From IMG/VR virus record IMGVR_UViG_3300027881_000017, positions 1-56,115 of that record: 56,115 nt of DNA. The stretch is one strand, 5' to 3'. The notes beneath the pieces were generated by a model. It saw only the letters and a list, made by a program, of their open reading frames with translations. It did not search any database and was not told the DNA's origin. The translations under genes and the position numbers were made by a program. Shown piece by piece: positions 1 to 56,115 of the stretch (position 1 is its first letter; each line of letters begins with the position of its first letter). This DNA comes from a virus. Lineage: Duplodnaviria; Caudoviricetes.

Positions 1-123
1 TACCAGATGCTTTAGAGATTGACGTAAATGATTCGGCAATAGCGGTTGACGTTCCATCTTTACCAGATTATTTAGAAGTAAATGTTAATGAACAACCGGT
101 TGTTACCGATGTTCCGACAGCAT
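1..123. repeat. Terminal overlap identical to 55993-56115 (circular contig junction)
   Basis: Direct comparison: taccagatgc...gttccgacagcat occurs at both ends, and the reading frame continues across the junction. Confidence 0.95.
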
Positions 124-1505
124 CTTTGCCGGACGCATTAGAGATAGATATAAATGAACCGGCTGTTCCGGTAGATGTTCTTAATTATTCTGTTGTTGAA
201 CCTGGAAATAAAATAATAAATATTCCCGAACCGGCAGTTGTTTCAGATGTTCCGACAGTATCTTTGCCTGATGCCTTAGAAATCAATGTTTTAGATTCAG
301 TGGTTGCTACCGAAGTAATAACGATTAATGCTGATTTTAATATCGATGTTTCAGACCCTGCAGTTGCTACCGAAGCAATAACAGTTGAAGCCAATTTTAA
401 TATAGAAGTAAGCGATCCAGCGATTGCCGGGGAAGCGATTACGGTTAGACCGTCGATAGGTATTGATATAAGCGATGCTGCGGTTGTGACGGAAGCGGCA
501 ACGATCGATGCAGCGATTGGTGTTGATGTAAATGACCCGGCAATTGCAACTGAATCTCTTTCATTAGAAATAGGTAATTTACAAATAGATGTTATTGATC
601 CTGCACGTACGACAGAATCAATAACTCTTGCAGGACTTATAGGTGCCATTGATCTTAATATATCGGAATCAGTGATTGTCACAGATGTTCCTACAGTGTA
701 TTCTTCTGCCGTAGTAGTTATGTCACTTACTTCTGGCATTGAAGAAACTCTGGCTTTGGATTCTGGTATTGAAGAGACATTGGCTTTGACTTCTGGAATT
801 GCCTCCGGGGTAGAACTTGGTTATGGTATTTTTAATGGGGCGTCTTCTTTTGTTACTGTTGAAGATGATGATGTTTTAACTTTTAGTGCTACGCCGTTTA
901 GTTTTGCTGGATGGATTTGGGTTGATAGCAGCAATAATTTGATAATGCAAAAAGGAAACTCGTCTGGCGACAAAGAATATGTTATTTACATGGGTAGTTC
1001 TCATCAGGTAATTATTGAGTTATTTGACCAAATTAATGGTGGCGATATTGAGCAAACTACAAGCAGCACTTTAACGGCGGGAAGATGGAATCATCTTGTA
1101 GCCACTCATGATGGCGGAACGGCTGCTTCTGGCATAAAGGTGTATATTGACGGGGTTTTAGCGGGTGTATCTACAAATAAAGACACCGGTACGTTTGTTC
1201 AAATGCAGAATGTTGCTGGGGAGGGATTACAAATTGGGTCTGGATATAACACTTTCGGTCTTAGTATTTTTAAGTTCGACGGCAGAATGAAGAATATTAA
1301 ATTATTTAATATCGAACTTACTCAAGATCAAATAGATGAAGAATTTGCAATTGGAACAGTGAATGAAAATCTCGTTGCTCATTATAAATTATATAACGAC
1401 GTAAATGATTCTGGCCCAAATTCACTTGATGGTGTAAATACAGACGTAACTTTTGGTTTCACAGCATATCAATCTTTATTAGAAATTGACAGCAGTTTAT
1501 TATAG
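1..1505 (+). CDS. C-terminal part of a long repeat-rich fibre protein with a LamG/concanavalin-A-like domain (gene starts at 54633)
   Basis: In frame with 54633..56115; I(D/N)V(N/S)DPAV-type repeats followed by LamG motifs (FSFAGWI, WNHLVATHDG, VYIDG, FDGRMKNIKLFN). Confidence 0.8.
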   Translation, partial: PDALEIDVNDSAIAVDVPSLPDYLEVNVNEQPVVTDVPTASLPDALEIDINEPAVPVDVLNYSVVEPGNKIINIPEPAVVSDVPTVSLPDALEINVLDSVVATEVITINADFNIDVSDPAVATEAITVEANFNIEVSDPAIAGEAITVRPSIGIDISDAAVVTEAATIDAAIGVDVNDPAIATESLSLEIGNLQIDVIDPARTTESITLAGLIGAIDLNISESVIVTDVPTVYSSAVVVMSLTSGIEETLALDSGIEETLALTSGIASGVELGYGIFNGASSFVTVEDDDVLTFSATPFSFAGWIWVDSSNNLIMQKGNSSGDKEYVIYMGSSHQVIIELFDQINGGDIEQTTSSTLTAGRWNHLVATHDGGTAASGIKVYIDGVLAGVSTNKDTGTFVQMQNVAGEGLQIGSGYNTFGLSIFKFDGRMKNIKLFNIELTQDQIDEEFAIGTVNENLVAHYKLYNDVNDSGPNSLDGVNTDVTFGFTAYQSLLEIDSSLL

Positions 1506-1513
1506 GAGAGATT

Positions 1514-1810
1514 ATGGCAGATTATCATGTAGGTCAAGATTTTAGATTAGAACTTGAAACCAATGTTCCTCTGACGGGTGGAACTTTATTAATTAAGTTT
1601 ATAAAACCAGACAAGAAAACTGAAGGATCATTTTCTGCAACGATTAATGGATCAGATGCCAGCAAAATGTACTATGATGTTGATGGGGCGGCTAAAGATT
1701 TAGATCAATCTGGTGAATGGCGGTTTTGGGCGCATGTAGTTTTTGCTGACACAACGATTGGCATCGGTTCAACAGTTGAACAAGTAATAAAAGCAGAAGG
1801 GCAAATATGA
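1514..1810 (+). CDS. Small virion structural protein, BppU N-terminal/Ig-like
   Basis: RBS aggag; IKPD...DLDQSGEW pattern typical of this family. Confidence 0.5.
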   Translation: MADYHVGQDFRLELETNVPLTGGTLLIKFIKPDKKTEGSFSATINGSDASKMYYDVDGAAKDLDQSGEWRFWAHVVFADTTIGIGSTVEQVIKAEGQI

Positions 1811-2109
1811 AAAGTATAATTGGTTACTGGGAGGTTTGGCATTTTGCTTTAGCCATAATTCTTTTTATGTGGGTTTATATAGGCCGATTCCCTTTTGATT
1901 TATTTTGGAAAGTTATTGGTAGAGATCCGTTTAAACAATTAACTCTTTATATAGTAATGGGGATTGCTTTGCTGTGGGAAATCGGAGAAGCCTTTTTTGG
2001 GTTGGGTGCGTACTTGGATTTTAAACATTTTCTTTTAAACAGCTATAAAGATTTAGGCGTGGCGTTAATCGGGAGTTTAATATGTATAATTTTGTTCAAA
2101 GAAGAATAG
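1807..2109 (+). CDS. Membrane protein (about 3 TM segments)
   Basis: Hydrophobic segments, LWEIGE motif, ATGA overlap with the previous gene. Confidence 0.6.
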   Translation: MKSIIGYWEVWHFALAIILFMWVYIGRFPFDLFWKVIGRDPFKQLTLYIVMGIALLWEIGEAFFGLGAYLDFKHFLLNSYKDLGVALIGSLICIILFKEE

Positions 2110-2117
2110 GAGAGAAA

Positions 2118-2561
2118 ATGAAAAAGGTAATTGTACTTTTATTGGTGCTTGTAGTTGCTGCTGCTTGTCAGCCTACTATGAAACTTGGATTCAGATGGGA
2201 TAAAAACACAGAGGAGGATATGGATCACTATGATCTTTTTACTTTAACCTTATCCGATAGTGCTGGATTTTTTGCTTTGACAACCTGGCCTGCAGATACA
2301 TCTGTTAAAAATGTCTATGTAGATTCTATAATTCACATGCCAAATCTATTAGCAACGATGGCGCATATTTATAGTCCCATTGATTCCATGGTGTATGAGT
2401 GGAATAAGAGGATGGAACAAAAATACTTGCGTGGCTATATTTTGGCCGCAGATTCATCCGGCAATACTTCTGCCCTCGCACCGTCTATTAATATTATATA
2501 TGTTGGTGATCGAGATGGTCCTGATATACCGACTCAAAATTTTGTATTTCCGAGGAAATAA
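2118..2561 (+). CDS. Predicted lipoprotein with FN3-like fold
   Basis: Start moved to ATG 2118 after ggagag; MKK + hydrophobic stretch + AAAC lipobox; W...Y...AADSSGNTS FN3-like pattern. Confidence 0.6.
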   Translation: MKKVIVLLLVLVVAAACQPTMKLGFRWDKNTEEDMDHYDLFTLTLSDSAGFFALTTWPADTSVKNVYVDSIIHMPNLLATMAHIYSPIDSMVYEWNKRMEQKYLRGYILAADSSGNTSALAPSINIIYVGDRDGPDIPTQNFVFPRK

Positions 2562-3134
2562 ATGTCAGGATTTTTTAAAATAAAATGGTGGCCGAGAAAA
2601 ATTAAAGTTAAGATTAAGAAGGAAGTGCCTGTGATTAATTTTGACGAGTATTATCAGAGTCCTAATTTCAGCAAGCGTAAATCTGAAATCGATAGTATCA
2701 TTATTCATCATACTGCTGGTACGTTTCCTGGGTGCGCTAAATGGTTGAGCATGGCAGAGTCTAAAGTGTCTGCTCATATTGTAATAACTCAGGACGGCAA
2801 TACTTATAGATTGGTTGCTGAGCATAATCGAGCGTGGCACGCAGGCAGAGGATCTTTCGATGCGAACAAAGATGGCATAATCTCACCGGCAGAAAAGTTT
2901 TGGAACGACCATTCTATTGGTATTGAACTTGAGGCGGTGAAGCCGTATAGTTATTCCGAAGATCAATTGGACGCATTAACCAGGCTGGTTTATTATTATG
3001 TGTACGAATATCATAGTATTAAGATTGAACAAATTTTAGGCCATAAAGAAATTGCTCCTGACAGGAAAATTGATCCGGCTAATTTTGATATGGATGAGTT
3101 TAGAGAAAAAATAAACAGGTGGAAAAACGGATGA
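2562..3134 (+). CDS. Endolysin, N-acetylmuramoyl-L-alanine amidase (Amidase_2/AmpD-like)
   Basis: IIIHHT, SAH, RAWHAG, SIGIE, GHKEIAPDRKIDP zinc-amidase motifs. Confidence 0.92.
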   Translation: MSGFFKIKWWPRKIKVKIKKEVPVINFDEYYQSPNFSKRKSEIDSIIIHHTAGTFPGCAKWLSMAESKVSAHIVITQDGNTYRLVAEHNRAWHAGRGSFDANKDGIISPAEKFWNDHSIGIELEAVKPYSYSEDQLDALTRLVYYYVYEYHSIKIEQILGHKEIAPDRKIDPANFDMDEFREKINRWKNG

Positions 3135-3493
3135 AAGAATATTTTGTTGTATGTTTACTCGCTATGTTGATTGGAACTTTAGACTACCTTTTGAAGGGCA
3201 CTGTGGTTTGGAAAGATTTGCCGAAACTTTTTCAAGGAATGAGTTGGCACAGCACAATGGCAGGGTTGTATTTCATTGTAGTTTTCTTTTATGCTTATTC
3301 ACATGGACAATGGATATTTTTAATTGGGTGGCTGGGGATTATAAACGAAGACTTTTGGTTTTGGATTATTCGTTGGGCAGTTGAAGATCGGATTAGTTTT
3401 ATTCCTGTGTTCAAATGGCTGACGCTCCGAATATATATATTCATATTGGCCGTATGCAATATTATAATGCTCATGGCATTTAACTTAACTTAA
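3131..3493 (+). CDS. Multi-pass membrane protein (lysis region)
   Basis: ATGA overlap with the amidase; several hydrophobic helices. Confidence 0.55.
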   Translation: MKEYFVVCLLAMLIGTLDYLLKGTVVWKDLPKLFQGMSWHSTMAGLYFIVVFFYAYSHGQWIFLIGWLGIINEDFWFWIIRWAVEDRISFIPVFKWLTLRIYIFILAVCNIIMLMAFNLT

Positions 3494-3503
3494 GGAGGTA
3501 TGT

Positions 3504-3857
3504 ATGTTTGCTCGTAGAATTTTTATAACCATCCTGGCAATCTTATTTATTTTTGCAGTCGGGATTTTATTTGCACAGGAATTTCCAGAGGAGGGATTTA
3601 ATTGGGCATCTCTTGGCGTGAACGTTGGAATAATTGGTGCGATCATCGCGATAGTACAGATCTTTAAAAAGTACATCCCGGTGAAGTTTGTTGTGTTTGC
3701 ACCGATCGTGTTATCTGTAGCAGCATTCTTTGTAATGGGCGGGGATCAGCCTACTGAAAATGTTTTATATTGGGCAGCCGCCGCAGGTTACTTATGGAAA
3801 ATTGCCAACAAGATAACGCCAGACGGGATACTTAAAACGAAAGCAGAATTGGAGTAA
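3504..3857 (+). CDS. Holin-like membrane protein
   Basis: Strong RBS taaggagg; several TM segments; near the endolysin. Confidence 0.45.
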   Translation: MFARRIFITILAILFIFAVGILFAQEFPEEGFNWASLGVNVGIIGAIIAIVQIFKKYIPVKFVVFAPIVLSVAAFFVMGGDQPTENVLYWAAAAGYLWKIANKITPDGILKTKAELE

Positions 3858-4417
3858 TGATGAATAAGCAGATCACTACATATTTGATTGTTGGTATACT
3901 TTGTATAGTAATTGGTCTGCTTCTGCATCCGGTATTTTTTGAGAAGACGGAGCCACCGATTGTAATACCAGTGGCTCCTGATTCTACCTTTATGACAGGA
4001 GCGCCGGATACAGTTTGGACAGAAGCAGAGATAATTTATGTACCAAAATATACTTACCGGGACACCGGCTCAACAAGATATGACACAGTGAGAGAAACAA
4101 CCTATGTTGCTGTCGAACGTACTGTGATTAATAGTTATAAATATTTTAAACATAGCGATTTTACGACAAGTAAAATTTGGACAAAAAGCGCAGGGGAAGT
4201 TTTTGATATTGATAATGAAGTAATTGTTGAATGGCAAGAACATTATGAAGCAGAATATGAACCACAAATAAAAGCAGATATTAAAAGACGCAATGAAAAT
4301 AATTTACTTAAAGCAACCGCAGCGATGGCCTTAGCAGCAGGTGGAGCAGCTACCGGAGAATGGGAAATTGCCTTGGTCGGAATTGGCCTGGGCGGAATTG
4401 TTATTATAGCATTTTAA
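3857..4417 (+). CDS. Membrane-anchored protein with N- and C-terminal hydrophobic segments (possible spanin-like)
   Basis: TM at both ends; lysis-region context. Confidence 0.35.
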   Translation: MMNKQITTYLIVGILCIVIGLLLHPVFFEKTEPPIVIPVAPDSTFMTGAPDTVWTEAEIIYVPKYTYRDTGSTRYDTVRETTYVAVERTVINSYKYFKHSDFTTSKIWTKSAGEVFDIDNEVIVEWQEHYEAEYEPQIKADIKRRNENNLLKATAAMALAAGGAATGEWEIALVGIGLGGIVIIAF

Positions 4418-4427
4418 AGGAGTAAAA

Positions 4428-4793
4428 TTGGAAAAAAGAAGAGACGATAGTGGTTATAATAAACGACGGGTTTTTGATATTAAGACCATTATTGTAATAA
4501 TGACAGCCCTATTTGGTAGTAGCGGAATTACGGGGTTAACTTCGTATTTAACTGATCCGAATATAGAACTTCAGATGAAGGTGTCTGCTATTGAGCAAGA
4601 GGAGAAATTACACTATACAGAGATTACCGCTAAAGCGGAAAACCAAGATACGCGAATGGAAAATTATATAAAAGCGCACGACAACGAAGTTCAATTAAGG
4701 CAACAATTAACCGACCAGGAGTTTGAACATATAAAAGAATTACTCCAAGAAATAAAAACGGATGTAAAATCTATAAAGAATGGCAGGCCATAA
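4428..4793 (+). CDS. Single-TM coiled-coil protein
   Basis: aaggag RBS with TTG start; TM followed by a coiled-coil-like segment. Confidence 0.5.
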   Translation: MEKRRDDSGYNKRRVFDIKTIIVIMTALFGSSGITGLTSYLTDPNIELQMKVSAIEQEEKLHYTEITAKAENQDTRMENYIKAHDNEVQLRQQLTDQEFEHIKELLQEIKTDVKSIKNGRP

Positions 4794-5740
4794 TGTATGA
4801 AATGGTTACATTGAAAGAAGTCAAGGCGTGGTTAGATATTGAGTTGACGAACTCAGATAGCAACGTGGCGCTTAATTATATGATTGATTCGGTGACGAAG
4901 TTCATCGAAACATATATAAATAAGCAAGTGATTACCAGGCCATATACCGAGTTCCAGGACGGGGATAGACAAAGGAATTTGCTAACTAAATTTTATCCGA
5001 TATACAGTGTTACAAGCTTGCATGATGACCCAGGTCATGATTACGGTTCTAATGAATTAATAGCAACTGATGATTATCGAGTATATTATGATCATGGCGA
5101 GATTAAACTCACAGAGGGCGAAGGCAAATTTTTTGCCGGCCAGCAGAACATTAAACTGGTATACCGAGCAGGATTGTCAAGGTATCAACTTGTAGATGAG
5201 GCAAACAACTATATTGATATTAAGGAAAGTTCTTCAGGCACAGATTATGCTATTGAGGTTGCGCCCGCCACAACTCCGTTCGGTAAGTTTGAAGGGTATG
5301 ATGCCGAAGGACTTGCGACAGCGATAGCTGCGGCCTTGAATGCTTCTGCGGATTTGGCTTTGGCTTATACTGTTTTTTATAACCAGTCAAGTAAAAAATT
5401 TACTTTTTCTTCAGGCACTGATTTCGATTTGAAGTGGTTCTCCGGTGCCAGCAGTTTAAAAAACATGGCAGAACTTTTAGGGTTCAGCACGAGTACAGAT
5501 ACGCAAGACGGGACAAGTCATTTAAGTATAGGGACAGATGCATTTACCGGTGTTCCAGATGATTTAAAAGTTGCTGCCCTTCAAATTATAGATTTCCTAC
5601 ACAATGAAAGTGCAGCGGGTAAAGGGAATTTGACTCAGAAAAAAACAATATTGCCTCACGGGGAAGGAACCATGGAATTTATAAAAGATATGCCAGTCGA
5701 GGCAAAGCGAATTTTAGATAGTTATTCAGGAGCAATATAG
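4793..5740 (+). CDS. Head-tail adaptor (gp6/gp15-like) with inserted domain
   Basis: VTLKEVKAWL...IETY N-terminus, YRAG, VPDDLKVAAL, ILDSY C-terminus; internal insert of about 130 aa. Confidence 0.8.
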   Translation: MYEMVTLKEVKAWLDIELTNSDSNVALNYMIDSVTKFIETYINKQVITRPYTEFQDGDRQRNLLTKFYPIYSVTSLHDDPGHDYGSNELIATDDYRVYYDHGEIKLTEGEGKFFAGQQNIKLVYRAGLSRYQLVDEANNYIDIKESSSGTDYAIEVAPATTPFGKFEGYDAEGLATAIAAALNASADLALAYTVFYNQSSKKFTFSSGTDFDLKWFSGASSLKNMAELLGFSTSTDTQDGTSHLSIGTDAFTGVPDDLKVAALQIIDFLHNESAAGKGNLTQKKTILPHGEGTMEFIKDMPVEAKRILDSYSGAI

Positions 5741-6243
5741 TGCCAGTAACTATGACGGTTGATCAAAAAGATATGATTCGAATGTTTCGTCGGCTTCAAA
5801 CTATTTCTCCAGAGATGGTTAGAATTGGTTTAATTGAATCCATGGAGCATGTTGGATTAAAAGCTGTGTCAAAATACATGAAAGTACGTTCCGTGGTGGA
5901 TGCCGCAACCGGCAGAACAGGAAAAAGAAAAAGCGCAGGAGAAAAATTAGGCGTAGTAACATCGCGGTTAGCACGTAGTATCTTGGGCAAAGAAAGCACT
6001 CACGGCCAAGAAAGCATAAGAAGGATTGTTTTTGATGGTAAAGATATGATTGCTGAGATAGGCAGTAAAGTTCCTTATGCCGCAATCCATGAATACGGTG
6101 GTAAGGCCGGTAGAAATAAGTCGGTTCGGATTCCTCAGCGAGCATATTTGAATCCAGCCATTGATGATAGCGATACAGCTATCTTTAAAATCATGAAAAC
6201 TAAACTCGACATAGCGGTAAGGATGGCTGAACGTGGCGTCTAA
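5740..6243 (+). CDS. Neck/tail completion protein (Mu gpG / HK97 gp10-like)
   Basis: RLARSI, IGSKVPYAAIHEYGG, IPQRAYLNPA motifs. Confidence 0.8.
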   Translation: MPVTMTVDQKDMIRMFRRLQTISPEMVRIGLIESMEHVGLKAVSKYMKVRSVVDAATGRTGKRKSAGEKLGVVTSRLARSILGKESTHGQESIRRIVFDGKDMIAEIGSKVPYAAIHEYGGKAGRNKSVRIPQRAYLNPAIDDSDTAIFKIMKTKLDIAVRMAERGV

Positions 6244-6706
6244 AAGAGCACAGATTTTATCTGCAATAAAAACAAAATTACAAACGATAGCACACTCAGC
6301 TGGATATAACGATACAGTTAAAAAGGTTTCTTATGGTTACATTCCATATAGTAAAGTTAATCAATATCCAACTGTTTGCTTAATACCACTTGATGGAATT
6401 TTTGAGCCATTGACTAATGATGAATATACTTCTGGAACTGGAAGAAATACTACTGACGGCTGGCCGATTGCAGTGATCAGTTATGTGAAAAATAAAGTAG
6501 GCGAAGAAGAATTATCTGATAGCCGGGAAAATATGATTGAAGATGTAGCGAAAGCAATTATGCTTGACCGGCATCTTGGTCTTCCCGCTTTTGTCCATAC
6601 CACGTATTATGTTAGTTGTGAAGGGACATTAGATCTTGAGGATAGTGTGGCCACAATAACTCAAATTTTTAGTGTGAAATATGATTTTGATATAACAACA
6701 CCATGA
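6233..6706 (+). CDS. Tail terminator-like protein
   Basis: SKRAQILSAIKTKL N-terminus; position just before the tail tube genes. Confidence 0.6.
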   Translation: MASKRAQILSAIKTKLQTIAHSAGYNDTVKKVSYGYIPYSKVNQYPTVCLIPLDGIFEPLTNDEYTSGTGRNTTDGWPIAVISYVKNKVGEEELSDSRENMIEDVAKAIMLDRHLGLPAFVHTTYYVSCEGTLDLEDSVATITQIFSVKYDFDITTP

Positions 6707-6924
6707 TAATAAAAAAGAAAATACAAGAAAAGATCAAGGCTGTTAGATGTTTTAATATTATATCTAATGACGGTGATCCTAAATTTGGTATGGAATGTGA
6801 ACGAAAACTATTATACAAAAATAGCCAAGGCGAAGTTGCAGGAGAGATAAAGTGCTTAAGATGTGGCGCGGTTTATGATATAAAAAACGGTGAATTAATA
6901 TTAATTAACAGTGGAGAAAAATAA
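6703..6924 (+). CDS. Com-like zinc-ribbon protein
   Basis: RC...CERKL...EIKCLRCG pattern of the Mu Com family. Confidence 0.6.
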   Translation: MIIKKKIQEKIKAVRCFNIISNDGDPKFGMECERKLLYKNSQGEVAGEIKCLRCGAVYDIKNGELILINSGEK

Positions 6925-7979
6925 TGAGTACAGGTCAAGGCGTTGCTTCAAGATGCGCGCTTGGTAAAGAATCGAGTTTTGGAACCGCTGTAGCGGTCAC
7001 GGACATCGTTCCGTTTTCAAGCGAGAGTATAAACCGAGCAATACAGCAACTTGAAAAACAATATTTAGATGGCACAGTCGGCCGTAAGGGTTTAAAGAAC
7101 AGCGTCGTTAGTGTTCTTGGTGGATTGGAATGTGAGTTTATATGGGACGAAGAAAGTGGAGATCCTATCGGGCTTGAAAATTTCTTACGTGGATTTTTTG
7201 GAGCCAGTGCCAGAGATGCCGGTAATGGTTTAAACCAGTACAAAACGGCTAATGCGGTTGATGATTTTTACACTATTTGTTTTAATAAGCAAGTCAGTAA
7301 CTGGGAAATTGTTAGTGCAAAAATTAATACCTTAACGATCGCTGGAGAATCTGCGGGCAAGTTCACGCTGGCAGTAGAAATTATTGGATATGATTTATTA
7401 AGAACCGGTGATGGTGGAATTACAAATGCCATTGCAGCGGTAACAGGTCTTTCAAATACCGATGATCCTGCTGCTATGGTGTATGATGATTTGGTGTTTA
7501 GAATCGGCGATCAGGCAAATTCATTGGCTGCTGGCGATCAGTATAAGATTGATAGTTTTGAATTGGTTTGCAATAACAATTTGACAGAGCCGGAATTTTC
7601 AACTATTGATTCAGGCCATACAGACAGTTTGTTAACATTGGAACCGGTTCGCAATGGACAGCGAGAAGTGGATCTGAAAATTACTTTACCAAGATACGAT
7701 TCAGATCAAATTTTTACTTGGTTGAACAATGGGACTGCTCTGCAAGCAGATCTAAAAGTCGCCAGCGGTAGTTATGAATTTAATATGCTTCTGCCAAACG
7801 TTAAAATTGTGGGCGACCCAACGGCAAATATTGGCGGGGCAGAATTAATCAAACCGGAAATTAATATACAGGCACACAGGTTGGCGGCAAAACATGCTTA
7901 TATGACGTACCAGGACAGTGATACTATTGATGATGAGATTGGTATTGAGGCCAAGTCTGGTAGAACCACGCAAGCATAA
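6924..7979 (+). CDS. Major tail tube protein
   Basis: KESSFGTAVA...FSSESI N-terminus, CNNNL and REV motifs of tail-tube proteins; gene position. Confidence 0.75.
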   Translation: MSTGQGVASRCALGKESSFGTAVAVTDIVPFSSESINRAIQQLEKQYLDGTVGRKGLKNSVVSVLGGLECEFIWDEESGDPIGLENFLRGFFGASARDAGNGLNQYKTANAVDDFYTICFNKQVSNWEIVSAKINTLTIAGESAGKFTLAVEIIGYDLLRTGDGGITNAIAAVTGLSNTDDPAAMVYDDLVFRIGDQANSLAAGDQYKIDSFELVCNNNLTEPEFSTIDSGHTDSLLTLEPVRNGQREVDLKITLPRYDSDQIFTWLNNGTALQADLKVASGSYEFNMLLPNVKIVGDPTANIGGAELIKPEINIQAHRLAAKHAYMTYQDSDTIDDEIGIEAKSGRTTQA

Positions 7980-7992
7980 GGAGAAAAAATAA

Positions 7993-10257
7993 ATGCCAGG
8001 ACAAGGTGTTACAAGTAAAGCGGCCTTCAAAATTGAAGGCACAACCGCATGGGGGACCAGCACAGATTGTGGTTCCGATGATCAAATTCACTTTATAAGC
8101 GAAAGTGTCAGCCATGCAATTGAACAGGCGCAAGCGATTCATAATGACGGGAATGTAGGTGCGAAAAGTTTATATCCAATCTTTAAAAAATACGGTGGCG
8201 ACGTATTGGTTGAAGCGCATTATGCTGGGTTAGAACAATTAGTTGCGATGGCGGTGGGGATGAGTCATCAAACATTGTCCCCTGTAAGTACAAGCACTTC
8301 TGCCAACGAGCATTATTTCTCACCATCAGCCGATATGAGCACCCGTGCTTTTAATGGATATGAAATGACATCGCCGTCAGGGAATGCTCAAAGACGTGGA
8401 TCATTATGCTTTGAAAAAGATACAAGTGTTTGGGAACTGGCGTCAGCTATGTGCAACGCTATGACTTTTGAGGCTGGTCCGGAACGTATTACATTCAGTT
8501 TTACTTTGGCTGGAAAAACAATAACCTTTGACAGTGCAACAAATCCTAATAGCGCTTCATGGTCTTTGCCAAGTAATACTGAACAAATATCTTGGGAAGA
8601 TATGACATTGTATCTCAAGGCCAGAGATCAATTTACAATTGCTGCTGCTAATGATACTTTTATTATTGATGACGGTGGCGGAGATGTTACTTTGGACATT
8701 GCCGATGGCACCTATACTGGGTACGAACTTTGCCAAGCAATAGTGGCTGCGGCAAATGCTGACGCTGATGTGGATGGTGTTTATAAAATGGAGTATGATG
8801 AACACCTTAGAAAATTTCGCATTTATACCACTGATGGTCAAACGTTTAGTGTATCTGGAGCAAGCATGCAGATGGCTGCTACTGTCGGGATGACTGTAGA
8901 TAGTTCAACAGCGATTGAAACGAGATCCGATTCAGCGGCAATTGTGGATTCTTTTGCAGCATTTACGACCACTGATAAAATAGGGGCTTCAAAAATTACT
9001 TGGGCATTGGAAAATAATCTGGACATAGAAAGTCAAGACAGCGAATCAGATCTTAATATTATTGAGCCTGAAAGGAATGGGATGAGGCGGCTGACCGGAA
9101 CTATTGAAATTCCAAGATATAAAAATGATACATTTCTTAAAGCAGTTAGTGGATACACAACGTATGAATTGTGGATTAATTTTACAGGATCTGCTATTGA
9201 CAGCGAATCTTATGAGATGAACATTCATATGCCAGCGGTGAGATTTACAAATGCAGATGCTCCAATAACTGGAGCAGAATTAATTAAACAAACGTTGGCT
9301 TTCGAAGCGGAAGTGCCGGACATAATCGATTGGGTCAATCATGCGTTTAATTCCTATCTTACAATTACGTCAGATACTACAACCAATAATATTATCGACA
9401 TTGCTGTTGGGCCGGATGGCATATATACCGCGCAAGGCGCCGGGACGATTGAAATTTGGAATCCGTTAGATGGTACTTTTAGCACAAGTACAGATACTGG
9501 AACAAATGCTTGGGGGGCTATAAAAGCATTTGGAAACAAGATGTTCGTTGGTGACTCCGCAGGTGAGATTTATGTTCAGGAAAATGGTGCATGGTCATCA
9601 AATTGTGATATTGGAGCAGGGGACGTAAGGAGGTTCGAAGGATTTAATGATGAATTCTTTTGCCTTGAAGGTTCTACCGGTAAAGTTTTTTATTATCCAG
9701 ACGAAGATACCAATTGGTCATTATCATGCGACACAACTTCTACAGATGCGAATGGGTTGATAACTTATAATGGAAATCTTTATATGGTTGGCAGCGATGG
9801 TTCTACTTTTACCAGGGTGTACGAGTTTGACGGTGCCACGCATTTAACCGGCTGGACAACCAGCACTGATATTGGTACTGGTTCTGCTATCCAGGCTGTA
9901 GCAATTCATGATGGTAAATTATATGTTTCTCATGCTGGCGTTTTAAATAGTTTTGATGGGACGACATGGACAGTAGTAGACGCTTCGATTGGTATTAGCC
10001 CTGAATCAATGCATAGTTGGAAAGGTCATTTAATTATGATCCCAACTGGGGCTGGTGCAGATCTTTACTATTATGATTTTAAAACAGGAGCAGCAGTTGC
10101 CATTAATAGTGGCTTAAATTTAAGCAGCGGCCAACCGTCGAAGATTATTGAAGGGAAGTTGTTTATGACGCAATCAGCGACTTCTATAAAGATACAAAAA
10201 CCAGTTCAAGAACTGTTAATGACAATTCAAAATCAAAACAGCACAAATCCATTATGA
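7993..10257 (+). CDS. Second tail-tube paralogue with inserted domain and C-terminal beta-propeller-like extension
   Basis: Aligns by eye to 6924..7979 (GQGV.S, F.SES...AI.Q, NNL, IPRY/LPRY, GAELIK); repeats such as YNGNLY, HDGKLY, FDGTTW after about aa 450. Confidence 0.65.
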   Translation: MPGQGVTSKAAFKIEGTTAWGTSTDCGSDDQIHFISESVSHAIEQAQAIHNDGNVGAKSLYPIFKKYGGDVLVEAHYAGLEQLVAMAVGMSHQTLSPVSTSTSANEHYFSPSADMSTRAFNGYEMTSPSGNAQRRGSLCFEKDTSVWELASAMCNAMTFEAGPERITFSFTLAGKTITFDSATNPNSASWSLPSNTEQISWEDMTLYLKARDQFTIAAANDTFIIDDGGGDVTLDIADGTYTGYELCQAIVAAANADADVDGVYKMEYDEHLRKFRIYTTDGQTFSVSGASMQMAATVGMTVDSSTAIETRSDSAAIVDSFAAFTTTDKIGASKITWALENNLDIESQDSESDLNIIEPERNGMRRLTGTIEIPRYKNDTFLKAVSGYTTYELWINFTGSAIDSESYEMNIHMPAVRFTNADAPITGAELIKQTLAFEAEVPDIIDWVNHAFNSYLTITSDTTTNNIIDIAVGPDGIYTAQGAGTIEIWNPLDGTFSTSTDTGTNAWGAIKAFGNKMFVGDSAGEIYVQENGAWSSNCDIGAGDVRRFEGFNDEFFCLEGSTGKVFYYPDEDTNWSLSCDTTSTDANGLITYNGNLYMVGSDGSTFTRVYEFDGATHLTGWTTSTDIGTGSAIQAVAIHDGKLYVSHAGVLNSFDGTTWTVVDASIGISPESMHSWKGHLIMIPTGAGADLYYYDFKTGAAVAINSGLNLSSGQPSKIIEGKLFMTQSATSIKIQKPVQELLMTIQNQNSTNPL

Positions 10258-11039
10258 AATTAAGCGTATGTTATATGGTTAAAAACGAGATTTTAAGTTT
10301 GCCTGAAAGCATTATGCACACCAAGGATCTTGCCGATGAGATTTGTGTGGTTGATACCGGCAGCACTGATGGCACTGTGGGATATTTGAAAGAAATGCAG
10401 AGTGAGAATACTCTAAAGTTTGCTGAGTTTAAATGGTGCGATGATTTTAGCGCTGCCAGAAATGCTTCGCTTGATATGGCTACTGGGGATTGGATTTTAA
10501 TTCTTGACGCTGACGAGTGGATTTATCTCGATCAATTTGAAACTATCCGTAAATTAATGTCTGACCCCAACATAGATATCTGGGAGTTTAGTATTCTTAG
10601 TTTTATGCAAGATCCGCATTGGGTAAAAAAACCCGTTGTCATTAAAGGTTTTGTCGAGCGGATGTTCCGCAATGGAAAGGGTTTTAAATACGAAGGAATA
10701 GTTCATAACAAATTAATGTTTAATGGCCAGCTTTCTAAGAATAGCAAGTGCGCAATTAATAATTTTAAGTTCAGAGAGAAGCGCACCTATAAAGAAAAGG
10801 CAGCGGCAAATAAAATACTACTCGATAAAAAAATCATTGACCAGGGATGGACTTTCTTGAACTGTGTTCATTACGCAGATATTTATAGGGGATTGTGGAC
10901 ATGGTTTGGCGATGTAAAAGATGGCAACAGAGCCGTTCATTATTTAGATATGGCATTAAAAATAAAACATGATCGAAGAATGGTTGAAACTAAGAACTCA
11001 ATATTACAAGGAGTGAGATATGCCAAGTCCCGGTATTAA
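10254..11039 (+). CDS. Glycosyltransferase family 2 with helical C-terminus
   Basis: LSVCYMVKNE, VVDTGSTDGT, WCDDFSAARN, WILILDADE. Confidence 0.9.
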   Translation: MKLSVCYMVKNEILSLPESIMHTKDLADEICVVDTGSTDGTVGYLKEMQSENTLKFAEFKWCDDFSAARNASLDMATGDWILILDADEWIYLDQFETIRKLMSDPNIDIWEFSILSFMQDPHWVKKPVVIKGFVERMFRNGKGFKYEGIVHNKLMFNGQLSKNSKCAINNFKFREKRTYKEKAAANKILLDKKIIDQGWTFLNCVHYADIYRGLWTWFGDVKDGNRAVHYLDMALKIKHDRRMVETKNSILQGVRYAKSRY

Positions 11040-11277
11040 GGTGTTGGAAAAGAAAAAACTATCGAGCTTTGAATATTATGTAAAAATAAGATATAAGGGG
11101 CGGGATTACAGCGATGCTTTTTCTTTGCCTGGTAAAAAGAAATTTGCCAAAAACTATAAAGATAAAAAATCCATAGCTTATATTATTACAATGGCTATGA
11201 TAAATGCAGTAGAAAAACAAACGGCTGAAGCCGAGGAGGTTAAAGATGTCAACAGTCAAGATAATTCAGAAGGATGA
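11020..11277 (+). CDS. Hypothetical protein
   Basis: aggag RBS; operon packing. Confidence 0.55.
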   Translation: MPSPGIKVLEKKKLSSFEYYVKIRYKGRDYSDAFSLPGKKKFAKNYKDKKSIAYIITMAMINAVEKQTAEAEEVKDVNSQDNSEG

Positions 11278-11614
11278 GAAATTAGTTCATATTGCAGGCG
11301 AAACCACTTTTTATTATAAAAGAATTTCCAGCGAACGAGCCAGCGCAATTAGGCGTAAACACACAAAGCGTGGCGAAATGGACGCTGGCTCCGCTGGATT
11401 TGAAATGCTACAAACTCATTTATTAGGATGGGAAAATGTACAAGATTGGGATGACAATCAAGTTGAGTTTACCGTTGAAAACATTAGATTAATTCCAGAT
11501 GAAATACTTGCTGACTTAATCGCTGCAATTAGTAGTAGCGATGGCGTATTAGCAGAATCGCCTAATATTGAAGATGCGGTTAAGAGCCCAAGCAAAACAG
11601 AAAAAAACTCTTAG
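11246..11614 (+). CDS. Tail assembly chaperone (G)
   Basis: LLGWENVQD motif; upstream of the tape measure gene; ends at a slippery site. Confidence 0.8.
   Translation: MSTVKIIQKDEKLVHIAGETTFYYKRISSERASAIRRKHTKRGEMDAGSAGFEMLQTHLLGWENVQDWDDNQVEFTVENIRLIPDEILADLIAAISSSDGVLAESPNIEDAVKSPSKTEKNS
11602..11608 (+). promoter_or_regulatory. -1 programmed ribosomal frameshift site A AAA AAC
   Basis: In-frame XXXYYYZ heptamer two codons before the stop; the -1 frame stays open to 12015. Confidence 0.8.
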
Positions 11615-12015
11615 CGCATGTTCGGACTTTAGCGATATACAATTTTCCAATTGATGTATGTTCGGCATGCAGGTTCAGTCATTTTGAAAAAGGCAAGGAT
11701 GTTTCGTGTGATGATTGGCAAGAAATATGTTGTAAAACTGATAACCATATTCGAGATGAAAACGAATATATGGACCTGGACCAAATTGAGCGGGATGTCA
11801 TATATTTGTGGAACAAGATAACGTCTTTGTCCAGGTTGGAAAAAATTGAAAGAACTAAGGGAAAGCAATCCATGGTTTATTATATTAAGACCCTTGAAAA
11901 AATGGAAGTTGTTTTGGATAATACTGATTGGAGTGCGATGCATATAAGTAAACAGGGTGCTATTAATTTGATCTCATTAACTCATTCAGTTTACAACAAT
12001 GCGGTGTTAGGATAA
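11602..12015 (+). CDS. Frameshifted extension of the tail assembly chaperone (GT form 11246..12015)
   Basis: The -1 frame reads KKLLAHVRTLAIYNFPIDVCSACRF... without a stop into ORF 11770..12015. Confidence 0.75.
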   Translation, partial: KKLLAHVRTLAIYNFPIDVCSACRFSHFEKGKDVSCDDWQEICCKTDNHIRDENEYMDLDQIERDVIYLWNKITSLSRLEKIERTKGKQSMVYYIKTLEKMEVVLDNTDWSAMHISKQGAINLISLTHSVYNNAVLG

Positions 12016-12016
12016 T

Positions 12017-14404
12017 ATGTCAAATGTAATAGTAAGAATTATTGCTCAAAACCTTATGAAAAAAGGTTTCTTGGCTGCCGGCGCCGATGTTAAAAAATTT
12101 GAAGCAGCCACGAAAGCAGCGACGGCAAGGCTGGGCAAGATGGCCATTGCTGCCGGTGTTGTTGGCGCAATAGGCATTGCAAAGTTTGCAAAGTTTGATA
12201 AAAGTATTCGCGAGATCGGAACACTGCTTGGCAGAGTCACTGATGAAGACATTAAAAGGATGGGCGAAGAGGTCAAGTCTATGTCCGCCAAGTTTGGTCA
12301 AAGCGTTGAGAAGATGGCCAAAGCGAAGTATGATATTATTAGTGCTGGATTTACCGATGCTGCTGAGAGTGCAGAACTCTTAGATGTTGCTGCCCGCCTT
12401 GCATCTGCTGGTGTTACTACTGTTGCTAAAACTGCCGACGTTTTGACTTCTGTTCTTAATGCTTATGGAAGAAGTGCTAAAGATGCAGAACATTTTAGCG
12501 ATGTTTTGTTTACCACTGTTCGTTTAGGCAAAACTACAGTTGATCAATTGGCGTCTGGTCTTGGGCGTGCTGCTGCAATAGCTCCTCAGGTTAACGTTAG
12601 CTTTGAAGAATTGTCTGCCGGCATTGCAACGCTAACTGCTGGCGGCCAGTCAACTGATGAGGTTATGACTTCAATGGTCGCTACAATGTCTGCCATGTTA
12701 AAACCTATGCCTGCTTTGAGCGCCAGGCTTAAAGCGTTGGGTTTTGATACTGGAAGTGCGGCGTTCGAATCTTTGGGTTTTGCTGGTACGTTAGAAAGAC
12801 TTACAGAGGAAATGACTGAAACTGAAATTGCATCGTTCTTCCCTAATATTAGAGCACTAAAAGGAATTTTCCCTTTAACGGGTACGCTGGCAGATAAATT
12901 TACAGAAAACGTAAAAGCGATGGATAAAACTGCTGGAGCAACTGATAAGGCTTTTGGTGTAATGGCAGATGGCATTGCATTTAGATTCAGCCAGATGGGA
13001 GCAGAAGCAGAGAACGCATTAATATCAATTGGTGAAAACTTATTACCAGTTGCTGAAGGATTGCTTTCATTGTTAGAGGGATTTACTAAATTAGATCCGG
13101 CAATGCAAACTGCAATTATAACTTTTGGTTTATTAACAATTGTGGTGGGTAGTTTCGCCACAGCGATTACAATAGCATTGGGACCAGTTGGATTATTATA
13201 TGCCGCTGCTGGAATCCTGGCTGCTGCAGTTGGAACTTATGTTGCTGTTTCAGTTACTGCTACAGAAGAAACTGGCAAACTTGGGGATGCCACAGAAACT
13301 GCTGCCGGCAAAATGAAAATAATGAAGAATAGATTAGATGAATTAAATATGCGACAGCTTGAGGTTAGGGTTATCCAGGTTACTAATGAGATAAAAAGAC
13401 TTGCCAAAAAATTTCAAGAAGGTGGAATGGGTGCTGCTGTATATTCCGCAGAACTACGAACTTTAAAGATTGAATTAAAAGCAACAAAAAAAGCATTAGA
13501 TGATTTTGATAAACGGGGAGCGGCAGCTGCTGATCCAGACCCAGAGGATAAAATCAAAGCTGGTCTTAAGTTTGCTACCTGGGAAGCATATTATGCTTCG
13601 CTTGATGAGGCAGCTCAAACAAAATTAGAAACAGAATTTGAAGCTTTTGATACTGTTTTGGAATACCAAGTAGCAACTGACCTCAGCAAATTAGAATCAG
13701 ACATGATGTACCAAAATACTGTCAAGGAGAACGCAAAGAAAAAACGAATAGCGATGTTAAAATTTCTTATCCAAGAAAGAATGGATAAAGAGGCTGCTAT
13801 AAAAAGACAAATCGAGCTTGATAAATTGGCAGCAAGAGCTAAAGTAATGGCAATAAGAACGGCATTAAATGATATTGCTTCTCTTTTTGGCAAACACACT
13901 GCAATAGCAAAAGGTGCATTAATGACTCAGGCCTTAATGGATACTTATGCTGCTGCGAACAGGGCGCTTGCTTCTTTGCCGCCGCCATGGAGTTTTATTG
14001 CTGCAGCGGCGGCGGTGGCTGCTGGATTGTCAAATGTCGCAAAGATATCAGCGATGGCCCGTGGCGGGATTGTTGAGCCAATAAGAGCACAAACCGGAAT
14101 AGTATCTGCGGGATTTGATTCGGTTCCAGCGTTATTGCGTCCAGGTGAAGCAGTGATCCCAACAGAAACCGCTCGTGACAACTTGCCCGCTATAAGGCAA
14201 TTAATTGCTGGACAAAGCATTAGCGATGGTGGCGGAGGCGGTGGATTGTCAATACAAATAGTGAATAATATTTCCGCTATTGATTCTCAGGGCGTTGCGG
14301 AATTTGTTGAAAGTGGAGATTTTAAAGATGCGATTGTGGATGCTATCAATGATGAAAAGATTAGATTAAATGCTGGGACAGAAACAGTGACAGGAGTATT
14401 TTAA
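12017..14404 (+). CDS. Tape measure protein (TP901 family)
   Basis: YDIISAG, LTSVLNAYG, SDVLFTTVRLGKTT motifs; Ala-rich; C-terminal DSVPALLRPGEAVI. Confidence 0.93.
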   Translation: MSNVIVRIIAQNLMKKGFLAAGADVKKFEAATKAATARLGKMAIAAGVVGAIGIAKFAKFDKSIREIGTLLGRVTDEDIKRMGEEVKSMSAKFGQSVEKMAKAKYDIISAGFTDAAESAELLDVAARLASAGVTTVAKTADVLTSVLNAYGRSAKDAEHFSDVLFTTVRLGKTTVDQLASGLGRAAAIAPQVNVSFEELSAGIATLTAGGQSTDEVMTSMVATMSAMLKPMPALSARLKALGFDTGSAAFESLGFAGTLERLTEEMTETEIASFFPNIRALKGIFPLTGTLADKFTENVKAMDKTAGATDKAFGVMADGIAFRFSQMGAEAENALISIGENLLPVAEGLLSLLEGFTKLDPAMQTAIITFGLLTIVVGSFATAITIALGPVGLLYAAAGILAAAVGTYVAVSVTATEETGKLGDATETAAGKMKIMKNRLDELNMRQLEVRVIQVTNEIKRLAKKFQEGGMGAAVYSAELRTLKIELKATKKALDDFDKRGAAAADPDPEDKIKAGLKFATWEAYYASLDEAAQTKLETEFEAFDTVLEYQVATDLSKLESDMMYQNTVKENAKKKRIAMLKFLIQERMDKEAAIKRQIELDKLAARAKVMAIRTALNDIASLFGKHTAIAKGALMTQALMDTYAAANRALASLPPPWSFIAAAAAVAAGLSNVAKISAMARGGIVEPIRAQTGIVSAGFDSVPALLRPGEAVIPTETARDNLPAIRQLIAGQSISDGGGGGGLSIQIVNNISAIDSQGVAEFVESGDFKDAIVDAINDEKIRLNAGTETVTGVF

Positions 14405-14787
14405 TGAGCATAGTATTTACAAAAGCAGGCAGATCAAATTTAACTTTTGAGCGTGGAAGAATTGTTCCGTATTCTACTGTTGAATATACAATCAATCAAC
14501 AAATGGATTTAACAGAATCAAATACTCCAAAAGTTACTGACTATGGCGATGATTTAAAATTAATGAAATTAGTATTTAATCATCTTAGCAAAGACATGTA
14601 CAATGGAACGGTTAATGGTCTTGAAACATGGTTTAGTTCTTCTGAGGTAAATTGGGCTGAGAACAGTTTTACAATGACCGATGAAACCGGCGCCACCCAT
14701 ACAGTCAGGTTATGGCAAAAGAAGTTTGGAATGACAGCAGACCAGGGAGGACGATATGGTGTTTCAATTGTTCTGCTTAAGGAATAA
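14404..14787 (+). CDS. Distal tail (Dit)-like protein
   Basis: Size and position directly after the tape measure gene. Confidence 0.55.
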   Translation: MSIVFTKAGRSNLTFERGRIVPYSTVEYTINQQMDLTESNTPKVTDYGDDLKLMKLVFNHLSKDMYNGTVNGLETWFSSSEVNWAENSFTMTDETGATHTVRLWQKKFGMTADQGGRYGVSIVLLKE

Positions 14788-14789
14788 TA

Positions 14790-17201
14790 ATGTTATATAG
14801 TGTGCCCGCCCAAATAACTACCGAACAATTTAAGCAAGGTTATAAAATATTACTGCTGGTTGATTTCTCAGAACTTCCCGGCACTAATAACTATCGCAGA
14901 TTTAGCAACGGGGGCAAGTGGATAAGAGAGACTGGTACTGATGGAGTAGTGACTGGAAATAATTATTTTTCATCAGCAACCGCAAAGTTTCTACAATGGA
15001 ACACTAAAGAGGATGATGAACTTTTTATTGATGGTACTTGGGATACAGATATCGCAAGCTTAAATAGCGATACAGCGGCAGGTCTTGATGATTATGCTGC
15101 TAATGGGTCAGGATTAGATTGGATTTTATATCATAGGGTTTATGATTCTCTTAGAAAAAATATGCGGTTAAGTGTCAATGTTAAAATGCCCGAACTTATT
15201 AATGGCATGAGTTCTATTGGGTCTGCTAATGTTCAATTGGTTGATTTTAGAGGTACTATTGCTCTTCGCCTTTTATCTGATCCCGAAATTATTGGAACGG
15301 AAGTTAATGTATGGTTGCAGTTTGATGATGGCACTGCTTATGATTATGACGATGCTGTAAATATATATTCTGGTATCATTAGTAGTTATAATCAAAAACA
15401 AAATACTTTAACTGTTAAATTAAAGAATAAAGAATTAGATTTGGGCAAATTACCTGCAACTCTTCTTGGCGATACTTATTCTTTTTATGCTGGTCCATCT
15501 GGTTATACAGAACAAATTCAGTTTGGTGATTTTAATTGGGCAAATGATTTCCAATATTGGGCAGAGTGGAACGAACATAGATTGGCCGCAGTAATTTATA
15601 GCGGCAGAGACGTTCCTGCTGATCTTGATCATTTCCATGTCGCTAATCACGATATGACGGAATTTCCTACTGGTACAAATTTCAAAGAAATGATCACAGC
15701 TACTTCTAATGATTATAATCCTCCGTGGGCTTTCATAAGAGTTGAAAATAGTTGGTGCCCTTTTAGGCTTGGCTCTACTGAAACATTTGTAATGACTAAT
15801 TCTGAAAGTGAAAATTCCTTTACGAGAGATGATGCCGGTGCTCTAAGTTATACTATCGATCCATTTATAATGCATCATTTAACTGCTGAGTGGTCTACCG
15901 GTACAAATATTTATAATAATGATGTTGCTGGTTTTGCTAATTGTATTGATGGAGATTCAACGACTACTGATGCTATAACCGGCACTGAAAACTTAAGCGT
16001 TCAAACAATTGATAGAACCAATCTTGGTCAACTTGATCATGATGGTAGTAGGACGATATATTGGTTAGTTAGTTTTGGAGCGATAGATGTTACCGGTGCG
16101 CCGAGGTTGCGAGTTTATGATGTGGCGACTTCAAGTTTGCAGGTGAGTTTAACTTTACAAGGTGGGATGGCGGACACAAGCCAGCATGTTCAGGTTTTTA
16201 GTGCGACTGATCCAGATGATTATTTTGTTAATGTTGGCGGGTCTTCTGGGGGTGCTTATGTTGTGGTTAAAAACATTACTGTTTGGGATACTATACCAAG
16301 TGACTTTGACCAGGATTTGTTAAGCAATCCAGTTTTTTATTCTCGTGGTCAGGGACGCAATTATTCAAGCGTCTGGACTGGGTTGTCTGGCAGCAGGAAA
16401 ACTTCTGGAAATCTTATTGAGAATCCTGCTGATGCGATAGAAAGTATTTTGCGAGACGATCTTGGATATACTGGGATTTATAACGGCAATCCAGATACCA
16501 CAAAAGATAAAATTGAATGCGAGCAAAGTTTTGATGATACTTTTGATATATTTAATGCTGTTAGTATCGCTGCTTGTGGCAGTATTTATCAGCAGCAAGA
16601 TGCTGAGGTTTTATTAAAGCAAATATGCAAGATGTTTAATTTCAATCTAAACTTTACAATGCTTAGGCGTTGGCGGTTAGATTTTCCACAGGCTGCTGGT
16701 TTGGATTTTGAAAATAGTGCCAGCGGAACTCCAGATGCCGATGATATTTTCACCGATGACGAATCGGTTGTTGGCGGTTTTTTTAGCAATCATCCAATAC
16801 TAAAAGGCTCATTCCAATACAACAGAACAAAAGGCAATGAAAAATATGACGCATTGACAATAAGGTACGGCAGAGATGTCGGTACTTTTTTGAGCAGCGT
16901 TACGGTTGGGTCCGGCAAAACGCTGACGTTAAATAATTTTCTTATTTCTGATTCAACAAACGCTACTGCCTTGAGGGATCTTTTGGATGATTGGGTGCTA
17001 ACTAGCAAAGCATTGGTCTCGTTTAAAACATGGTACAATGCTATCCATTATGAAATCGGAGATGCAATAAATATCCAACACGCTGCCATGCGTGATGATA
17101 TGGTCGATGCCACGGTTGCTACTCAAAAATGGATGATCCTGGAAAAGACAATTCATTGGCATCCTCCCCATATTACCGTTAAGGCAATTGAGTTGGTTTA
17201 G
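14790..17201 (+). CDS. Tail tip/baseplate hub protein
   Basis: 803 aa after Dit; IENPADAIESIL and YEIGDAINI hub-like motifs. Confidence 0.65.
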   Translation: MLYSVPAQITTEQFKQGYKILLLVDFSELPGTNNYRRFSNGGKWIRETGTDGVVTGNNYFSSATAKFLQWNTKEDDELFIDGTWDTDIASLNSDTAAGLDDYAANGSGLDWILYHRVYDSLRKNMRLSVNVKMPELINGMSSIGSANVQLVDFRGTIALRLLSDPEIIGTEVNVWLQFDDGTAYDYDDAVNIYSGIISSYNQKQNTLTVKLKNKELDLGKLPATLLGDTYSFYAGPSGYTEQIQFGDFNWANDFQYWAEWNEHRLAAVIYSGRDVPADLDHFHVANHDMTEFPTGTNFKEMITATSNDYNPPWAFIRVENSWCPFRLGSTETFVMTNSESENSFTRDDAGALSYTIDPFIMHHLTAEWSTGTNIYNNDVAGFANCIDGDSTTTDAITGTENLSVQTIDRTNLGQLDHDGSRTIYWLVSFGAIDVTGAPRLRVYDVATSSLQVSLTLQGGMADTSQHVQVFSATDPDDYFVNVGGSSGGAYVVVKNITVWDTIPSDFDQDLLSNPVFYSRGQGRNYSSVWTGLSGSRKTSGNLIENPADAIESILRDDLGYTGIYNGNPDTTKDKIECEQSFDDTFDIFNAVSIAACGSIYQQQDAEVLLKQICKMFNFNLNFTMLRRWRLDFPQAAGLDFENSASGTPDADDIFTDDESVVGGFFSNHPILKGSFQYNRTKGNEKYDALTIRYGRDVGTFLSSVTVGSGKTLTLNNFLISDSTNATALRDLLDDWVLTSKALVSFKTWYNAIHYEIGDAINIQHAAMRDDMVDATVATQKWMILEKTIHWHPPHITVKAIELV

Positions 17202-17205
17202 ACAT

Positions 17206-17236
17206 AAAAAAACCCCGACCATTTCTGGCCGAGGTT
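17206..17236 (-). terminator. Intrinsic terminator between convergent late and early transcripts
   Basis: Minus strand AACCUCGGCCA-GAAA-UGGUCGGGGUU followed by a U-tract; G-U pairs favour the minus strand. Confidence 0.8.
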
Positions 17237-17241
17237 AATTT

Positions 17242-17448
17242 TTAAATATCGATCTTATCTATTCTCCTTGTCCCGTGAAGCTTGTTATCCTTTCTTGCCC
17301 GAGGATTTCTGTCTTTTATTTTACGCTCGCATTTATAACACGGGATGCCTGTTCCTTTTTTTGCGATCAAGTTCATCTTAAGTGGTTCGCCGCAGACAAT
17401 ACATTTATCCATTGGGCTTTTCTGTTTGTAATCATATGGTTTTTTCAT
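17242..17448 (-). CDS. Small zinc-finger protein (CxxC...CxxC)
   Basis: Start moved to ATG 17448 (ATGA overlap); CIVCG...CYKC. Confidence 0.6.
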   Translation of the reverse strand: MKKPYDYKQKSPMDKCIVCGEPLKMNLIAKKGTGIPCYKCERKIKDRNPRARKDNKLHGTRRIDKIDI

Positions 17449-17537
17449 AATAACCCTCTTACTATCTGAACCGCAAAATAAATTGCAGTCAGGGTCATAA
17501 ACATTATTGCCAAGATATAACCTAATCCTTTCTTCAT
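17445..17537 (-). CDS. 30-aa single-TM peptide MKKGLGYILAIMFMTLTAIYFAVQIVRGLL (not in the ORF track)
   Basis: ggaaagg RBS; stop overlaps the next ATG. Confidence 0.55.
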   Translation of the reverse strand: MKKGLGYILAIMFMTLTAIYFAVQIVRGLL

Positions 17538-17690
17538 TTGATTTCCTTTCCATTTGTGAATAATAATTTTCTCCCACGGCTGTAAAACCTGCACTCAATC
17601 AAAGTCGACTCCGCCCAATGTCCCGCCAAGGTCGGGGTCGCTTGTGGCTATCGGTTTTCCTCTTTGATCTGTGGTGCTAATGAAAAGTAA

Positions 17691-18503
17691 TTATTCTGAT
17701 CCCATTAATTGTTGGCTGGTTTGAATCGAAGCGTCAATTGCTCTCCTGCGGTTTCGATTCTCCATTACGTGGGTTGTAAACCAAGTTACCATATTGTAGA
17801 AATCCCACATGGTTTTAAGTTCATCGTTTTTTAGTTTCTGCTGGTAGATATATCCAATTTTTTTGCTATACATTTTGCCGAGTTCCAATGAACGTAAAAC
17901 CACAGCCGCTTGAACTTTGTCAAAATCAAGCTTGGTTAGTTCTTCCCAGGAATTTGCAAGATCATTGTAGAATATTTCCTTGGCCATTTCAAAATTAACA
18001 ATAAATATATCCAGTAGATCTTCTTCACTTCCAACGTGGCTGTCACGCCATTCATACAATTTTTCTTTGGTCATTAAACCGTTCAAGCAGATCTTGCGCA
18101 ATCCGCCAATGCTCATTCCTTTGCTAATACCGTCACCATATCCGTTCCAAAGATCGCACATCAGTTCTATGTCATCTGTCATGCTACCATATCCAGTTTC
18201 GTATTCGCCGACGTTGGTTTTAATGTCTGGGAAACGATAATTTGCCCAGAACCGGCTTCCAGTTAAGTTGCATCCTGCTCCAGTTCGTGAAAATTTCACG
18301 TCGGTATCGTTCAGATATTTTTCAAACGTATTTACGAGAACATCATTCTGGACGATTTTGTACCGGTTAGATACGACCGATACCAGATTGCCCGTATTTG
18401 CGTTGAAAATAGCCTGTCTGGGGATCAAAACACCTGATTCGACTGCTTGTACTTTCTCAACCTTTAACGGGAAAAACGGATCAATCAGTTTTTCTTTGCT
18501 CAT
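17691..18503 (-). CDS. DUF932-family protein
   Basis: VVSNRYKIVQN, NGYGDG, RKICLNGL, HVG, WDFYNMVT motifs. Confidence 0.8.
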   Translation of the reverse strand: MSKEKLIDPFFPLKVEKVQAVESGVLIPRQAIFNANTGNLVSVVSNRYKIVQNDVLVNTFEKYLNDTDVKFSRTGAGCNLTGSRFWANYRFPDIKTNVGEYETGYGSMTDDIELMCDLWNGYGDGISKGMSIGGLRKICLNGLMTKEKLYEWRDSHVGSEEDLLDIFIVNFEMAKEIFYNDLANSWEELTKLDFDKVQAAVVLRSLELGKMYSKKIGYIYQQKLKNDELKTMWDFYNMVTWFTTHVMENRNRRRAIDASIQTSQQLMGSE

Positions 18504-18530
18504 GATTTACTCCTTTTGTTTGTGGTTTGC

Positions 18531-18571
18531 AGCACGGGCTGGAGTTGAACCAGCCCTGCGACCATCGTGCT
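18531..18571 (-). ncRNA. tRNA-minihelix-like element (acceptor-like stem plus T-arm)
   Basis: AGCACG/CGUGCU stem stacked on GGCUGG/CCAGCC with canonical T-loop UUCAACU. Confidence 0.5.
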
Positions 18572-18692
18572 TGTTACCTCGAGTTGATACTGTAAAGAAC
18601 TTCGCCATTTTCTTTTTCTTTTTGTACATCGTATTTAGTCCGCATATTATGAAGATGGCGAGTAATGGTTCTGGACAATGCTTCTTTATCCT

Positions 18693-18765
18693 GGCATGAG
18701 ATGTATATGATTCATGCTTCGCCCGCAAGTGGCTAAATGCCCTATTTTAAGCCGCCACTTCGGCT
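18693..18765 (-). ncRNA. Pistol-like ribozyme
   Basis: P1 AGCCG/CGGCU, loop AAGUGG pairing with CCACUU, linker UAAAAUAG, P2 GGCA/UGCC, UUUAG loop, GCG; P3 and cleavage dinucleotide are atypical. Confidence 0.55.
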
Positions 18766-19303
18766 ATGTGTAATCACCGTTTAACAATGTTTCGCTGATT
18801 TCATCTGCGTTGAATTTTTGTCCTTTGTAATATACAGTATAAGTTCCATCTAATCTTACAAGAATGCCCATCGTCCTCTTCTCTTCTGTTTTAAATTTCC
18901 ACGCTACTTGCTTTCCTTTGCTTAATGCAGGATTTGGGTCTACGCCAAAAATTTCTTTAATTTTTTCTCCAGCAGATCTTAACAACTCGTCTTTTTTTAA
19001 CAATAAATCTTTACGAGTTGACGATTTTTTCTTGTTCGGTTTTGTTACTGCTTCTTTTTGGTGTTTTTGCAACTCTGAAACAAGATCGTCTTTTTTGACG
19101 TTGGCTAAATTGCCGGAAGTATAACCGCCCATAAAAGGCGTTAAAGCACGATTTAATTCCTGTTTAGTCATTGTTTCTAATTGCTGCGTGTTCATCTTGT
19201 TCTCCTTTTGTTTGGTTTTTGTTAAAATTGGAACTCTTGTAGCAATAGAATCATTGCCATAATAATCCTTCATTGCTCTTTCAACCGCTTGGCTAAAAGT
19301 CAT
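18764..19303 (-). CDS. Hypothetical early protein (strong internal start at 19195)
   Basis: RBS-like sequences before both ATG 19303 and ATG 19195. Confidence 0.65.
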   Translation of the reverse strand: MTFSQAVERAMKDYYGNDSIATRVPILTKTKQKENKMNTQQLETMTKQELNRALTPFMGGYTSGNLANVKKDDLVSELQKHQKEAVTKPNKKKSSTRKDLLLKKDELLRSAGEKIKEIFGVDPNPALSKGKQVAWKFKTEEKRTMGILVRLDGTYTVYYKGQKFNADEISETLLNGDYT

Positions 19304-19366
19304 TGTTTTTCCTTTCTGTTTTAAATGAATAGCGGCTGGCGGGATGCGAAATCCCGCTTACGCTTT

Positions 19367-19729
19367 TCAGCCGTTCACAAATAAATTGCTATCAACTTTG
19401 CCACTGACGTCTACCCGTTTGAATTTTGACCGCTCTTTGATATATTTTTTAAACTCTTCTACATCCATATCGGTTTTGTTAGCATAAGTAATACAGGCTT
19501 CGATATCTTCTTTGGTTAATTTGATTGACATCAAGTACATTATTAACCAAGGATCTGCAAGCGAGTCAGCGCGAAGATGATCCTCACCAACCTTTAACGT
19601 GCCTTTAACCGTTACGGTAAATTCTACCGGATATTGCCCAGGTTTTACTTTTGCCCTGGCTGCTTTGTAGTCACCGTTAACTGCATTCTTTAATGCAATG
19701 ATTTCTACTGGTTTTAATTTCTTAACCAT
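19367..19729 (-). CDS. Hypothetical early protein
   Basis: aggag RBS within the repeated leader motif. Confidence 0.7.
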   Translation of the reverse strand: MVKKLKPVEIIALKNAVNGDYKAARAKVKPGQYPVEFTVTVKGTLKVGEDHLRADSLADPWLIMYLMSIKLTKEDIEACITYANKTDMDVEEFKKYIKERSKFKRVDVSGKVDSNLFVNG

Positions 19730-19747
19730 TACTTTCTCCTTTTTGGT

Positions 19748-20014
19748 TTAATACCATTTAATTTTTCCATCTAAATAATAGCCAACTAAATCCCAATCCT
19801 CATCGTAGAACGATGATTCAATTTTGCCATGAGTACCAATGTCCCACATTCTGTTTTTAAATTTTGTAAAAGCGCAATCTCTGAAAAATATTTGAAGATT
19901 ATATCTTTGACGCAGTTTAAAAACGATGATATTGGGATCATTAAAGAGCTTTCTTATAAGTTTTAATCGGCTCGGGGTAATATGGAGAGGTCTATCTCTT
20001 TTTTTAATTTTCAT
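19748..20014 (-). CDS. Hypothetical early protein
   Basis: Likely start ATG 20014; fills the operon. Confidence 0.55.
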   Translation of the reverse strand: MKIKKRDRPLHITPSRLKLIRKLFNDPNIIVFKLRQRYNLQIFFRDCAFTKFKNRMWDIGTHGKIESSFYDEDWDLVGYYLDGKIKWY

Positions 20015-20024
20015 GTTAATCTCT

Positions 20025-20279
20025 TTATTTACCTGGCTCTGGTTCCCAGAAAAAACTATCAATGATTTTTTCTTCGTGTTCTGTAACCATCAATCGAATT
20101 ATTGCCTTTATTGTTTCATGGGGAAACAATGCCTCAATTTCTAAATCAACCATCGGCTCATTAACAATATCTCTTATTTTGTCTAACTGATCATAATAAG
20201 ACATGGCATAAAATTCATCCCACTTGGCATTAATCTCATCGTCCAAATGTTCTTTTTCACCCTGTAATATATTACTCAT
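20025..20279 (-). CDS. Hypothetical acidic early protein
   Basis: aaggag RBS; directly downstream of the hammerhead. Confidence 0.7.
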   Translation of the reverse strand: MSNILQGEKEHLDDEINAKWDEFYAMSYYDQLDKIRDIVNEPMVDLEIEALFPHETIKAIIRLMVTEHEEKIIDSFFWEPEPGK

Positions 20280-20301
20280 TACTTTCTCCTTTGTGGTTTT
20301 T

Positions 20302-20355
20302 GTCTAAGACCCGCCCGAAGGCAGGTTTCGGATATTAAATCCTCATCGGTTAGAC
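20302..20355 (-). ncRNA. Type I hammerhead ribozyme (CCGAUGA core variant)
   Basis: GUCUAA-CCGAUGA-GGAU(UUAAU)AUCC-GAAA-CCUGCC(UUCG)GGCGGG-UC-UUAGAC: all three stems, core and GUC triplet present in an intergenic gap. Confidence 0.9.
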
Positions 20356-20356
20356 T

Positions 20357-20779
20357 TTATTCTTCTTCCATAAATTCAACTAAATCTTCAACATCAATTA
20401 TAAACTGTATAGTTGCTTTTGCTTCCGCAACTTCACGAGCAACCCTTACTGGTGAACTTGAACTATGATAATGACCAAATATTCCGTGAGCATTATTAAA
20501 GTGACGTTTTTTCCAAATCTTAGCGTTGACAACTAACCATATTTTAAATTCAGAAAGACGAGATGTTTTCTGAAACTCATCATAAATCATCAACCAATTT
20601 CTTAATGCTGTTTCTGCTTCCATTGTTGCATCGCCATATGCTTCAAGTTGCATTGCAATAGTAAGAAATTCACAGTCTTTAACTTTGTCTTGAAATTCCT
20701 GAATAGTCTTTTCTGCTTTTGAAATGTGGCGATTAATTAATTTTGCTGCGTTGTTTTTGCTTTCTCTTGATTGTACCAT
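20357..20779 (-). CDS. Hypothetical protein, first gene of the early operon
   Basis: aaggag RBS within the repeated leader motif. Confidence 0.7.
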   Translation of the reverse strand: MVQSRESKNNAAKLINRHISKAEKTIQEFQDKVKDCEFLTIAMQLEAYGDATMEAETALRNWLMIYDEFQKTSRLSEFKIWLVVNAKIWKKRHFNNAHGIFGHYHSSSSPVRVAREVAEAKATIQFIIDVEDLVEFMEEE

Positions 20780-20811
20780 TTTGTTTCTCCTTTGTGGTTT
20801 GTGTAAAATAG

Positions 20812-21148
20812 CCGCCAGTCAGGTCTTAAAACCTGCAACCTAAAATACTTGTCATCGATAAAATCGATCGGCTTGATTTTGGTATCGCTGGCGAAAAAGG
20901 AGTCGGGTTGTTTTAAGGATTCCTCCAGGAAATCGGCCTATCATCCGATTATGTCGTCCTGATGTCTATCTTTGATTTCACCTGCCTTATCACGCATAGT
21001 ACCAATGTTTCATCAAAAGAGATTACTACTGGTTTTTGGAAGTGTTTCAGGCTTATGTCTGCTCTATTCATTTTTTCCCGAGCCAGGGATGTGGAGGAGT
21101 TTGGGGTCAGGTGCTCCCGTTGAACCTGTTTGGTGTTGTTCACCACCC
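20812..21148 (-). ncRNA. Structured leader RNA of about 340 nt
   Basis: Many complementary segments between a sigma70-like promoter and the first RBS. Confidence 0.5.
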
Positions 21149-21154
21149 AATAAG

Positions 21155-21183
21155 AATATACACAATAAATAGACAGAAGTAAA
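21155..21183 (-). promoter_or_regulatory. Sigma70-like early promoter
   Basis: TTTACT-17 bp-TATATT, TGTG just before the -10 box, A/T tract upstream. Confidence 0.7.
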
Positions 21184-21253
21184 CAAAAAAAATTATTTTT
21201 TTTTATCTACTTTCATTTACCTTGCTTAAGTAGAAGAAAAATAATAGTTTAGA

Positions 21254-21589
21254 TCAAAAAATATTTATTAACTTTTTTTGCTTTTTCTCAGACCATTTGG
21301 CTTTAAAGCCATCTCCCACAACATATCCGGTAATAAAGCCAAATTCTCTTAAGTCTTGAATATTGAATTTTTGGAGATCAGATGGTTCGTCCTTCCAGTT
21401 TCTTTTAATTTCAAGCCAGTACCTTGCGTTGCCGCCTTCATTAAAAGAAATTAAAACCATCAAGTCTGGCAAACCGGTTTCTTGGTATCGGCCACCGTGG
21501 ATTTTTATAAATCTGATTTTTGTGGATTTTAGAGGGAATCGTTCATGAACTATTTTTTTTATTAAACTAATATTCTTGTTTTGTAGCAT
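21254..21589 (-). CDS. VRR-NUC family nuclease
   Basis: KIHGGRYQETGLPDL...WLEIK...PSDLQ. Confidence 0.85.
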   Translation of the reverse strand: MLQNKNISLIKKIVHERFPLKSTKIRFIKIHGGRYQETGLPDLMVLISFNEGGNARYWLEIKRNWKDEPSDLQKFNIQDLREFGFITGYVVGDGFKAKWSEKKQKKLINIF

Positions 21590-22445
21590 TTTTTCTTATC
21601 CAATGTTTTTGGATTACCTCAAGTGCGTTATCTAAATATTCCGATTCGGTTAAAAAATTGATACGACTAAGCTGCTTTCCTGATCTTATTTGATTTTCAT
21701 AAAACCAAAATTCTTGTAGTTCCATCCCTGTTTTCTTGTAACTAAGATCCCATTTAAATTGAACATGATCATTAAATAATAGCCCCGCGTTTATTATCTT
21801 TTCTTTTTGCTCAATCATATCTGTATACAGATGCAAGCTGGTAACAACATGAGTATATATTCCGATCGGTATTTCAAGCCAACGAGCCATGACTTCTTGT
21901 ATAAATGTAAACTGGCTGATGTCATATGGAAATCCCCACATCGCATCGTTCGATCTCATGTATCCTACCATATCGAGTCCGTTTTCAGATACCTTAAAAT
22001 TTAAAGCGAGCGTGCAGGGGGTATTTTCTCGGTCGCCTCGATTGTCTTCAAGATAGTTATAAATATTTACCACCGCTTGCCTGGTTTGTGGATCCCGCTT
22101 TAAAAGGCTATATATATATGGAAGCTGCTGAGATATCCTGTAACCGTAGGATCCCGGGTCTATGAAGTTTGATTCTACAAATCTACTATAGTTTTTGTTA
22201 TATGACGTTATGATATTTGGGTAAAAGCCGACGCCGCTGATATATGATAATTTTTCAATAATATTAAACGCGTAATTAAGCCTTCGTTCTTTTAACGTTA
22301 TCAGTGAATCGGCGGGGTTAATCTCCACGACATATGGCGTGTCGGCTGCTTCGTAATAAATTAATCCTCTACTTGTTTTTTCTACGCTTGCTATTCCGAC
22401 GCAATCAGACAGCACCTTTAAATAAATTTGATTGATACTTTTCAT
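21567..22445 (-). CDS. Thymidylate-synthase-fold enzyme, probable dCMP hydroxymethylase
   Basis: TRQAV, catalytic TPCT, YMRSNDAMWGFPYD (Asp where ThyA has Asn), SLHLY. Confidence 0.8.
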   Translation of the reverse strand: MKSINQIYLKVLSDCVGIASVEKTSRGLIYYEAADTPYVVEINPADSLITLKERRLNYAFNIIEKLSYISGVGFYPNIITSYNKNYSRFVESNFIDPGSYGYRISQQLPYIYSLLKRDPQTRQAVVNIYNYLEDNRGDRENTPCTLALNFKVSENGLDMVGYMRSNDAMWGFPYDISQFTFIQEVMARWLEIPIGIYTHVVTSLHLYTDMIEQKEKIINAGLLFNDHVQFKWDLSYKKTGMELQEFWFYENQIRSGKQLSRINFLTESEYLDNALEVIQKHWIRKNATKQEY

Positions 22446-23358
22446 TTACTTTTTCCTTTATTAATTTTGCATATTCGAGAATTTTATCATGTTTAAATCT
22501 AAGATAGTATTGCGGATGCGGAATGAGTTCATGTCTTATATTACACCTTTTTAATAAGTCAGCTGCTTTTTTCCCAAGAGCAATTACAATGCCTGGTTTT
22601 ATAGCAGCATTTTCGTTGTGCACCATCTCTTTATTAACAAAATCGTTTGATGTTTTTATTGCGTTTGTAATATAAAAATCTTGTTGATTTAATTTGGTCA
22701 ATTCTAATACCTGGTGCAAATATGCGCTTGAGTTAGAGTGATATGCAAATGCTTGTTTTCTGCTCGTTCCAATATATGATCCATCTCCATATTGATTGCC
22801 CACAAGCATGATTTTACCTCCATAAATGTTTCCAGAACATTCATACGAGGACATAGCAGCACTCCTACGACATAAAGAATCATAAAATGATAAAACATAT
22901 TCGATGAACCTATTATTGTGGTAAAGTGGCATAGAGATCATCGGTAGAATTGTCTTTTGTATAGTAGTTTCAAATAATTTTATTTCTTGTTGTATTTGAT
23001 CTTTTTTTATAAAGTTTTCATTTAGTTCGTCATGTTTTTTTCTTAAAAAATCAATGTTCGCCGAACAACATAATAACAATGCTCCTTTTGCTAATAAAAT
23101 TCTTTCAATCAAATGTTGTTCCCATGTTTCAAACGGTTTCCGTCCAGGTTTCAAGTGTGGGTATACGCAGTTCCCAAGATGAAATCGATCAAGTACTGTT
23201 CGCAAGCTTCGTGTTAATGCTTTTTCTGCATAATATTTTAATGGTTCGATGTTTTGAGGAGGCGGCCCTTCATGGACATGGTGGTAGTTTAAAATCCTTG
23301 CTAATTTTTTTGCAAGAGTTGTTTTTCCTGAATTGTTTGGTCCTTCAATTATTATCAT
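22405..23358 (-). CDS. dNMP kinase fused to a uracil-DNA-glycosylase-like domain
   Basis: IIIEGPNNSGKTT and LDRFH (thymidylate-kinase-like); C-terminal IMLVG, YITNAIK, IVIALGKKA, HPQY (family-4 UDG fold motifs). Confidence 0.75.
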   Translation of the reverse strand: MIIIEGPNNSGKTTLAKKLARILNYHHVHEGPPPQNIEPLKYYAEKALTRSLRTVLDRFHLGNCVYPHLKPGRKPFETWEQHLIERILLAKGALLLCCSANIDFLRKKHDELNENFIKKDQIQQEIKLFETTIQKTILPMISMPLYHNNRFIEYVLSFYDSLCRRSAAMSSYECSGNIYGGKIMLVGNQYGDGSYIGTSRKQAFAYHSNSSAYLHQVLELTKLNQQDFYITNAIKTSNDFVNKEMVHNENAAIKPGIVIALGKKAADLLKRCNIRHELIPHPQYYLRFKHDKILEYAKLIKEKVNEKYQSNLFKGAV

Positions 23359-24470
23359 AAGGCCTCCTTTAATAAAAGTTCAATCTCGCTTAATTCTTTG
23401 TTGAGATCCAATGAACTTGATAGTTTTTCTTTAAGTTGTGGCATTATTTTATTTCTTGTTGTTAAGTTTTGCTTGATTTCGTTTGAGTCATTGACTAAAA
23501 GATATTTTTCTATATCATGTGATCCACCATAGCCTTCAAGAGAAAAATCGGAACTTTGAAAAAACATATTTTTATCAATAAAACAAGGAATGCCTGAAAA
23601 TATTGCATGATAGTGCCGTAAGCAATATGAGGATAGTTTCATATATCTTTCTTCATATATTTGTACTGTGAATGCGTATTTGTTTATAATATTTTGTTGA
23701 TTGTTAAACAATATGTAGTTTTTATATATAAAACTGTAATTTGGCCAAAACCTATTTCCGTAATGATCTATTCTTTTTTCAATTTTTTTCAACAATCTAT
23801 CAACAGAGTGATTTCTTCCTTCTCTAATGTTTCCTACATATACTCCTTTGTTTTCATAGTCTTTAATTATTTTCATATCTTTTAAATAGTAGCATTCAAA
23901 TCTGCATAAATCAACAAATCTAAATGTATATAATTTTTCTTTAGTTTGATAAAATGTCATCGTGTCGTTTTGCTTTTCACGATATTTTTTCACATGCGCT
24001 GCATTACACCAAATTATTATTTTTTTTATATTTTTAAATATTTCTTCTGGTTTGGTTTCTAATTTTTCTTTATAATGTTGTTTAGATTCCCAACCAAACA
24101 ATTTCTCTGCATTGTAAATTAGATATAAATCGGGATCATTTTGTGAATATATTATCGAACCGCTCCATCTTGAAATAACGTTGTATGCATCGATTATATA
24201 ATCACAAGATAATAAATTTGCCCATCTGCCGTTAATGATAAATAAAATATCGTATTTTTCGGGATCAAATTTCGACCAATGTTGATAACTTACATTTCTA
24301 ACAGTTGAAAACAAGTCATCGTTTTTCAAGTCTATCGGCGTAAAAAAAGTTATTTTGTGGTCTCTTTTTCCAAGTAATTTTAATAACGTTGTCTCTATTG
24401 TATACATTTTCTTACTATCAGAAAATATGAACAGTTTTCTTGGGCACACTACAGCTATTTTATATGGCAT
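23355..24470 (-). CDS. DNA glycosyltransferase, T4 beta-glucosyltransferase-like (GT-B)
   Basis: Collinear motif matches to T4 BGT as recalled: YDILFIIN, IIYSQNDPDL, VYVGNIREGR, IDHYGN, LRHYHAIFS...FID. Confidence 0.7.
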   Translation of the reverse strand: MPYKIAVVCPRKLFIFSDSKKMYTIETTLLKLLGKRDHKITFFTPIDLKNDDLFSTVRNVSYQHWSKFDPEKYDILFIINGRWANLLSCDYIIDAYNVISRWSGSIIYSQNDPDLYLIYNAEKLFGWESKQHYKEKLETKPEEIFKNIKKIIIWCNAAHVKKYREKQNDTMTFYQTKEKLYTFRFVDLCRFECYYLKDMKIIKDYENKGVYVGNIREGRNHSVDRLLKKIEKRIDHYGNRFWPNYSFIYKNYILFNNQQNIINKYAFTVQIYEERYMKLSSYCLRHYHAIFSGIPCFIDKNMFFQSSDFSLEGYGGSHDIEKYLLVNDSNEIKQNLTTRNKIMPQLKEKLSSSLDLNKELSEIELLLKEAL

Positions 24471-25563
24471 TTTTCCTCCAGTTTTTTGTATAGTCTGTTA
24501 CGTTTGGAATGTCATCAAAAAGAATGATTTCTTTATTTTGATTAATTAAAAAATCGTAACATTGCTCTGCTACGTAAGTTCCTACGTTTGCTGGGATTGC
24601 CTTTCCTACCTCAGCCATTTGTTTGTCAATGTTTATAGTTGGTGAAAATTTAAAGTTATCTGGCAATGACATCGCTCTTGCACGTTCACGTATACTAAGT
24701 TGACGATTTAATATAGGATGAATATATTTGTCAGCGGTTAGTATAACTGGGCAAGGTTTGTTATATCGCAATTTCGTGTCCGCATAAAATCCAAATATTT
24801 TTTTTCTTTTTTTCTCTATCCGCTTGTTTAAAAAGTAATCACTTAAATGCTGGTCTTCTAAGTCGTTTATACTTTCTCCTTGTTTTAAATGTTTCCACAT
24901 ATTTAACATAGATGTTTTTCTTATTTCTATCTCATGATTATATATAAATTTCTTTCCAACTTTTTGTTTAAATCCCTTGTTTACCGGAATTTTTTCAAGA
25001 TCAGAAATGATGTCTTGAAGCACCAATGCTTTTTGTTGTTTTGGAATATCAAATTTTATATAATCTTTTTTACTTGCTGCAAAAAAAACCCGTGGGCGAT
25101 TCTGTGCAACTCCATGATTAAGGGCATTAGTAAGAAATATATTTATTTTATAATCTGATAAAATATTTTTTGATATATCTAAAATTAATTCTTGGCCTTT
25201 TTTATATAAGCCTTGGACTGACTCAAGTACTATAATTTTCGCGTTTAGTTTTTTTCCTGTTTCACAAAGTTCGTATATATATTTATTCCATTTTGAATCT
25301 AATCCTCTGTCATACGTGTTGAGTATGCTAAATCCAAAGCAAGGCGGATTGCCATAACAAATATCGCATCCTTTATAATTGTTTACTGGCCATTTGTCAA
25401 CATAGACAGGTACGTTAGGAAAATTTAACTTAAACGTATCTACGCCAAAGTTTTTAAAGTCGGGATTTTCAAAGTGTGCAATAATATCAAAATATTTATT
25501 TATGCCTACAGAAAAATGACCAGAAAAAACTGAAATACCGACCGCTGTTGGTTTAGTATCCAT
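24460..25563 (-). CDS. Atypical DNA cytosine-C5 methyltransferase
   Basis: GNPPCFGFS (motif IV), ESV (VI, normally ENV), QNRPRVF (VIII), RQLSIRERAR (IX), GKAIP (X); motif I is degenerate (VFSGHFSVG). Confidence 0.8.
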   Translation of the reverse strand: MDTKPTAVGISVFSGHFSVGINKYFDIIAHFENPDFKNFGVDTFKLNFPNVPVYVDKWPVNNYKGCDICYGNPPCFGFSILNTYDRGLDSKWNKYIYELCETGKKLNAKIIVLESVQGLYKKGQELILDISKNILSDYKINIFLTNALNHGVAQNRPRVFFAASKKDYIKFDIPKQQKALVLQDIISDLEKIPVNKGFKQKVGKKFIYNHEIEIRKTSMLNMWKHLKQGESINDLEDQHLSDYFLNKRIEKKRKKIFGFYADTKLRYNKPCPVILTADKYIHPILNRQLSIRERARAMSLPDNFKFSPTINIDKQMAEVGKAIPANVGTYVAEQCYDFLINQNKEIILFDDIPNVTDYTKNWRKNAI

Positions 25564-25984
25564 CTTCTTGCCTTCTAATATTTTCTTTTAGTTTAACTAA
25601 GTAATAATCTTCTATCTCGTCGAACGGCATATTCCAAATAAACGCAAGGTTAAATATAAAGTGTAGTAAATCAATGATTTCAAATTTAATTTCTTCTGTT
25701 TCCAGTTTATGCTCAGTATAATTCTTCCAATGTTTCCATGGAAGCCAGCCCATTATCTCAGAACATTCGTCGTGAATTGCATGGATAATTTCTTTAGTTA
25801 CTCTTAATTTTTCACCTCCAACTAAATCATCTATAGATTTTCTATTTGAATTAATAATTCCTTTTCTGATCATCATCGGTATGATATGTTTATCAATATA
25901 TTTTTTATGTTCTTCAAATATCTCGATCATTGGAATATTGAGTGGTTTCTTCGGCGTCAAATGTTTCATTGTCTTTTTCTCCAT
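25553..25984 (-). CDS. All-alpha dimeric dUTPase/dCTPase
   Basis: ECSE...PWKHWK...EIIDLLHF...KLKENIRRQEDGY. Confidence 0.85.
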   Translation of the reverse strand: MEKKTMKHLTPKKPLNIPMIEIFEEHKKYIDKHIIPMMIRKGIINSNRKSIDDLVGGEKLRVTKEIIHAIHDECSEIMGWLPWKHWKNYTEHKLETEEIKFEIIDLLHFIFNLAFIWNMPFDEIEDYYLVKLKENIRRQEDGY

Positions 25985-26486
25985 AATTTCCCTCCATCCT
26001 GTCGATTAATGAATAAAACTCAGGACTACTGTTTTCAGGTTCTAATGTTAAATTTTTTATATCATCGATCTCTTTTTTTGTTAACTCCCAAATATCTTGC
26101 ATTATTTGAATTGGAAAATTCACCATATTTTTTCCGTTTTGCGTTTTAAGAATTTCAGCATATTTCATTAAAGCTGAAATTGGTTTACCATATGCTTTTT
26201 TATTCTTATAGTCAACGAATATTATCAGAATATCTTTAGGATATTTTATATAAATATTATAGATGTTTTCTGTAAATCCTATTTTTCCATTACTCATAGG
26301 TTCTTGAGTTTTAATTTGAACTAACGTAGTGTTTCCTGTTTCTTTGTTTATCAGTACGTAGTCTATCGGTGAATATCTTTGCTTTACTTCTGCTACGTCA
26401 TATCTACCGTCATGTAAAAAATGTTCTTCAAATAATTTTTCTCCTAAATTACCTTTTGCTTCTTTTCTTTTAGTTTCATCATTCAT
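25914..26486 (-). CDS. PD-(D/E)XK-family endonuclease
   Basis: GNLGEKLF...IDY...VQIKT restriction-endonuclease-like core. Confidence 0.6.
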   Translation of the reverse strand: MNDETKRKEAKGNLGEKLFEEHFLHDGRYDVAEVKQRYSPIDYVLINKETGNTTLVQIKTQEPMSNGKIGFTENIYNIYIKYPKDILIIFVDYKNKKAYGKPISALMKYAEILKTQNGKNMVNFPIQIMQDIWELTKKEIDDIKNLTLEPENSSPEFYSLIDRMEGNYGEKDNETFDAEETTQYSNDRDI

Positions 26487-26707
26487 TTTTTCACCTCGTA
26501 TTGTTTTAACAATTGTTGAAATTTATTGTTTAATGGTTTATCAAATTTCTGCTCAAATATCTCCAGTTTTTCTTGTATGTTTTTTTTGTCCCATTCATCG
26601 AAGTGGTTATTAAAATACTTAATTGCCCGCTTACAGGCAATTCCTTCTTTAGTTTTCCATAAGATATTTAACAGTGGTTTTATCGTATTCTTTTTATGCG
26701 TTTCCAA
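26483..26707 (-). CDS. Hypothetical protein
   Basis: Operon packing with overlaps. Confidence 0.5.
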   Translation of the reverse strand: METHKKNTIKPLLNILWKTKEGIACKRAIKYFNNHFDEWDKKNIQEKLEIFEQKFDKPLNNKFQQLLKQYEVKK

Positions 26708-26952
26708 GGGGCAGCAACCTCCTCTTTTATAAAAATTGCCATCGCAATTTCTTTATTTAAATGAACCGGAAAACATCGGTTAATGTGGTCTTCAACGTTG
26801 TCCAAAGTTTTCCTATAAAAAATCCCTGTCCAATCTTCCCAGTGAGTTATTGATTTGGATTTGCAATATTTAGAATCCGATCGATTTACTCTAACGATAA
26901 AAGCAGGGAAATTATTTTCTATTCTATCTTGTGCGCTACCCATATCGTTCAC
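26680..26952 (-). CDS. Hypothetical protein
   Basis: Operon packing. Confidence 0.5.
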   Translation of the reverse strand: MNDMGSAQDRIENNFPAFIVRVNRSDSKYCKSKSITHWEDWTGIFYRKTLDNVEDHINRCFPVHLNKEIAMAIFIKEEVAAPWKRIKRIR

Positions 26953-27271
26953 TTACTTTCTTGCTTTCGGTTTCACCAAGGATGAATTCAACATCTACCA
27001 CGTCGCCATCATTTAAATCGTCCCAATAATCCCTTATGTGCTTGTGGGCAATTGGCATTGTCCGAGCTCCATTACCCCAACTAAATTCATCGTAGTTTGC
27101 AGTAATATCACCAACCATTTTTATTACAATTTTATAATCTCCTCTGCCAGACGTTCCAAACCCCGCCCTACTCAACAAATATTTTTGTTCCTCAGATTCT
27201 GCACAAACATCAATAGCCATTACCGGCATGAAGGTTGCTTTATCTCGAATCTCTAACATTTTAATTTCCAT
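26936..27271 (-). CDS. Phage hypothetical protein
   Basis: aaggag RBS; ordinary globular composition. Confidence 0.7.
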   Translation of the reverse strand: MEIKMLEIRDKATFMPVMAIDVCAESEEQKYLLSRAGFGTSGRGDYKIVIKMVGDITANYDEFSWGNGARTMPIAHKHIRDYWDDLNDGDVVDVEFILGETESKKVSERYG

Positions 27272-27379
27272 TAGTTTCTCCTTTATAGAGGACGGCTACC
27301 CCAGCCGCCCTCGTTGTTATTATGACAAATCCTCACGGAATATTTGCTTGATCAAGTCATTGGCAATTCTCACCCTCCG

Positions 27380-30214
27380 TTAAAATGGCAATTCATCTTC
27401 TTCTTCCTCTAACCTTTCGTCAACTTTGTCAGCATCAAACAGTTCGCCGTTTTTATGTGTTCTTAAAAATTCAGAAAATGCTCTGGTCTTTTCATATCCG
27501 CCGCTAATCCGTTTTAATGCTTTGTTGATCAGTAATTTGTTTAATAGTTTTCTTGTATCTCCCCTGTTGCCCAGATCAAACATTTCTTGTAAATCTGTCT
27601 GGCTTATTTTTTCAATTTCTAATAGTTGATCTATTACATATCTCTTGTCAACAAGAAGTTCTTTTATCTCGTCTTCGTTTAATATTTTTTTACGCGTCTT
27701 TTCAAGCCGGCTATATTCATCGTATCCCATTACCGGTTTGTCGAATATCTTACATAGGTAATTGTAGGCAAATTCTACATGAATTTTATTTACAATAAGA
27801 TTTCTGCCGTCATGGCTAAATACCATCGCTGCTGTTGCTACCGCTATTTTTGCCAATCTTACCCTTTGTGAGTTTGGTATCATTAAAGGGATTGATTCAT
27901 CATATTTAAATGCCATCCATTTTGTGCACTGATATATGTGGTTCATCGCTTCTTGAGTAAATGTTATTTGCTCTTTTTTTAATGTCCAGGCAAACATAAT
28001 AAGATCTCGGAAATCGTCGCCGACATATTTAAATGTCTTAGGCGCTTTTATTGGCGTGTTAATTATATCCATTGACACGTCGTCTATGCCCAACAATAAA
28101 ACTAAATCGAATCTACTCATATCTTCTTTTTGACCAACCAGTTCTGGGAATGCTCTGACTCCCTGACTATAATCGCCGAGCATTTTATTATGTTCTTCTT
28201 TGGTTCCACGTGGATTACTTAACCATATGAGCCGAGTACGCGCCCATGTTTTTTCTGTCCTGATTTTTGTTATCTCTGCTCTACCGCTGGATCTAATGCC
28301 GGATAATTTCGCAATTTCCCATAGAGCCAGTCCGCTCATCTCATCAACAGCTACCAATCTTTTATCATTTAATGGAATACGCCCCCAGGTTAAGTGCCAT
28401 CGGCTGCCCATCTGTTGGAGCCCACCAACCAATCCGGCAAACGAGGCACTTTCACCAAGGACCAATTCTCCAAGTTTAAAATATTCTATTAATGATTTTA
28501 TCATTTCTGTTTTTCCGGTTCTTGTATCGCCAAGCACAAGGCTTTCAAGATATCCTTTATCTAATTGCTTGTCTTCAAAACTCCACACCAATGGGCTACA
28601 ATATGTCAAAAGCGTTAATGTAAATAAATCTTCACGACCTTTTAATCCAGTAACGTGCATGACAGTACTTTCGTATATATCCTGGATTTTTTCTTCAATA
28701 TTATCTGTTTGAAATTTTTCTAATTTTTTTACAGTTTCATCGGTAAATTCGTAACTGTCGATTGCGGTCATGCTCGGCTTAGCGTTAAATATTAAATGTG
28801 TTCCTTTTTGTGTCTTTGGATGGGCGATGGTTTTTGCTTCCATGTCATATGATCTATTTGCTTCAATGTTGTGGCCAATATAATACGATCTTCTGGTTTT
28901 AAATTGTTCGTCCTGATTTATGTCAGTCGTGTATTCTATCTCCGTTGTAAGCACAACCTCTTCGATATTAAAACTTTTCTTTTCTTCGATATTAACTATA
29001 TTACATCTTTGTGGTATACCAAGTATTTCTTTCAGCCCGGTTGTTTTTTCTTTTTTAGTTACGTCGCACAACAACAGTATATTTTCATCGCTTTTTTCAA
29101 TTACTGCTTTAATGTCGCCACTGTCAAAATTCATCGGACATACCGGACATGCTTTTTCACTATAATTTATGCTGCAAGTTGCGTGTATTTTTTGTGGTAC
29201 AATATATGCCTCAATGTCTTTGCCTGAAATAAGCGCGCTTGTTCTTATAAATTTATTATTATATTTTCCATGATCTGCTTGTGCTAATGATACTTCGAAA
29301 AACTTATCTTCATCTTCGTCCTTCAAAATATACAGCGGCATGCTTTTTAATAATTTTATTAAATCTTTTTTTTGCGCACCATTTATAATATAATCTGTCA
29401 AGTCTCCACCAGGATATTGCTCAATATCAAGTGGTAAGTTTATTATTTTTATAGCGTCGGCGAATTTACTTAGTAGTTTTGCGACTCTTTGGCTGCCGGC
29501 CTTACCTGCTTCGTCTATGTCATAGCAAATCATGACCTTCTTGCCACTGAAATATTTTGCCCATTCCGCCGGAAAAGTGCTTACCCCGGTTGTACCTGTA
29601 ATTGCGTTATAGCCCAACTGGTTCGCCAGAATACAATCCATTTCTCCTTCACAAAGCATAACCGTATTTTTGTATAAGTTTTCTGCTGGAAATAATCTTG
29701 CAGCACCATACCCACTTTTCCAGCTTGCGACCTTTGGCTTTCCTTTCTCTGGTCTTGGATCGTGAATTCTGATATTTACTATTTCGCCATATATATCATA
29801 TATTGGGATTGTAAATTTTTGATTAAACGCCCCAATTTTATACTTTTTTACTGTTTCTATTTCTAACCCTCTTTTGCGCTTTAACCAATTAATAGCTGTT
29901 TCGTTTTTAATTAGTTCTTGATGCATTGTATCTATTTCTGATTTATCAATTTTTTTCTGTTCTGTTTTAATGTTGTTTTCAGCAGCAATCTGCTTTAAGT
30001 CTAAATTTTGCTTTTTACACCATGTAAGAAAATTACCCTTTTCGTTGCAAGTGTGGCAATAATACATGCCCGTCGCGGCGTTGATGCTCATGCTGGCATG
30101 CTCGTCTTCGTGGAACGGGCAATTTATGATTATTTGGTTTGGACCAGTACTCTTTCCACGCGGGTAAAAATCAATAAAGTGTATTTTTGAAAGAAGCTCA
30201 TCGACCCAGTTCAT
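27380..30214 (-). CDS. Primase-helicase fusion: CHC2 zinc finger, TOPRIM and MCM-type AAA+ helicase
   Basis: CPFHED...CHTC; CEGEMD, YDID, DLTD; GDTRTGKT, SFAGLVGG, VDEM, SNP, SRFDL. Confidence 0.88.
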   Translation of the reverse strand: MNWVDELLSKIHFIDFYPRGKSTGPNQIIINCPFHEDEHASMSINAATGMYYCHTCNEKGNFLTWCKKQNLDLKQIAAENNIKTEQKKIDKSEIDTMHQELIKNETAINWLKRKRGLEIETVKKYKIGAFNQKFTIPIYDIYGEIVNIRIHDPRPEKGKPKVASWKSGYGAARLFPAENLYKNTVMLCEGEMDCILANQLGYNAITGTTGVSTFPAEWAKYFSGKKVMICYDIDEAGKAGSQRVAKLLSKFADAIKIINLPLDIEQYPGGDLTDYIINGAQKKDLIKLLKSMPLYILKDEDEDKFFEVSLAQADHGKYNNKFIRTSALISGKDIEAYIVPQKIHATCSINYSEKACPVCPMNFDSGDIKAVIEKSDENILLLCDVTKKEKTTGLKEILGIPQRCNIVNIEEKKSFNIEEVVLTTEIEYTTDINQDEQFKTRRSYYIGHNIEANRSYDMEAKTIAHPKTQKGTHLIFNAKPSMTAIDSYEFTDETVKKLEKFQTDNIEEKIQDIYESTVMHVTGLKGREDLFTLTLLTYCSPLVWSFEDKQLDKGYLESLVLGDTRTGKTEMIKSLIEYFKLGELVLGESASFAGLVGGLQQMGSRWHLTWGRIPLNDKRLVAVDEMSGLALWEIAKLSGIRSSGRAEITKIRTEKTWARTRLIWLSNPRGTKEEHNKMLGDYSQGVRAFPELVGQKEDMSRFDLVLLLGIDDVSMDIINTPIKAPKTFKYVGDDFRDLIMFAWTLKKEQITFTQEAMNHIYQCTKWMAFKYDESIPLMIPNSQRVRLAKIAVATAAMVFSHDGRNLIVNKIHVEFAYNYLCKIFDKPVMGYDEYSRLEKTRKKILNEDEIKELLVDKRYVIDQLLEIEKISQTDLQEMFDLGNRGDTRKLLNKLLINKALKRISGGYEKTRAFSEFLRTHKNGELFDADKVDERLEEEEDELPF

Positions 30215-30345
30215 TCAACTTCCTTATTTTAAATGCGCCTACACTAATAACACCTGCCGGTATTATTACTATCCCTCAAACCCCCAAGCGCTTTTGCCGT
30301 TGGCCAACGGCATGCTCACTTGCTCTCCCTCGGCGCAAGGTTTAA

Positions 30346-31194
30346 CTATTCTTCATCGTCTGCAAATGGATTTTCTTCGTCTTCGTTAAATTTGCCTTTG
30401 TCCTCATCCTCTGGCTTGGATTTCTTTTCAACGTTTCTCTGTTCTGCTTTTATTTCGTCTTCGTCCTCATGGACTTCAACCTGGGTTGATGTTATTAACT
30501 TGTAAAACTCCTCTCCTTTTTTTATTTCGTTTTTTTCTGCCATTCCTCCCGGTGCTATTTTGAATTGAAAATAAGTACCTTTGACATTTTCCTTAAAATC
30601 TGTCGAAAGATTATAGGCGAAATGCCAGCTATTTTTTTGCGCTTTTTGCGCATCAAAATAAATCATATTTCTTAATTGCTTGCCCGCACCCATCGATGTT
30701 CTACCGAACGACGCGGTTAATGGTATCGGAAAGTCATATCCTCTAACGATGCAAAAACTGTTTATTAATTCAGTACATGGAGGCGGAATGCCCTTGCCTG
30801 TTTTTTCATCTATCGGCCACGGATTTGGATTAAACTCACAGCCAATGCAATTCCCGCCAGGTTCGCCCCTGCCTGTTTTTCCATTAAGTGATTGACATAA
30901 TAAACCGCCTCCTTCGCCGAAATCCCGAAACATTAGTCGTGTCGGATGGAATTTTAAAGGAATAATAGTAAGGGATTCATCTGTCTCGCATATTACCTCT
31001 TTTGTTACGCTGTTAACAACCTCCCCTGGCTTGGCGGTTTTATCATCAATTTCCACACTGTTCTTTTGGACAAGTTTTAATCGGGGGATTGTTAACATGT
31101 CCTGAGTGATGCCTTCAAGGCCGGCAATTACTCCGTCTTTCGTTTTGACGACTGCCGTATCGCTGGGTTTTTTTACTACATCTTTGTTTGCCAT
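30346..31194 (-). CDS. Putative ssDNA-binding/recombination protein
   Basis: IPRLKLVQKNS motif, Cys cluster, acidic tail ending NPFADDEE; replication context. Confidence 0.55.
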   Translation of the reverse strand: MANKDVVKKPSDTAVVKTKDGVIAGLEGITQDMLTIPRLKLVQKNSVEIDDKTAKPGEVVNSVTKEVICETDESLTIIPLKFHPTRLMFRDFGEGGGLLCQSLNGKTGRGEPGGNCIGCEFNPNPWPIDEKTGKGIPPPCTELINSFCIVRGYDFPIPLTASFGRTSMGAGKQLRNMIYFDAQKAQKNSWHFAYNLSTDFKENVKGTYFQFKIAPGGMAEKNEIKKGEEFYKLITSTQVEVHEDEDEIKAEQRNVEKKSKPEDEDKGKFNEDEENPFADDEE

Positions 31195-31196
31195 AA

Positions 31197-31565
31197 TTAA
31201 ATTCTCCTTAAGTTAAGTTTTGGTTCGGTATATGATTTTACTCCCGGTGGGAGTTTGTTTGTGCTGTCTAACATTTCTTTAATTGCAGCAGAGCTAACCC
31301 GTTTTTGCATCATCTCGTATTTACCGTTTTTAACTACCCAGTTGGCAAATAACTCAAGGTCTTCAACTCCTGGATAAAATCCTATACTTATGCTGGCGCT
31401 GGCCTTAATTCCTTTTACGGCTTTAACGTCTTCAGCCTGCATGTGTGATATAATATCTATTTGTATAATATCAAAATCTTTTTGAATATCTGAGACAATT
31501 TCCTTTGCTTTTAATTTTTTCTCTCTTAATTCAAAAAGTTTATCAATTTTTTCACCTAATGTCAT
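31197..31565 (-). CDS. Phage replication-module protein (coiled-coil N-terminus)
   Basis: QKRVS...LPPGV motif common beside phage SSB/SNF2 genes. Confidence 0.6.
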   Translation of the reverse strand: MTLGEKIDKLFELREKKLKAKEIVSDIQKDFDIIQIDIISHMQAEDVKAVKGIKASASISIGFYPGVEDLELFANWVVKNGKYEMMQKRVSSAAIKEMLDSTNKLPPGVKSYTEPKLNLRRI

Positions 31566-31870
31566 ATTTTAAACTCCTTTTTTACATATTTTTTATTTTT
31601 TGCATCCCATAATAACAACCATGCGCTCCCAAACTTACCACAGATCGCTCCCATTACAAAATTTAACGGCAGCCCGCCACTCAATAATATATAATCTTCC
31701 TTGTGGTTATAATGATAGGTTCCCAGTATATCTTTTAAAGTATATAGCAACCGATCTAAATTAAAAACGTCTACATTCCCTTCTGTAACCGGAATTAGCA
31801 TCCCGTATTGTTTGGCATCGCTCATATCTTTGCCAACATGATTAACTACAAAAACCCGACTATCTTGCAT
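31562..31870 (-). CDS. Hypothetical alpha/beta protein
   Basis: Start moved to ATG 31870 after aaggagg; DYILLSG...LLLWD. Confidence 0.65.
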   Translation of the reverse strand: MQDSRVFVVNHVGKDMSDAKQYGMLIPVTEGNVDVFNLDRLLYTLKDILGTYHYNHKEDYILLSGGLPLNFVMGAICGKFGSAWLLLWDAKNKKYVKKEFKI

Positions 31871-31977
31871 AGGTACAACCTCCTTTCTTTTACATATTTT
31901 ACATATTTGAATTTCCGTACTTTGGAAATTTTTATGATAAGTTATTTTACAGTGAATACAGGTGAAGGCGTCGGTGC

Positions 31978-32169
31978 TCAATAACTTTTTCTTATGTGTA
32001 CTTGTCTCCATGTCTTCTCCATCAATACGTTTCTAATGCATTGCCGAGTAACGTCGTAGTGATTTGCAAGCACTAATATTAACCGTTCCTGTTCTGCTTT
32101 TATTTTTATTACTTTTGCCGGCGTTAGTTTTTTATTTGTTGGCGTGCGATCTTTCCTAAGAAATCCCAT
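31978..32169 (-). CDS. Small HTH DNA-binding protein
   Basis: KLT...LANHYDVTRQCIRNV...KTW. Confidence 0.6.
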   Translation of the reverse strand: MGFLRKDRTPTNKKLTPAKVIKIKAEQERLILVLANHYDVTRQCIRNVLMEKTWRQVHIRKSY

Positions 32170-32420
32170 TACAGTTCCTCTATTTCATTTAAAGTTACGA
32201 ACAATTTTTCTATGTCTTTAATCACTTTTTCTGCTCCTGGCTTGCCTATTATTTCTTCCTTCATAGTAGTGAGAATTTCTTTGTGTACTAATGCTAATTT
32301 TTTATCTGGTAGCATTTTTGTAGCAAGATGCATTAATTTAATAGATCCGGATATTCTGGCGTCTTCAAGACAATCCATGGTTATTTTAACCATGTCGCTT
32401 ATTGCTTCTGGAAGCTCCAT
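32169..32420 (-). CDS. Hypothetical protein
   Basis: TAATG coupling at both ends. Confidence 0.6.
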   Translation of the reverse strand: MELPEAISDMVKITMDCLEDARISGSIKLMHLATKMLPDKKLALVHKEILTTMKEEIIGKPGAEKVIKDIEKLFVTLNEIEEL

Positions 32421-34027
32421 TATAATGCCCCTTTCAATTCGTTAATATCTAATTTCCTGTTGACATCTTCTTTCTGTTTTAGTTTCTTATATATATAATT
32501 TTCAACTGTCCCTTTCGTTAGTAAATGGTAGACCGTCATTTTATTTTTCTGTCCAATTCGTTCAATTCGTTGCATGCTCTGGATATAATTCTCCAGATTA
32601 AAGTCCTGTTCATAATAAATTATATTAGAACAGAACTGTAGATTTAATCCGTGACCGGCAGATGCTGGGTTGGCAATAAGAATTTGGCAGGCACGTGGGT
32701 TTGTTTTTTTATGTTCAAATACTTCTAATGCGACGCTTTTTTCTGATCCAAAATATGCAATCGACTTTCCGTTTAATTTTTCTCTTATGTGCTCTATTGT
32801 TCTATTAAAATGAGCAAATACTATGCATTTCTTATCACCGATTTGATCCAAGATTTCAAACATCGCGGCGTCTTTTGGATTACTATTTGATATTGGAAAT
32901 GACTTTTCGTTCATATATATAAACCCACTGGCAATCTGTCTTAATTTCATTAATTTCGTTATAACGAAAGGAGCGGTTACTGCGTTATTTTCATTTAACC
33001 AGACAATGCATTCGTTTTTCATCTGCTCATAAACTTCCTTTTGCTTGCTAAGCATCTCAACTTTACGGATCTCTTCCACCAGCGGTGGTAAATCAATGCA
33101 TTCGCGTTTATGATGCTGTATGCTTACACCGGCTGCTTTTCTTTTGAATACATCCAATGCCTCTGGTTTGGGAAACCATTCATAATTCAAATAGCCGCCC
33201 TGGGTAAAATACCGGTGACGGAACGCATAAAACACTTCGCCAAATATATTTGGCTGGACAAACTTGTACTGGTTAAATGCGTCCTGCAGGCCGTTCGGCG
33301 CCAGCGTACCGGTCATGATGCTTCTATAGCTAACCATATCTCTTAGCTTCATGATCGCTTTGCTGCGCTGTGCATTCGGCGATTTGATCCGGGTTGATTC
33401 ATCTAATATAATTGCCTTCCATTTGATTTGCATTAATTCATCTAATACTCGAGGAACCATCTCGTAGTTGATTATATATATGCGTTGATTCCAAAATATT
33501 TCGTGGCATTCATTATCTGCCCAACAATCCATAGTTGTATTTAATACTTTTTTAACTTTAGCAGATCCTTCATTTAAAATTATTCCAGTCAATTTACATT
33601 CATCAAGTTGCTTCTCCCATACCGGCTCCATGATCGATTTCGGGCATATAACCAATACCGGCCAATCGTTTCGCTCAAGCATCAATTCGATCTGGACCAA
33701 CGTTTTGCCGGTCCCGGGCTCGCTCAGGTCGGCAAAGTATTTTGTCTTGCGAGCAACTTGAACGCTTTCTTTTTGATGCTTATACAGATTTTTTAAAACC
33801 AGGTCGGTCGCCGGAATTCTATCAGAATCTTCTATACGACTTATCACAGGCTGTGGCAAGGAAATGCCAAGGAGGGAATTTGCGAGGACTACGGTGTCTT
33901 CGTCATATGGAATCGACCATAGCTTTTGTTTGGGGTTCCAGCGCCAACCTGGAATTTGCTTAATTACTTCTTTCTGGTCATAAGGCACTTTTATATATAC
34001 CCTATTTCCTTGAATTAGATGCGTCAT
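32420..34027 (-). CDS. SNF2-family helicase/ATPase
   Basis: EPGTGKT, ILDES, MTGT, GHGLNLQ, QSMQRIERIGQ. Confidence 0.93.
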   Translation of the reverse strand: MTHLIQGNRVYIKVPYDQKEVIKQIPGWRWNPKQKLWSIPYDEDTVVLANSLLGISLPQPVISRIEDSDRIPATDLVLKNLYKHQKESVQVARKTKYFADLSEPGTGKTLVQIELMLERNDWPVLVICPKSIMEPVWEKQLDECKLTGIILNEGSAKVKKVLNTTMDCWADNECHEIFWNQRIYIINYEMVPRVLDELMQIKWKAIILDESTRIKSPNAQRSKAIMKLRDMVSYRSIMTGTLAPNGLQDAFNQYKFVQPNIFGEVFYAFRHRYFTQGGYLNYEWFPKPEALDVFKRKAAGVSIQHHKRECIDLPPLVEEIRKVEMLSKQKEVYEQMKNECIVWLNENNAVTAPFVITKLMKLRQIASGFIYMNEKSFPISNSNPKDAAMFEILDQIGDKKCIVFAHFNRTIEHIREKLNGKSIAYFGSEKSVALEVFEHKKTNPRACQILIANPASAGHGLNLQFCSNIIYYEQDFNLENYIQSMQRIERIGQKNKMTVYHLLTKGTVENYIYKKLKQKEDVNRKLDINELKGAL

Positions 34028-34167
34028 TTTAGTTTCTCCTTTTTATCCCAGCATTCATCACAAACAGTAAACGTTATATTCCCAACGGGTTCACCGCATT
34101 TTATGCATTTATTTTTCATGCAAGCACATTTCTTTTTTTTCTCTTTACAATTAGGACAAGGTTTCAT
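34024..34167 (-). CDS. 47-aa Cys-rich zinc-binding peptide (not in the ORF track)
   Basis: MKPCPNCKEKKKKCACMKNKCIKCG...CDECW; ggagag RBS; ATGA overlap with the SNF2 gene. Confidence 0.6.
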   Translation of the reverse strand: MKPCPNCKEKKKKCACMKNKCIKCGEPVGNITFTVCDECWDKKEKLK

Positions 34168-34467
34168 TTTCTCTCCCAACTTATTACTTTTAAATATGAT
34201 CCCATTAGGGCAGGATCATGATACGAACTAACCTTTACGTTAATGTCTGCCAATTTTTTTAATTCAAATAATGCTGGATATGCCGTATCAACCAACATCT
34301 TTTCTATCGCGTTTAAAGCATGTTCGATATTTTTATCTGTCATTTTTTGTCTTTCGTTTCAAGTTTTTTTAATATTCTATCTACTTTTTTATGAAGCGGT
34401 AAGAGCCAAAGTACAATTATAACAATAATGCAAAGTGACCAAATTATAATAAGAAAATCTTCATTAC

Positions 34468-34827
34468 TCACAGCGATTCCTCCAGGATTTCAAAAGCTTT
34501 TGGGATTGCAGATTGCCACGCTTCGGTGCGGGTTTTGAAACCCGTGATAATTTCGTGCACTTTGCTGTATGTTTTAATTTCATGTCCAAAGAACCCCGCA
34601 TTGTTACAAAATGGAGTTATATAAATCCCCTGCTCGTCAAAGAATAATAGCAGGTGTCCGATTAGGGATGCAAGAGATAAAGATAAAACATATAATTCAA
34701 ATTCAGCCGTTTTGTTAAGTTTTAGATATTTATTTTTTAGAATATTGTCCCATTCTCTTGAATAAATATTTTGTATAAACTTCGCCCACGCTTTCGGGCA
34801 TTTCTTTTCTATCTTTTCGAACATTAT
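34468..34827 (-). CDS. Hypothetical protein
   Basis: ggag RBS before MFEK; start approximate. Confidence 0.55.
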   Translation of the reverse strand: MMFEKIEKKCPKAWAKFIQNIYSREWDNILKNKYLKLNKTAEFELYVLSLSLASLIGHLLLFFDEQGIYITPFCNNAGFFGHEIKTYSKVHEIITGFKTRTEAWQSAIPKAFEILEESL

Positions 34828-35045
34828 TTCTCCAATGCTTTTTGTGCCCACCCCTCTATCCAACTTAAAATTAAATTTAGACTCTCGTTTGGAGTTGTAT
34901 ATCTTTTTTCACCTATGCCCAATATTTTTCTTTCATTACAATATTTTTTTATTTTCTTCAAAGCTGCTTCCAGTTCTTTGACTTTATCATGTTCAATTCT
35001 AAAATTATGTTCAGCGCTTTCCGCTCGTTGTTTATAATCACTCAT
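34824..35045 (-). CDS. Hypothetical protein
   Basis: ggagg RBS. Confidence 0.6.
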   Translation of the reverse strand: MSDYKQRAESAEHNFRIEHDKVKELEAALKKIKKYCNERKILGIGEKRYTTPNESLNLILSWIEGWAQKALEK

Positions 35046-35186
35046 TCTTTACCCTCCAATTTAGAACTGCCGCTTGGACTTCTTGCGGCCCTGGGATGCT
35101 AAAGCAACCGCAATAAACCAAAGAGCGATTATCACAAAACCGCCAATAAGACCTAATATAATAGTTAAAGTATCCATTAAACCCTC

Positions 35187-35381
35187 CTATGTAATTGTAC
35201 ATAAAGATTTTTTGCAATTGACGATATCACCAACTGTAAGATCGTCGGTAAAATGCGCTACCATTTTTGCGGTTCCGGCAACTATCTCGCCTTTAAACCA
35301 CTCTGGACTTTCTTCTATAAGCTTGATATTGAACAGACCTTTTCTGCGATGGTTAATCGTATAGATTTCTCCAATGGTCAT
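35187..35381 (-). CDS. Hypothetical protein
   Basis: aggagg RBS. Confidence 0.6.
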   Translation of the reverse strand: MTIGEIYTINHRRKGLFNIKLIEESPEWFKGEIVAGTAKMVAHFTDDLTVGDIVNCKKSLCTIT

Positions 35382-35583
35382 TAGATCCTCCTGGACGTTA
35401 TAATATACAATACATATGAAATGGGAATGATAACAATAATGGTGATAAAAATGAGGTAAGGTAACATGTGAGTTTACCCTGGTTTTAATTTTTAATTTTT
35501 AATAAAACCGGCGACACCACTCTGGACAAATAAATGCCGCCGGTTAGGCGGATCGACACCGCCTGGTGACCTTTCGGGGTCAG

Positions 35584-35982
35584 CTAATTTGTGCTGTCCT
35601 CTTTGTCTATCGCCTGCAGAATTTCTATAATATCGTTCTTAATTTCTTTTTTAAGATTCTTGCCCACCTTAACCGTCTCTTCAACTCGCTCAAAAGTTAT
35701 CTTGTCAGCAATATACATTTGCAGCAGTGTCGTTTTGTCCGGCACAAAAACTGCAAGAAATACGCAAATCAAGAACGGCATAAATAGTTTCTTGAAAACG
35801 TTTTGACACTTTTTATAGTCGTCATTATCTTTGCCGTACTCTATGAGATTTACCGTCGCGCCTATTTTGGAAATAACCGAGCCAATGCCCAGCAATACAG
35901 AACAGACGCACGCAGCAATAACTACATTATTAACAACCTGCAGCATATAAATAAAAAATGGGCTTACGATGGATTCATCCAT
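35584..35982 (-). CDS. Hypothetical membrane protein
   Basis: ggaggt RBS; two TM segments. Confidence 0.65.
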   Translation of the reverse strand: MDESIVSPFFIYMLQVVNNVVIAACVCSVLLGIGSVISKIGATVNLIEYGKDNDDYKKCQNVFKKLFMPFLICVFLAVFVPDKTTLLQMYIADKITFERVEETVKVGKNLKKEIKNDIIEILQAIDKEDSTN

Positions 35983-36208
35983 TGAACACCTCCATTACTT
36001 TACGTTTCATTAAAGCATCACAACGATAACACATCTTTGGCATTATAGCGATCGGATGATTACCAAATTTCAAATACGTCGCTGGCTTCAGATGTATCTT
36101 CTGGGCAATGCGATGGCCCTTCTCATCCTTCGTCGGAAATTCGGTTCCGCATATCCCACAAGTGTATTCGCCGTTCTTGCTTTGATGTTTTCCAAGTTTT
36201 TTAATCAT
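35975..36208 (-). CDS. Zinc-finger protein
   Basis: CGICG...CYRC. Confidence 0.55.
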   Translation of the reverse strand: MIKKLGKHQSKNGEYTCGICGTEFPTKDEKGHRIAQKIHLKPATYLKFGNHPIAIMPKMCYRCDALMKRKVMEVFNG

Positions 36209-36243
36209 GGTCTAATTTAATCAATTTTTATTAAAATAAAAAA

Positions 36244-36771
36244 TTATTTTTTATCAATTAAATCTTTTATCTCTTTCGCTATTTTCCGTTTACAGCTATA
36301 ACAAAACATCGTGATTGAAAATACCTCAGATTGAGCAAACATTATATAATCCCTGTTGCATAAGTTTTCTCTGAACTTATCATATCTTTTATGGCATAGG
36401 TTGCATTCGTATTTACCATATTTCTTTGCTATCATATTATCATAAATTTTTTCTGCTTTTTCGACTGTTTCCTTGTCGGTTCCAAATGGATTATCAAATG
36501 CCTGGTCATGCGCTAATTTTCTTAGTTCTCGTTCTTCTTTTAATAAAATCAGTTTGTCATCGTTGCGGTCCTTTTTTACTATTTTTTCGATCTTTTTTAA
36601 TAGTTTTTTATCACATGAGTGACAGATTTTTCCGCAATCGACGATGTCAAAATTCCTGAAGCTAATTTTCCGGTTTGGTTTTATAAATTTTTTCTCCGGA
36701 GTCTTTTCCCAAAAATTAGCAAAAACGGGGAACTTTTTGGCGCAAAATTCGCATTGGTAGAACTTGTTCAT
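36244..36771 (-). CDS. Double zinc-finger protein, first leftward gene
   Basis: aggag RBS; two CxxC...CxxC units. Confidence 0.6.
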   Translation of the reverse strand: MNKFYQCEFCAKKFPVFANFWEKTPEKKFIKPNRKISFRNFDIVDCGKICHSCDKKLLKKIEKIVKKDRNDDKLILLKEERELRKLAHDQAFDNPFGTDKETVEKAEKIYDNMIAKKYGKYECNLCHKRYDKFRENLCNRDYIMFAQSEVFSITMFCYSCKRKIAKEIKDLIDKK

Positions 36772-37122
36772 TTTAAATTCTCCTATGTTATTGTTTTTTA
36801 ATGACTTAAAAAGATAAGCAAGTTAATCCTTTGTTTTTATTGAACTTACATTTAGTTTTTGGTAAGAGAGAATTTTTTTAGTATTTTATTGTTAAATATA
36901 ATATAAATATTATAAAATAAATAAATATATAATTATTTTTTTTTAAAAAAAAAAATTTATATATCTTTATAATTTTCGTTTTTTGTTTACGGAACAGGGT
37001 GTGATATTAAAAAAGTTTTTTTAATTAATGATTTTGTGTAAAAAAATTATTTTTTAAATTGTTATTTTTTATTAAATTAACACGATGAAAATATTATAAA
37101 ACATTAGAGAATGTTATAAAAC
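36772..37122. promoter_or_regulatory. Very AT-rich divergent intergenic region (promoters, possible origin or pac region)
   Basis: Strand switch point; long A and T tracts. Confidence 0.5.
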
Positions 37123-37731
37123 ATGAGAAAAAACGAAAAAAAGCGGTCTGAACAGGTGATTTTGTATAACAGAAGAACTATTGCTCGACAATATTTAAAA
37201 GGTAGAAACCAAGAAGATATTGCTGAAATGGTTAACCTGACTCAAGCGACAGTTAGTAAAGAAATCGATGCATTAAAAGAACAATGGGTGCGATCGACCG
37301 AAGTCGATTTTGCCGAAGCACAAGGCGCTGCGCTTAATAAAGTTGATGCGATGGAGCAAGAAGCACTTAATCAATATAAAAAAAGCAAACGAGCAAAAAA
37401 GACAACTACTCAGAAAAAACAACCTGCGGCAATGCCTGACAACGAAAATCCAGAGGTCACAAGTGAAGGAGAAATCGTTGCTCCCATAATAACCGAATAT
37501 GTTATAGTTGAGGAAACGATCAGAAAAGAAGAAGGCACCGGCGATGTTAAATGGTACGACCAGGTAATGAAATGCATCGACATGCGATTAAAGATTTTAG
37601 GTTTATATAACCAGTCAAGCAAGGAGCCATCTATTGGACCATTCATCCCAACTGGAATTGCTAAAGAAACTACCAAAAGTAAAGTTGCACTCTTTCTCGC
37701 AGTCTTTAAAGAGTGGGACGACGCATCTTAA
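37123..37731 (+). CDS. terS: Terminase small subunit
   Basis: N-terminal HTH (QEDIAEMVNLTQATVSKEI), R.KILGL motif; precedes TerL. Confidence 0.7.
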   Translation: MRKNEKKRSEQVILYNRRTIARQYLKGRNQEDIAEMVNLTQATVSKEIDALKEQWVRSTEVDFAEAQGAALNKVDAMEQEALNQYKKSKRAKKTTTQKKQPAAMPDNENPEVTSEGEIVAPIITEYVIVEETIRKEEGTGDVKWYDQVMKCIDMRLKILGLYNQSSKEPSIGPFIPTGIAKETTKSKVALFLAVFKEWDDAS

Positions 37732-39199
37732 AATAGCTGAAAAGTTTTTTTTAGATGATAATATCTGGTGGATTCCTCGCCCTGGGGCACAGGTATTCGC
37801 TTATTTTCACCTTGCCGATGAAATATATTATGGAGGTAAGGCTGGCGGCGGCAAGACAGATTTATTGCTTGGCTTATCATCATTAGAGCACAGACGATCA
37901 CTTATATTAAGACGGATATATCCGCAACTAGAAGCAATGATATTTCGAAGCCAGGAAATTTTTAGTGCAGCAGGGTTATATAACCTTTCGAAAAACTTCT
38001 GGCATTTTCCTTCAAGGCCGGGCAGCGTTAAAAGATTCTTACAATTTGGAGCAGTGCAATATGATCGAGATAAACTTAACTATCAAGGCCGACCTTTTGA
38101 CTTTATTGGATTTGATGAGATTACTCAATTCCTGTTTTCCCAATTTACATATATCAAAGGATGGAATAGAAGTGTGGATTCAACTCAAAGATGTAGAATC
38201 ATCTGCACTGGGAATCCGCCAACTGATCAAGATGGGGCGTGGGTAATTGATTATTGGGCTCCATGGTTGGATAGGACATATCCTAGTCCGGCAGAGCCCG
38301 GTGAACTTAGATGGTTTATAATGAAGGGCGATCAGAGCGTAATGGTCGATGGTCCGGAGCCGCAAATTGTTGATTGGTCACCTGAGCCCATATATCCGCT
38401 TAGCAGGACATTTATTCCCGCTGAGATGCTACCTGAATTAGTTGAATCTGGATATCGAACAAAGCTACAAGGCCTGCCGGAACCGCTCAGATCTCAGTTG
38501 CTGTATGGGGACATGGGGCTGACGCAAGATGATGATATATGGCAGATCATTCCTACCGAGTGGGTCCGAGCAGCGATGGCAAGATGGCATGATATGGAAA
38601 TCCCAAAGGTCGAAGACAAAGAAGGGAACCTTATAAATCATCCGATGAATTATGTTGGTGTCGATGTGGCCAGGGGAGGCAAGGACAATACGGTCATTGC
38701 GCCGAGGTATGGTAATTATATCGATGAGCTAATAAAACTTCCAGGCAAGCAGACACCAGATGGCCAATCAGTTGCAGGGCAAGTTGTAAAGGTAGTGGAA
38801 AAAGGCACTGTGATATTGATTGACATTATAGGTGTAGGGTCTTCGCCGTTTGACTGGCTGGCTGAATATGGATATCCGGTGATCGGATTTAACAGTTCGG
38901 AGAAATCAAATGCTACGGATAAGAGTGGTCAACTCACGTTTAGAAATATCCGTGCTGAGGCGTGGTGGAAAGCCAGGGAGATGCTTGATCCTGACAGTGG
39001 AGAGGAAATTGCTTTGCCCGACGATCGTATGTTATTACGTGAACTCACTACTCCCCGGTGGAAGCCTACAGCTTCAGGTATTCTTGTCGAAAGCAAAGAA
39101 GAGTTGATGAAGCCAGATCGGTTAGGCCATTCACCGGATCATGCCGATGCTGTGGTAATGGTATTACATGGTCAACCAAGATTGGGATTGATTGGATGA
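37634..39199 (+). CDS. terL: Terminase large subunit
   Basis: YGGKAGGGKT, FDEITQF, TGNP, GVDVARGGKD, SPDHADA; aaggag RBS before TTG 37634. Confidence 0.95.
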   Translation: MDHSSQLELLKKLPKVKLHSFSQSLKSGTTHLKIAEKFFLDDNIWWIPRPGAQVFAYFHLADEIYYGGKAGGGKTDLLLGLSSLEHRRSLILRRIYPQLEAMIFRSQEIFSAAGLYNLSKNFWHFPSRPGSVKRFLQFGAVQYDRDKLNYQGRPFDFIGFDEITQFLFSQFTYIKGWNRSVDSTQRCRIICTGNPPTDQDGAWVIDYWAPWLDRTYPSPAEPGELRWFIMKGDQSVMVDGPEPQIVDWSPEPIYPLSRTFIPAEMLPELVESGYRTKLQGLPEPLRSQLLYGDMGLTQDDDIWQIIPTEWVRAAMARWHDMEIPKVEDKEGNLINHPMNYVGVDVARGGKDNTVIAPRYGNYIDELIKLPGKQTPDGQSVAGQVVKVVEKGTVILIDIIGVGSSPFDWLAEYGYPVIGFNSSEKSNATDKSGQLTFRNIRAEAWWKAREMLDPDSGEEIALPDDRMLLRELTTPRWKPTASGILVESKEELMKPDRLGHSPDHADAVVMVLHGQPRLGLIG

Positions 39200-39402
39200 C
39201 CGATACGGAGAAAATGCGGATAGGGATCAAAGATTCTGATCAACTGTCGCAATTTATTAAGGATGTAATTGTCATGCCGATGGAACACAAGATAACTGGC
39301 AATGTAACTATCCATTTTTTAGAAGGAGAAATAAGAGCCGTAGAAATAAATCAGCATACCAGAGTGCTTAGTCAAATAACTTTCTTTAAGGAGGTAAAAT
39401 GA
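39196..39402 (+). CDS. Small hypothetical protein
   Basis: ATGA coupling with TerL. Confidence 0.55.
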   Translation: MTDTEKMRIGIKDSDQLSQFIKDVIVMPMEHKITGNVTIHFLEGEIRAVEINQHTRVLSQITFFKEVK

Positions 39403-40082
39403 TAAATGTAATAATTCCTAACTATGGGCATGAATGTTACTTGCCAGATCTAATCGCTTCGCTGACTCATCAAGACAATGCAAATTGGATAGCAACAATA
39501 TATAACGACGATGACCGACCAGGCAAGGAACTTGGATATGTGTTTGATGAGCATTGGGTTTATTGTAAGGACGACAGGAAGAGGATAGGGCAAGCAGCAA
39601 GATTTAACCAAGGGATTGTAAAAGCGGATAATGAATGGATTTCTTTTATGGGCGCTGATGATATTGCGATGCCATGGAAGATAAGTTCTATATTGGATTA
39701 TGCAGAAAATGCTGATGTCATTTATACTGACGCTGTTCAGTTGATGCTAAACGACACAAGGTTGTATATCAAAAGCGATAAACCTATTGAACAGATTTGT
39801 GATCAAAACTTTATAGTAGCGTCTACCGTAGCGGTTCGTCGGCAGTTTTTATTAGATCATATCATACGGTTTGACGAGAAGTTGTCATATGGAGAGGATT
39901 GGTTGTTTTATAATCAACTTGCTATTGCCGGAGCAAAGTTTAAGTACCTGCCCTGGCCTACCGTATATTACCGGGATTATACTTCGAATATCATGATTAG
40001 GGGCAGACCGGAATGGCACCAAAGGAAAAAACAAATTTATGATAAGATTCAGCAGTTATATACTAATATTAAAGGAGGATAA
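39399..40082 (+). CDS. Glycosyltransferase family 2
   Basis: VIIPNY, FNQGI, FMGADD, GEDW. Confidence 0.88.
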   Translation: MINVIIPNYGHECYLPDLIASLTHQDNANWIATIYNDDDRPGKELGYVFDEHWVYCKDDRKRIGQAARFNQGIVKADNEWISFMGADDIAMPWKISSILDYAENADVIYTDAVQLMLNDTRLYIKSDKPIEQICDQNFIVASTVAVRRQFLLDHIIRFDEKLSYGEDWLFYNQLAIAGAKFKYLPWPTVYYRDYTSNIMIRGRPEWHQRKKQIYDKIQQLYTNIKGG

Positions 40083-40086
40083 AATT

Positions 40087-40467
40087 ATGATTTTACGAGC
40101 ATCGTTATTGTTAATGTCACTGGTGTTAATTGCCAGTTGTCAGACCACAGCACCAAGAGGGTTTGTTTGGGATTATGACCATGCTGCAAATGGTCCAGCA
40201 TATCAAGACTCGATTCAGTTCAAGTTGTATTATGGTCAGTCTGCACAAGACACTTTGTTCATGTTACTGGACAGCACTGAGGCGCTGGATATAGATATTC
40301 GATCTCATAGATGGCTGTATTCAAATCAAGACAGGTGGTTTTATTTGATTGCAGAGAGCATGAGAGACAAGGCAACGTCACTATCGTCTAATATTGTTCA
40401 GATATATTTCCCGAAGATAATAAATCAAGACCCAGTTAATTTTGAAGCAGTCAAATTTAAATTTTAA
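40087..40467 (+). CDS. Predicted lipoprotein, FN3-like
   Basis: aggagg RBS, LIASC lipobox, W...FKLYYG...SLSSN. Confidence 0.55.
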   Translation: MILRASLLLMSLVLIASCQTTAPRGFVWDYDHAANGPAYQDSIQFKLYYGQSAQDTLFMLLDSTEALDIDIRSHRWLYSNQDRWFYLIAESMRDKATSLSSNIVQIYFPKIINQDPVNFEAVKFKF

Positions 40468-40506
40468 TTCTAACCCATAACCGGCTAAAAGCCGAAGGAG
40501 AAAATT

Positions 40507-40818
40507 ATGCCATTAGTAAAGAAATCCAAGAAGCAAGTAATTGAAGCAGGGGTAGATCTCCCGATCAAGCCTGAACATGTAAAGTTGTTTAAGGATTTAA
40601 TCAAAAGAGAAGCAGATATTAAGTTTGCTCTTGGTAGTATGTCCGAAATGCTGAGGGAAAGGCACGAGATGTTCTGGGATACGGTTAACGAGTTATATCC
40701 GGAGATAAAAGATTGGATTACTACAGCAGATCTGGAGGAAGAATGTTTCCATGTGCTGTACGAAAAAACTAAGGCATGGAGTAAGCGACATACGAAAGAA
40801 ACAGCGGGGGTGAACTGA
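40507..40818 (+). CDS. Hypothetical protein
   Basis: aaggag RBS. Confidence 0.65.
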   Translation: MPLVKKSKKQVIEAGVDLPIKPEHVKLFKDLIKREADIKFALGSMSEMLRERHEMFWDTVNELYPEIKDWITTADLEEECFHVLYEKTKAWSKRHTKETAGVN

Positions 40819-41027
40819 TGGATACTTGTAAATGCGACAATTGCGGAAATGATATGCCAAAAATATTTGGCAGAACAGTAGCGGTGGTGGAAATAAAGAA
40901 AGATGATCATATTGATATGGTCGTTACTTACAGAAGATGGCGGTCCTTAGAGCCTGGGAAAGAGGCTGATATTTGCGAGGAATGCCACAGCAAGTTCATT
41001 AGAAAATTTAAGCAGGAGACGCAATGA
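40818..41027 (+). CDS. Zinc-finger protein
   Basis: CDNCG...DICEEC. Confidence 0.65.
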   Translation: MDTCKCDNCGNDMPKIFGRTVAVVEIKKDDHIDMVVTYRRWRSLEPGKEADICEECHSKFIRKFKQETQ

Positions 41028-42052
41028 AAAAGATACTTATAACCGGAGCGCCGGGATTCGCTGCAAGTCATTTGGTAAAACGTTTATTAAGCGAAGATGT
41101 TTTATCAAAAGATAGTATTGAAATCCATGGCACCAAGCGGGTCCGGTCGGACATGTACCGGCTGGAAAAGAAGGGCCTAATTGGTGAGATCAATTTTCAC
41201 TTAATAGAATTAACAGATGCTCATAGTGTATATAATGTAATAGCAAAAGTAATGCCGGATCAGATATATCACCTGGCGGCTCAGGATTATGTTGAGTCAA
41301 GTTGGGAGGCGCCGCATGAAACATTCCATACTAATATCGATGGAACGATAAATCTATTTGAAGCGGTACGGAGATGCTATAATCCAGAACCAGAAAAATG
41401 GATTTCAACAGGACGAGATATGCCGATATTTATAGAATATCCTAAGATCTTGGTCACTTCAACCAGCGAGACTTACGGTCTGCATAAGGAGGAGATATAT
41501 GAAGGAACAGAACAGCATCCCAACAACCCGTATGGGATTAGTAAGCTGGCTCAAGATATGTTGGCCCGTCTTTATAGTAGGAGTTATAATATACCTGTTG
41601 TTATCACACGTTCCTTTAACATCACCGGCTGGGGCAGGAATGATCCTTTTGTTGATAGTGATTTCGCTCGACAGATTGCTGAGATAGAAAAGGGTGCTGG
41701 TAGAGAGGCCGTATTGAATCATGGTAATCTTGATAGCAAGCGGACGTTCTTTGATGTTAAAGATGCGGTGCGGGGATATTACCTGGCCATGGAAAGCAAG
41801 TACAAGGATGGCGATGTGTTCTGTTTTGGCACAGATACAAGTACCAGCATCAAAGATTTACTTGGTATATTGTTTTCACTTACTGATGTAGAAATCAGGA
41901 GCAACGAACAACAGGACAGATTGCGCCCGGTAGACACATCTGATATGAGATGCGATGCTTCAAAGGCAAAGCAATTATTGGGATGGGAACCAACGATACC
42001 GCTTAAACAATCTTTAGAGGATCTGCTTAACTACTGGAGGGAGCGATTATGA
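41024..42052 (+). CDS. GDP-mannose 4,6-dehydratase / GDP-4-keto-6-deoxymannose reductase family (extended SDR)
   Basis: ITGAPGF, YHLAAQ, STSETYG, PYGISK, GNLDSKR. Confidence 0.9.
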   Translation: MKKILITGAPGFAASHLVKRLLSEDVLSKDSIEIHGTKRVRSDMYRLEKKGLIGEINFHLIELTDAHSVYNVIAKVMPDQIYHLAAQDYVESSWEAPHETFHTNIDGTINLFEAVRRCYNPEPEKWISTGRDMPIFIEYPKILVTSTSETYGLHKEEIYEGTEQHPNNPYGISKLAQDMLARLYSRSYNIPVVITRSFNITGWGRNDPFVDSDFARQIAEIEKGAGREAVLNHGNLDSKRTFFDVKDAVRGYYLAMESKYKDGDVFCFGTDTSTSIKDLLGILFSLTDVEIRSNEQQDRLRPVDTSDMRCDASKAKQLLGWEPTIPLKQSLEDLLNYWRERL

Positions 42053-42360
42053 AATTAGGTGATAGAGTAAAAGACAAAATTGATGGATTTGAAGGGATCA
42101 TTGTGGCAAAGTGTCATTACCTTAACGGCTGTATCCAATATCAAGTACAGCCGGAATACTTGGATGAACATAAAGGCATTAAGCCAGAATGGATAGATGA
42201 GGACCAATTAGAATTGTTAATGGAAGATGCGTTAACACCAAGCACAGACAGAGAGTTTGGCGAATTCCTGGATAAGCCTAAAGACGAGAATGCAGATCTC
42301 AGCAATTATAGCACTGGTGGTCCACGAAAGAACTTGCCAAAGGGGATGCGTCATGATTAA
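42049..42360 (+). CDS. Phage hypothetical protein (SH3-like)
   Basis: LGDRVKDKIDGFEG...LNGC...WIDE. Confidence 0.65.
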   Translation: MKLGDRVKDKIDGFEGIIVAKCHYLNGCIQYQVQPEYLDEHKGIKPEWIDEDQLELLMEDALTPSTDREFGEFLDKPKDENADLSNYSTGGPRKNLPKGMRHD

Positions 42361-43201
42361 CTGTCTAATATTCACTAAAAACAGAGCATGTCAGTTACAC
42401 TTACTTATGGAGAGCATAAATGAATTTTTCCATACGGGATTGGATATTCATATCCTGGTCAAATCCACTGAGCAAAAATACAGAACCGGATATGGGCGTT
42501 TTCTCAAAGCCAATGAAGGTTTCTATTGGTACGAAGAATCGCCAAATGATTTTAAAGATCAAGTTATGGCAATTGTTAGCAGGTTTAATCACCCTTGGAC
42601 TTTGTGCTTTTGTGATGATGACGTGGTTGTTGATCATGTTGACGTGGTTTCTTTCCTGAAGTATATAACATATGACGTTAATGCTTTGTCTTTAAGGATG
42701 GGAACTCATATTGACTACTGTTATCCAAAAGACATGAAGATGGTTGCTCCATCCTTTACAGTTGCTTCGGAGCTAATTAAATGGAGGTGGGTTGACTATC
42801 AACGTGGATTAGATTGGGGTTATTCAATGTCTCTTGCCGGTAATATATATAGAGCAGAATGGCTAAAAGATATATGGCTGCAGATCCCGTTCACTTCGCC
42901 GAACTTAATTGAAGGGCTGATGGCAATGCGAGCACCGGCACATAGACCCTGTCAACTATCGTTTTCAAAGCAGCGGGTCTATAATGTAGCGAACAATTTG
43001 GTCCAAGATGTTTGTGCCAATAGGCATGAAGGCGATCCATGGATGTTGCCCGATGTTCTTAACAAGCAATATCTTAAAGGAAAGAAGATTGATTTATCTA
43101 AAATAGCCGGGAAGGTATATAATAGTGCCAATGGGCCAGCGATATATGAAATGATTAATCAACGAGGAGAGCACCGTGAGCAGATGGGTTTAGACAACTG
43201 A
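42353..43201 (+). CDS. GT-A-fold glycosyltransferase-like protein
   Basis: IFTKNRACQL N-terminus, FCDDD DxD motif. Confidence 0.65.
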   Translation: MINCLIFTKNRACQLHLLMESINEFFHTGLDIHILVKSTEQKYRTGYGRFLKANEGFYWYEESPNDFKDQVMAIVSRFNHPWTLCFCDDDVVVDHVDVVSFLKYITYDVNALSLRMGTHIDYCYPKDMKMVAPSFTVASELIKWRWVDYQRGLDWGYSMSLAGNIYRAEWLKDIWLQIPFTSPNLIEGLMAMRAPAHRPCQLSFSKQRVYNVANNLVQDVCANRHEGDPWMLPDVLNKQYLKGKKIDLSKIAGKVYNSANGPAIYEMINQRGEHREQMGLDN

Positions 43202-43287
43202 GCATGCTAAGGTTGTCCATATGCAAAAAAAGGTTCGGTGGAAATGCGGTACGCCGCAAGTGGTGGGCTCGAATCCCACCCTCCCTC
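43164..43287 (+). ncRNA. tRNA-like structured RNA
   Basis: Acceptor-like stem, long arm, variable-arm-like hairpin, T-arm GGUGGG-CUCGAAU-CCCACC. Confidence 0.4.
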
Positions 43288-43310
43288 TTCATTATAAACA
43301 AGGAGGAGAT

Positions 43311-43394
43311 ATGCAGAATTTTTGTAACTCCTGCGAGCACTATCATGATGCGAATCAGATGTGTCCGCAAAGTTACCAGATATTAGGGGATTGA
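43311..43394 (+). CDS. 27-aa Cys/His peptide MQNFCNSCEHYHDANQMCPQSYQILGD
   Basis: aaggagg RBS. Confidence 0.4.
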   Translation: MQNFCNSCEHYHDANQMCPQSYQILGD

Positions 43395-43492
43395 AGGGTG
43401 GGCAAAAAAAATCATAAAAACATTTTTATTCTGAGCATCTTTTTATTATATTAACCGCATACATGTGAATTTGCTCGGCCAATCTTACAAAG

Positions 43493-43533
43493 ATGCCATT
43501 AAGTGAATCTATTTACTTAGTGGCATTTTTTTT
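43493..43533 (+). terminator. Intrinsic terminator or attenuator before the head genes
   Basis: ATGCCATTAAGTGAAT/ATTTACTTAGTGGCAT stem plus T-tract. Confidence 0.75.
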
Positions 43534-43544
43534 ATGGAGGAAAC

Positions 43545-43796
43545 ATGAGCGAAGTTCAATTTTTTATTTTCTTTTTATTTGTAGTTTTAATCTTCTTTGG
43601 TATATCAATTTCCGCAGTAACCACCTGGATTAGATCTTTTGCAAAAATGAAAGAGATTTTAAAAGATCCAAACAAGCACTGGTCATTTAAAGGTTTTATT
43701 TATTACGGTGTTTTCTTTACTATATTCATTACATTTTCAGTTTTTGTTTCATTAGTTGTTGGTATGGGCATTTGGATCTGGAGCATAAATGTTTAA
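43545..43796 (+). CDS. Two-TM membrane protein
   Basis: ggagg RBS; two hydrophobic segments. Confidence 0.6.
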   Translation: MSEVQFFIFFLFVVLIFFGISISAVTTWIRSFAKMKEILKDPNKHWSFKGFIYYGVFFTIFITFSVFVSLVVGMGIWIWSINV

Positions 43797-45885
43797 GTTC
43801 ATAGATCAGATTGTAAAAGACTATGAACCAAAACAGAAAACTGTGGCAGAGGTATTGTTCAATCTCGGGGCAACGACCGGATACGATACGAGCACAGATC
43901 AGTTCGCCGACCAGCAAAGCCTCAATAGTATTTATAGCAACATCACTTGGGCGTATCGCTCAATAGCATTTATTGCTTCGAACCTTGCTCGAATTCCCTG
44001 GATATATAAAAAGAACGACGAGGATATAACCGACACTATTGTTGATGATATATTCCAGAACCCAAACCCAATGCAGACTCGATATGATTTTTTCCTTGAG
44101 TCTATTAGCCGATTAGAGTTACAGGGTGAGATGTTCTGGGAATTATTTCGCGGCACTGGCGCCGTTGGCAGGCAAGTGCTTGCCATATTCCCAGACTGGC
44201 GCAGCGAAGAAGTTACGGTCATCCCGGACAACAAGAAATATGTTATTAAAGGATACAAGCGGAACATCAACGGCAAGGTGGTTGATTTTGACGCCGATGA
44301 AGTATTTTATCTTAAGCATTTTAATAGTTTAAATCCTATTCGCGGGATGAGTCCTTTATTCCCTGCCAGGCACGCTGCGGGCACAGACCTTAATGCTACT
44401 TATTATACTAAACAATTTTTCAAACAGGGCGCCCGACCAAGCGGTATGCTAACTACGGAGCAGAAATTAACTGAACCGGAGCAGCGTCGCCTCGAAGAAT
44501 ACATCAAGAAGAAATATCAATCGGTCAATCAGATGCATGAGATCATGGTTATGTGGGGCGGGTTAGAATTTACACCGTTGAACACGATGAACATGACTGA
44601 CATGCAGTTTACTGATCTGAAGAAAATGACCCGCGAAGAAATTATCTTAGCATTTGGATTATCGCTTGAAGTAATGGGGCTCGGGCAAAAGACATTTGAG
44701 AATGTGCAATTTTACAGGCGGCTGGCGTGGACAGAAACGATGCAGCCTCTTATGGATAAATTTTTAGCGCTGTTAAATAAAAATTTGGCTGAAGAATTAT
44801 ACCAAATAGAAGGCATAACAGTCGAAGCAGATTATAATAATGTTGAAGCATTAAGAGAAGAGAGGTCTAAGAAAGTAATTGATTTTGAACGTGGGTTCAA
44901 GACGGGCGCAATTACGCCAAATGAAATGCGCGAGATTGTATTTGGTCTCGATCCAATTAGTATCCCTGAAATGGACAGCACGTATCTTCATCTTAATGTT
45001 GCTAACCCGGTAGATTTACCAGAGATCCAGATGCCAGAATCGGTGCCAGGAACAGAAGCGGTGTCGGCAGGATTTCAACCACTCGGTAAAAAGGGACTGA
45101 GTTATGATGATCGTACAAAAATATGGTATAGCCGGGTAAAAAAATATGAGCAATATGAGCCGTCGTTTAAGACAATGGTTAATAAGATCTTTGATCAAAT
45201 CATGGCTGATGTGAAGAAGAGAGCAAGCGGTTTATTAAAAGGGCTATATGCAAATCAAGCAATTGACAAGGCTGAAGAGGAAGGGATTACTATTCCACCT
45301 TCACTCGTTATAAAGATAAAAAAACTATATGACAATAAACGCTGGGAAAAGGAATTTGCGAGAAAAGGTGAGCCAGTTATACTTGATACAATGGCTTCGG
45401 TTGGCGGGCAGTTATTACAGTCTGAGGGAGAGGTATTTAATTTAGTACATCCTGAAGTTAAAAAATTATTAGGTGAAAGAGTAAAACAGTTTAGTGCTTT
45501 TGTCAGCGACACAACATCAGATGACATCACCCGGATTGTAATAAGGACGCTACAGGAAACTGCAGATCTTAGTATTGCAGAACAGACCAGGGCTATCCAA
45601 AAAGTATTTGATGCGTATCACGTTATGGCGAAGACGAGCCGGGCTGCGACCATAGCCAGAACAGAAGCGATGGGCGCTGCCAACGCTGGTACTCAAGCGG
45701 CGTTGGTTCAGGGCGGATTTTTGCGCAAGATGTGGATCACATCCAGGGACGACCGGGTTAGGGACGAGCACCAAATCGATGGAGAGGTGGTTAATGTCCA
45801 AGAAAGTTTTTCGCTTGGCGTGGCATTTCCTCAGGCAATAAATGAGAGATGTATTATAATAGATACGTTAGAACCAGTAACTTAG
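43789..45885 (+). CDS. Portal protein (HK97-like) fused to a MuF/head morphogenesis domain
   Basis: PNPMQT, RGMSPL, FKQGARPSG, ITPNEMR; C-terminal RAATIARTE...KMWITSRDDRVRDEH...INERC. Confidence 0.9.
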   Translation: MFKFIDQIVKDYEPKQKTVAEVLFNLGATTGYDTSTDQFADQQSLNSIYSNITWAYRSIAFIASNLARIPWIYKKNDEDITDTIVDDIFQNPNPMQTRYDFFLESISRLELQGEMFWELFRGTGAVGRQVLAIFPDWRSEEVTVIPDNKKYVIKGYKRNINGKVVDFDADEVFYLKHFNSLNPIRGMSPLFPARHAAGTDLNATYYTKQFFKQGARPSGMLTTEQKLTEPEQRRLEEYIKKKYQSVNQMHEIMVMWGGLEFTPLNTMNMTDMQFTDLKKMTREEIILAFGLSLEVMGLGQKTFENVQFYRRLAWTETMQPLMDKFLALLNKNLAEELYQIEGITVEADYNNVEALREERSKKVIDFERGFKTGAITPNEMREIVFGLDPISIPEMDSTYLHLNVANPVDLPEIQMPESVPGTEAVSAGFQPLGKKGLSYDDRTKIWYSRVKKYEQYEPSFKTMVNKIFDQIMADVKKRASGLLKGLYANQAIDKAEEEGITIPPSLVIKIKKLYDNKRWEKEFARKGEPVILDTMASVGGQLLQSEGEVFNLVHPEVKKLLGERVKQFSAFVSDTTSDDITRIVIRTLQETADLSIAEQTRAIQKVFDAYHVMAKTSRAATIARTEAMGAANAGTQAALVQGGFLRKMWITSRDDRVRDEHQIDGEVVNVQESFSLGVAFPQAINERCIIIDTLEPVT

Positions 45886-45895
45886 GAGAACAAAA

Positions 45896-46264
45896 ATGAA
45901 GAGAGCGCAATTGGCTCAATCAAGAGTATCGGGCACAGACGCCTTAAAGATATTTAATATTTCTGACATGGCAGAAAACCCGGCAAGGGTAACAATTGAG
46001 CAAATCGTGGTTTGCAACACTACCGGAACGGACCTTACTTTCGATGTTTATCATGACAAGGACGGAGTTACCTACGATGAAACAACGGCAATATTTTTTG
46101 AGGAAACATCTTGTGGGGCAAGCAACATCGGTATCGGTCATGATAAAACAAAAATTTACGATGTTAACATCGGCGTTGAGAATGAATCGGAGAATATTGC
46201 CGCTAAGTCCAGCCTGTCAAAAGGACTCACTTATACTTTATATGGTCAACTTATAGAAGGGTAA
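45896..46264 (+). CDS. Putative virion structural protein
   Basis: aggag RBS; beta-rich; between portal and protease. Confidence 0.55.
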   Translation: MKRAQLAQSRVSGTDALKIFNISDMAENPARVTIEQIVVCNTTGTDLTFDVYHDKDGVTYDETTAIFFEETSCGASNIGIGHDKTKIYDVNIGVENESENIAAKSSLSKGLTYTLYGQLIEG

Positions 46265-46269
46265 AATGA

Positions 46270-47415
46270 ATGAAAAAATTTCCATTTAAATCAGCCTCAA
46301 TAGATGTCGAGAAAAAGATTAATCTTGAGAAGGGGATAATTCCTTTTATCCTGACATCTAAAACTGTAGACAGAGACAGCGAGGTTATATTACCAGATGG
46401 CGGTGATGTAGAAGAGTTTAAAACTAATCCAGTTTTTTTATGGGCGCACGATATTTGGTCACCGTCGATTGGCAAAGTATTAACTAAGACAATGAATATT
46501 AATCATTTAAGAATGAGCGCAGATGTTCAATTTGACCTGGATGATCCTTTCGCTGCATTGATATTTAATAAATATGCTAAAGGGCATTTAAATGCAGGGA
46601 GTATTAGATTCCGGCCTACGCAAGTCAGCCCCGATCCAGTTATGAAAGGCCAAAAAGGTGTAACGATCGAGAAATGGAAACTGTTAGAGTTCAGCGCAGT
46701 ACCGGTCCCGGCCAATCCTCAGGCCTTAGCTCAGATACAGAAAGGTTTTGAAGAGATAGATGACCATAGGGTGAAAGAGTGGGGCAAACAACTAAGTGAG
46801 ATGGAACCGTCCAACGCGGCGAAAGAAATTACTGAGGAAAATCTTAATCTTGTTGACCTCTATATTAAAATGATAAATACAGGGAAGGGCGATGACGCTC
46901 CTGAGCAAAAGCAAGGCAGGTTGACCAGGGATGAGCCGATACCATTTCAAGCAACTTTCGATGCAAATGGAAACGAGGTATCTCAAACATCTTCATCTAA
47001 CCCAACCGCAGATATTAAATATGTTCAAGTTGAAGAAGATACGTTTAAACTTACTGATCACGTAATGGATCAAATTGAAGCAAGCGTCCTGGCTGGTATT
47101 CAGAAAGCAATGAACCCGCTGCTCATGGATGAGTTTAAATATGTAGACAAAGACGGAGAGCCCCAGTGGGTATTATTGGCAAATGCTATGATAAATTTAT
47201 TTCACAATAAAACACTGCCGGATTATCAGAAGAAATATGTGTATGACCACCTGGCCGCAAATTACAAAAAGTTTGACCGCAAGCCACCAGCGTTTGAAGA
47301 ACAGCCGGATCCACAGCCAGACCCGGATCCCAATCCGCCAGAAGAGAATATTGTGATAAGTAATGAAAGTATTGAGAAAATTATAGATTCAGTAAAAGAG
47401 AAAATGAAAGAATAA
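46270..47415 (+). CDS. Prohead maturation protease (HK97-type) with C-terminal extension
   Basis: DRDSE, NPVFLWAHD, GSIRF, LLEFSAVPVPANP. Confidence 0.88.
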   Translation: MKKFPFKSASIDVEKKINLEKGIIPFILTSKTVDRDSEVILPDGGDVEEFKTNPVFLWAHDIWSPSIGKVLTKTMNINHLRMSADVQFDLDDPFAALIFNKYAKGHLNAGSIRFRPTQVSPDPVMKGQKGVTIEKWKLLEFSAVPVPANPQALAQIQKGFEEIDDHRVKEWGKQLSEMEPSNAAKEITEENLNLVDLYIKMINTGKGDDAPEQKQGRLTRDEPIPFQATFDANGNEVSQTSSSNPTADIKYVQVEEDTFKLTDHVMDQIEASVLAGIQKAMNPLLMDEFKYVDKDGEPQWVLLANAMINLFHNKTLPDYQKKYVYDHLAANYKKFDRKPPAFEEQPDPQPDPDPNPPEENIVISNESIEKIIDSVKEKMKE

Positions 47416-47520
47416 ATTGTTTTAAGCAATATATATTTGAGTGTGATTGATAAACCTTTCTAAAAAGTTAAGAATCAGCAAAGCTCAAGAACTAATACTA
47501 ATTAACAGGAGAAAAGGCAA

Positions 47521-49065
47521 ATGGAAGAAATCAAATTAACGGATGAGCAGTTAGGTAAAATCACTGCTTCTATCGTTACTGAGATTGCCGAAGCCAAGGA
47601 AGCCGGACATGATCTGAGCGATGCCGAAACTAAAGCCAAAATAGAGAAGATGGTAGCTACGCAGATGGCAGTAGCACAGGAGAAATCTAACCTGGAACGC
47701 AAAAGCGAATTTACCACTACGGATTTCGTCAGCCCAGAAGATCAGGAAAAGGCTTACAAAGCAGAGTTTGAAGGCGTTGATGCGATGAACAAAAAAGAGC
47801 GAGAAGCAGTGCAAGAAACAAAAATGCTCACATCTTCAGATCGTCTTGAACTCCGTGAAGGCAAGGCAATCGGACAGCGAGTAGAAGAGTTTAAAAAACT
47901 CAACGATGATGCATATTTAATTACGACAATGCTTGTTGGTGCAGCGAGGAAAAAGGAAACCGGAGATGAGTCTCAGTTAAGTATTTATCGCAGGACTGAT
48001 ATTTACAAACAAATTGAGAACAAACTGAAAGATGATAAAGAATTGCGCAAAGCATTAGCCGTCGCTACATCGGGTAGCGGGGCGGAATGGATTCCAACCG
48101 GCTTTAGTTCACAGGTTCTGGTTACGATAGAACTACAGCTAAAAATCGCAGCGTTATTTAACCAGATAGCGATGCCGACCAGTCCTTATACATTACCGGT
48201 TCAGACCAGTAATGCTGAGGGATATTTAATTCCGGAATCGACTGCTGACGAAGCAACTAAGATTAAAGCGTCAACTCCAGGAACTGGGAACAGTTCGTTT
48301 GTTGCAAGGAAACTTGCTGATCGCGTATTGTTTTCGGAAGAGATTAACGAGGACAGCATAGTTGCAGTTGGTCCTTTTACGTTGGCAGAAATGGGCAAAG
48401 CGATTGCCCGTGCCCAGGAAACATCATTGATAAATGGCGACAGAACTGGTGCGGCTGGTGTTCCAGGAAGTCATCAGGACAATGCTGGTACGGCGTTATT
48501 TTCCAGTACATATGATGCGAGATTAGCGTATGATGGCCTACGTTATTTTGCCTTGAATCAGGCTGACACATCCACTAAAGATTTTTCGAATGCAGTACCT
48601 TCGGATGCTTTGATGGGTGCGATCAGATTGCTGATGGGTAAACACAGCGTGCTGCCGTCAGATGTTGCCTGGGCAATGAGTGTAAATTCATATTTACAAT
48701 GTCTGTTCAATTTGAGCAACATTACAACCCTGGAGAAATACGGGCCACAAGCTACGATTCTTTCAGGCGAAATGATGAAGTATCAGAACATACCGGTAAT
48801 TGTATCTGAATATATATTTAGTAACCTCAATGCTTCCGGCGTGTATGATGGTTCAACAACGGACCGGTCGATGATCTTGTGCGTATATCGTCCAGGTTTT
48901 TTAATTGGTAACCGTGGTGGCGTTACATTAGCGACGGCCAATGATATCGAAACTGACCAGGTAATAATGGTTGGCAAAAGACGTACCGATTTCATTGACC
49001 CTTACGGCGCAACCACCAGCGGTAATGTTCAATGCGCTGGAGGCATAAGCGTTAAAACCACATAA
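47521..49065 (+). CDS. Major capsid protein (HK97 fold) with N-terminal scaffold segment
   Basis: GAEWIPTGFS, SEEINEDS, LINGD; position after the protease. Confidence 0.9.
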   Translation: MEEIKLTDEQLGKITASIVTEIAEAKEAGHDLSDAETKAKIEKMVATQMAVAQEKSNLERKSEFTTTDFVSPEDQEKAYKAEFEGVDAMNKKEREAVQETKMLTSSDRLELREGKAIGQRVEEFKKLNDDAYLITTMLVGAARKKETGDESQLSIYRRTDIYKQIENKLKDDKELRKALAVATSGSGAEWIPTGFSSQVLVTIELQLKIAALFNQIAMPTSPYTLPVQTSNAEGYLIPESTADEATKIKASTPGTGNSSFVARKLADRVLFSEEINEDSIVAVGPFTLAEMGKAIARAQETSLINGDRTGAAGVPGSHQDNAGTALFSSTYDARLAYDGLRYFALNQADTSTKDFSNAVPSDALMGAIRLLMGKHSVLPSDVAWAMSVNSYLQCLFNLSNITTLEKYGPQATILSGEMMKYQNIPVIVSEYIFSNLNASGVYDGSTTDRSMILCVYRPGFLIGNRGGVTLATANDIETDQVIMVGKRRTDFIDPYGATTSGNVQCAGGISVKTT

Positions 49066-49080
49066 AGAAGGAGGCATCTT

Positions 49081-49479
49081 ATGTATGTATTTTCAGGAAG
49101 TCCAAAGAGCCTTAGTGATCTTGATACTTCTTTTGGGTGGAAAGCGCCAGGAACGCAAGTAGACTTAAAAGATGCCATTCAGGAACTGCAGGGCTTGCAC
49201 ATGTCTGTAGCAGTTGGCGCCGGTGCTTCTGCGTTGTTAGAACTTCAGGGTTCTGGCGCGGAGTCCAAAGCCGCTGCTTTAATAACGCAAGATGATGTTA
49301 TCGTAGGCGTCCTTGAATTCGTTGGTCAGGGAGGCACATCGGGAGTTACATGGTTCTCGATGAGGGGCGATGTCAGAATTGCGGCCACTCCAGGTTTTAT
49401 TTCTATCAGTGGTGGCGCAACAACGGCAAATCAGATTTTGGTTCTCTGGTATGACAAAACAGGGTACAGTGCATATTAA
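49081..49479 (+). CDS. Putative capsid decoration protein
   Basis: Small Gly/Ala-rich protein directly after the capsid gene. Confidence 0.5.
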   Translation: MYVFSGSPKSLSDLDTSFGWKAPGTQVDLKDAIQELQGLHMSVAVGAGASALLELQGSGAESKAAALITQDDVIVGVLEFVGQGGTSGVTWFSMRGDVRIAATPGFISISGGATTANQILVLWYDKTGYSAY

Positions 49480-49782
49480 ATGGAATTTTTCGAATTAGAT
49501 AAACGAGTACCTATCTTACAACGGGAACTTCTCGGAGGCGTAAAAACCTCCGAGTATTCCTGTACTATTTACAAGAATTCAGACGGGCCATTTTTCATAG
49601 TTCGTATTAACGATCGAGAATTCATGGTTCGGGTCGGCAGTATTTTTAGAACAATAATTGACGTTGCAAAAATTAAACCTTTACAAAAGGTAAAAAATGA
49701 AAATCACATTAGTGATGGTTCTGAAGGACGAAGCAAGAACCATAAGGAAAGCGATAGAGTCCGTGCTCCCCATAGTGGATGA
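49480..49782 (+). CDS. Hypothetical protein
   Basis: Abuts the previous gene. Confidence 0.4.
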   Translation: MEFFELDKRVPILQRELLGGVKTSEYSCTIYKNSDGPFFIVRINDREFMVRVGSIFRTIIDVAKIKPLQKVKNENHISDGSEGRSKNHKESDRVRAPHSG

Positions 49783-51730
49783 GGCGGTAATCGCAATTGA
49801 CAAAAGTACGACAGACAAAACCAAAGAAGAAGCTCACAAGGTTTTAGGCAATAAATATACTCAATGGTATGAGTTTGACTTTGAGGACGATTTTTCTAAA
49901 GCAAGAAACGAGTATATTGCCAAAGCCAACCATGAATGGGTTCTTATTTTGGATGGTCATGAATATATTGACCAGTCTTGCCTGCCTTTCCTTAAAGAAA
50001 TAAAAAAGAATCCGCCCAAGAATGTTCAAATTTTTGATTTCAACATTTATGAACCCAGGGATGGAAGATATTTTCAGCAGCCTCGCCTTTTCAAATCTGC
50101 AATAAGATACGAGCTGCCGATTCATAATATGATACGGCAAAGGGATTATCGGCTTTCTATGCCCCAAGTCACTATTTGGCACAATCAACCTGATGATAGA
50201 TATAAGGCAAGACGTGAGCAGCGTCGAAAAATGAATTTAAAAGGGCTAACAGAAAAAGCAAACAAGGGCGATGTTCGCAGCATGTATTATTTAGCTGATG
50301 CTTTTTATGAATTAGGCGATTTGAAAAATGCAGCACATTGGTTTAAGAAGTATATTCCGAAGAGTGATTTTCCACACGAGAGATATACAGCCAGAATCAG
50401 GATGGCTGTAATCACTGAAAGATTAGGCGACGATGAACAGGCTGAGAAATACGCCATGTATTGTTTCGACGATGAAGTGAATTTAAATGAGCATTTGATA
50501 TTTCTCGGAGATTTAAAGTATAAACAAAAAAATTATTATCGGGCAATTTATTTTTACAGATTGGCCGCAGTAATAAAGATCCCTGAAATGTTTTTGATAG
50601 TTAGCAAAGCGTGCTATACTTGGATTCCTTGGTACAAATTAGCGATGGCATACGGGATGATGAATGATTTAGATGGTGTTAGAGAATGCATCATCAAAGG
50701 AAAACAACTTGCGCCGGAGCGGGATGAGTTTTTTGAATTAGAGGACCAGATTCAAAAAACAATAAAAGTGCATAATCTTAAAAAGAAAGGCAAGGTCTAT
50801 ATAGTTGCATCTTTGCCTCGATTTATTGAGCCGATCTTTAAAGATTTTGTAGAGAAGGGTGATTATTATGTCAGGTTTGATCAACAATTTAATCCTTATA
50901 ATGCTGAAAATGCCGATGTAATATTCTGCGAGTGGGCAGATCACAATGCGATAGCAGTTAGTAATTTTAATAGTAAGGCCAAAAAAATAATTCGGATTCA
51001 TGCCTATGAAGTGTTCAGTGATTTTATTGATAAAATTAATTTTCAAAATATTGACGCTCTTGTTTTTGTAGCCAATCACATTAAAAAGTATTTTATGAAA
51101 AGGGCACACGGGATAGATGACATCAAGACCACTGTAATAAGTAATGGGGTGGATCTTAATAAATTTACCATACCATCTAAAAAAAAGCCCAACAATAAAA
51201 TAGCGTATGCCGGATATATTTCTAATAAAAAAGGCGCAGTGTTACTTTTGCACACAGTGCATAATTTTCCAGAATATGAGTTTCATGTCGCTGGGACATT
51301 CCAGGAGCCAGATGTTCAGGAGTTGTTTGAGCGAAGAAAATCAGAGAATTTATTTTTATATCCATGGCAAGAGGATTTGAATAGTTTCTTCGCTGATAAG
51401 ACTTACATAATTAATACTTCGCCTCGGGAAGGCTGCCCGGTTGCAGTTCTTGAAGGAATGGCTGCCGGTTTAATGCCATTAGTGTTTCGTTGGGACGGGG
51501 TTGATGATATGTTTTCATGGGGCTGGTCAAGTTTAAAAGGACTACAAGAATTGTTATATCGTTCTGTAGATTTCAAGGCAAACAGAGCGCATATAGAACT
51601 TAAATTTGATTTCAAGGAAAAGAAAACACAGATTAAAAATTTAATCGATTCACATATAAAGGAGAAAGATGATGTCAGAGAAAATGATCAAACTGCAGTT
51701 CAGGCCGTCAAAGAGCCATCGCACTCATAA
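49697..51730 (+). CDS. Glycosyltransferase fusion: GT2, TPR repeats and GT4-like domain
   Basis: DDFSKARN, LILDGHE; TPR-like helices (YYLADAFYELG); NGVDL, REGCPVAVLEGMAAG. Confidence 0.88.
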   Translation: MKITLVMVLKDEARTIRKAIESVLPIVDEAVIAIDKSTTDKTKEEAHKVLGNKYTQWYEFDFEDDFSKARNEYIAKANHEWVLILDGHEYIDQSCLPFLKEIKKNPPKNVQIFDFNIYEPRDGRYFQQPRLFKSAIRYELPIHNMIRQRDYRLSMPQVTIWHNQPDDRYKARREQRRKMNLKGLTEKANKGDVRSMYYLADAFYELGDLKNAAHWFKKYIPKSDFPHERYTARIRMAVITERLGDDEQAEKYAMYCFDDEVNLNEHLIFLGDLKYKQKNYYRAIYFYRLAAVIKIPEMFLIVSKACYTWIPWYKLAMAYGMMNDLDGVRECIIKGKQLAPERDEFFELEDQIQKTIKVHNLKKKGKVYIVASLPRFIEPIFKDFVEKGDYYVRFDQQFNPYNAENADVIFCEWADHNAIAVSNFNSKAKKIIRIHAYEVFSDFIDKINFQNIDALVFVANHIKKYFMKRAHGIDDIKTTVISNGVDLNKFTIPSKKKPNNKIAYAGYISNKKGAVLLLHTVHNFPEYEFHVAGTFQEPDVQELFERRKSENLFLYPWQEDLNSFFADKTYIINTSPREGCPVAVLEGMAAGLMPLVFRWDGVDDMFSWGWSSLKGLQELLYRSVDFKANRAHIELKFDFKEKKTQIKNLIDSHIKEKDDVRENDQTAVQAVKEPSHS

Positions 51731-51959
51731 CGATGTGTGGAATGTCTTTATCGAAGATGGTCAGGTTGGTGAATACCCGGCAGATGTGGCTAAACAAAAA
51801 TTGGTGGATTTTCCTCTAAACTTTACAGAGTATAAACAAGAGGCGCAGCCAAAAAAAGTAGCCAAACCACAACCCAAAATCGAGAAGCCAGCAGAGAAAA
51901 AGGTTGAAGACGAGCCGGATAAAGGTTTGAAAGAATCTAAAACGAAAACTAAGGAGTAA
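51669..51959 (+). CDS. Hypothetical head-associated protein with Lys/Glu/Pro-rich tail
   Basis: aaggag RBS. Confidence 0.55.
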   Translation: MMSEKMIKLQFRPSKSHRTHNDVWNVFIEDGQVGEYPADVAKQKLVDFPLNFTEYKQEAQPKKVAKPQPKIEKPAEKKVEDEPDKGLKESKTKTKE

Positions 51960-52171
51960 TGATGGTACGTACCGAATTCAGAATAATTTTAACAGTTACT
52001 TGTGATAACGTTGCAGATCGAGATGCTGTTTATAGTTTTTTACGTCAGACTTATATTGACCGCAGGGACGGAGTAGGTTTGCCTGCAGGTCTTACTGCTG
52101 CCCACATGACAAAAGATGAATATGCGATTACTGATGTAAGGGCAACCGAAGATATGGGTTCGGCTGTTTAA
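51959..52171 (+). CDS. Hypothetical protein
   Basis: TAATG coupling; aaggag RBS. Confidence 0.6.
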   Translation: MMVRTEFRIILTVTCDNVADRDAVYSFLRQTYIDRRDGVGLPAGLTAAHMTKDEYAITDVRATEDMGSAV

Positions 52172-52786
52172 ATGGCGAATGGATTTCAATTAACTAGGCC
52201 AGCATCACATGGTGCGCAGCAAATGAATGCCAGTGCTCAAGTGGTCGTTGGGACTGAGTTTACTTGCCCCGGATCAGGTACTCAAAATGTCTCAGAAATG
52301 GGACATTTCGGAGATACGGATGGTGGTGATGCATTGTTTAATCTTAGTATTTATACTGACGATGTGACAAATGATTGCCCGGAGGATCAAGTTTCAGGTT
52401 CGATTGTCGCAGGTTTGGCAATGCCTGAAGCCGGGACAGAAATTTATGGTGCTATAGATCCAGTTGTTGAACTTACGGGTGGGGTTATTTATTGGCTTTG
52501 TTCAATGTCTTTAGATGGTGATTTAAATTATGATAGGGATAATTCAGGTGGGAATTCCAAACAGGGTTTTACATCTGGTAGTGTTTGGCCGAGTGGGGCA
52601 GATTGGGAAGGCTATAATAATAGAAATTGGGATATGGGAATCTGGGCTATTTATGAAGCGGCGGCAAGTGATCCACAAATAAATGTAAATGAGCAACCTT
52701 CAGCGGCAGATACAGTCATTTCTGCTTTAGGAGATTTGGGAGTCGATGTTGCTGATTGTTCAAAACCAATAGACAAAGTAATGTAG
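52172..52786 (+). CDS. Putative fibre-associated beta-sandwich protein
   Basis: C-terminus carries the INVNEQP and ALGDL motifs of the repeat fibre protein. Confidence 0.55.
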   Translation: MANGFQLTRPASHGAQQMNASAQVVVGTEFTCPGSGTQNVSEMGHFGDTDGGDALFNLSIYTDDVTNDCPEDQVSGSIVAGLAMPEAGTEIYGAIDPVVELTGGVIYWLCSMSLDGDLNYDRDNSGGNSKQGFTSGSVWPSGADWEGYNNRNWDMGIWAIYEAAASDPQINVNEQPSAADTVISALGDLGVDVADCSKPIDKVM

Positions 52787-52795
52787 GAGATTAGG

Positions 52796-53317
52796 ATGGA
52801 AAATTATGGATTTAACGAAAATCCGGACACTTCGCTTGCGCCTTTGGCGGATGCGGTAAAAGTCCGAGGATTTTTCAGACTGCAAATTGAAGACGGTCCA
52901 ACCGGAAAAATTGTAGGTGATAGTGGCTGGAAAAGCAACATGATTACGAATACAGGATTTCAACATTATATGGTTGAATTAATGTCATCTGAGGCTGGTT
53001 CCAGTAAAGTAACTCATTGTGCATTAGGTAAAGGGACTGAGCCAGGGGTCGCTGGTACATCTTTAGAATCTGAGCATGAAGTCAGAGAAACAGTTGTTTT
53101 GGCTTCAAATGGAAGTAAGACATTTCAAGCGACTTGTACTTTGGCATCAGGTATTTCATTTGTTACGAATGCGCAGACTTTGCAGAATGTGGGCTTGTTT
53201 GCGACATCGACGAAAGATGGTGGATCAATATTATGCGGAAATACTTTTGCAACCAGTTCAGTTAATGTAAATCAAAATGTCAATGTAACATATCAGATTC
53301 AATTTGCAACTTCATAA
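52796..53317 (+). CDS. Putative virion fibre-attachment protein
   Basis: NMITNTG, ALGKGT, NVGLF, VTYQIQF pattern of phage structural proteins. Confidence 0.55.
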   Translation: MENYGFNENPDTSLAPLADAVKVRGFFRLQIEDGPTGKIVGDSGWKSNMITNTGFQHYMVELMSSEAGSSKVTHCALGKGTEPGVAGTSLESEHEVRETVVLASNGSKTFQATCTLASGISFVTNAQTLQNVGLFATSTKDGGSILCGNTFATSSVNVNQNVNVTYQIQFATS

Positions 53318-53330
53318 ATAGGAGTTTTTA

Positions 53331-53828
53331 ATGACAAATAAAACTGTTAAAACAGTACTTGAAAAAAATTCTGGTATTCGGTTGGATATTGGATGCGGAG
53401 CAAATAAAAATCCAGGGTTTGTCGGAATGGATAAAAGAAAATTGACCGGCGTAGATATCGTTCATGATCTTGAAAAATTTCCTTATCCTTTACCAGATGA
53501 AACTTGTTTAGTAATAATGGGGTCTCATATTGTTGAGCATATTAAGCCGTGGCTTATGATTGATTTTATGAACGAACTCTGGAGAATAACCAAACCAGAA
53601 GGACAATTAGCTTTTTCTCATCCTTATGCTTGGTCGTTTGGTTTCGTTCAAGATCCGACACATTGTAATCCATGTAACGAAGCAACGTGGCAATACTTTG
53701 ATCCAGGATATCCATTATATGGTATTTATACTCCATCTCCTTGGATTATTGAAAAGGGTTTTCCGGTTTGGCAAAATACAGGAAACATGGAAGTTGCTTT
53801 TCGGAAAGGAGTTCAAAATGGAAAATAA
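53331..53828 (+). CDS. Class I SAM-dependent methyltransferase
   Basis: LDIGCG, VHDLE, SHIVEHI, LWRITKPEG, DPTH. Confidence 0.88.
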   Translation: MTNKTVKTVLEKNSGIRLDIGCGANKNPGFVGMDKRKLTGVDIVHDLEKFPYPLPDETCLVIMGSHIVEHIKPWLMIDFMNELWRITKPEGQLAFSHPYAWSFGFVQDPTHCNPCNEATWQYFDPGYPLYGIYTPSPWIIEKGFPVWQNTGNMEVAFRKGVQNGK

Positions 53829-54636
53829 ATTAAAAGCCGGGACTCTTATCAAGAACTTAGAGGATTCAACAAGAAGGATTATGATGGGCATTCCAATGAC
53901 AGGACTTTTAAGGTCTGAATGGGTGTTAGCAAGATATGGTCAAGTTATTCCTTGTAATTGGGGCATGGTTGAATTTTATCAATTTATCGATCAATGGAGT
54001 CCGTTGAAACATACGGTCGCAGATGCTCGAAATATCATAGCATGCGCTGCGGTGGAGAAAGGTTTTGAGTGGTTATTCTTTGTCGATCATGATGTCGTTT
54101 TGCCGCCATCAACGATTTTGTATATCAATGATCAAATGCATCGAAATGATGTGCCTGTTTATAGTGGGCTTTATTTTACTCAAAGTAAACCATCTGAACC
54201 ATTAATTTATCGAGGTCGAGGAAATAGTCATTTTAAAGGATGGAAGTTGGGTCAAAAAGTTTGGGTCGATGGCGTTCCGATGGGATGCACATTAATTAAT
54301 GTCAGGTTGCTCAAGGCATTATATGATGAGTCTGAGGAATATATGGCAGGTGCTACAAAGACTCGAAGGATTTTTATTACACCAAGATCTACTTATTATG
54401 ATCCTGAAAAAATGGGTTGGTTTAATTCAACCGGCACAGAAGATCTTCAATGGTGTACCAGAGTGATGGAAGGTGATTTTTTCACAAAGGCCGGATGGCC
54501 AAAATTCGCAAAAAAGAAATATCCTTTTCTTTTGGATACTGCTATTTTCTGTAAACATATTGATTGGAGTGGTGTTCAATATCCAGCAGAAGGTGAAGAG
54601 GGTGAATACGTAAAAATAAAGGATCGTATTAAATGA
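53818..54636 (+). CDS. GT-A-fold glycosyltransferase
   Basis: ARN, WLFFVDHD, GCTLI, TEDL, CKH. Confidence 0.8.
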   Translation: MENKLKAGTLIKNLEDSTRRIMMGIPMTGLLRSEWVLARYGQVIPCNWGMVEFYQFIDQWSPLKHTVADARNIIACAAVEKGFEWLFFVDHDVVLPPSTILYINDQMHRNDVPVYSGLYFTQSKPSEPLIYRGRGNSHFKGWKLGQKVWVDGVPMGCTLINVRLLKALYDESEEYMAGATKTRRIFITPRSTYYDPEKMGWFNSTGTEDLQWCTRVMEGDFFTKAGWPKFAKKKYPFLLDTAIFCKHIDWSGVQYPAEGEEGEYVKIKDRIK

Positions 54637-56115
54637 GTGCTGTAGGAACTGATGTTGTACTTATTGCATTATCGACTTTAACAATTAACGTTTCAGATGC
54701 GGCGGTTGTAACAGATAATGTTGCTGTTGAAATGGCTGTTCCTGTTTCAGTTGTCGAGGTTCCGGTTGCTGTTGATGCTGTTATTGCTGTATCGATGTCT
54801 GATATGGGAATTTCAGTTAATGATCCAGCGGTAATAGCAGACGTTCCGAGTCCAGCCTTAGGCGATCTAACAATTGATGTTTCTGATGCTGCAGTTGTGA
54901 CGGATAGTTCATCCGGGGTTATTGTTTTTGGAATTGATGTTTCAGATCCTGGAGTTGTTTCAGATTTGCCGACAGTATCTGTTGCAGATTATGAAATAAA
55001 TATTAATGACCCAGGAATTGTGGTAGATGTCCCGGCTGTTTCTTTACCCGATGCTTTAGAGATTAATGTCAACGATTCTATTACGGTAAGGGATGTTTCC
55101 GATTTCAATGAACGGTATGAGAATCCTTCAGGTTATGATCAGACTTGGGCGGGTGCTACTGTTGGTGCAGGTTCTACCTATGATCCAAATCAAATCACCG
55201 ATAGTGTGTCTGGTGCTCCTGCTTCTTGGGGGGATGAGTGTTTACAAATTGTTACAGCCTCTGGAGAAAACTGTAGAAATAGATCTCTTGTTTATGATCC
55301 TGCTTATCAAAGCGTTGTTTATTCAAAGTTTGAAGTTATTATTGAAAGCGAAAGCCTGTCTAATGACACTCTTAGACGCTTATCTTTCCTAACCAATTCT
55401 ATTGGTTTTAATGTTTGTGAAGTAAGACTTAATAAAGATGGAAGCGGTAATTTACGCTTTAGATTCACAATTTCCAGAGATGGTTCAACTTGGATTAGTC
55501 ATTATAGTATAAACACGGTGTCTGTAGATACGCTTTACAGAATAGAAATAAAGTATGATGCTGATAATGATGCTTGGGCTTGGAGAATTGATGGTGTAGA
55601 TCAGCCCAATGATATTGATAGTAGTGATCCTATAGAATCTGAAGGCACATTAACAACTGGTAGGAAAGATGATATACGTCAATTATATGTTGGGGCAGAT
55701 ATCTCGGATAGTGGTAGTGCCATTACTTGTTACATTGATAATGTTGTTGTAAACACTGAGGAGTGGATCGGTGATTGGGTAGGTGTTGGTGTTGAGGTTA
55801 TAGCGGCTGATCTTGAAATTGATGTTAATGAGCAACCAGTTGTTACTGATGTTCCAACAGCGTCGTTACCAGATGCTTTAGAGATTGACGTAAATGATTC
55901 GGCAATAGCGGTTGACGTTCCATCTTTACCAGATTATTTAGAAGTAAATGTTAATGAACAACCGGTTGTTACCGATGTTCCGACAGCATCGTTACCAGAT
56001 GCTTTAGAGATTGACGTAAATGATTCGGCAATAGCGGTTGACGTTCCATCTTTACCAGATTATTTAGAAGTAAATGTTAATGAACAACCGGTTGTTACCG
56101 ATGTTCCGACAGCAT
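54633..56115 (+). CDS. N-terminal part of the repeat-rich fibre protein (about 954 aa when joined to 1..1505; absent from the ORF track)
   Basis: ATGA overlap at 54633; open frame MSAVGTDVVL... to the window end; repeats flank a lectin-like domain (YRIEIKYD...WRIDG...YIDNV). Confidence 0.85.
   Translation, partial: MSAVGTDVVLIALSTLTINVSDAAVVTDNVAVEMAVPVSVVEVPVAVDAVIAVSMSDMGISVNDPAVIADVPSPALGDLTIDVSDAAVVTDSSSGVIVFGIDVSDPGVVSDLPTVSVADYEININDPGIVVDVPAVSLPDALEINVNDSITVRDVSDFNERYENPSGYDQTWAGATVGAGSTYDPNQITDSVSGAPASWGDECLQIVTASGENCRNRSLVYDPAYQSVVYSKFEVIIESESLSNDTLRRLSFLTNSIGFNVCEVRLNKDGSGNLRFRFTISRDGSTWISHYSINTVSVDTLYRIEIKYDADNDAWAWRIDGVDQPNDIDSSDPIESEGTLTTGRKDDIRQLYVGADISDSGSAITCYIDNVVVNTEEWIGDWVGVGVEVIAADLEIDVNEQPVVTDVPTASLPDALEIDVNDSAIAVDVPSLPDYLEVNVNEQPVVTDVPTASLPDALEIDVNDSAIAVDVPSLPDYLEVNVNEQPVVTDVPTA
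55867..56115 (+). repeat. 126-bp (42-codon) tandem repeat
   Basis: Units start at 55867 and 55993, with a partial diverged copy just upstream. Confidence 0.9.

Follow-up and report, generated by a model that had tools for sequence, protein, structure and literature searches.

A C5-cytosine-methyltransferase-fold protein with a rebuilt cofactor pocket, linked to predicted dCMP hydroxymethylase genes in uncultured phages, may act on 5-hydroxymethylcytosine

C5-cytosine methyltransferases are among the best-understood DNA enzymes. In M.HhaI, residues Q82 and N304 restrict the size of the transferred group and line the methyl-transfer pocket, and the Q82A substitution reduces methylation (PMC10666283). 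Residue N374 of M.MpeI occupies the same position as HhaI N304, as stated in PMC12783734 and PMC10666283. In M.MedI, the N377K variant is an efficient carboxymethyltransferase, and Asn to Lys variants of this enzyme retain methylation with SAM (PMC12015181). A phage-encoded protein of the C5-methylase fold, CmoX, is known from Synechococcus phage S-B43 (PDB 8YF3): Arg350 of SpCmoX binds the carboxymethyl group of Cx-SAM and ‘mirrors’ the engineered M.MpeI N374K, the CmoA of E. coli itself sufficed for SpCmoX in vivo, and 4257 CmoA genes were counted for 5615 CmoX contigs (PMC12783734). C5-methylases can also couple thiols to 5-hydroxymethylcytosine (hmC) and become covalently bound to DNA containing it (PMC7176277 and PMC11347137). 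In thymidine hypermodification, a Cys of a protein of unrelated fold attacks C6 of phosphorylated 5-hmdU, giving an exocyclic methylene (PMC8989533).

The window analysed here, i.e. the whole stretch of 56,115 nt, carries a gene for a 367-aa protein of the C5-methylase fold, hereafter the MT-like protein, which overlaps its upstream and downstream neighbours by 11 nt each (Table 1). The carrier is a marine phage. Three seawater DNA runs contain part or all of the stretch, and one of them may be its source; the two runs compared with it gave short pieces with zero differences, and no RNA run was listed as containing it. The C5-methyltransferase fold had been proposed in an earlier, sequence-only reading of this DNA, and is now supported by a Pfam match to PF00145 (E 8.2e-32, 111.3 bits for a cut-off of 22) and by an AF2 model of pLDDT 91.5, whose best Foldseek matches are MET1, M.HaeIII and DNMT1 (against 3ubt/1dct, E ~1e-19 and TM 0.73 by target). 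The PF00145 alignment begins at profile position 22 of 324, so that the motif I part of the profile is unmatched, and the protein scores 84.6 bits against the NCBIfam dcm model TIGR00675, under its cut-off of 100.65.

Table 1. Positions of the MT-like gene, its altered motifs and its neighbours in the window
Feature	Coordinates	Strand	Basis or remark
All-alpha NTP pyrophosphohydrolase (dUTPase_2 / MazG-like), candidate dCTPase/dUTPase	25553..25984	-	PF08761 9e-11; PHROG 173; function inferred
C5-cytosine-methyltransferase-fold gene, 367 aa	24460..25563	-	ORF; PF00145; AF2; Foldseek; clade placement by tree
Remodelled motif I, VFSGHFSVG, residues 12-20	25504..25530	-	family consensus I-F-A-G-G-F-T-L-G; canonical FxGxGG
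Catalytic Cys75 (TGC) then Phe76 (TTT)	25336..25341	-	canonical Gln (HhaI Q82) at Phe76 position; alignments
Glu114-Ser115 of motif VI, ESV for ENV	25219..25224	-	alignments
Lys321 (AAG) at motif X Asn position	24601..24603	-	equivalent to HhaI N304 and SpCmoX R350; alignments
371-aa protein, probably T4 beta-glucosyltransferase-like DNA glycosyltransferase	23355..24470	-	ESM-Atlas similarity
P-loop dNMP/thymidylate-kinase-like domain (N-terminal) fused to UDG-superfamily domain (C-terminal)	22405..23358	-	Pfam
Thymidylate-synthase homologue, dCMP type, probable dCMP hydroxymethylase	21567..22445	-	PF00303; PDB match; diagnostic residues

Motif states were read from residue-by-residue alignments of the query to M.HaeIII and M.HhaI. 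As the sequence-only reading had it, the catalytic PC (Cys75, within GNPPC), motif VIII (QNRPR, in line with the QxRxR rule) and motif IX (RERARAMSLPD, with IRERAR at its RE) are intact. The motif II Glu (E32) is present too. The departures it had listed, in motif I, in ENV and in motif X, are equally borne out by the alignments: the query has lESv for the aENv and mENv of M.HaeIII and M.HhaI, with Glu and Val retained, and vGKAip for their iGNAvp and fGNSvv, the latter containing N304. A further change had escaped that reading, namely the replacement by Phe of the Gln that follows the catalytic Cys (PPC-F, versus PPC-Q in M.HaeIII and PC-Q in M.HhaI, where it is Q82).

Comparison with relatives shows that the altered motif states characterise the family and are not due to chance. 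Among 71 relatives chosen by hand and aligned, Cys75, Glu114, Val116, Arg156 and Arg158 are invariant, as are two motif I glycines, and Ser115 is present in 67. Position 76 is Ala in 50 relatives, Ser in 15, Phe in 1 and never Gln, and position 321 is Lys (33), Arg (25), Gln (12) or Ala (1). The query and 69/71 relatives have Asn at the position of SpCmoX S95 (NPPC); E32, which binds ribose in motif II, is likewise found in 69/71, and Asp at the position of SpCmoX D69 in only 24/71. Some states belong to the query or to a small subclade: His16 (Gly in 57/71 of the family), Phe76 (1/71) and Ser11 (His or Tyr in the family). On a wider scale, 147 relatives were aligned, and 119 of them group in a single clade that has ES[V], lacks the Gln behind the Cys and mostly carries Lys, Arg or Gln at the N304 position (19 of the 119 have Gln there and 4 have Asn); in the tree, SpCmoX is placed with the canonical enzymes, outside this clade.

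From its distribution, the clade looks virus-only and uncharacterised. A typical family member found 1 weak match among 50,697 phage records, and a narrow pattern search of 185,579 species genomes recovered 1 relative. At the nucleotide level, 8 kb had no blastn match in the 50,697 phage records. Scanning viral contigs with a single protein recovered no relative, and a word-index homologue search recovered 8 distant relatives only. Source annotations of the relatives are generic automatic names, such as site-specific DNA-cytosine methylases.

We then compared the surroundings of 80 family loci from IMG/VR with those of 79 equally long control loci around canonical C5-methylases. A gene resembling thymidylate synthase (TS) was found within ~8 kb in 62/80 family loci and in 1/79 controls, raw counts that overstate independence because about half of the 80 loci come from one phage lineage. 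When MT-like proteins were grouped at 50% identity, a TS-like gene was present in the locus for 20 of the 25 groups and in the whole record for 23. Homologues unlinked to modification loci, which would have spoken against the sequence-only reading, are thus clearly not what is observed; the adjacent or fused glucosyltransferase-like and other DNA-modification genes described below agree with this. Ten records lacking a TS-like gene were searched whole: PF00303 was present elsewhere in 7, and the other 3 are only 11-48% complete.

The TS homologues themselves carry informative residues. At family loci, N177 (E. coli TS numbering) is replaced by Asp in 59/62 and L143 by Asp in 58/62, and D169 is retained in 61/62; following the diagnostics in PMC13326640 (sections 24 and 28), such residues denote a dCMP substrate and a hydroxymethyl product. 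A role as 5-hydroxy-dCMP synthase was rejected, the diagnostic D169N being absent in 61/62. In the window, the homologue has Asp at N177, D169 retained and Asn at L143, and its best PDB match is the CMP 5-hydroxymethylase MilA (5b6d, E 9e-23). Since this signature denotes dCMP hydroxymethylation, few cytosines with a free C5 position are expected in the phage DNA, if replacement of C by hmC is assumed to be complete.

The sequence-only reading had placed the gene between a dNTPase and a DNA glycosyltransferase. The former stands, with matches of the upstream product to dUTPase_2 and to the PHROG ‘NTP pyrophosphohydrolase’; the latter is a supported lead, not proven, because the downstream 371-aa protein matches nothing in Pfam, PHROG or NCBIfam and its label comes from likeness to PF09198 (T4 beta-glucosyltransferase), which is carried by its nearest ESM-Atlas clusters (feature score 0.97, model TM 0.75). 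A single homologue of this protein was found among 5.8e9 proteins. The next gene product matches Pfam UDG (5e-10, residues 180-295) and Thymidylate_kin (4e-7, residues 4-36); both domains are covered in 8 of the best 12 tblastn rows in related loci, and the UDG domain scores far under the curated family cut-offs. Searches of the window for Tet_JBP and HMUDK gave no match, and control genomes gave none either; the missing HMUDK-like match was counted against action on hmC.

Additional modification genes lie beside family members or are fused to them. A 348-aa protein, X, is encoded next to the MT-like gene in 31 loci and in two (L056, L057) forms a C-terminal fusion with the MT-like domain. By ESM features, X is nearest to T4-glucosyltransferase clusters (0.95); its profile has no PDB sequence match and no Pfam match, and hhalign of X against the 371-aa window protein was not significant. 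For both proteins, the assignment as glucosyltransferase is thus a prediction from language-model or predicted-structure similarity only. A class I methyltransferase is encoded directly upstream of the MT-like gene in 10 loci and fused to it in P0163, P0165 and P0178. Its best PDB matches are small-molecule and sugar methyltransferases, with weak generic matches including CmoB (29 bits) and TcaB9; it is not recognisable as CmoA, no CmoA match being found. Finally, the genes directly upstream in L003, L005 and L037 form one cluster. The member from L005 scores 37.6 bits, for a cut-off of 27, against the Pfam model HMUDK_HMUD1 (‘5-hmdU DNA kinase’) and adjoins a myo-inositol-1-phosphate synthase homologue. 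The 5-HMUDK that has been characterised leaves hmC unphosphorylated (PMC6457204).

Intact catalytic residues, a rebuilt cofactor pocket and linkage to hmC genes lead us to think that the MT-like enzyme probably has a task different from ordinary methylation. TS linkage (against the single control locus) and the neighbouring or fused glycosyltransferase-like proteins agree with its belonging to a cytosine-modification locus rather than being a routine methylase. Three roles had been considered in the sequence-only reading: protection of residual cytosines, use of another cofactor, and Cys-C6 chemistry on hmC. We favour the third, in which the enzyme would act on hmC in phage DNA; this is a plausible proposal, to which we give somewhat less than an even chance. 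The 5-substituted cytosine would be flipped out of the DNA, and, as happens in all C5-methylases, Cys75 would add to C6 with the assistance of Glu114 and Arg156/Arg158. Because C5 already bears CH2-O-X (X being H, phosphate or a sugar), the adduct could eject the leaving group, giving an exocyclic 5-methylene. A nucleophile would then trap the methylene, or the adduct would revert, so that the hydroxymethyl group is converted or edited, alongside the neighbouring glucosyltransferase-like enzyme. The residues replacing Gln82 (small or Phe), Asn120 (Ser) and Asn304 (Lys, Arg or Gln; HhaI numbering) would no longer guide a methyl group and would instead form the walls of a pocket that accommodates the 5-substituent together with its leaving group or nucleophile.

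Several observations count against such action on hmC. Conservation of E32 and of the motif I glycines suggests that a nucleoside cofactor is still bound. A Lys or Arg at the N304 position together with a small residue after the Cys is, as far as sequence can tell, exactly the signature of CmoX and of the engineered carboxymethyltransferases. Moreover, the methylation retained by M.MedI Asn to Lys variants indicates that such pocket changes need not abolish methyl transfer.

The signature just mentioned invites the proposal that the enzyme, like CmoX, uses a SAM analogue to place a polar group larger than methyl on C5 of unmodified cytosine, for instance carboxymethyl from Cx-SAM made by the host CmoA, with Lys321 binding the carboxylate. 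Lys321 aligns with SpCmoX Arg350 and HhaI Asn304, its basic character parallels Arg350 and the Lys of M.MpeI N374K, and M.MedI N377K offers a precedent for a carboxymethyltransferase arising from this exchange (PMC12015181). Both size-limiting positions, Q82 and N304, are changed family-wide, NAD-synthase-like amidoligases occur in 10/80 loci, and the E. coli precedent with SpCmoX would allow a host CmoA to supply the cofactor. Even so, we consider this alternative unlikely. Unlike CmoX contigs, the complete 56-kb genome has no match to CmoA (TIGR00740), relatives of SpCmoA and SpCmoY are missing from all 80 related loci, and the class I methyltransferase next to some family members gives no CmoA match, although a host CmoA is possible. 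The family has NPPC instead of SPPC, ESV instead of ENV and another motif I, and lies apart from SpCmoX in the tree; the N304 position of its main clade also accommodates Gln and, in a few members, Asn. In the query, the bulky Phe76 and His16 would narrow the pocket, not widen it, and the near-obligate dCMP hydroxymethylase linkage would have no reason. A different cofactor has a published precedent in CmoX (PMC12783734), whose defining features appear to be lacking from the query.

Drift in a divergent lineage could alternatively explain the motif changes, the enzyme being an ordinary SAM-dependent m5C methyltransferase that caps cytosines escaping hmC replacement, or performs some other sequence-specific protective or regulatory task. 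The full fold, the complete set of catalytic residues, the conserved motif II Glu, the retained methylation of M.MedI Asn to Lys variants (PMC12015181) and, through automatic names only, the annotation of the relatives agree with this. Four cofactor-pocket positions are nevertheless replaced consistently across a deep clade, which looks like selection rather than drift, and at one of them the change Q82A lowers M.HhaI methylation (PMC10666283). Canonical C5-methylases in viral contigs lie near TS homologues in the one control locus only, and the fusions with glucosyltransferase-like and class I methyltransferase domains do not fit either. In addition, this clade, unlike ordinary methylase lineages, is nearly absent both from the genomes of cellular organisms and from cultured phages, and we find an ordinary methylase improbable. 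Still less credible, indeed very unlikely, is a weapon against cytosine-containing host DNA, one that becomes trapped on ordinary cytosine or else deaminates or marks it. It would explain the dependence on the hmC pathway, since only phages with hmC DNA could use it safely; deprived of SAM, C5-methylases deaminate cytosine; and the UDG-superfamily domain fused to the neighbouring kinase might process the products. This domain is however far under curated cut-offs, and the glucosyltransferase-like and class I methyltransferase fusions point to a shared substrate in phage DNA.

Returning to action on hmC, one specific form of it is possible but doubtful: that abundant uncultured phages, here marine, recruited the C5-methyltransferase fold as a ‘5-hydroxymethylcytosine methylene transferase’, in which Cys-C6 addition would expel the (phospho- or glycosyl-)hydroxyl of hmC so that another substituent takes its place. 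Such an enzyme would be for cytosine what the amino-acid:DNA transferases are for hypermodified thymidine. If true, the enzyme would no longer need SAM as a methyl donor, and these phages would contain cytosines with undescribed hypermodifications, to which inositol or sugars are possibly linked in some of the lineages. More generally, a virus-only clade with covalent catalysis, a rebuilt pocket and a tie to hmC would indicate a new post-replicative reaction on modified cytosine or, alternatively, a second way in nature of placing groups other than methyl on C5. Unknown DNA modifications would be predicted in widespread uncultured phages, with a bearing on phage defence and counter-defence. 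Such enzymes might also serve for 5hmC labelling and sequencing, which today rely on engineered methylases.

Compared with described systems, the query shares with canonical M.HaeIII and M.HhaI (PF00145) the fold, the PC Cys, the motif VI Glu, QxRxR, the motif IX RE and the motif II Glu, but has a rebuilt motif I glycine loop, no Gln after the Cys, ESV and the motif X Lys; its family also differs by being apparently virus-only and linked to dCMP hydroxymethylase genes, and the query itself by its sub-cut-off dcm score. CmoX, matched by the query both in sequence (8yf3, E 3e-8) and in fold (Foldseek rank 29), resembles it in being phage-encoded, in lacking Gln after the catalytic Cys and in its basic N304 position (R350 versus K321). 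It differs by its canonical motif I (FAGGGG), ENV, SPPC (S95-P96-P97-C98) and an Arg, not Lys, at position 350. Among the SpCmoX contacts with the adenosine of Cx-SAM, E47 and D69 are kept in the query (E32 and D56) and F25 and F48, which stack on the adenine, are lost (Ser11 and Asn33). The CmoX gene moreover lies beside those for CmoA and the ligase CmoY, whereas the query has predicted hmC-pathway genes as neighbours. M.MpeI N374K and M.MedI N377K have the same Asn to Lys change as the query, enabling use of carboxy-SAM, but are single-residue variants of canonical CpG methylases; the query is natural and differs at no fewer than three further pocket positions. The amino-acid:DNA transferases (aGPT-Pplase clade 2) resemble the proposed mechanism in their Cys-Glu pair, attack on C6 and nucleophile-captured methylene. 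Their fold is helix-hairpin-helix glycosylase-like and their base uracil, as opposed to the C5-methyltransferase fold and cytosine, so the link is one of mechanistic analogy, not membership. The T4-type hmC system (gp42, gp56, gp1 and the alpha/beta-glucosyltransferases) matches the window in its dCMP-type TS, NTP pyrophosphohydrolase, kinase and beta-glucosyltransferase-like genes. We know of no C5-methylase-fold gene in the hmC pathway of T4, and the novelty of the present locus with respect to that pathway is this extra enzyme.

The Pfam DNA_methylase profile matches the methyltransferase-like (MT-like) protein (E 8e-32) only from profile position 22, so that motif I falls outside the match, and the NCBIfam dcm score (84.6 bits) is under the cut-off of 100.65. 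Alignments with M.HaeIII and M.HhaI bear out the motif states claimed in the sequence-only reading: the catalytic PC cysteine, motif VIII QxRxR and motif IX are present, motif I reads VFSGHFSVG, ESV replaces ENV and GKA replaces GNA/GNS. A fourth deviation, absent from that reading, immediately follows the catalytic Cys, where Phe takes the place of Gln (HhaI Q82). The AF2 model, for which 71 relatives were used, reached high confidence (pLDDT 91.5, pTM 0.91) and resembles MET1, M.HaeIII, DNMT1, M.HhaI and the CmoX structure 8YF3.

These altered motifs mark out a large clade, restricted to viruses and uncharacterised. A HMMER scan of all 1.84 billion representatives with the window protein (the query) gave 4061 matches at E≤1e-3, yet 7 at E≤1e-30, the closest relative being 39% identical. 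We aligned 147 sequences: the query, SpCmoX (the carboxymethyltransferase of Synechococcus phage S-B43), a Nostoc phage methylase and 144 matches shorter than 650 aa. E-S/C/M-V/T at motif VI combined with no Gln after the Cys is found in 119/147, which form a single clade, separate both from the canonical ENV sequences (n=23) and from a small ENA/ENS group (n=5); SpCmoX groups with the canonical sequences. Among the 112 ESV sequences, the residue aligned with HhaI N304 is most often K (55), followed by R (32), Q (19), N (4) and A (1), with a gap in the remaining one. A second alignment of 71 sequences contained the query and 70 family-looking relatives chosen by hand from 150 listed, leaving out others such as P0016, P0022-24, P0026 and P0030. 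Here Cys75, Glu114, Val116, Arg156, Arg158, His282, Arg287 and Glu293 are invariant, Ser115 is present in 67/71, position 76 is Ala (50) or Ser (15), and motif I reads [HY]-I-F-A-G-G-F-T-L-G. With His16 (Gly in the family), Phe76 and Ser11, the query is extreme within its own family. Against 50,697 phage records, a typical family member gave one weak match and all matches to the query were less than 60% identical, the one inspected (Nostoc phage N1) being a canonical methylase; among 185,579 species genomes, the narrow pattern NPPCAPWS retrieved a single relative. Relatives bear unspecific names at their sources, such as 'site-specific DNA-cytosine methylase' and 'Dcm ... uncultured Caudovirales phage', and we found no description of a C5-methylase clade linked to thymidylate synthase (TS) in the main texts of the openly accessible literature.

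The window, 56,115 bp long with direct terminal repeats, is a complete virus record, and seawater metagenomes contain near-identical pieces of it. The MT-like gene belongs to a block of genes for replication and nucleotide metabolism on the minus strand (see table). The NTPase upstream overlaps the preceding ORF by 71 nt and its Pfam match starts only at residue 56; a later ATG may be its real start. When the family alignment was used for a pattern scan of IMG/VR, 163 matches were obtained, 156 of them relatives; 80 loci were kept, their ORFs clustered and cluster representatives annotated. By annotation, these loci contain a TS homologue (61/80), P-loop kinase (50), dCMP deaminase (40), MazG-like PRA-PH NTPase (38), NAD-dependent epimerase/dehydratase (18), dUTPase_2 (16), UDP-glucose dehydrogenase (14), NAD-synthase-like protein (10), and, directly upstream of the MT-like gene, a class I SAM-methyltransferase (10, e.g. 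L071); replication genes are likewise found. The sequence-only reading had asked whether the clade tracks with TS genes, and it does: the TS-homologue HMM scored in 62/80 family loci, which are not independent since a single Pam3-like lineage supplies about half of them, against 1/79 control loci of equal length, retrieved in the same way and centred on canonical C5-methylases. Grouped at 50% identity, the MT-like proteins form 25 groups, of which 20 have a locus with a TS homologue, a number that rises to 23 after whole-record search; the remaining 2 are fragments. Among 10 TS-less records searched whole, PF00303 was present elsewhere in 7, and every record with a completeness of 90% or more (4 in all) was one of these. 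The 8736-bp record L064, which has inverted terminal repeats, contains two copies of the MT-like gene with its neighbours, inverted relative to each other, which may reflect terminal-repeat structure or an assembly artefact.

Judging from their diagnostic residues, the TS homologues of family loci are of the dCMP-hydroxymethylase type. N177D is reported to mark a dCMP substrate, L143D/E a hydroxymethyl product and D169N a 5-hydroxy-dCMP synthase (PMC13326640); Asp occupies the E. coli N177 position in 59/62 homologues and the L143 position in 58/62, and D169 is retained in 61/62. The closest PDB match to the window homologue is the CMP 5-hydroxymethylase MilA (E 9e-23). This copy has Asn at the L143 position, unlike most of its relatives, so its product, hydroxymethyl or other, is less certain than theirs. 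Given these diagnostics and the MetaGPA association of a TS, PRA-PH and dCMP-deaminase gene set with cytosine-modified contigs (PMC8670742), phages carrying the family should make 5-hydroxymethylcytosine (hmC) DNA. The puzzle raised in the sequence-only reading, a C5-methylase with scarce C5-H substrate, is real. The TS homologue of L034 has an insertion of ~270 aa just after the catalytic Cys (flanks ...C/LAGST and HN/C), which looks like an intein.

Other DNA-modification genes adjoin or are fused to the MT-like gene. The 371-aa protein, which has no profile match, falls nearest to T4 beta-glucosyltransferase among ESM-Atlas clusters (0.97; model TM 0.75). In the Pam3-like lineage, the gene order is MT-like, MazG, protein X (~348 aa), kinase, TS. 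X, found in 31 loci adjacent to the MT-like gene, is fused to the MT-like C-terminus in L056 and L057 (hmmsearch 3e-59, 3e-71); Pfam and PDB sequence searches gave no match to X, and its ESM features are nearest T4 glucosyltransferase clusters, beta type (0.95). In three database proteins (P0163, P0165, P0178), the MT-like domain carries a class I methyltransferase as a C-terminal fusion. That of the family loci is not recognisable as CmoA, the Cx-SAM synthase, and has the sugar C-methyltransferase TcaB9 among its nearest PDB matches. Directly upstream of the MT-like gene, L003, L005 and L037 have members of one kinase-like cluster, with a Pfam 5-hmdU DNA kinase (HMUDK_HMUD1) match above cut-off in L005 and a myo-inositol-1-phosphate synthase homologue nearby. 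The TS homologues of these phages are of dCMP type, and the cluster and the synthase are hints of a modification that contains inositol and of a kinase acting on hmC DNA. The gene upstream in L067 has a weak resemblance to T4 alpha-glucosyltransferase.

A fusion of a P-loop dNMP/thymidylate-kinase-like domain and a UDG-superfamily (family-4-like) domain always adjoins a dCMP-type TS homologue (window, L003, L005, L013, L027, L034, L037, L054, L062). Since it scores far under curated family cut-offs, the UDG part of the window fusion may serve for base flipping or binding rather than as a uracil glycosylase. In L028, and likewise in L043, L047, L060, L061, L065, L066, L068, L079 and L081, a UDP-glucose dehydrogenase lies beside an NAD-synthase-like amidoligase, downstream of the polymerase; this pair suggests that the sugar donor for DNA glycosylation is an amidated uronic acid.

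Coordinates of features in the window and in related loci
Feature	Record	Position	Strand	Remark
Primase/MCM-like helicase	window	27380-30214	-	first in minus-strand order
ORF	window	25914-26486	-	overlaps NTPase
All-alpha NTP pyrophosphohydrolase (dUTPase_2/MazG-like)	window	25553-25984	-	just upstream of MT-like gene
MT-like gene	window	24460-25563	-	367 aa; 11-nt overlap with each neighbour
371-aa protein	window	23355-24470	-	just downstream of MT-like gene
P-loop kinase-UDG fusion	window	22405-23358	-	after 371-aa protein gene
TS homologue	window	21567-22445	-	after kinase-UDG fusion
TS homologue with insertion	L034	10839-12389
MT-like + X fusion	L056	7974-10457
MT-like + X fusion	L057	7995-10607
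Protein X	L043	9483-10529		free-standing
Class I SAM-methyltransferase	L071	7330-7998
Kinase-like cluster	L003	7432-8001
Kinase-like cluster	L005	7215-7814
Kinase-like cluster	L037	7237-7998
Myo-inositol-1-phosphate synthase homologue	L003	3239-4312
UDP-glucose dehydrogenase-amidoligase pair	L028	15537-16313		and neighbours

We argue that the job of the MT-like enzyme depends on hmC in phage DNA, because linkage to dCMP hydroxymethylase is near-obligate and fusions to other DNA-modification enzymes occur, and also because the covalent-catalysis residues are invariant while the methyl-transfer pocket is replaced. Cys-C6 chemistry on hmC is plausible: ordinary C5-methylases are described to catalyse thiol derivatisation of 5hmC and to form covalent complexes with 5hmC DNA (PMC7176277, PMC11347137), and the thymidine pathway follows just this logic with another fold: after Cys attack at C6 and phosphate loss, Gly or Ser captures the resulting exocyclic methylene (PMC8989533). 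The enzyme would thus perform an hmC-directed Cys-C6 reaction, with putative substrate, leaving group, nucleophile and product. We favour this reading tentatively, at somewhat less than even confidence; the sequence-only interpretation is supported in part, in its hmC-pathway link and, tentatively, in its other Cys-C6 chemistry, and the clade offers a realistic chance of new chemistry. Against the hmC-directed reaction, 69/71 relatives retain the motif II Glu that binds the ribose of the cofactor, the K/R signature is that of carboxymethyltransferases, and methylation survives an Asn to Lys change; rivals are therefore kept. This last point speaks for an ordinary methylase acting on residual cytosine, which we consider unlikely, and an anti-host enzyme directed at cytosine is very improbable; some probability is assigned to none of these readings.

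The K/R at the N304 position would fit a Cx-SAM-type alkyltransferase dependent on host CmoA, to which we also give a low probability. The 'different cofactor' idea of the sequence-only reading has published precedent in residue data. In M.HhaI, the group being transferred lies between Q82 and N304, and smaller residues there admit bulky SAM analogues (PMC10666283). The M.MedI variant N377K carboxymethylates efficiently and retains SAM methylation (PMC12015181). In the natural CmoX of phage S-B43, the N304 position is Arg350, which binds the carboxymethyl group of Cx-SAM supplied by the phage CmoA and is said by the authors to mirror the engineered M.MpeI N374K (PMC12783734). Against such an alkyltransferase, no CmoA was found in the complete 56,115-bp genome, and no relative of SpCmoA or of the ligase SpCmoY in any of the 80 related loci. 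With SpCmoX numbering checked against the S-B43 record, query E32 and D56 align with E47 and D69, the adenine-stacking aromatics F25 and F48 are replaced by Ser and Asn, and K321 aligns with R350. As defined in PMC12783734, CmoX has SPPC and R350, mostly with CmoA, whereas the query has NPPC and Lys.
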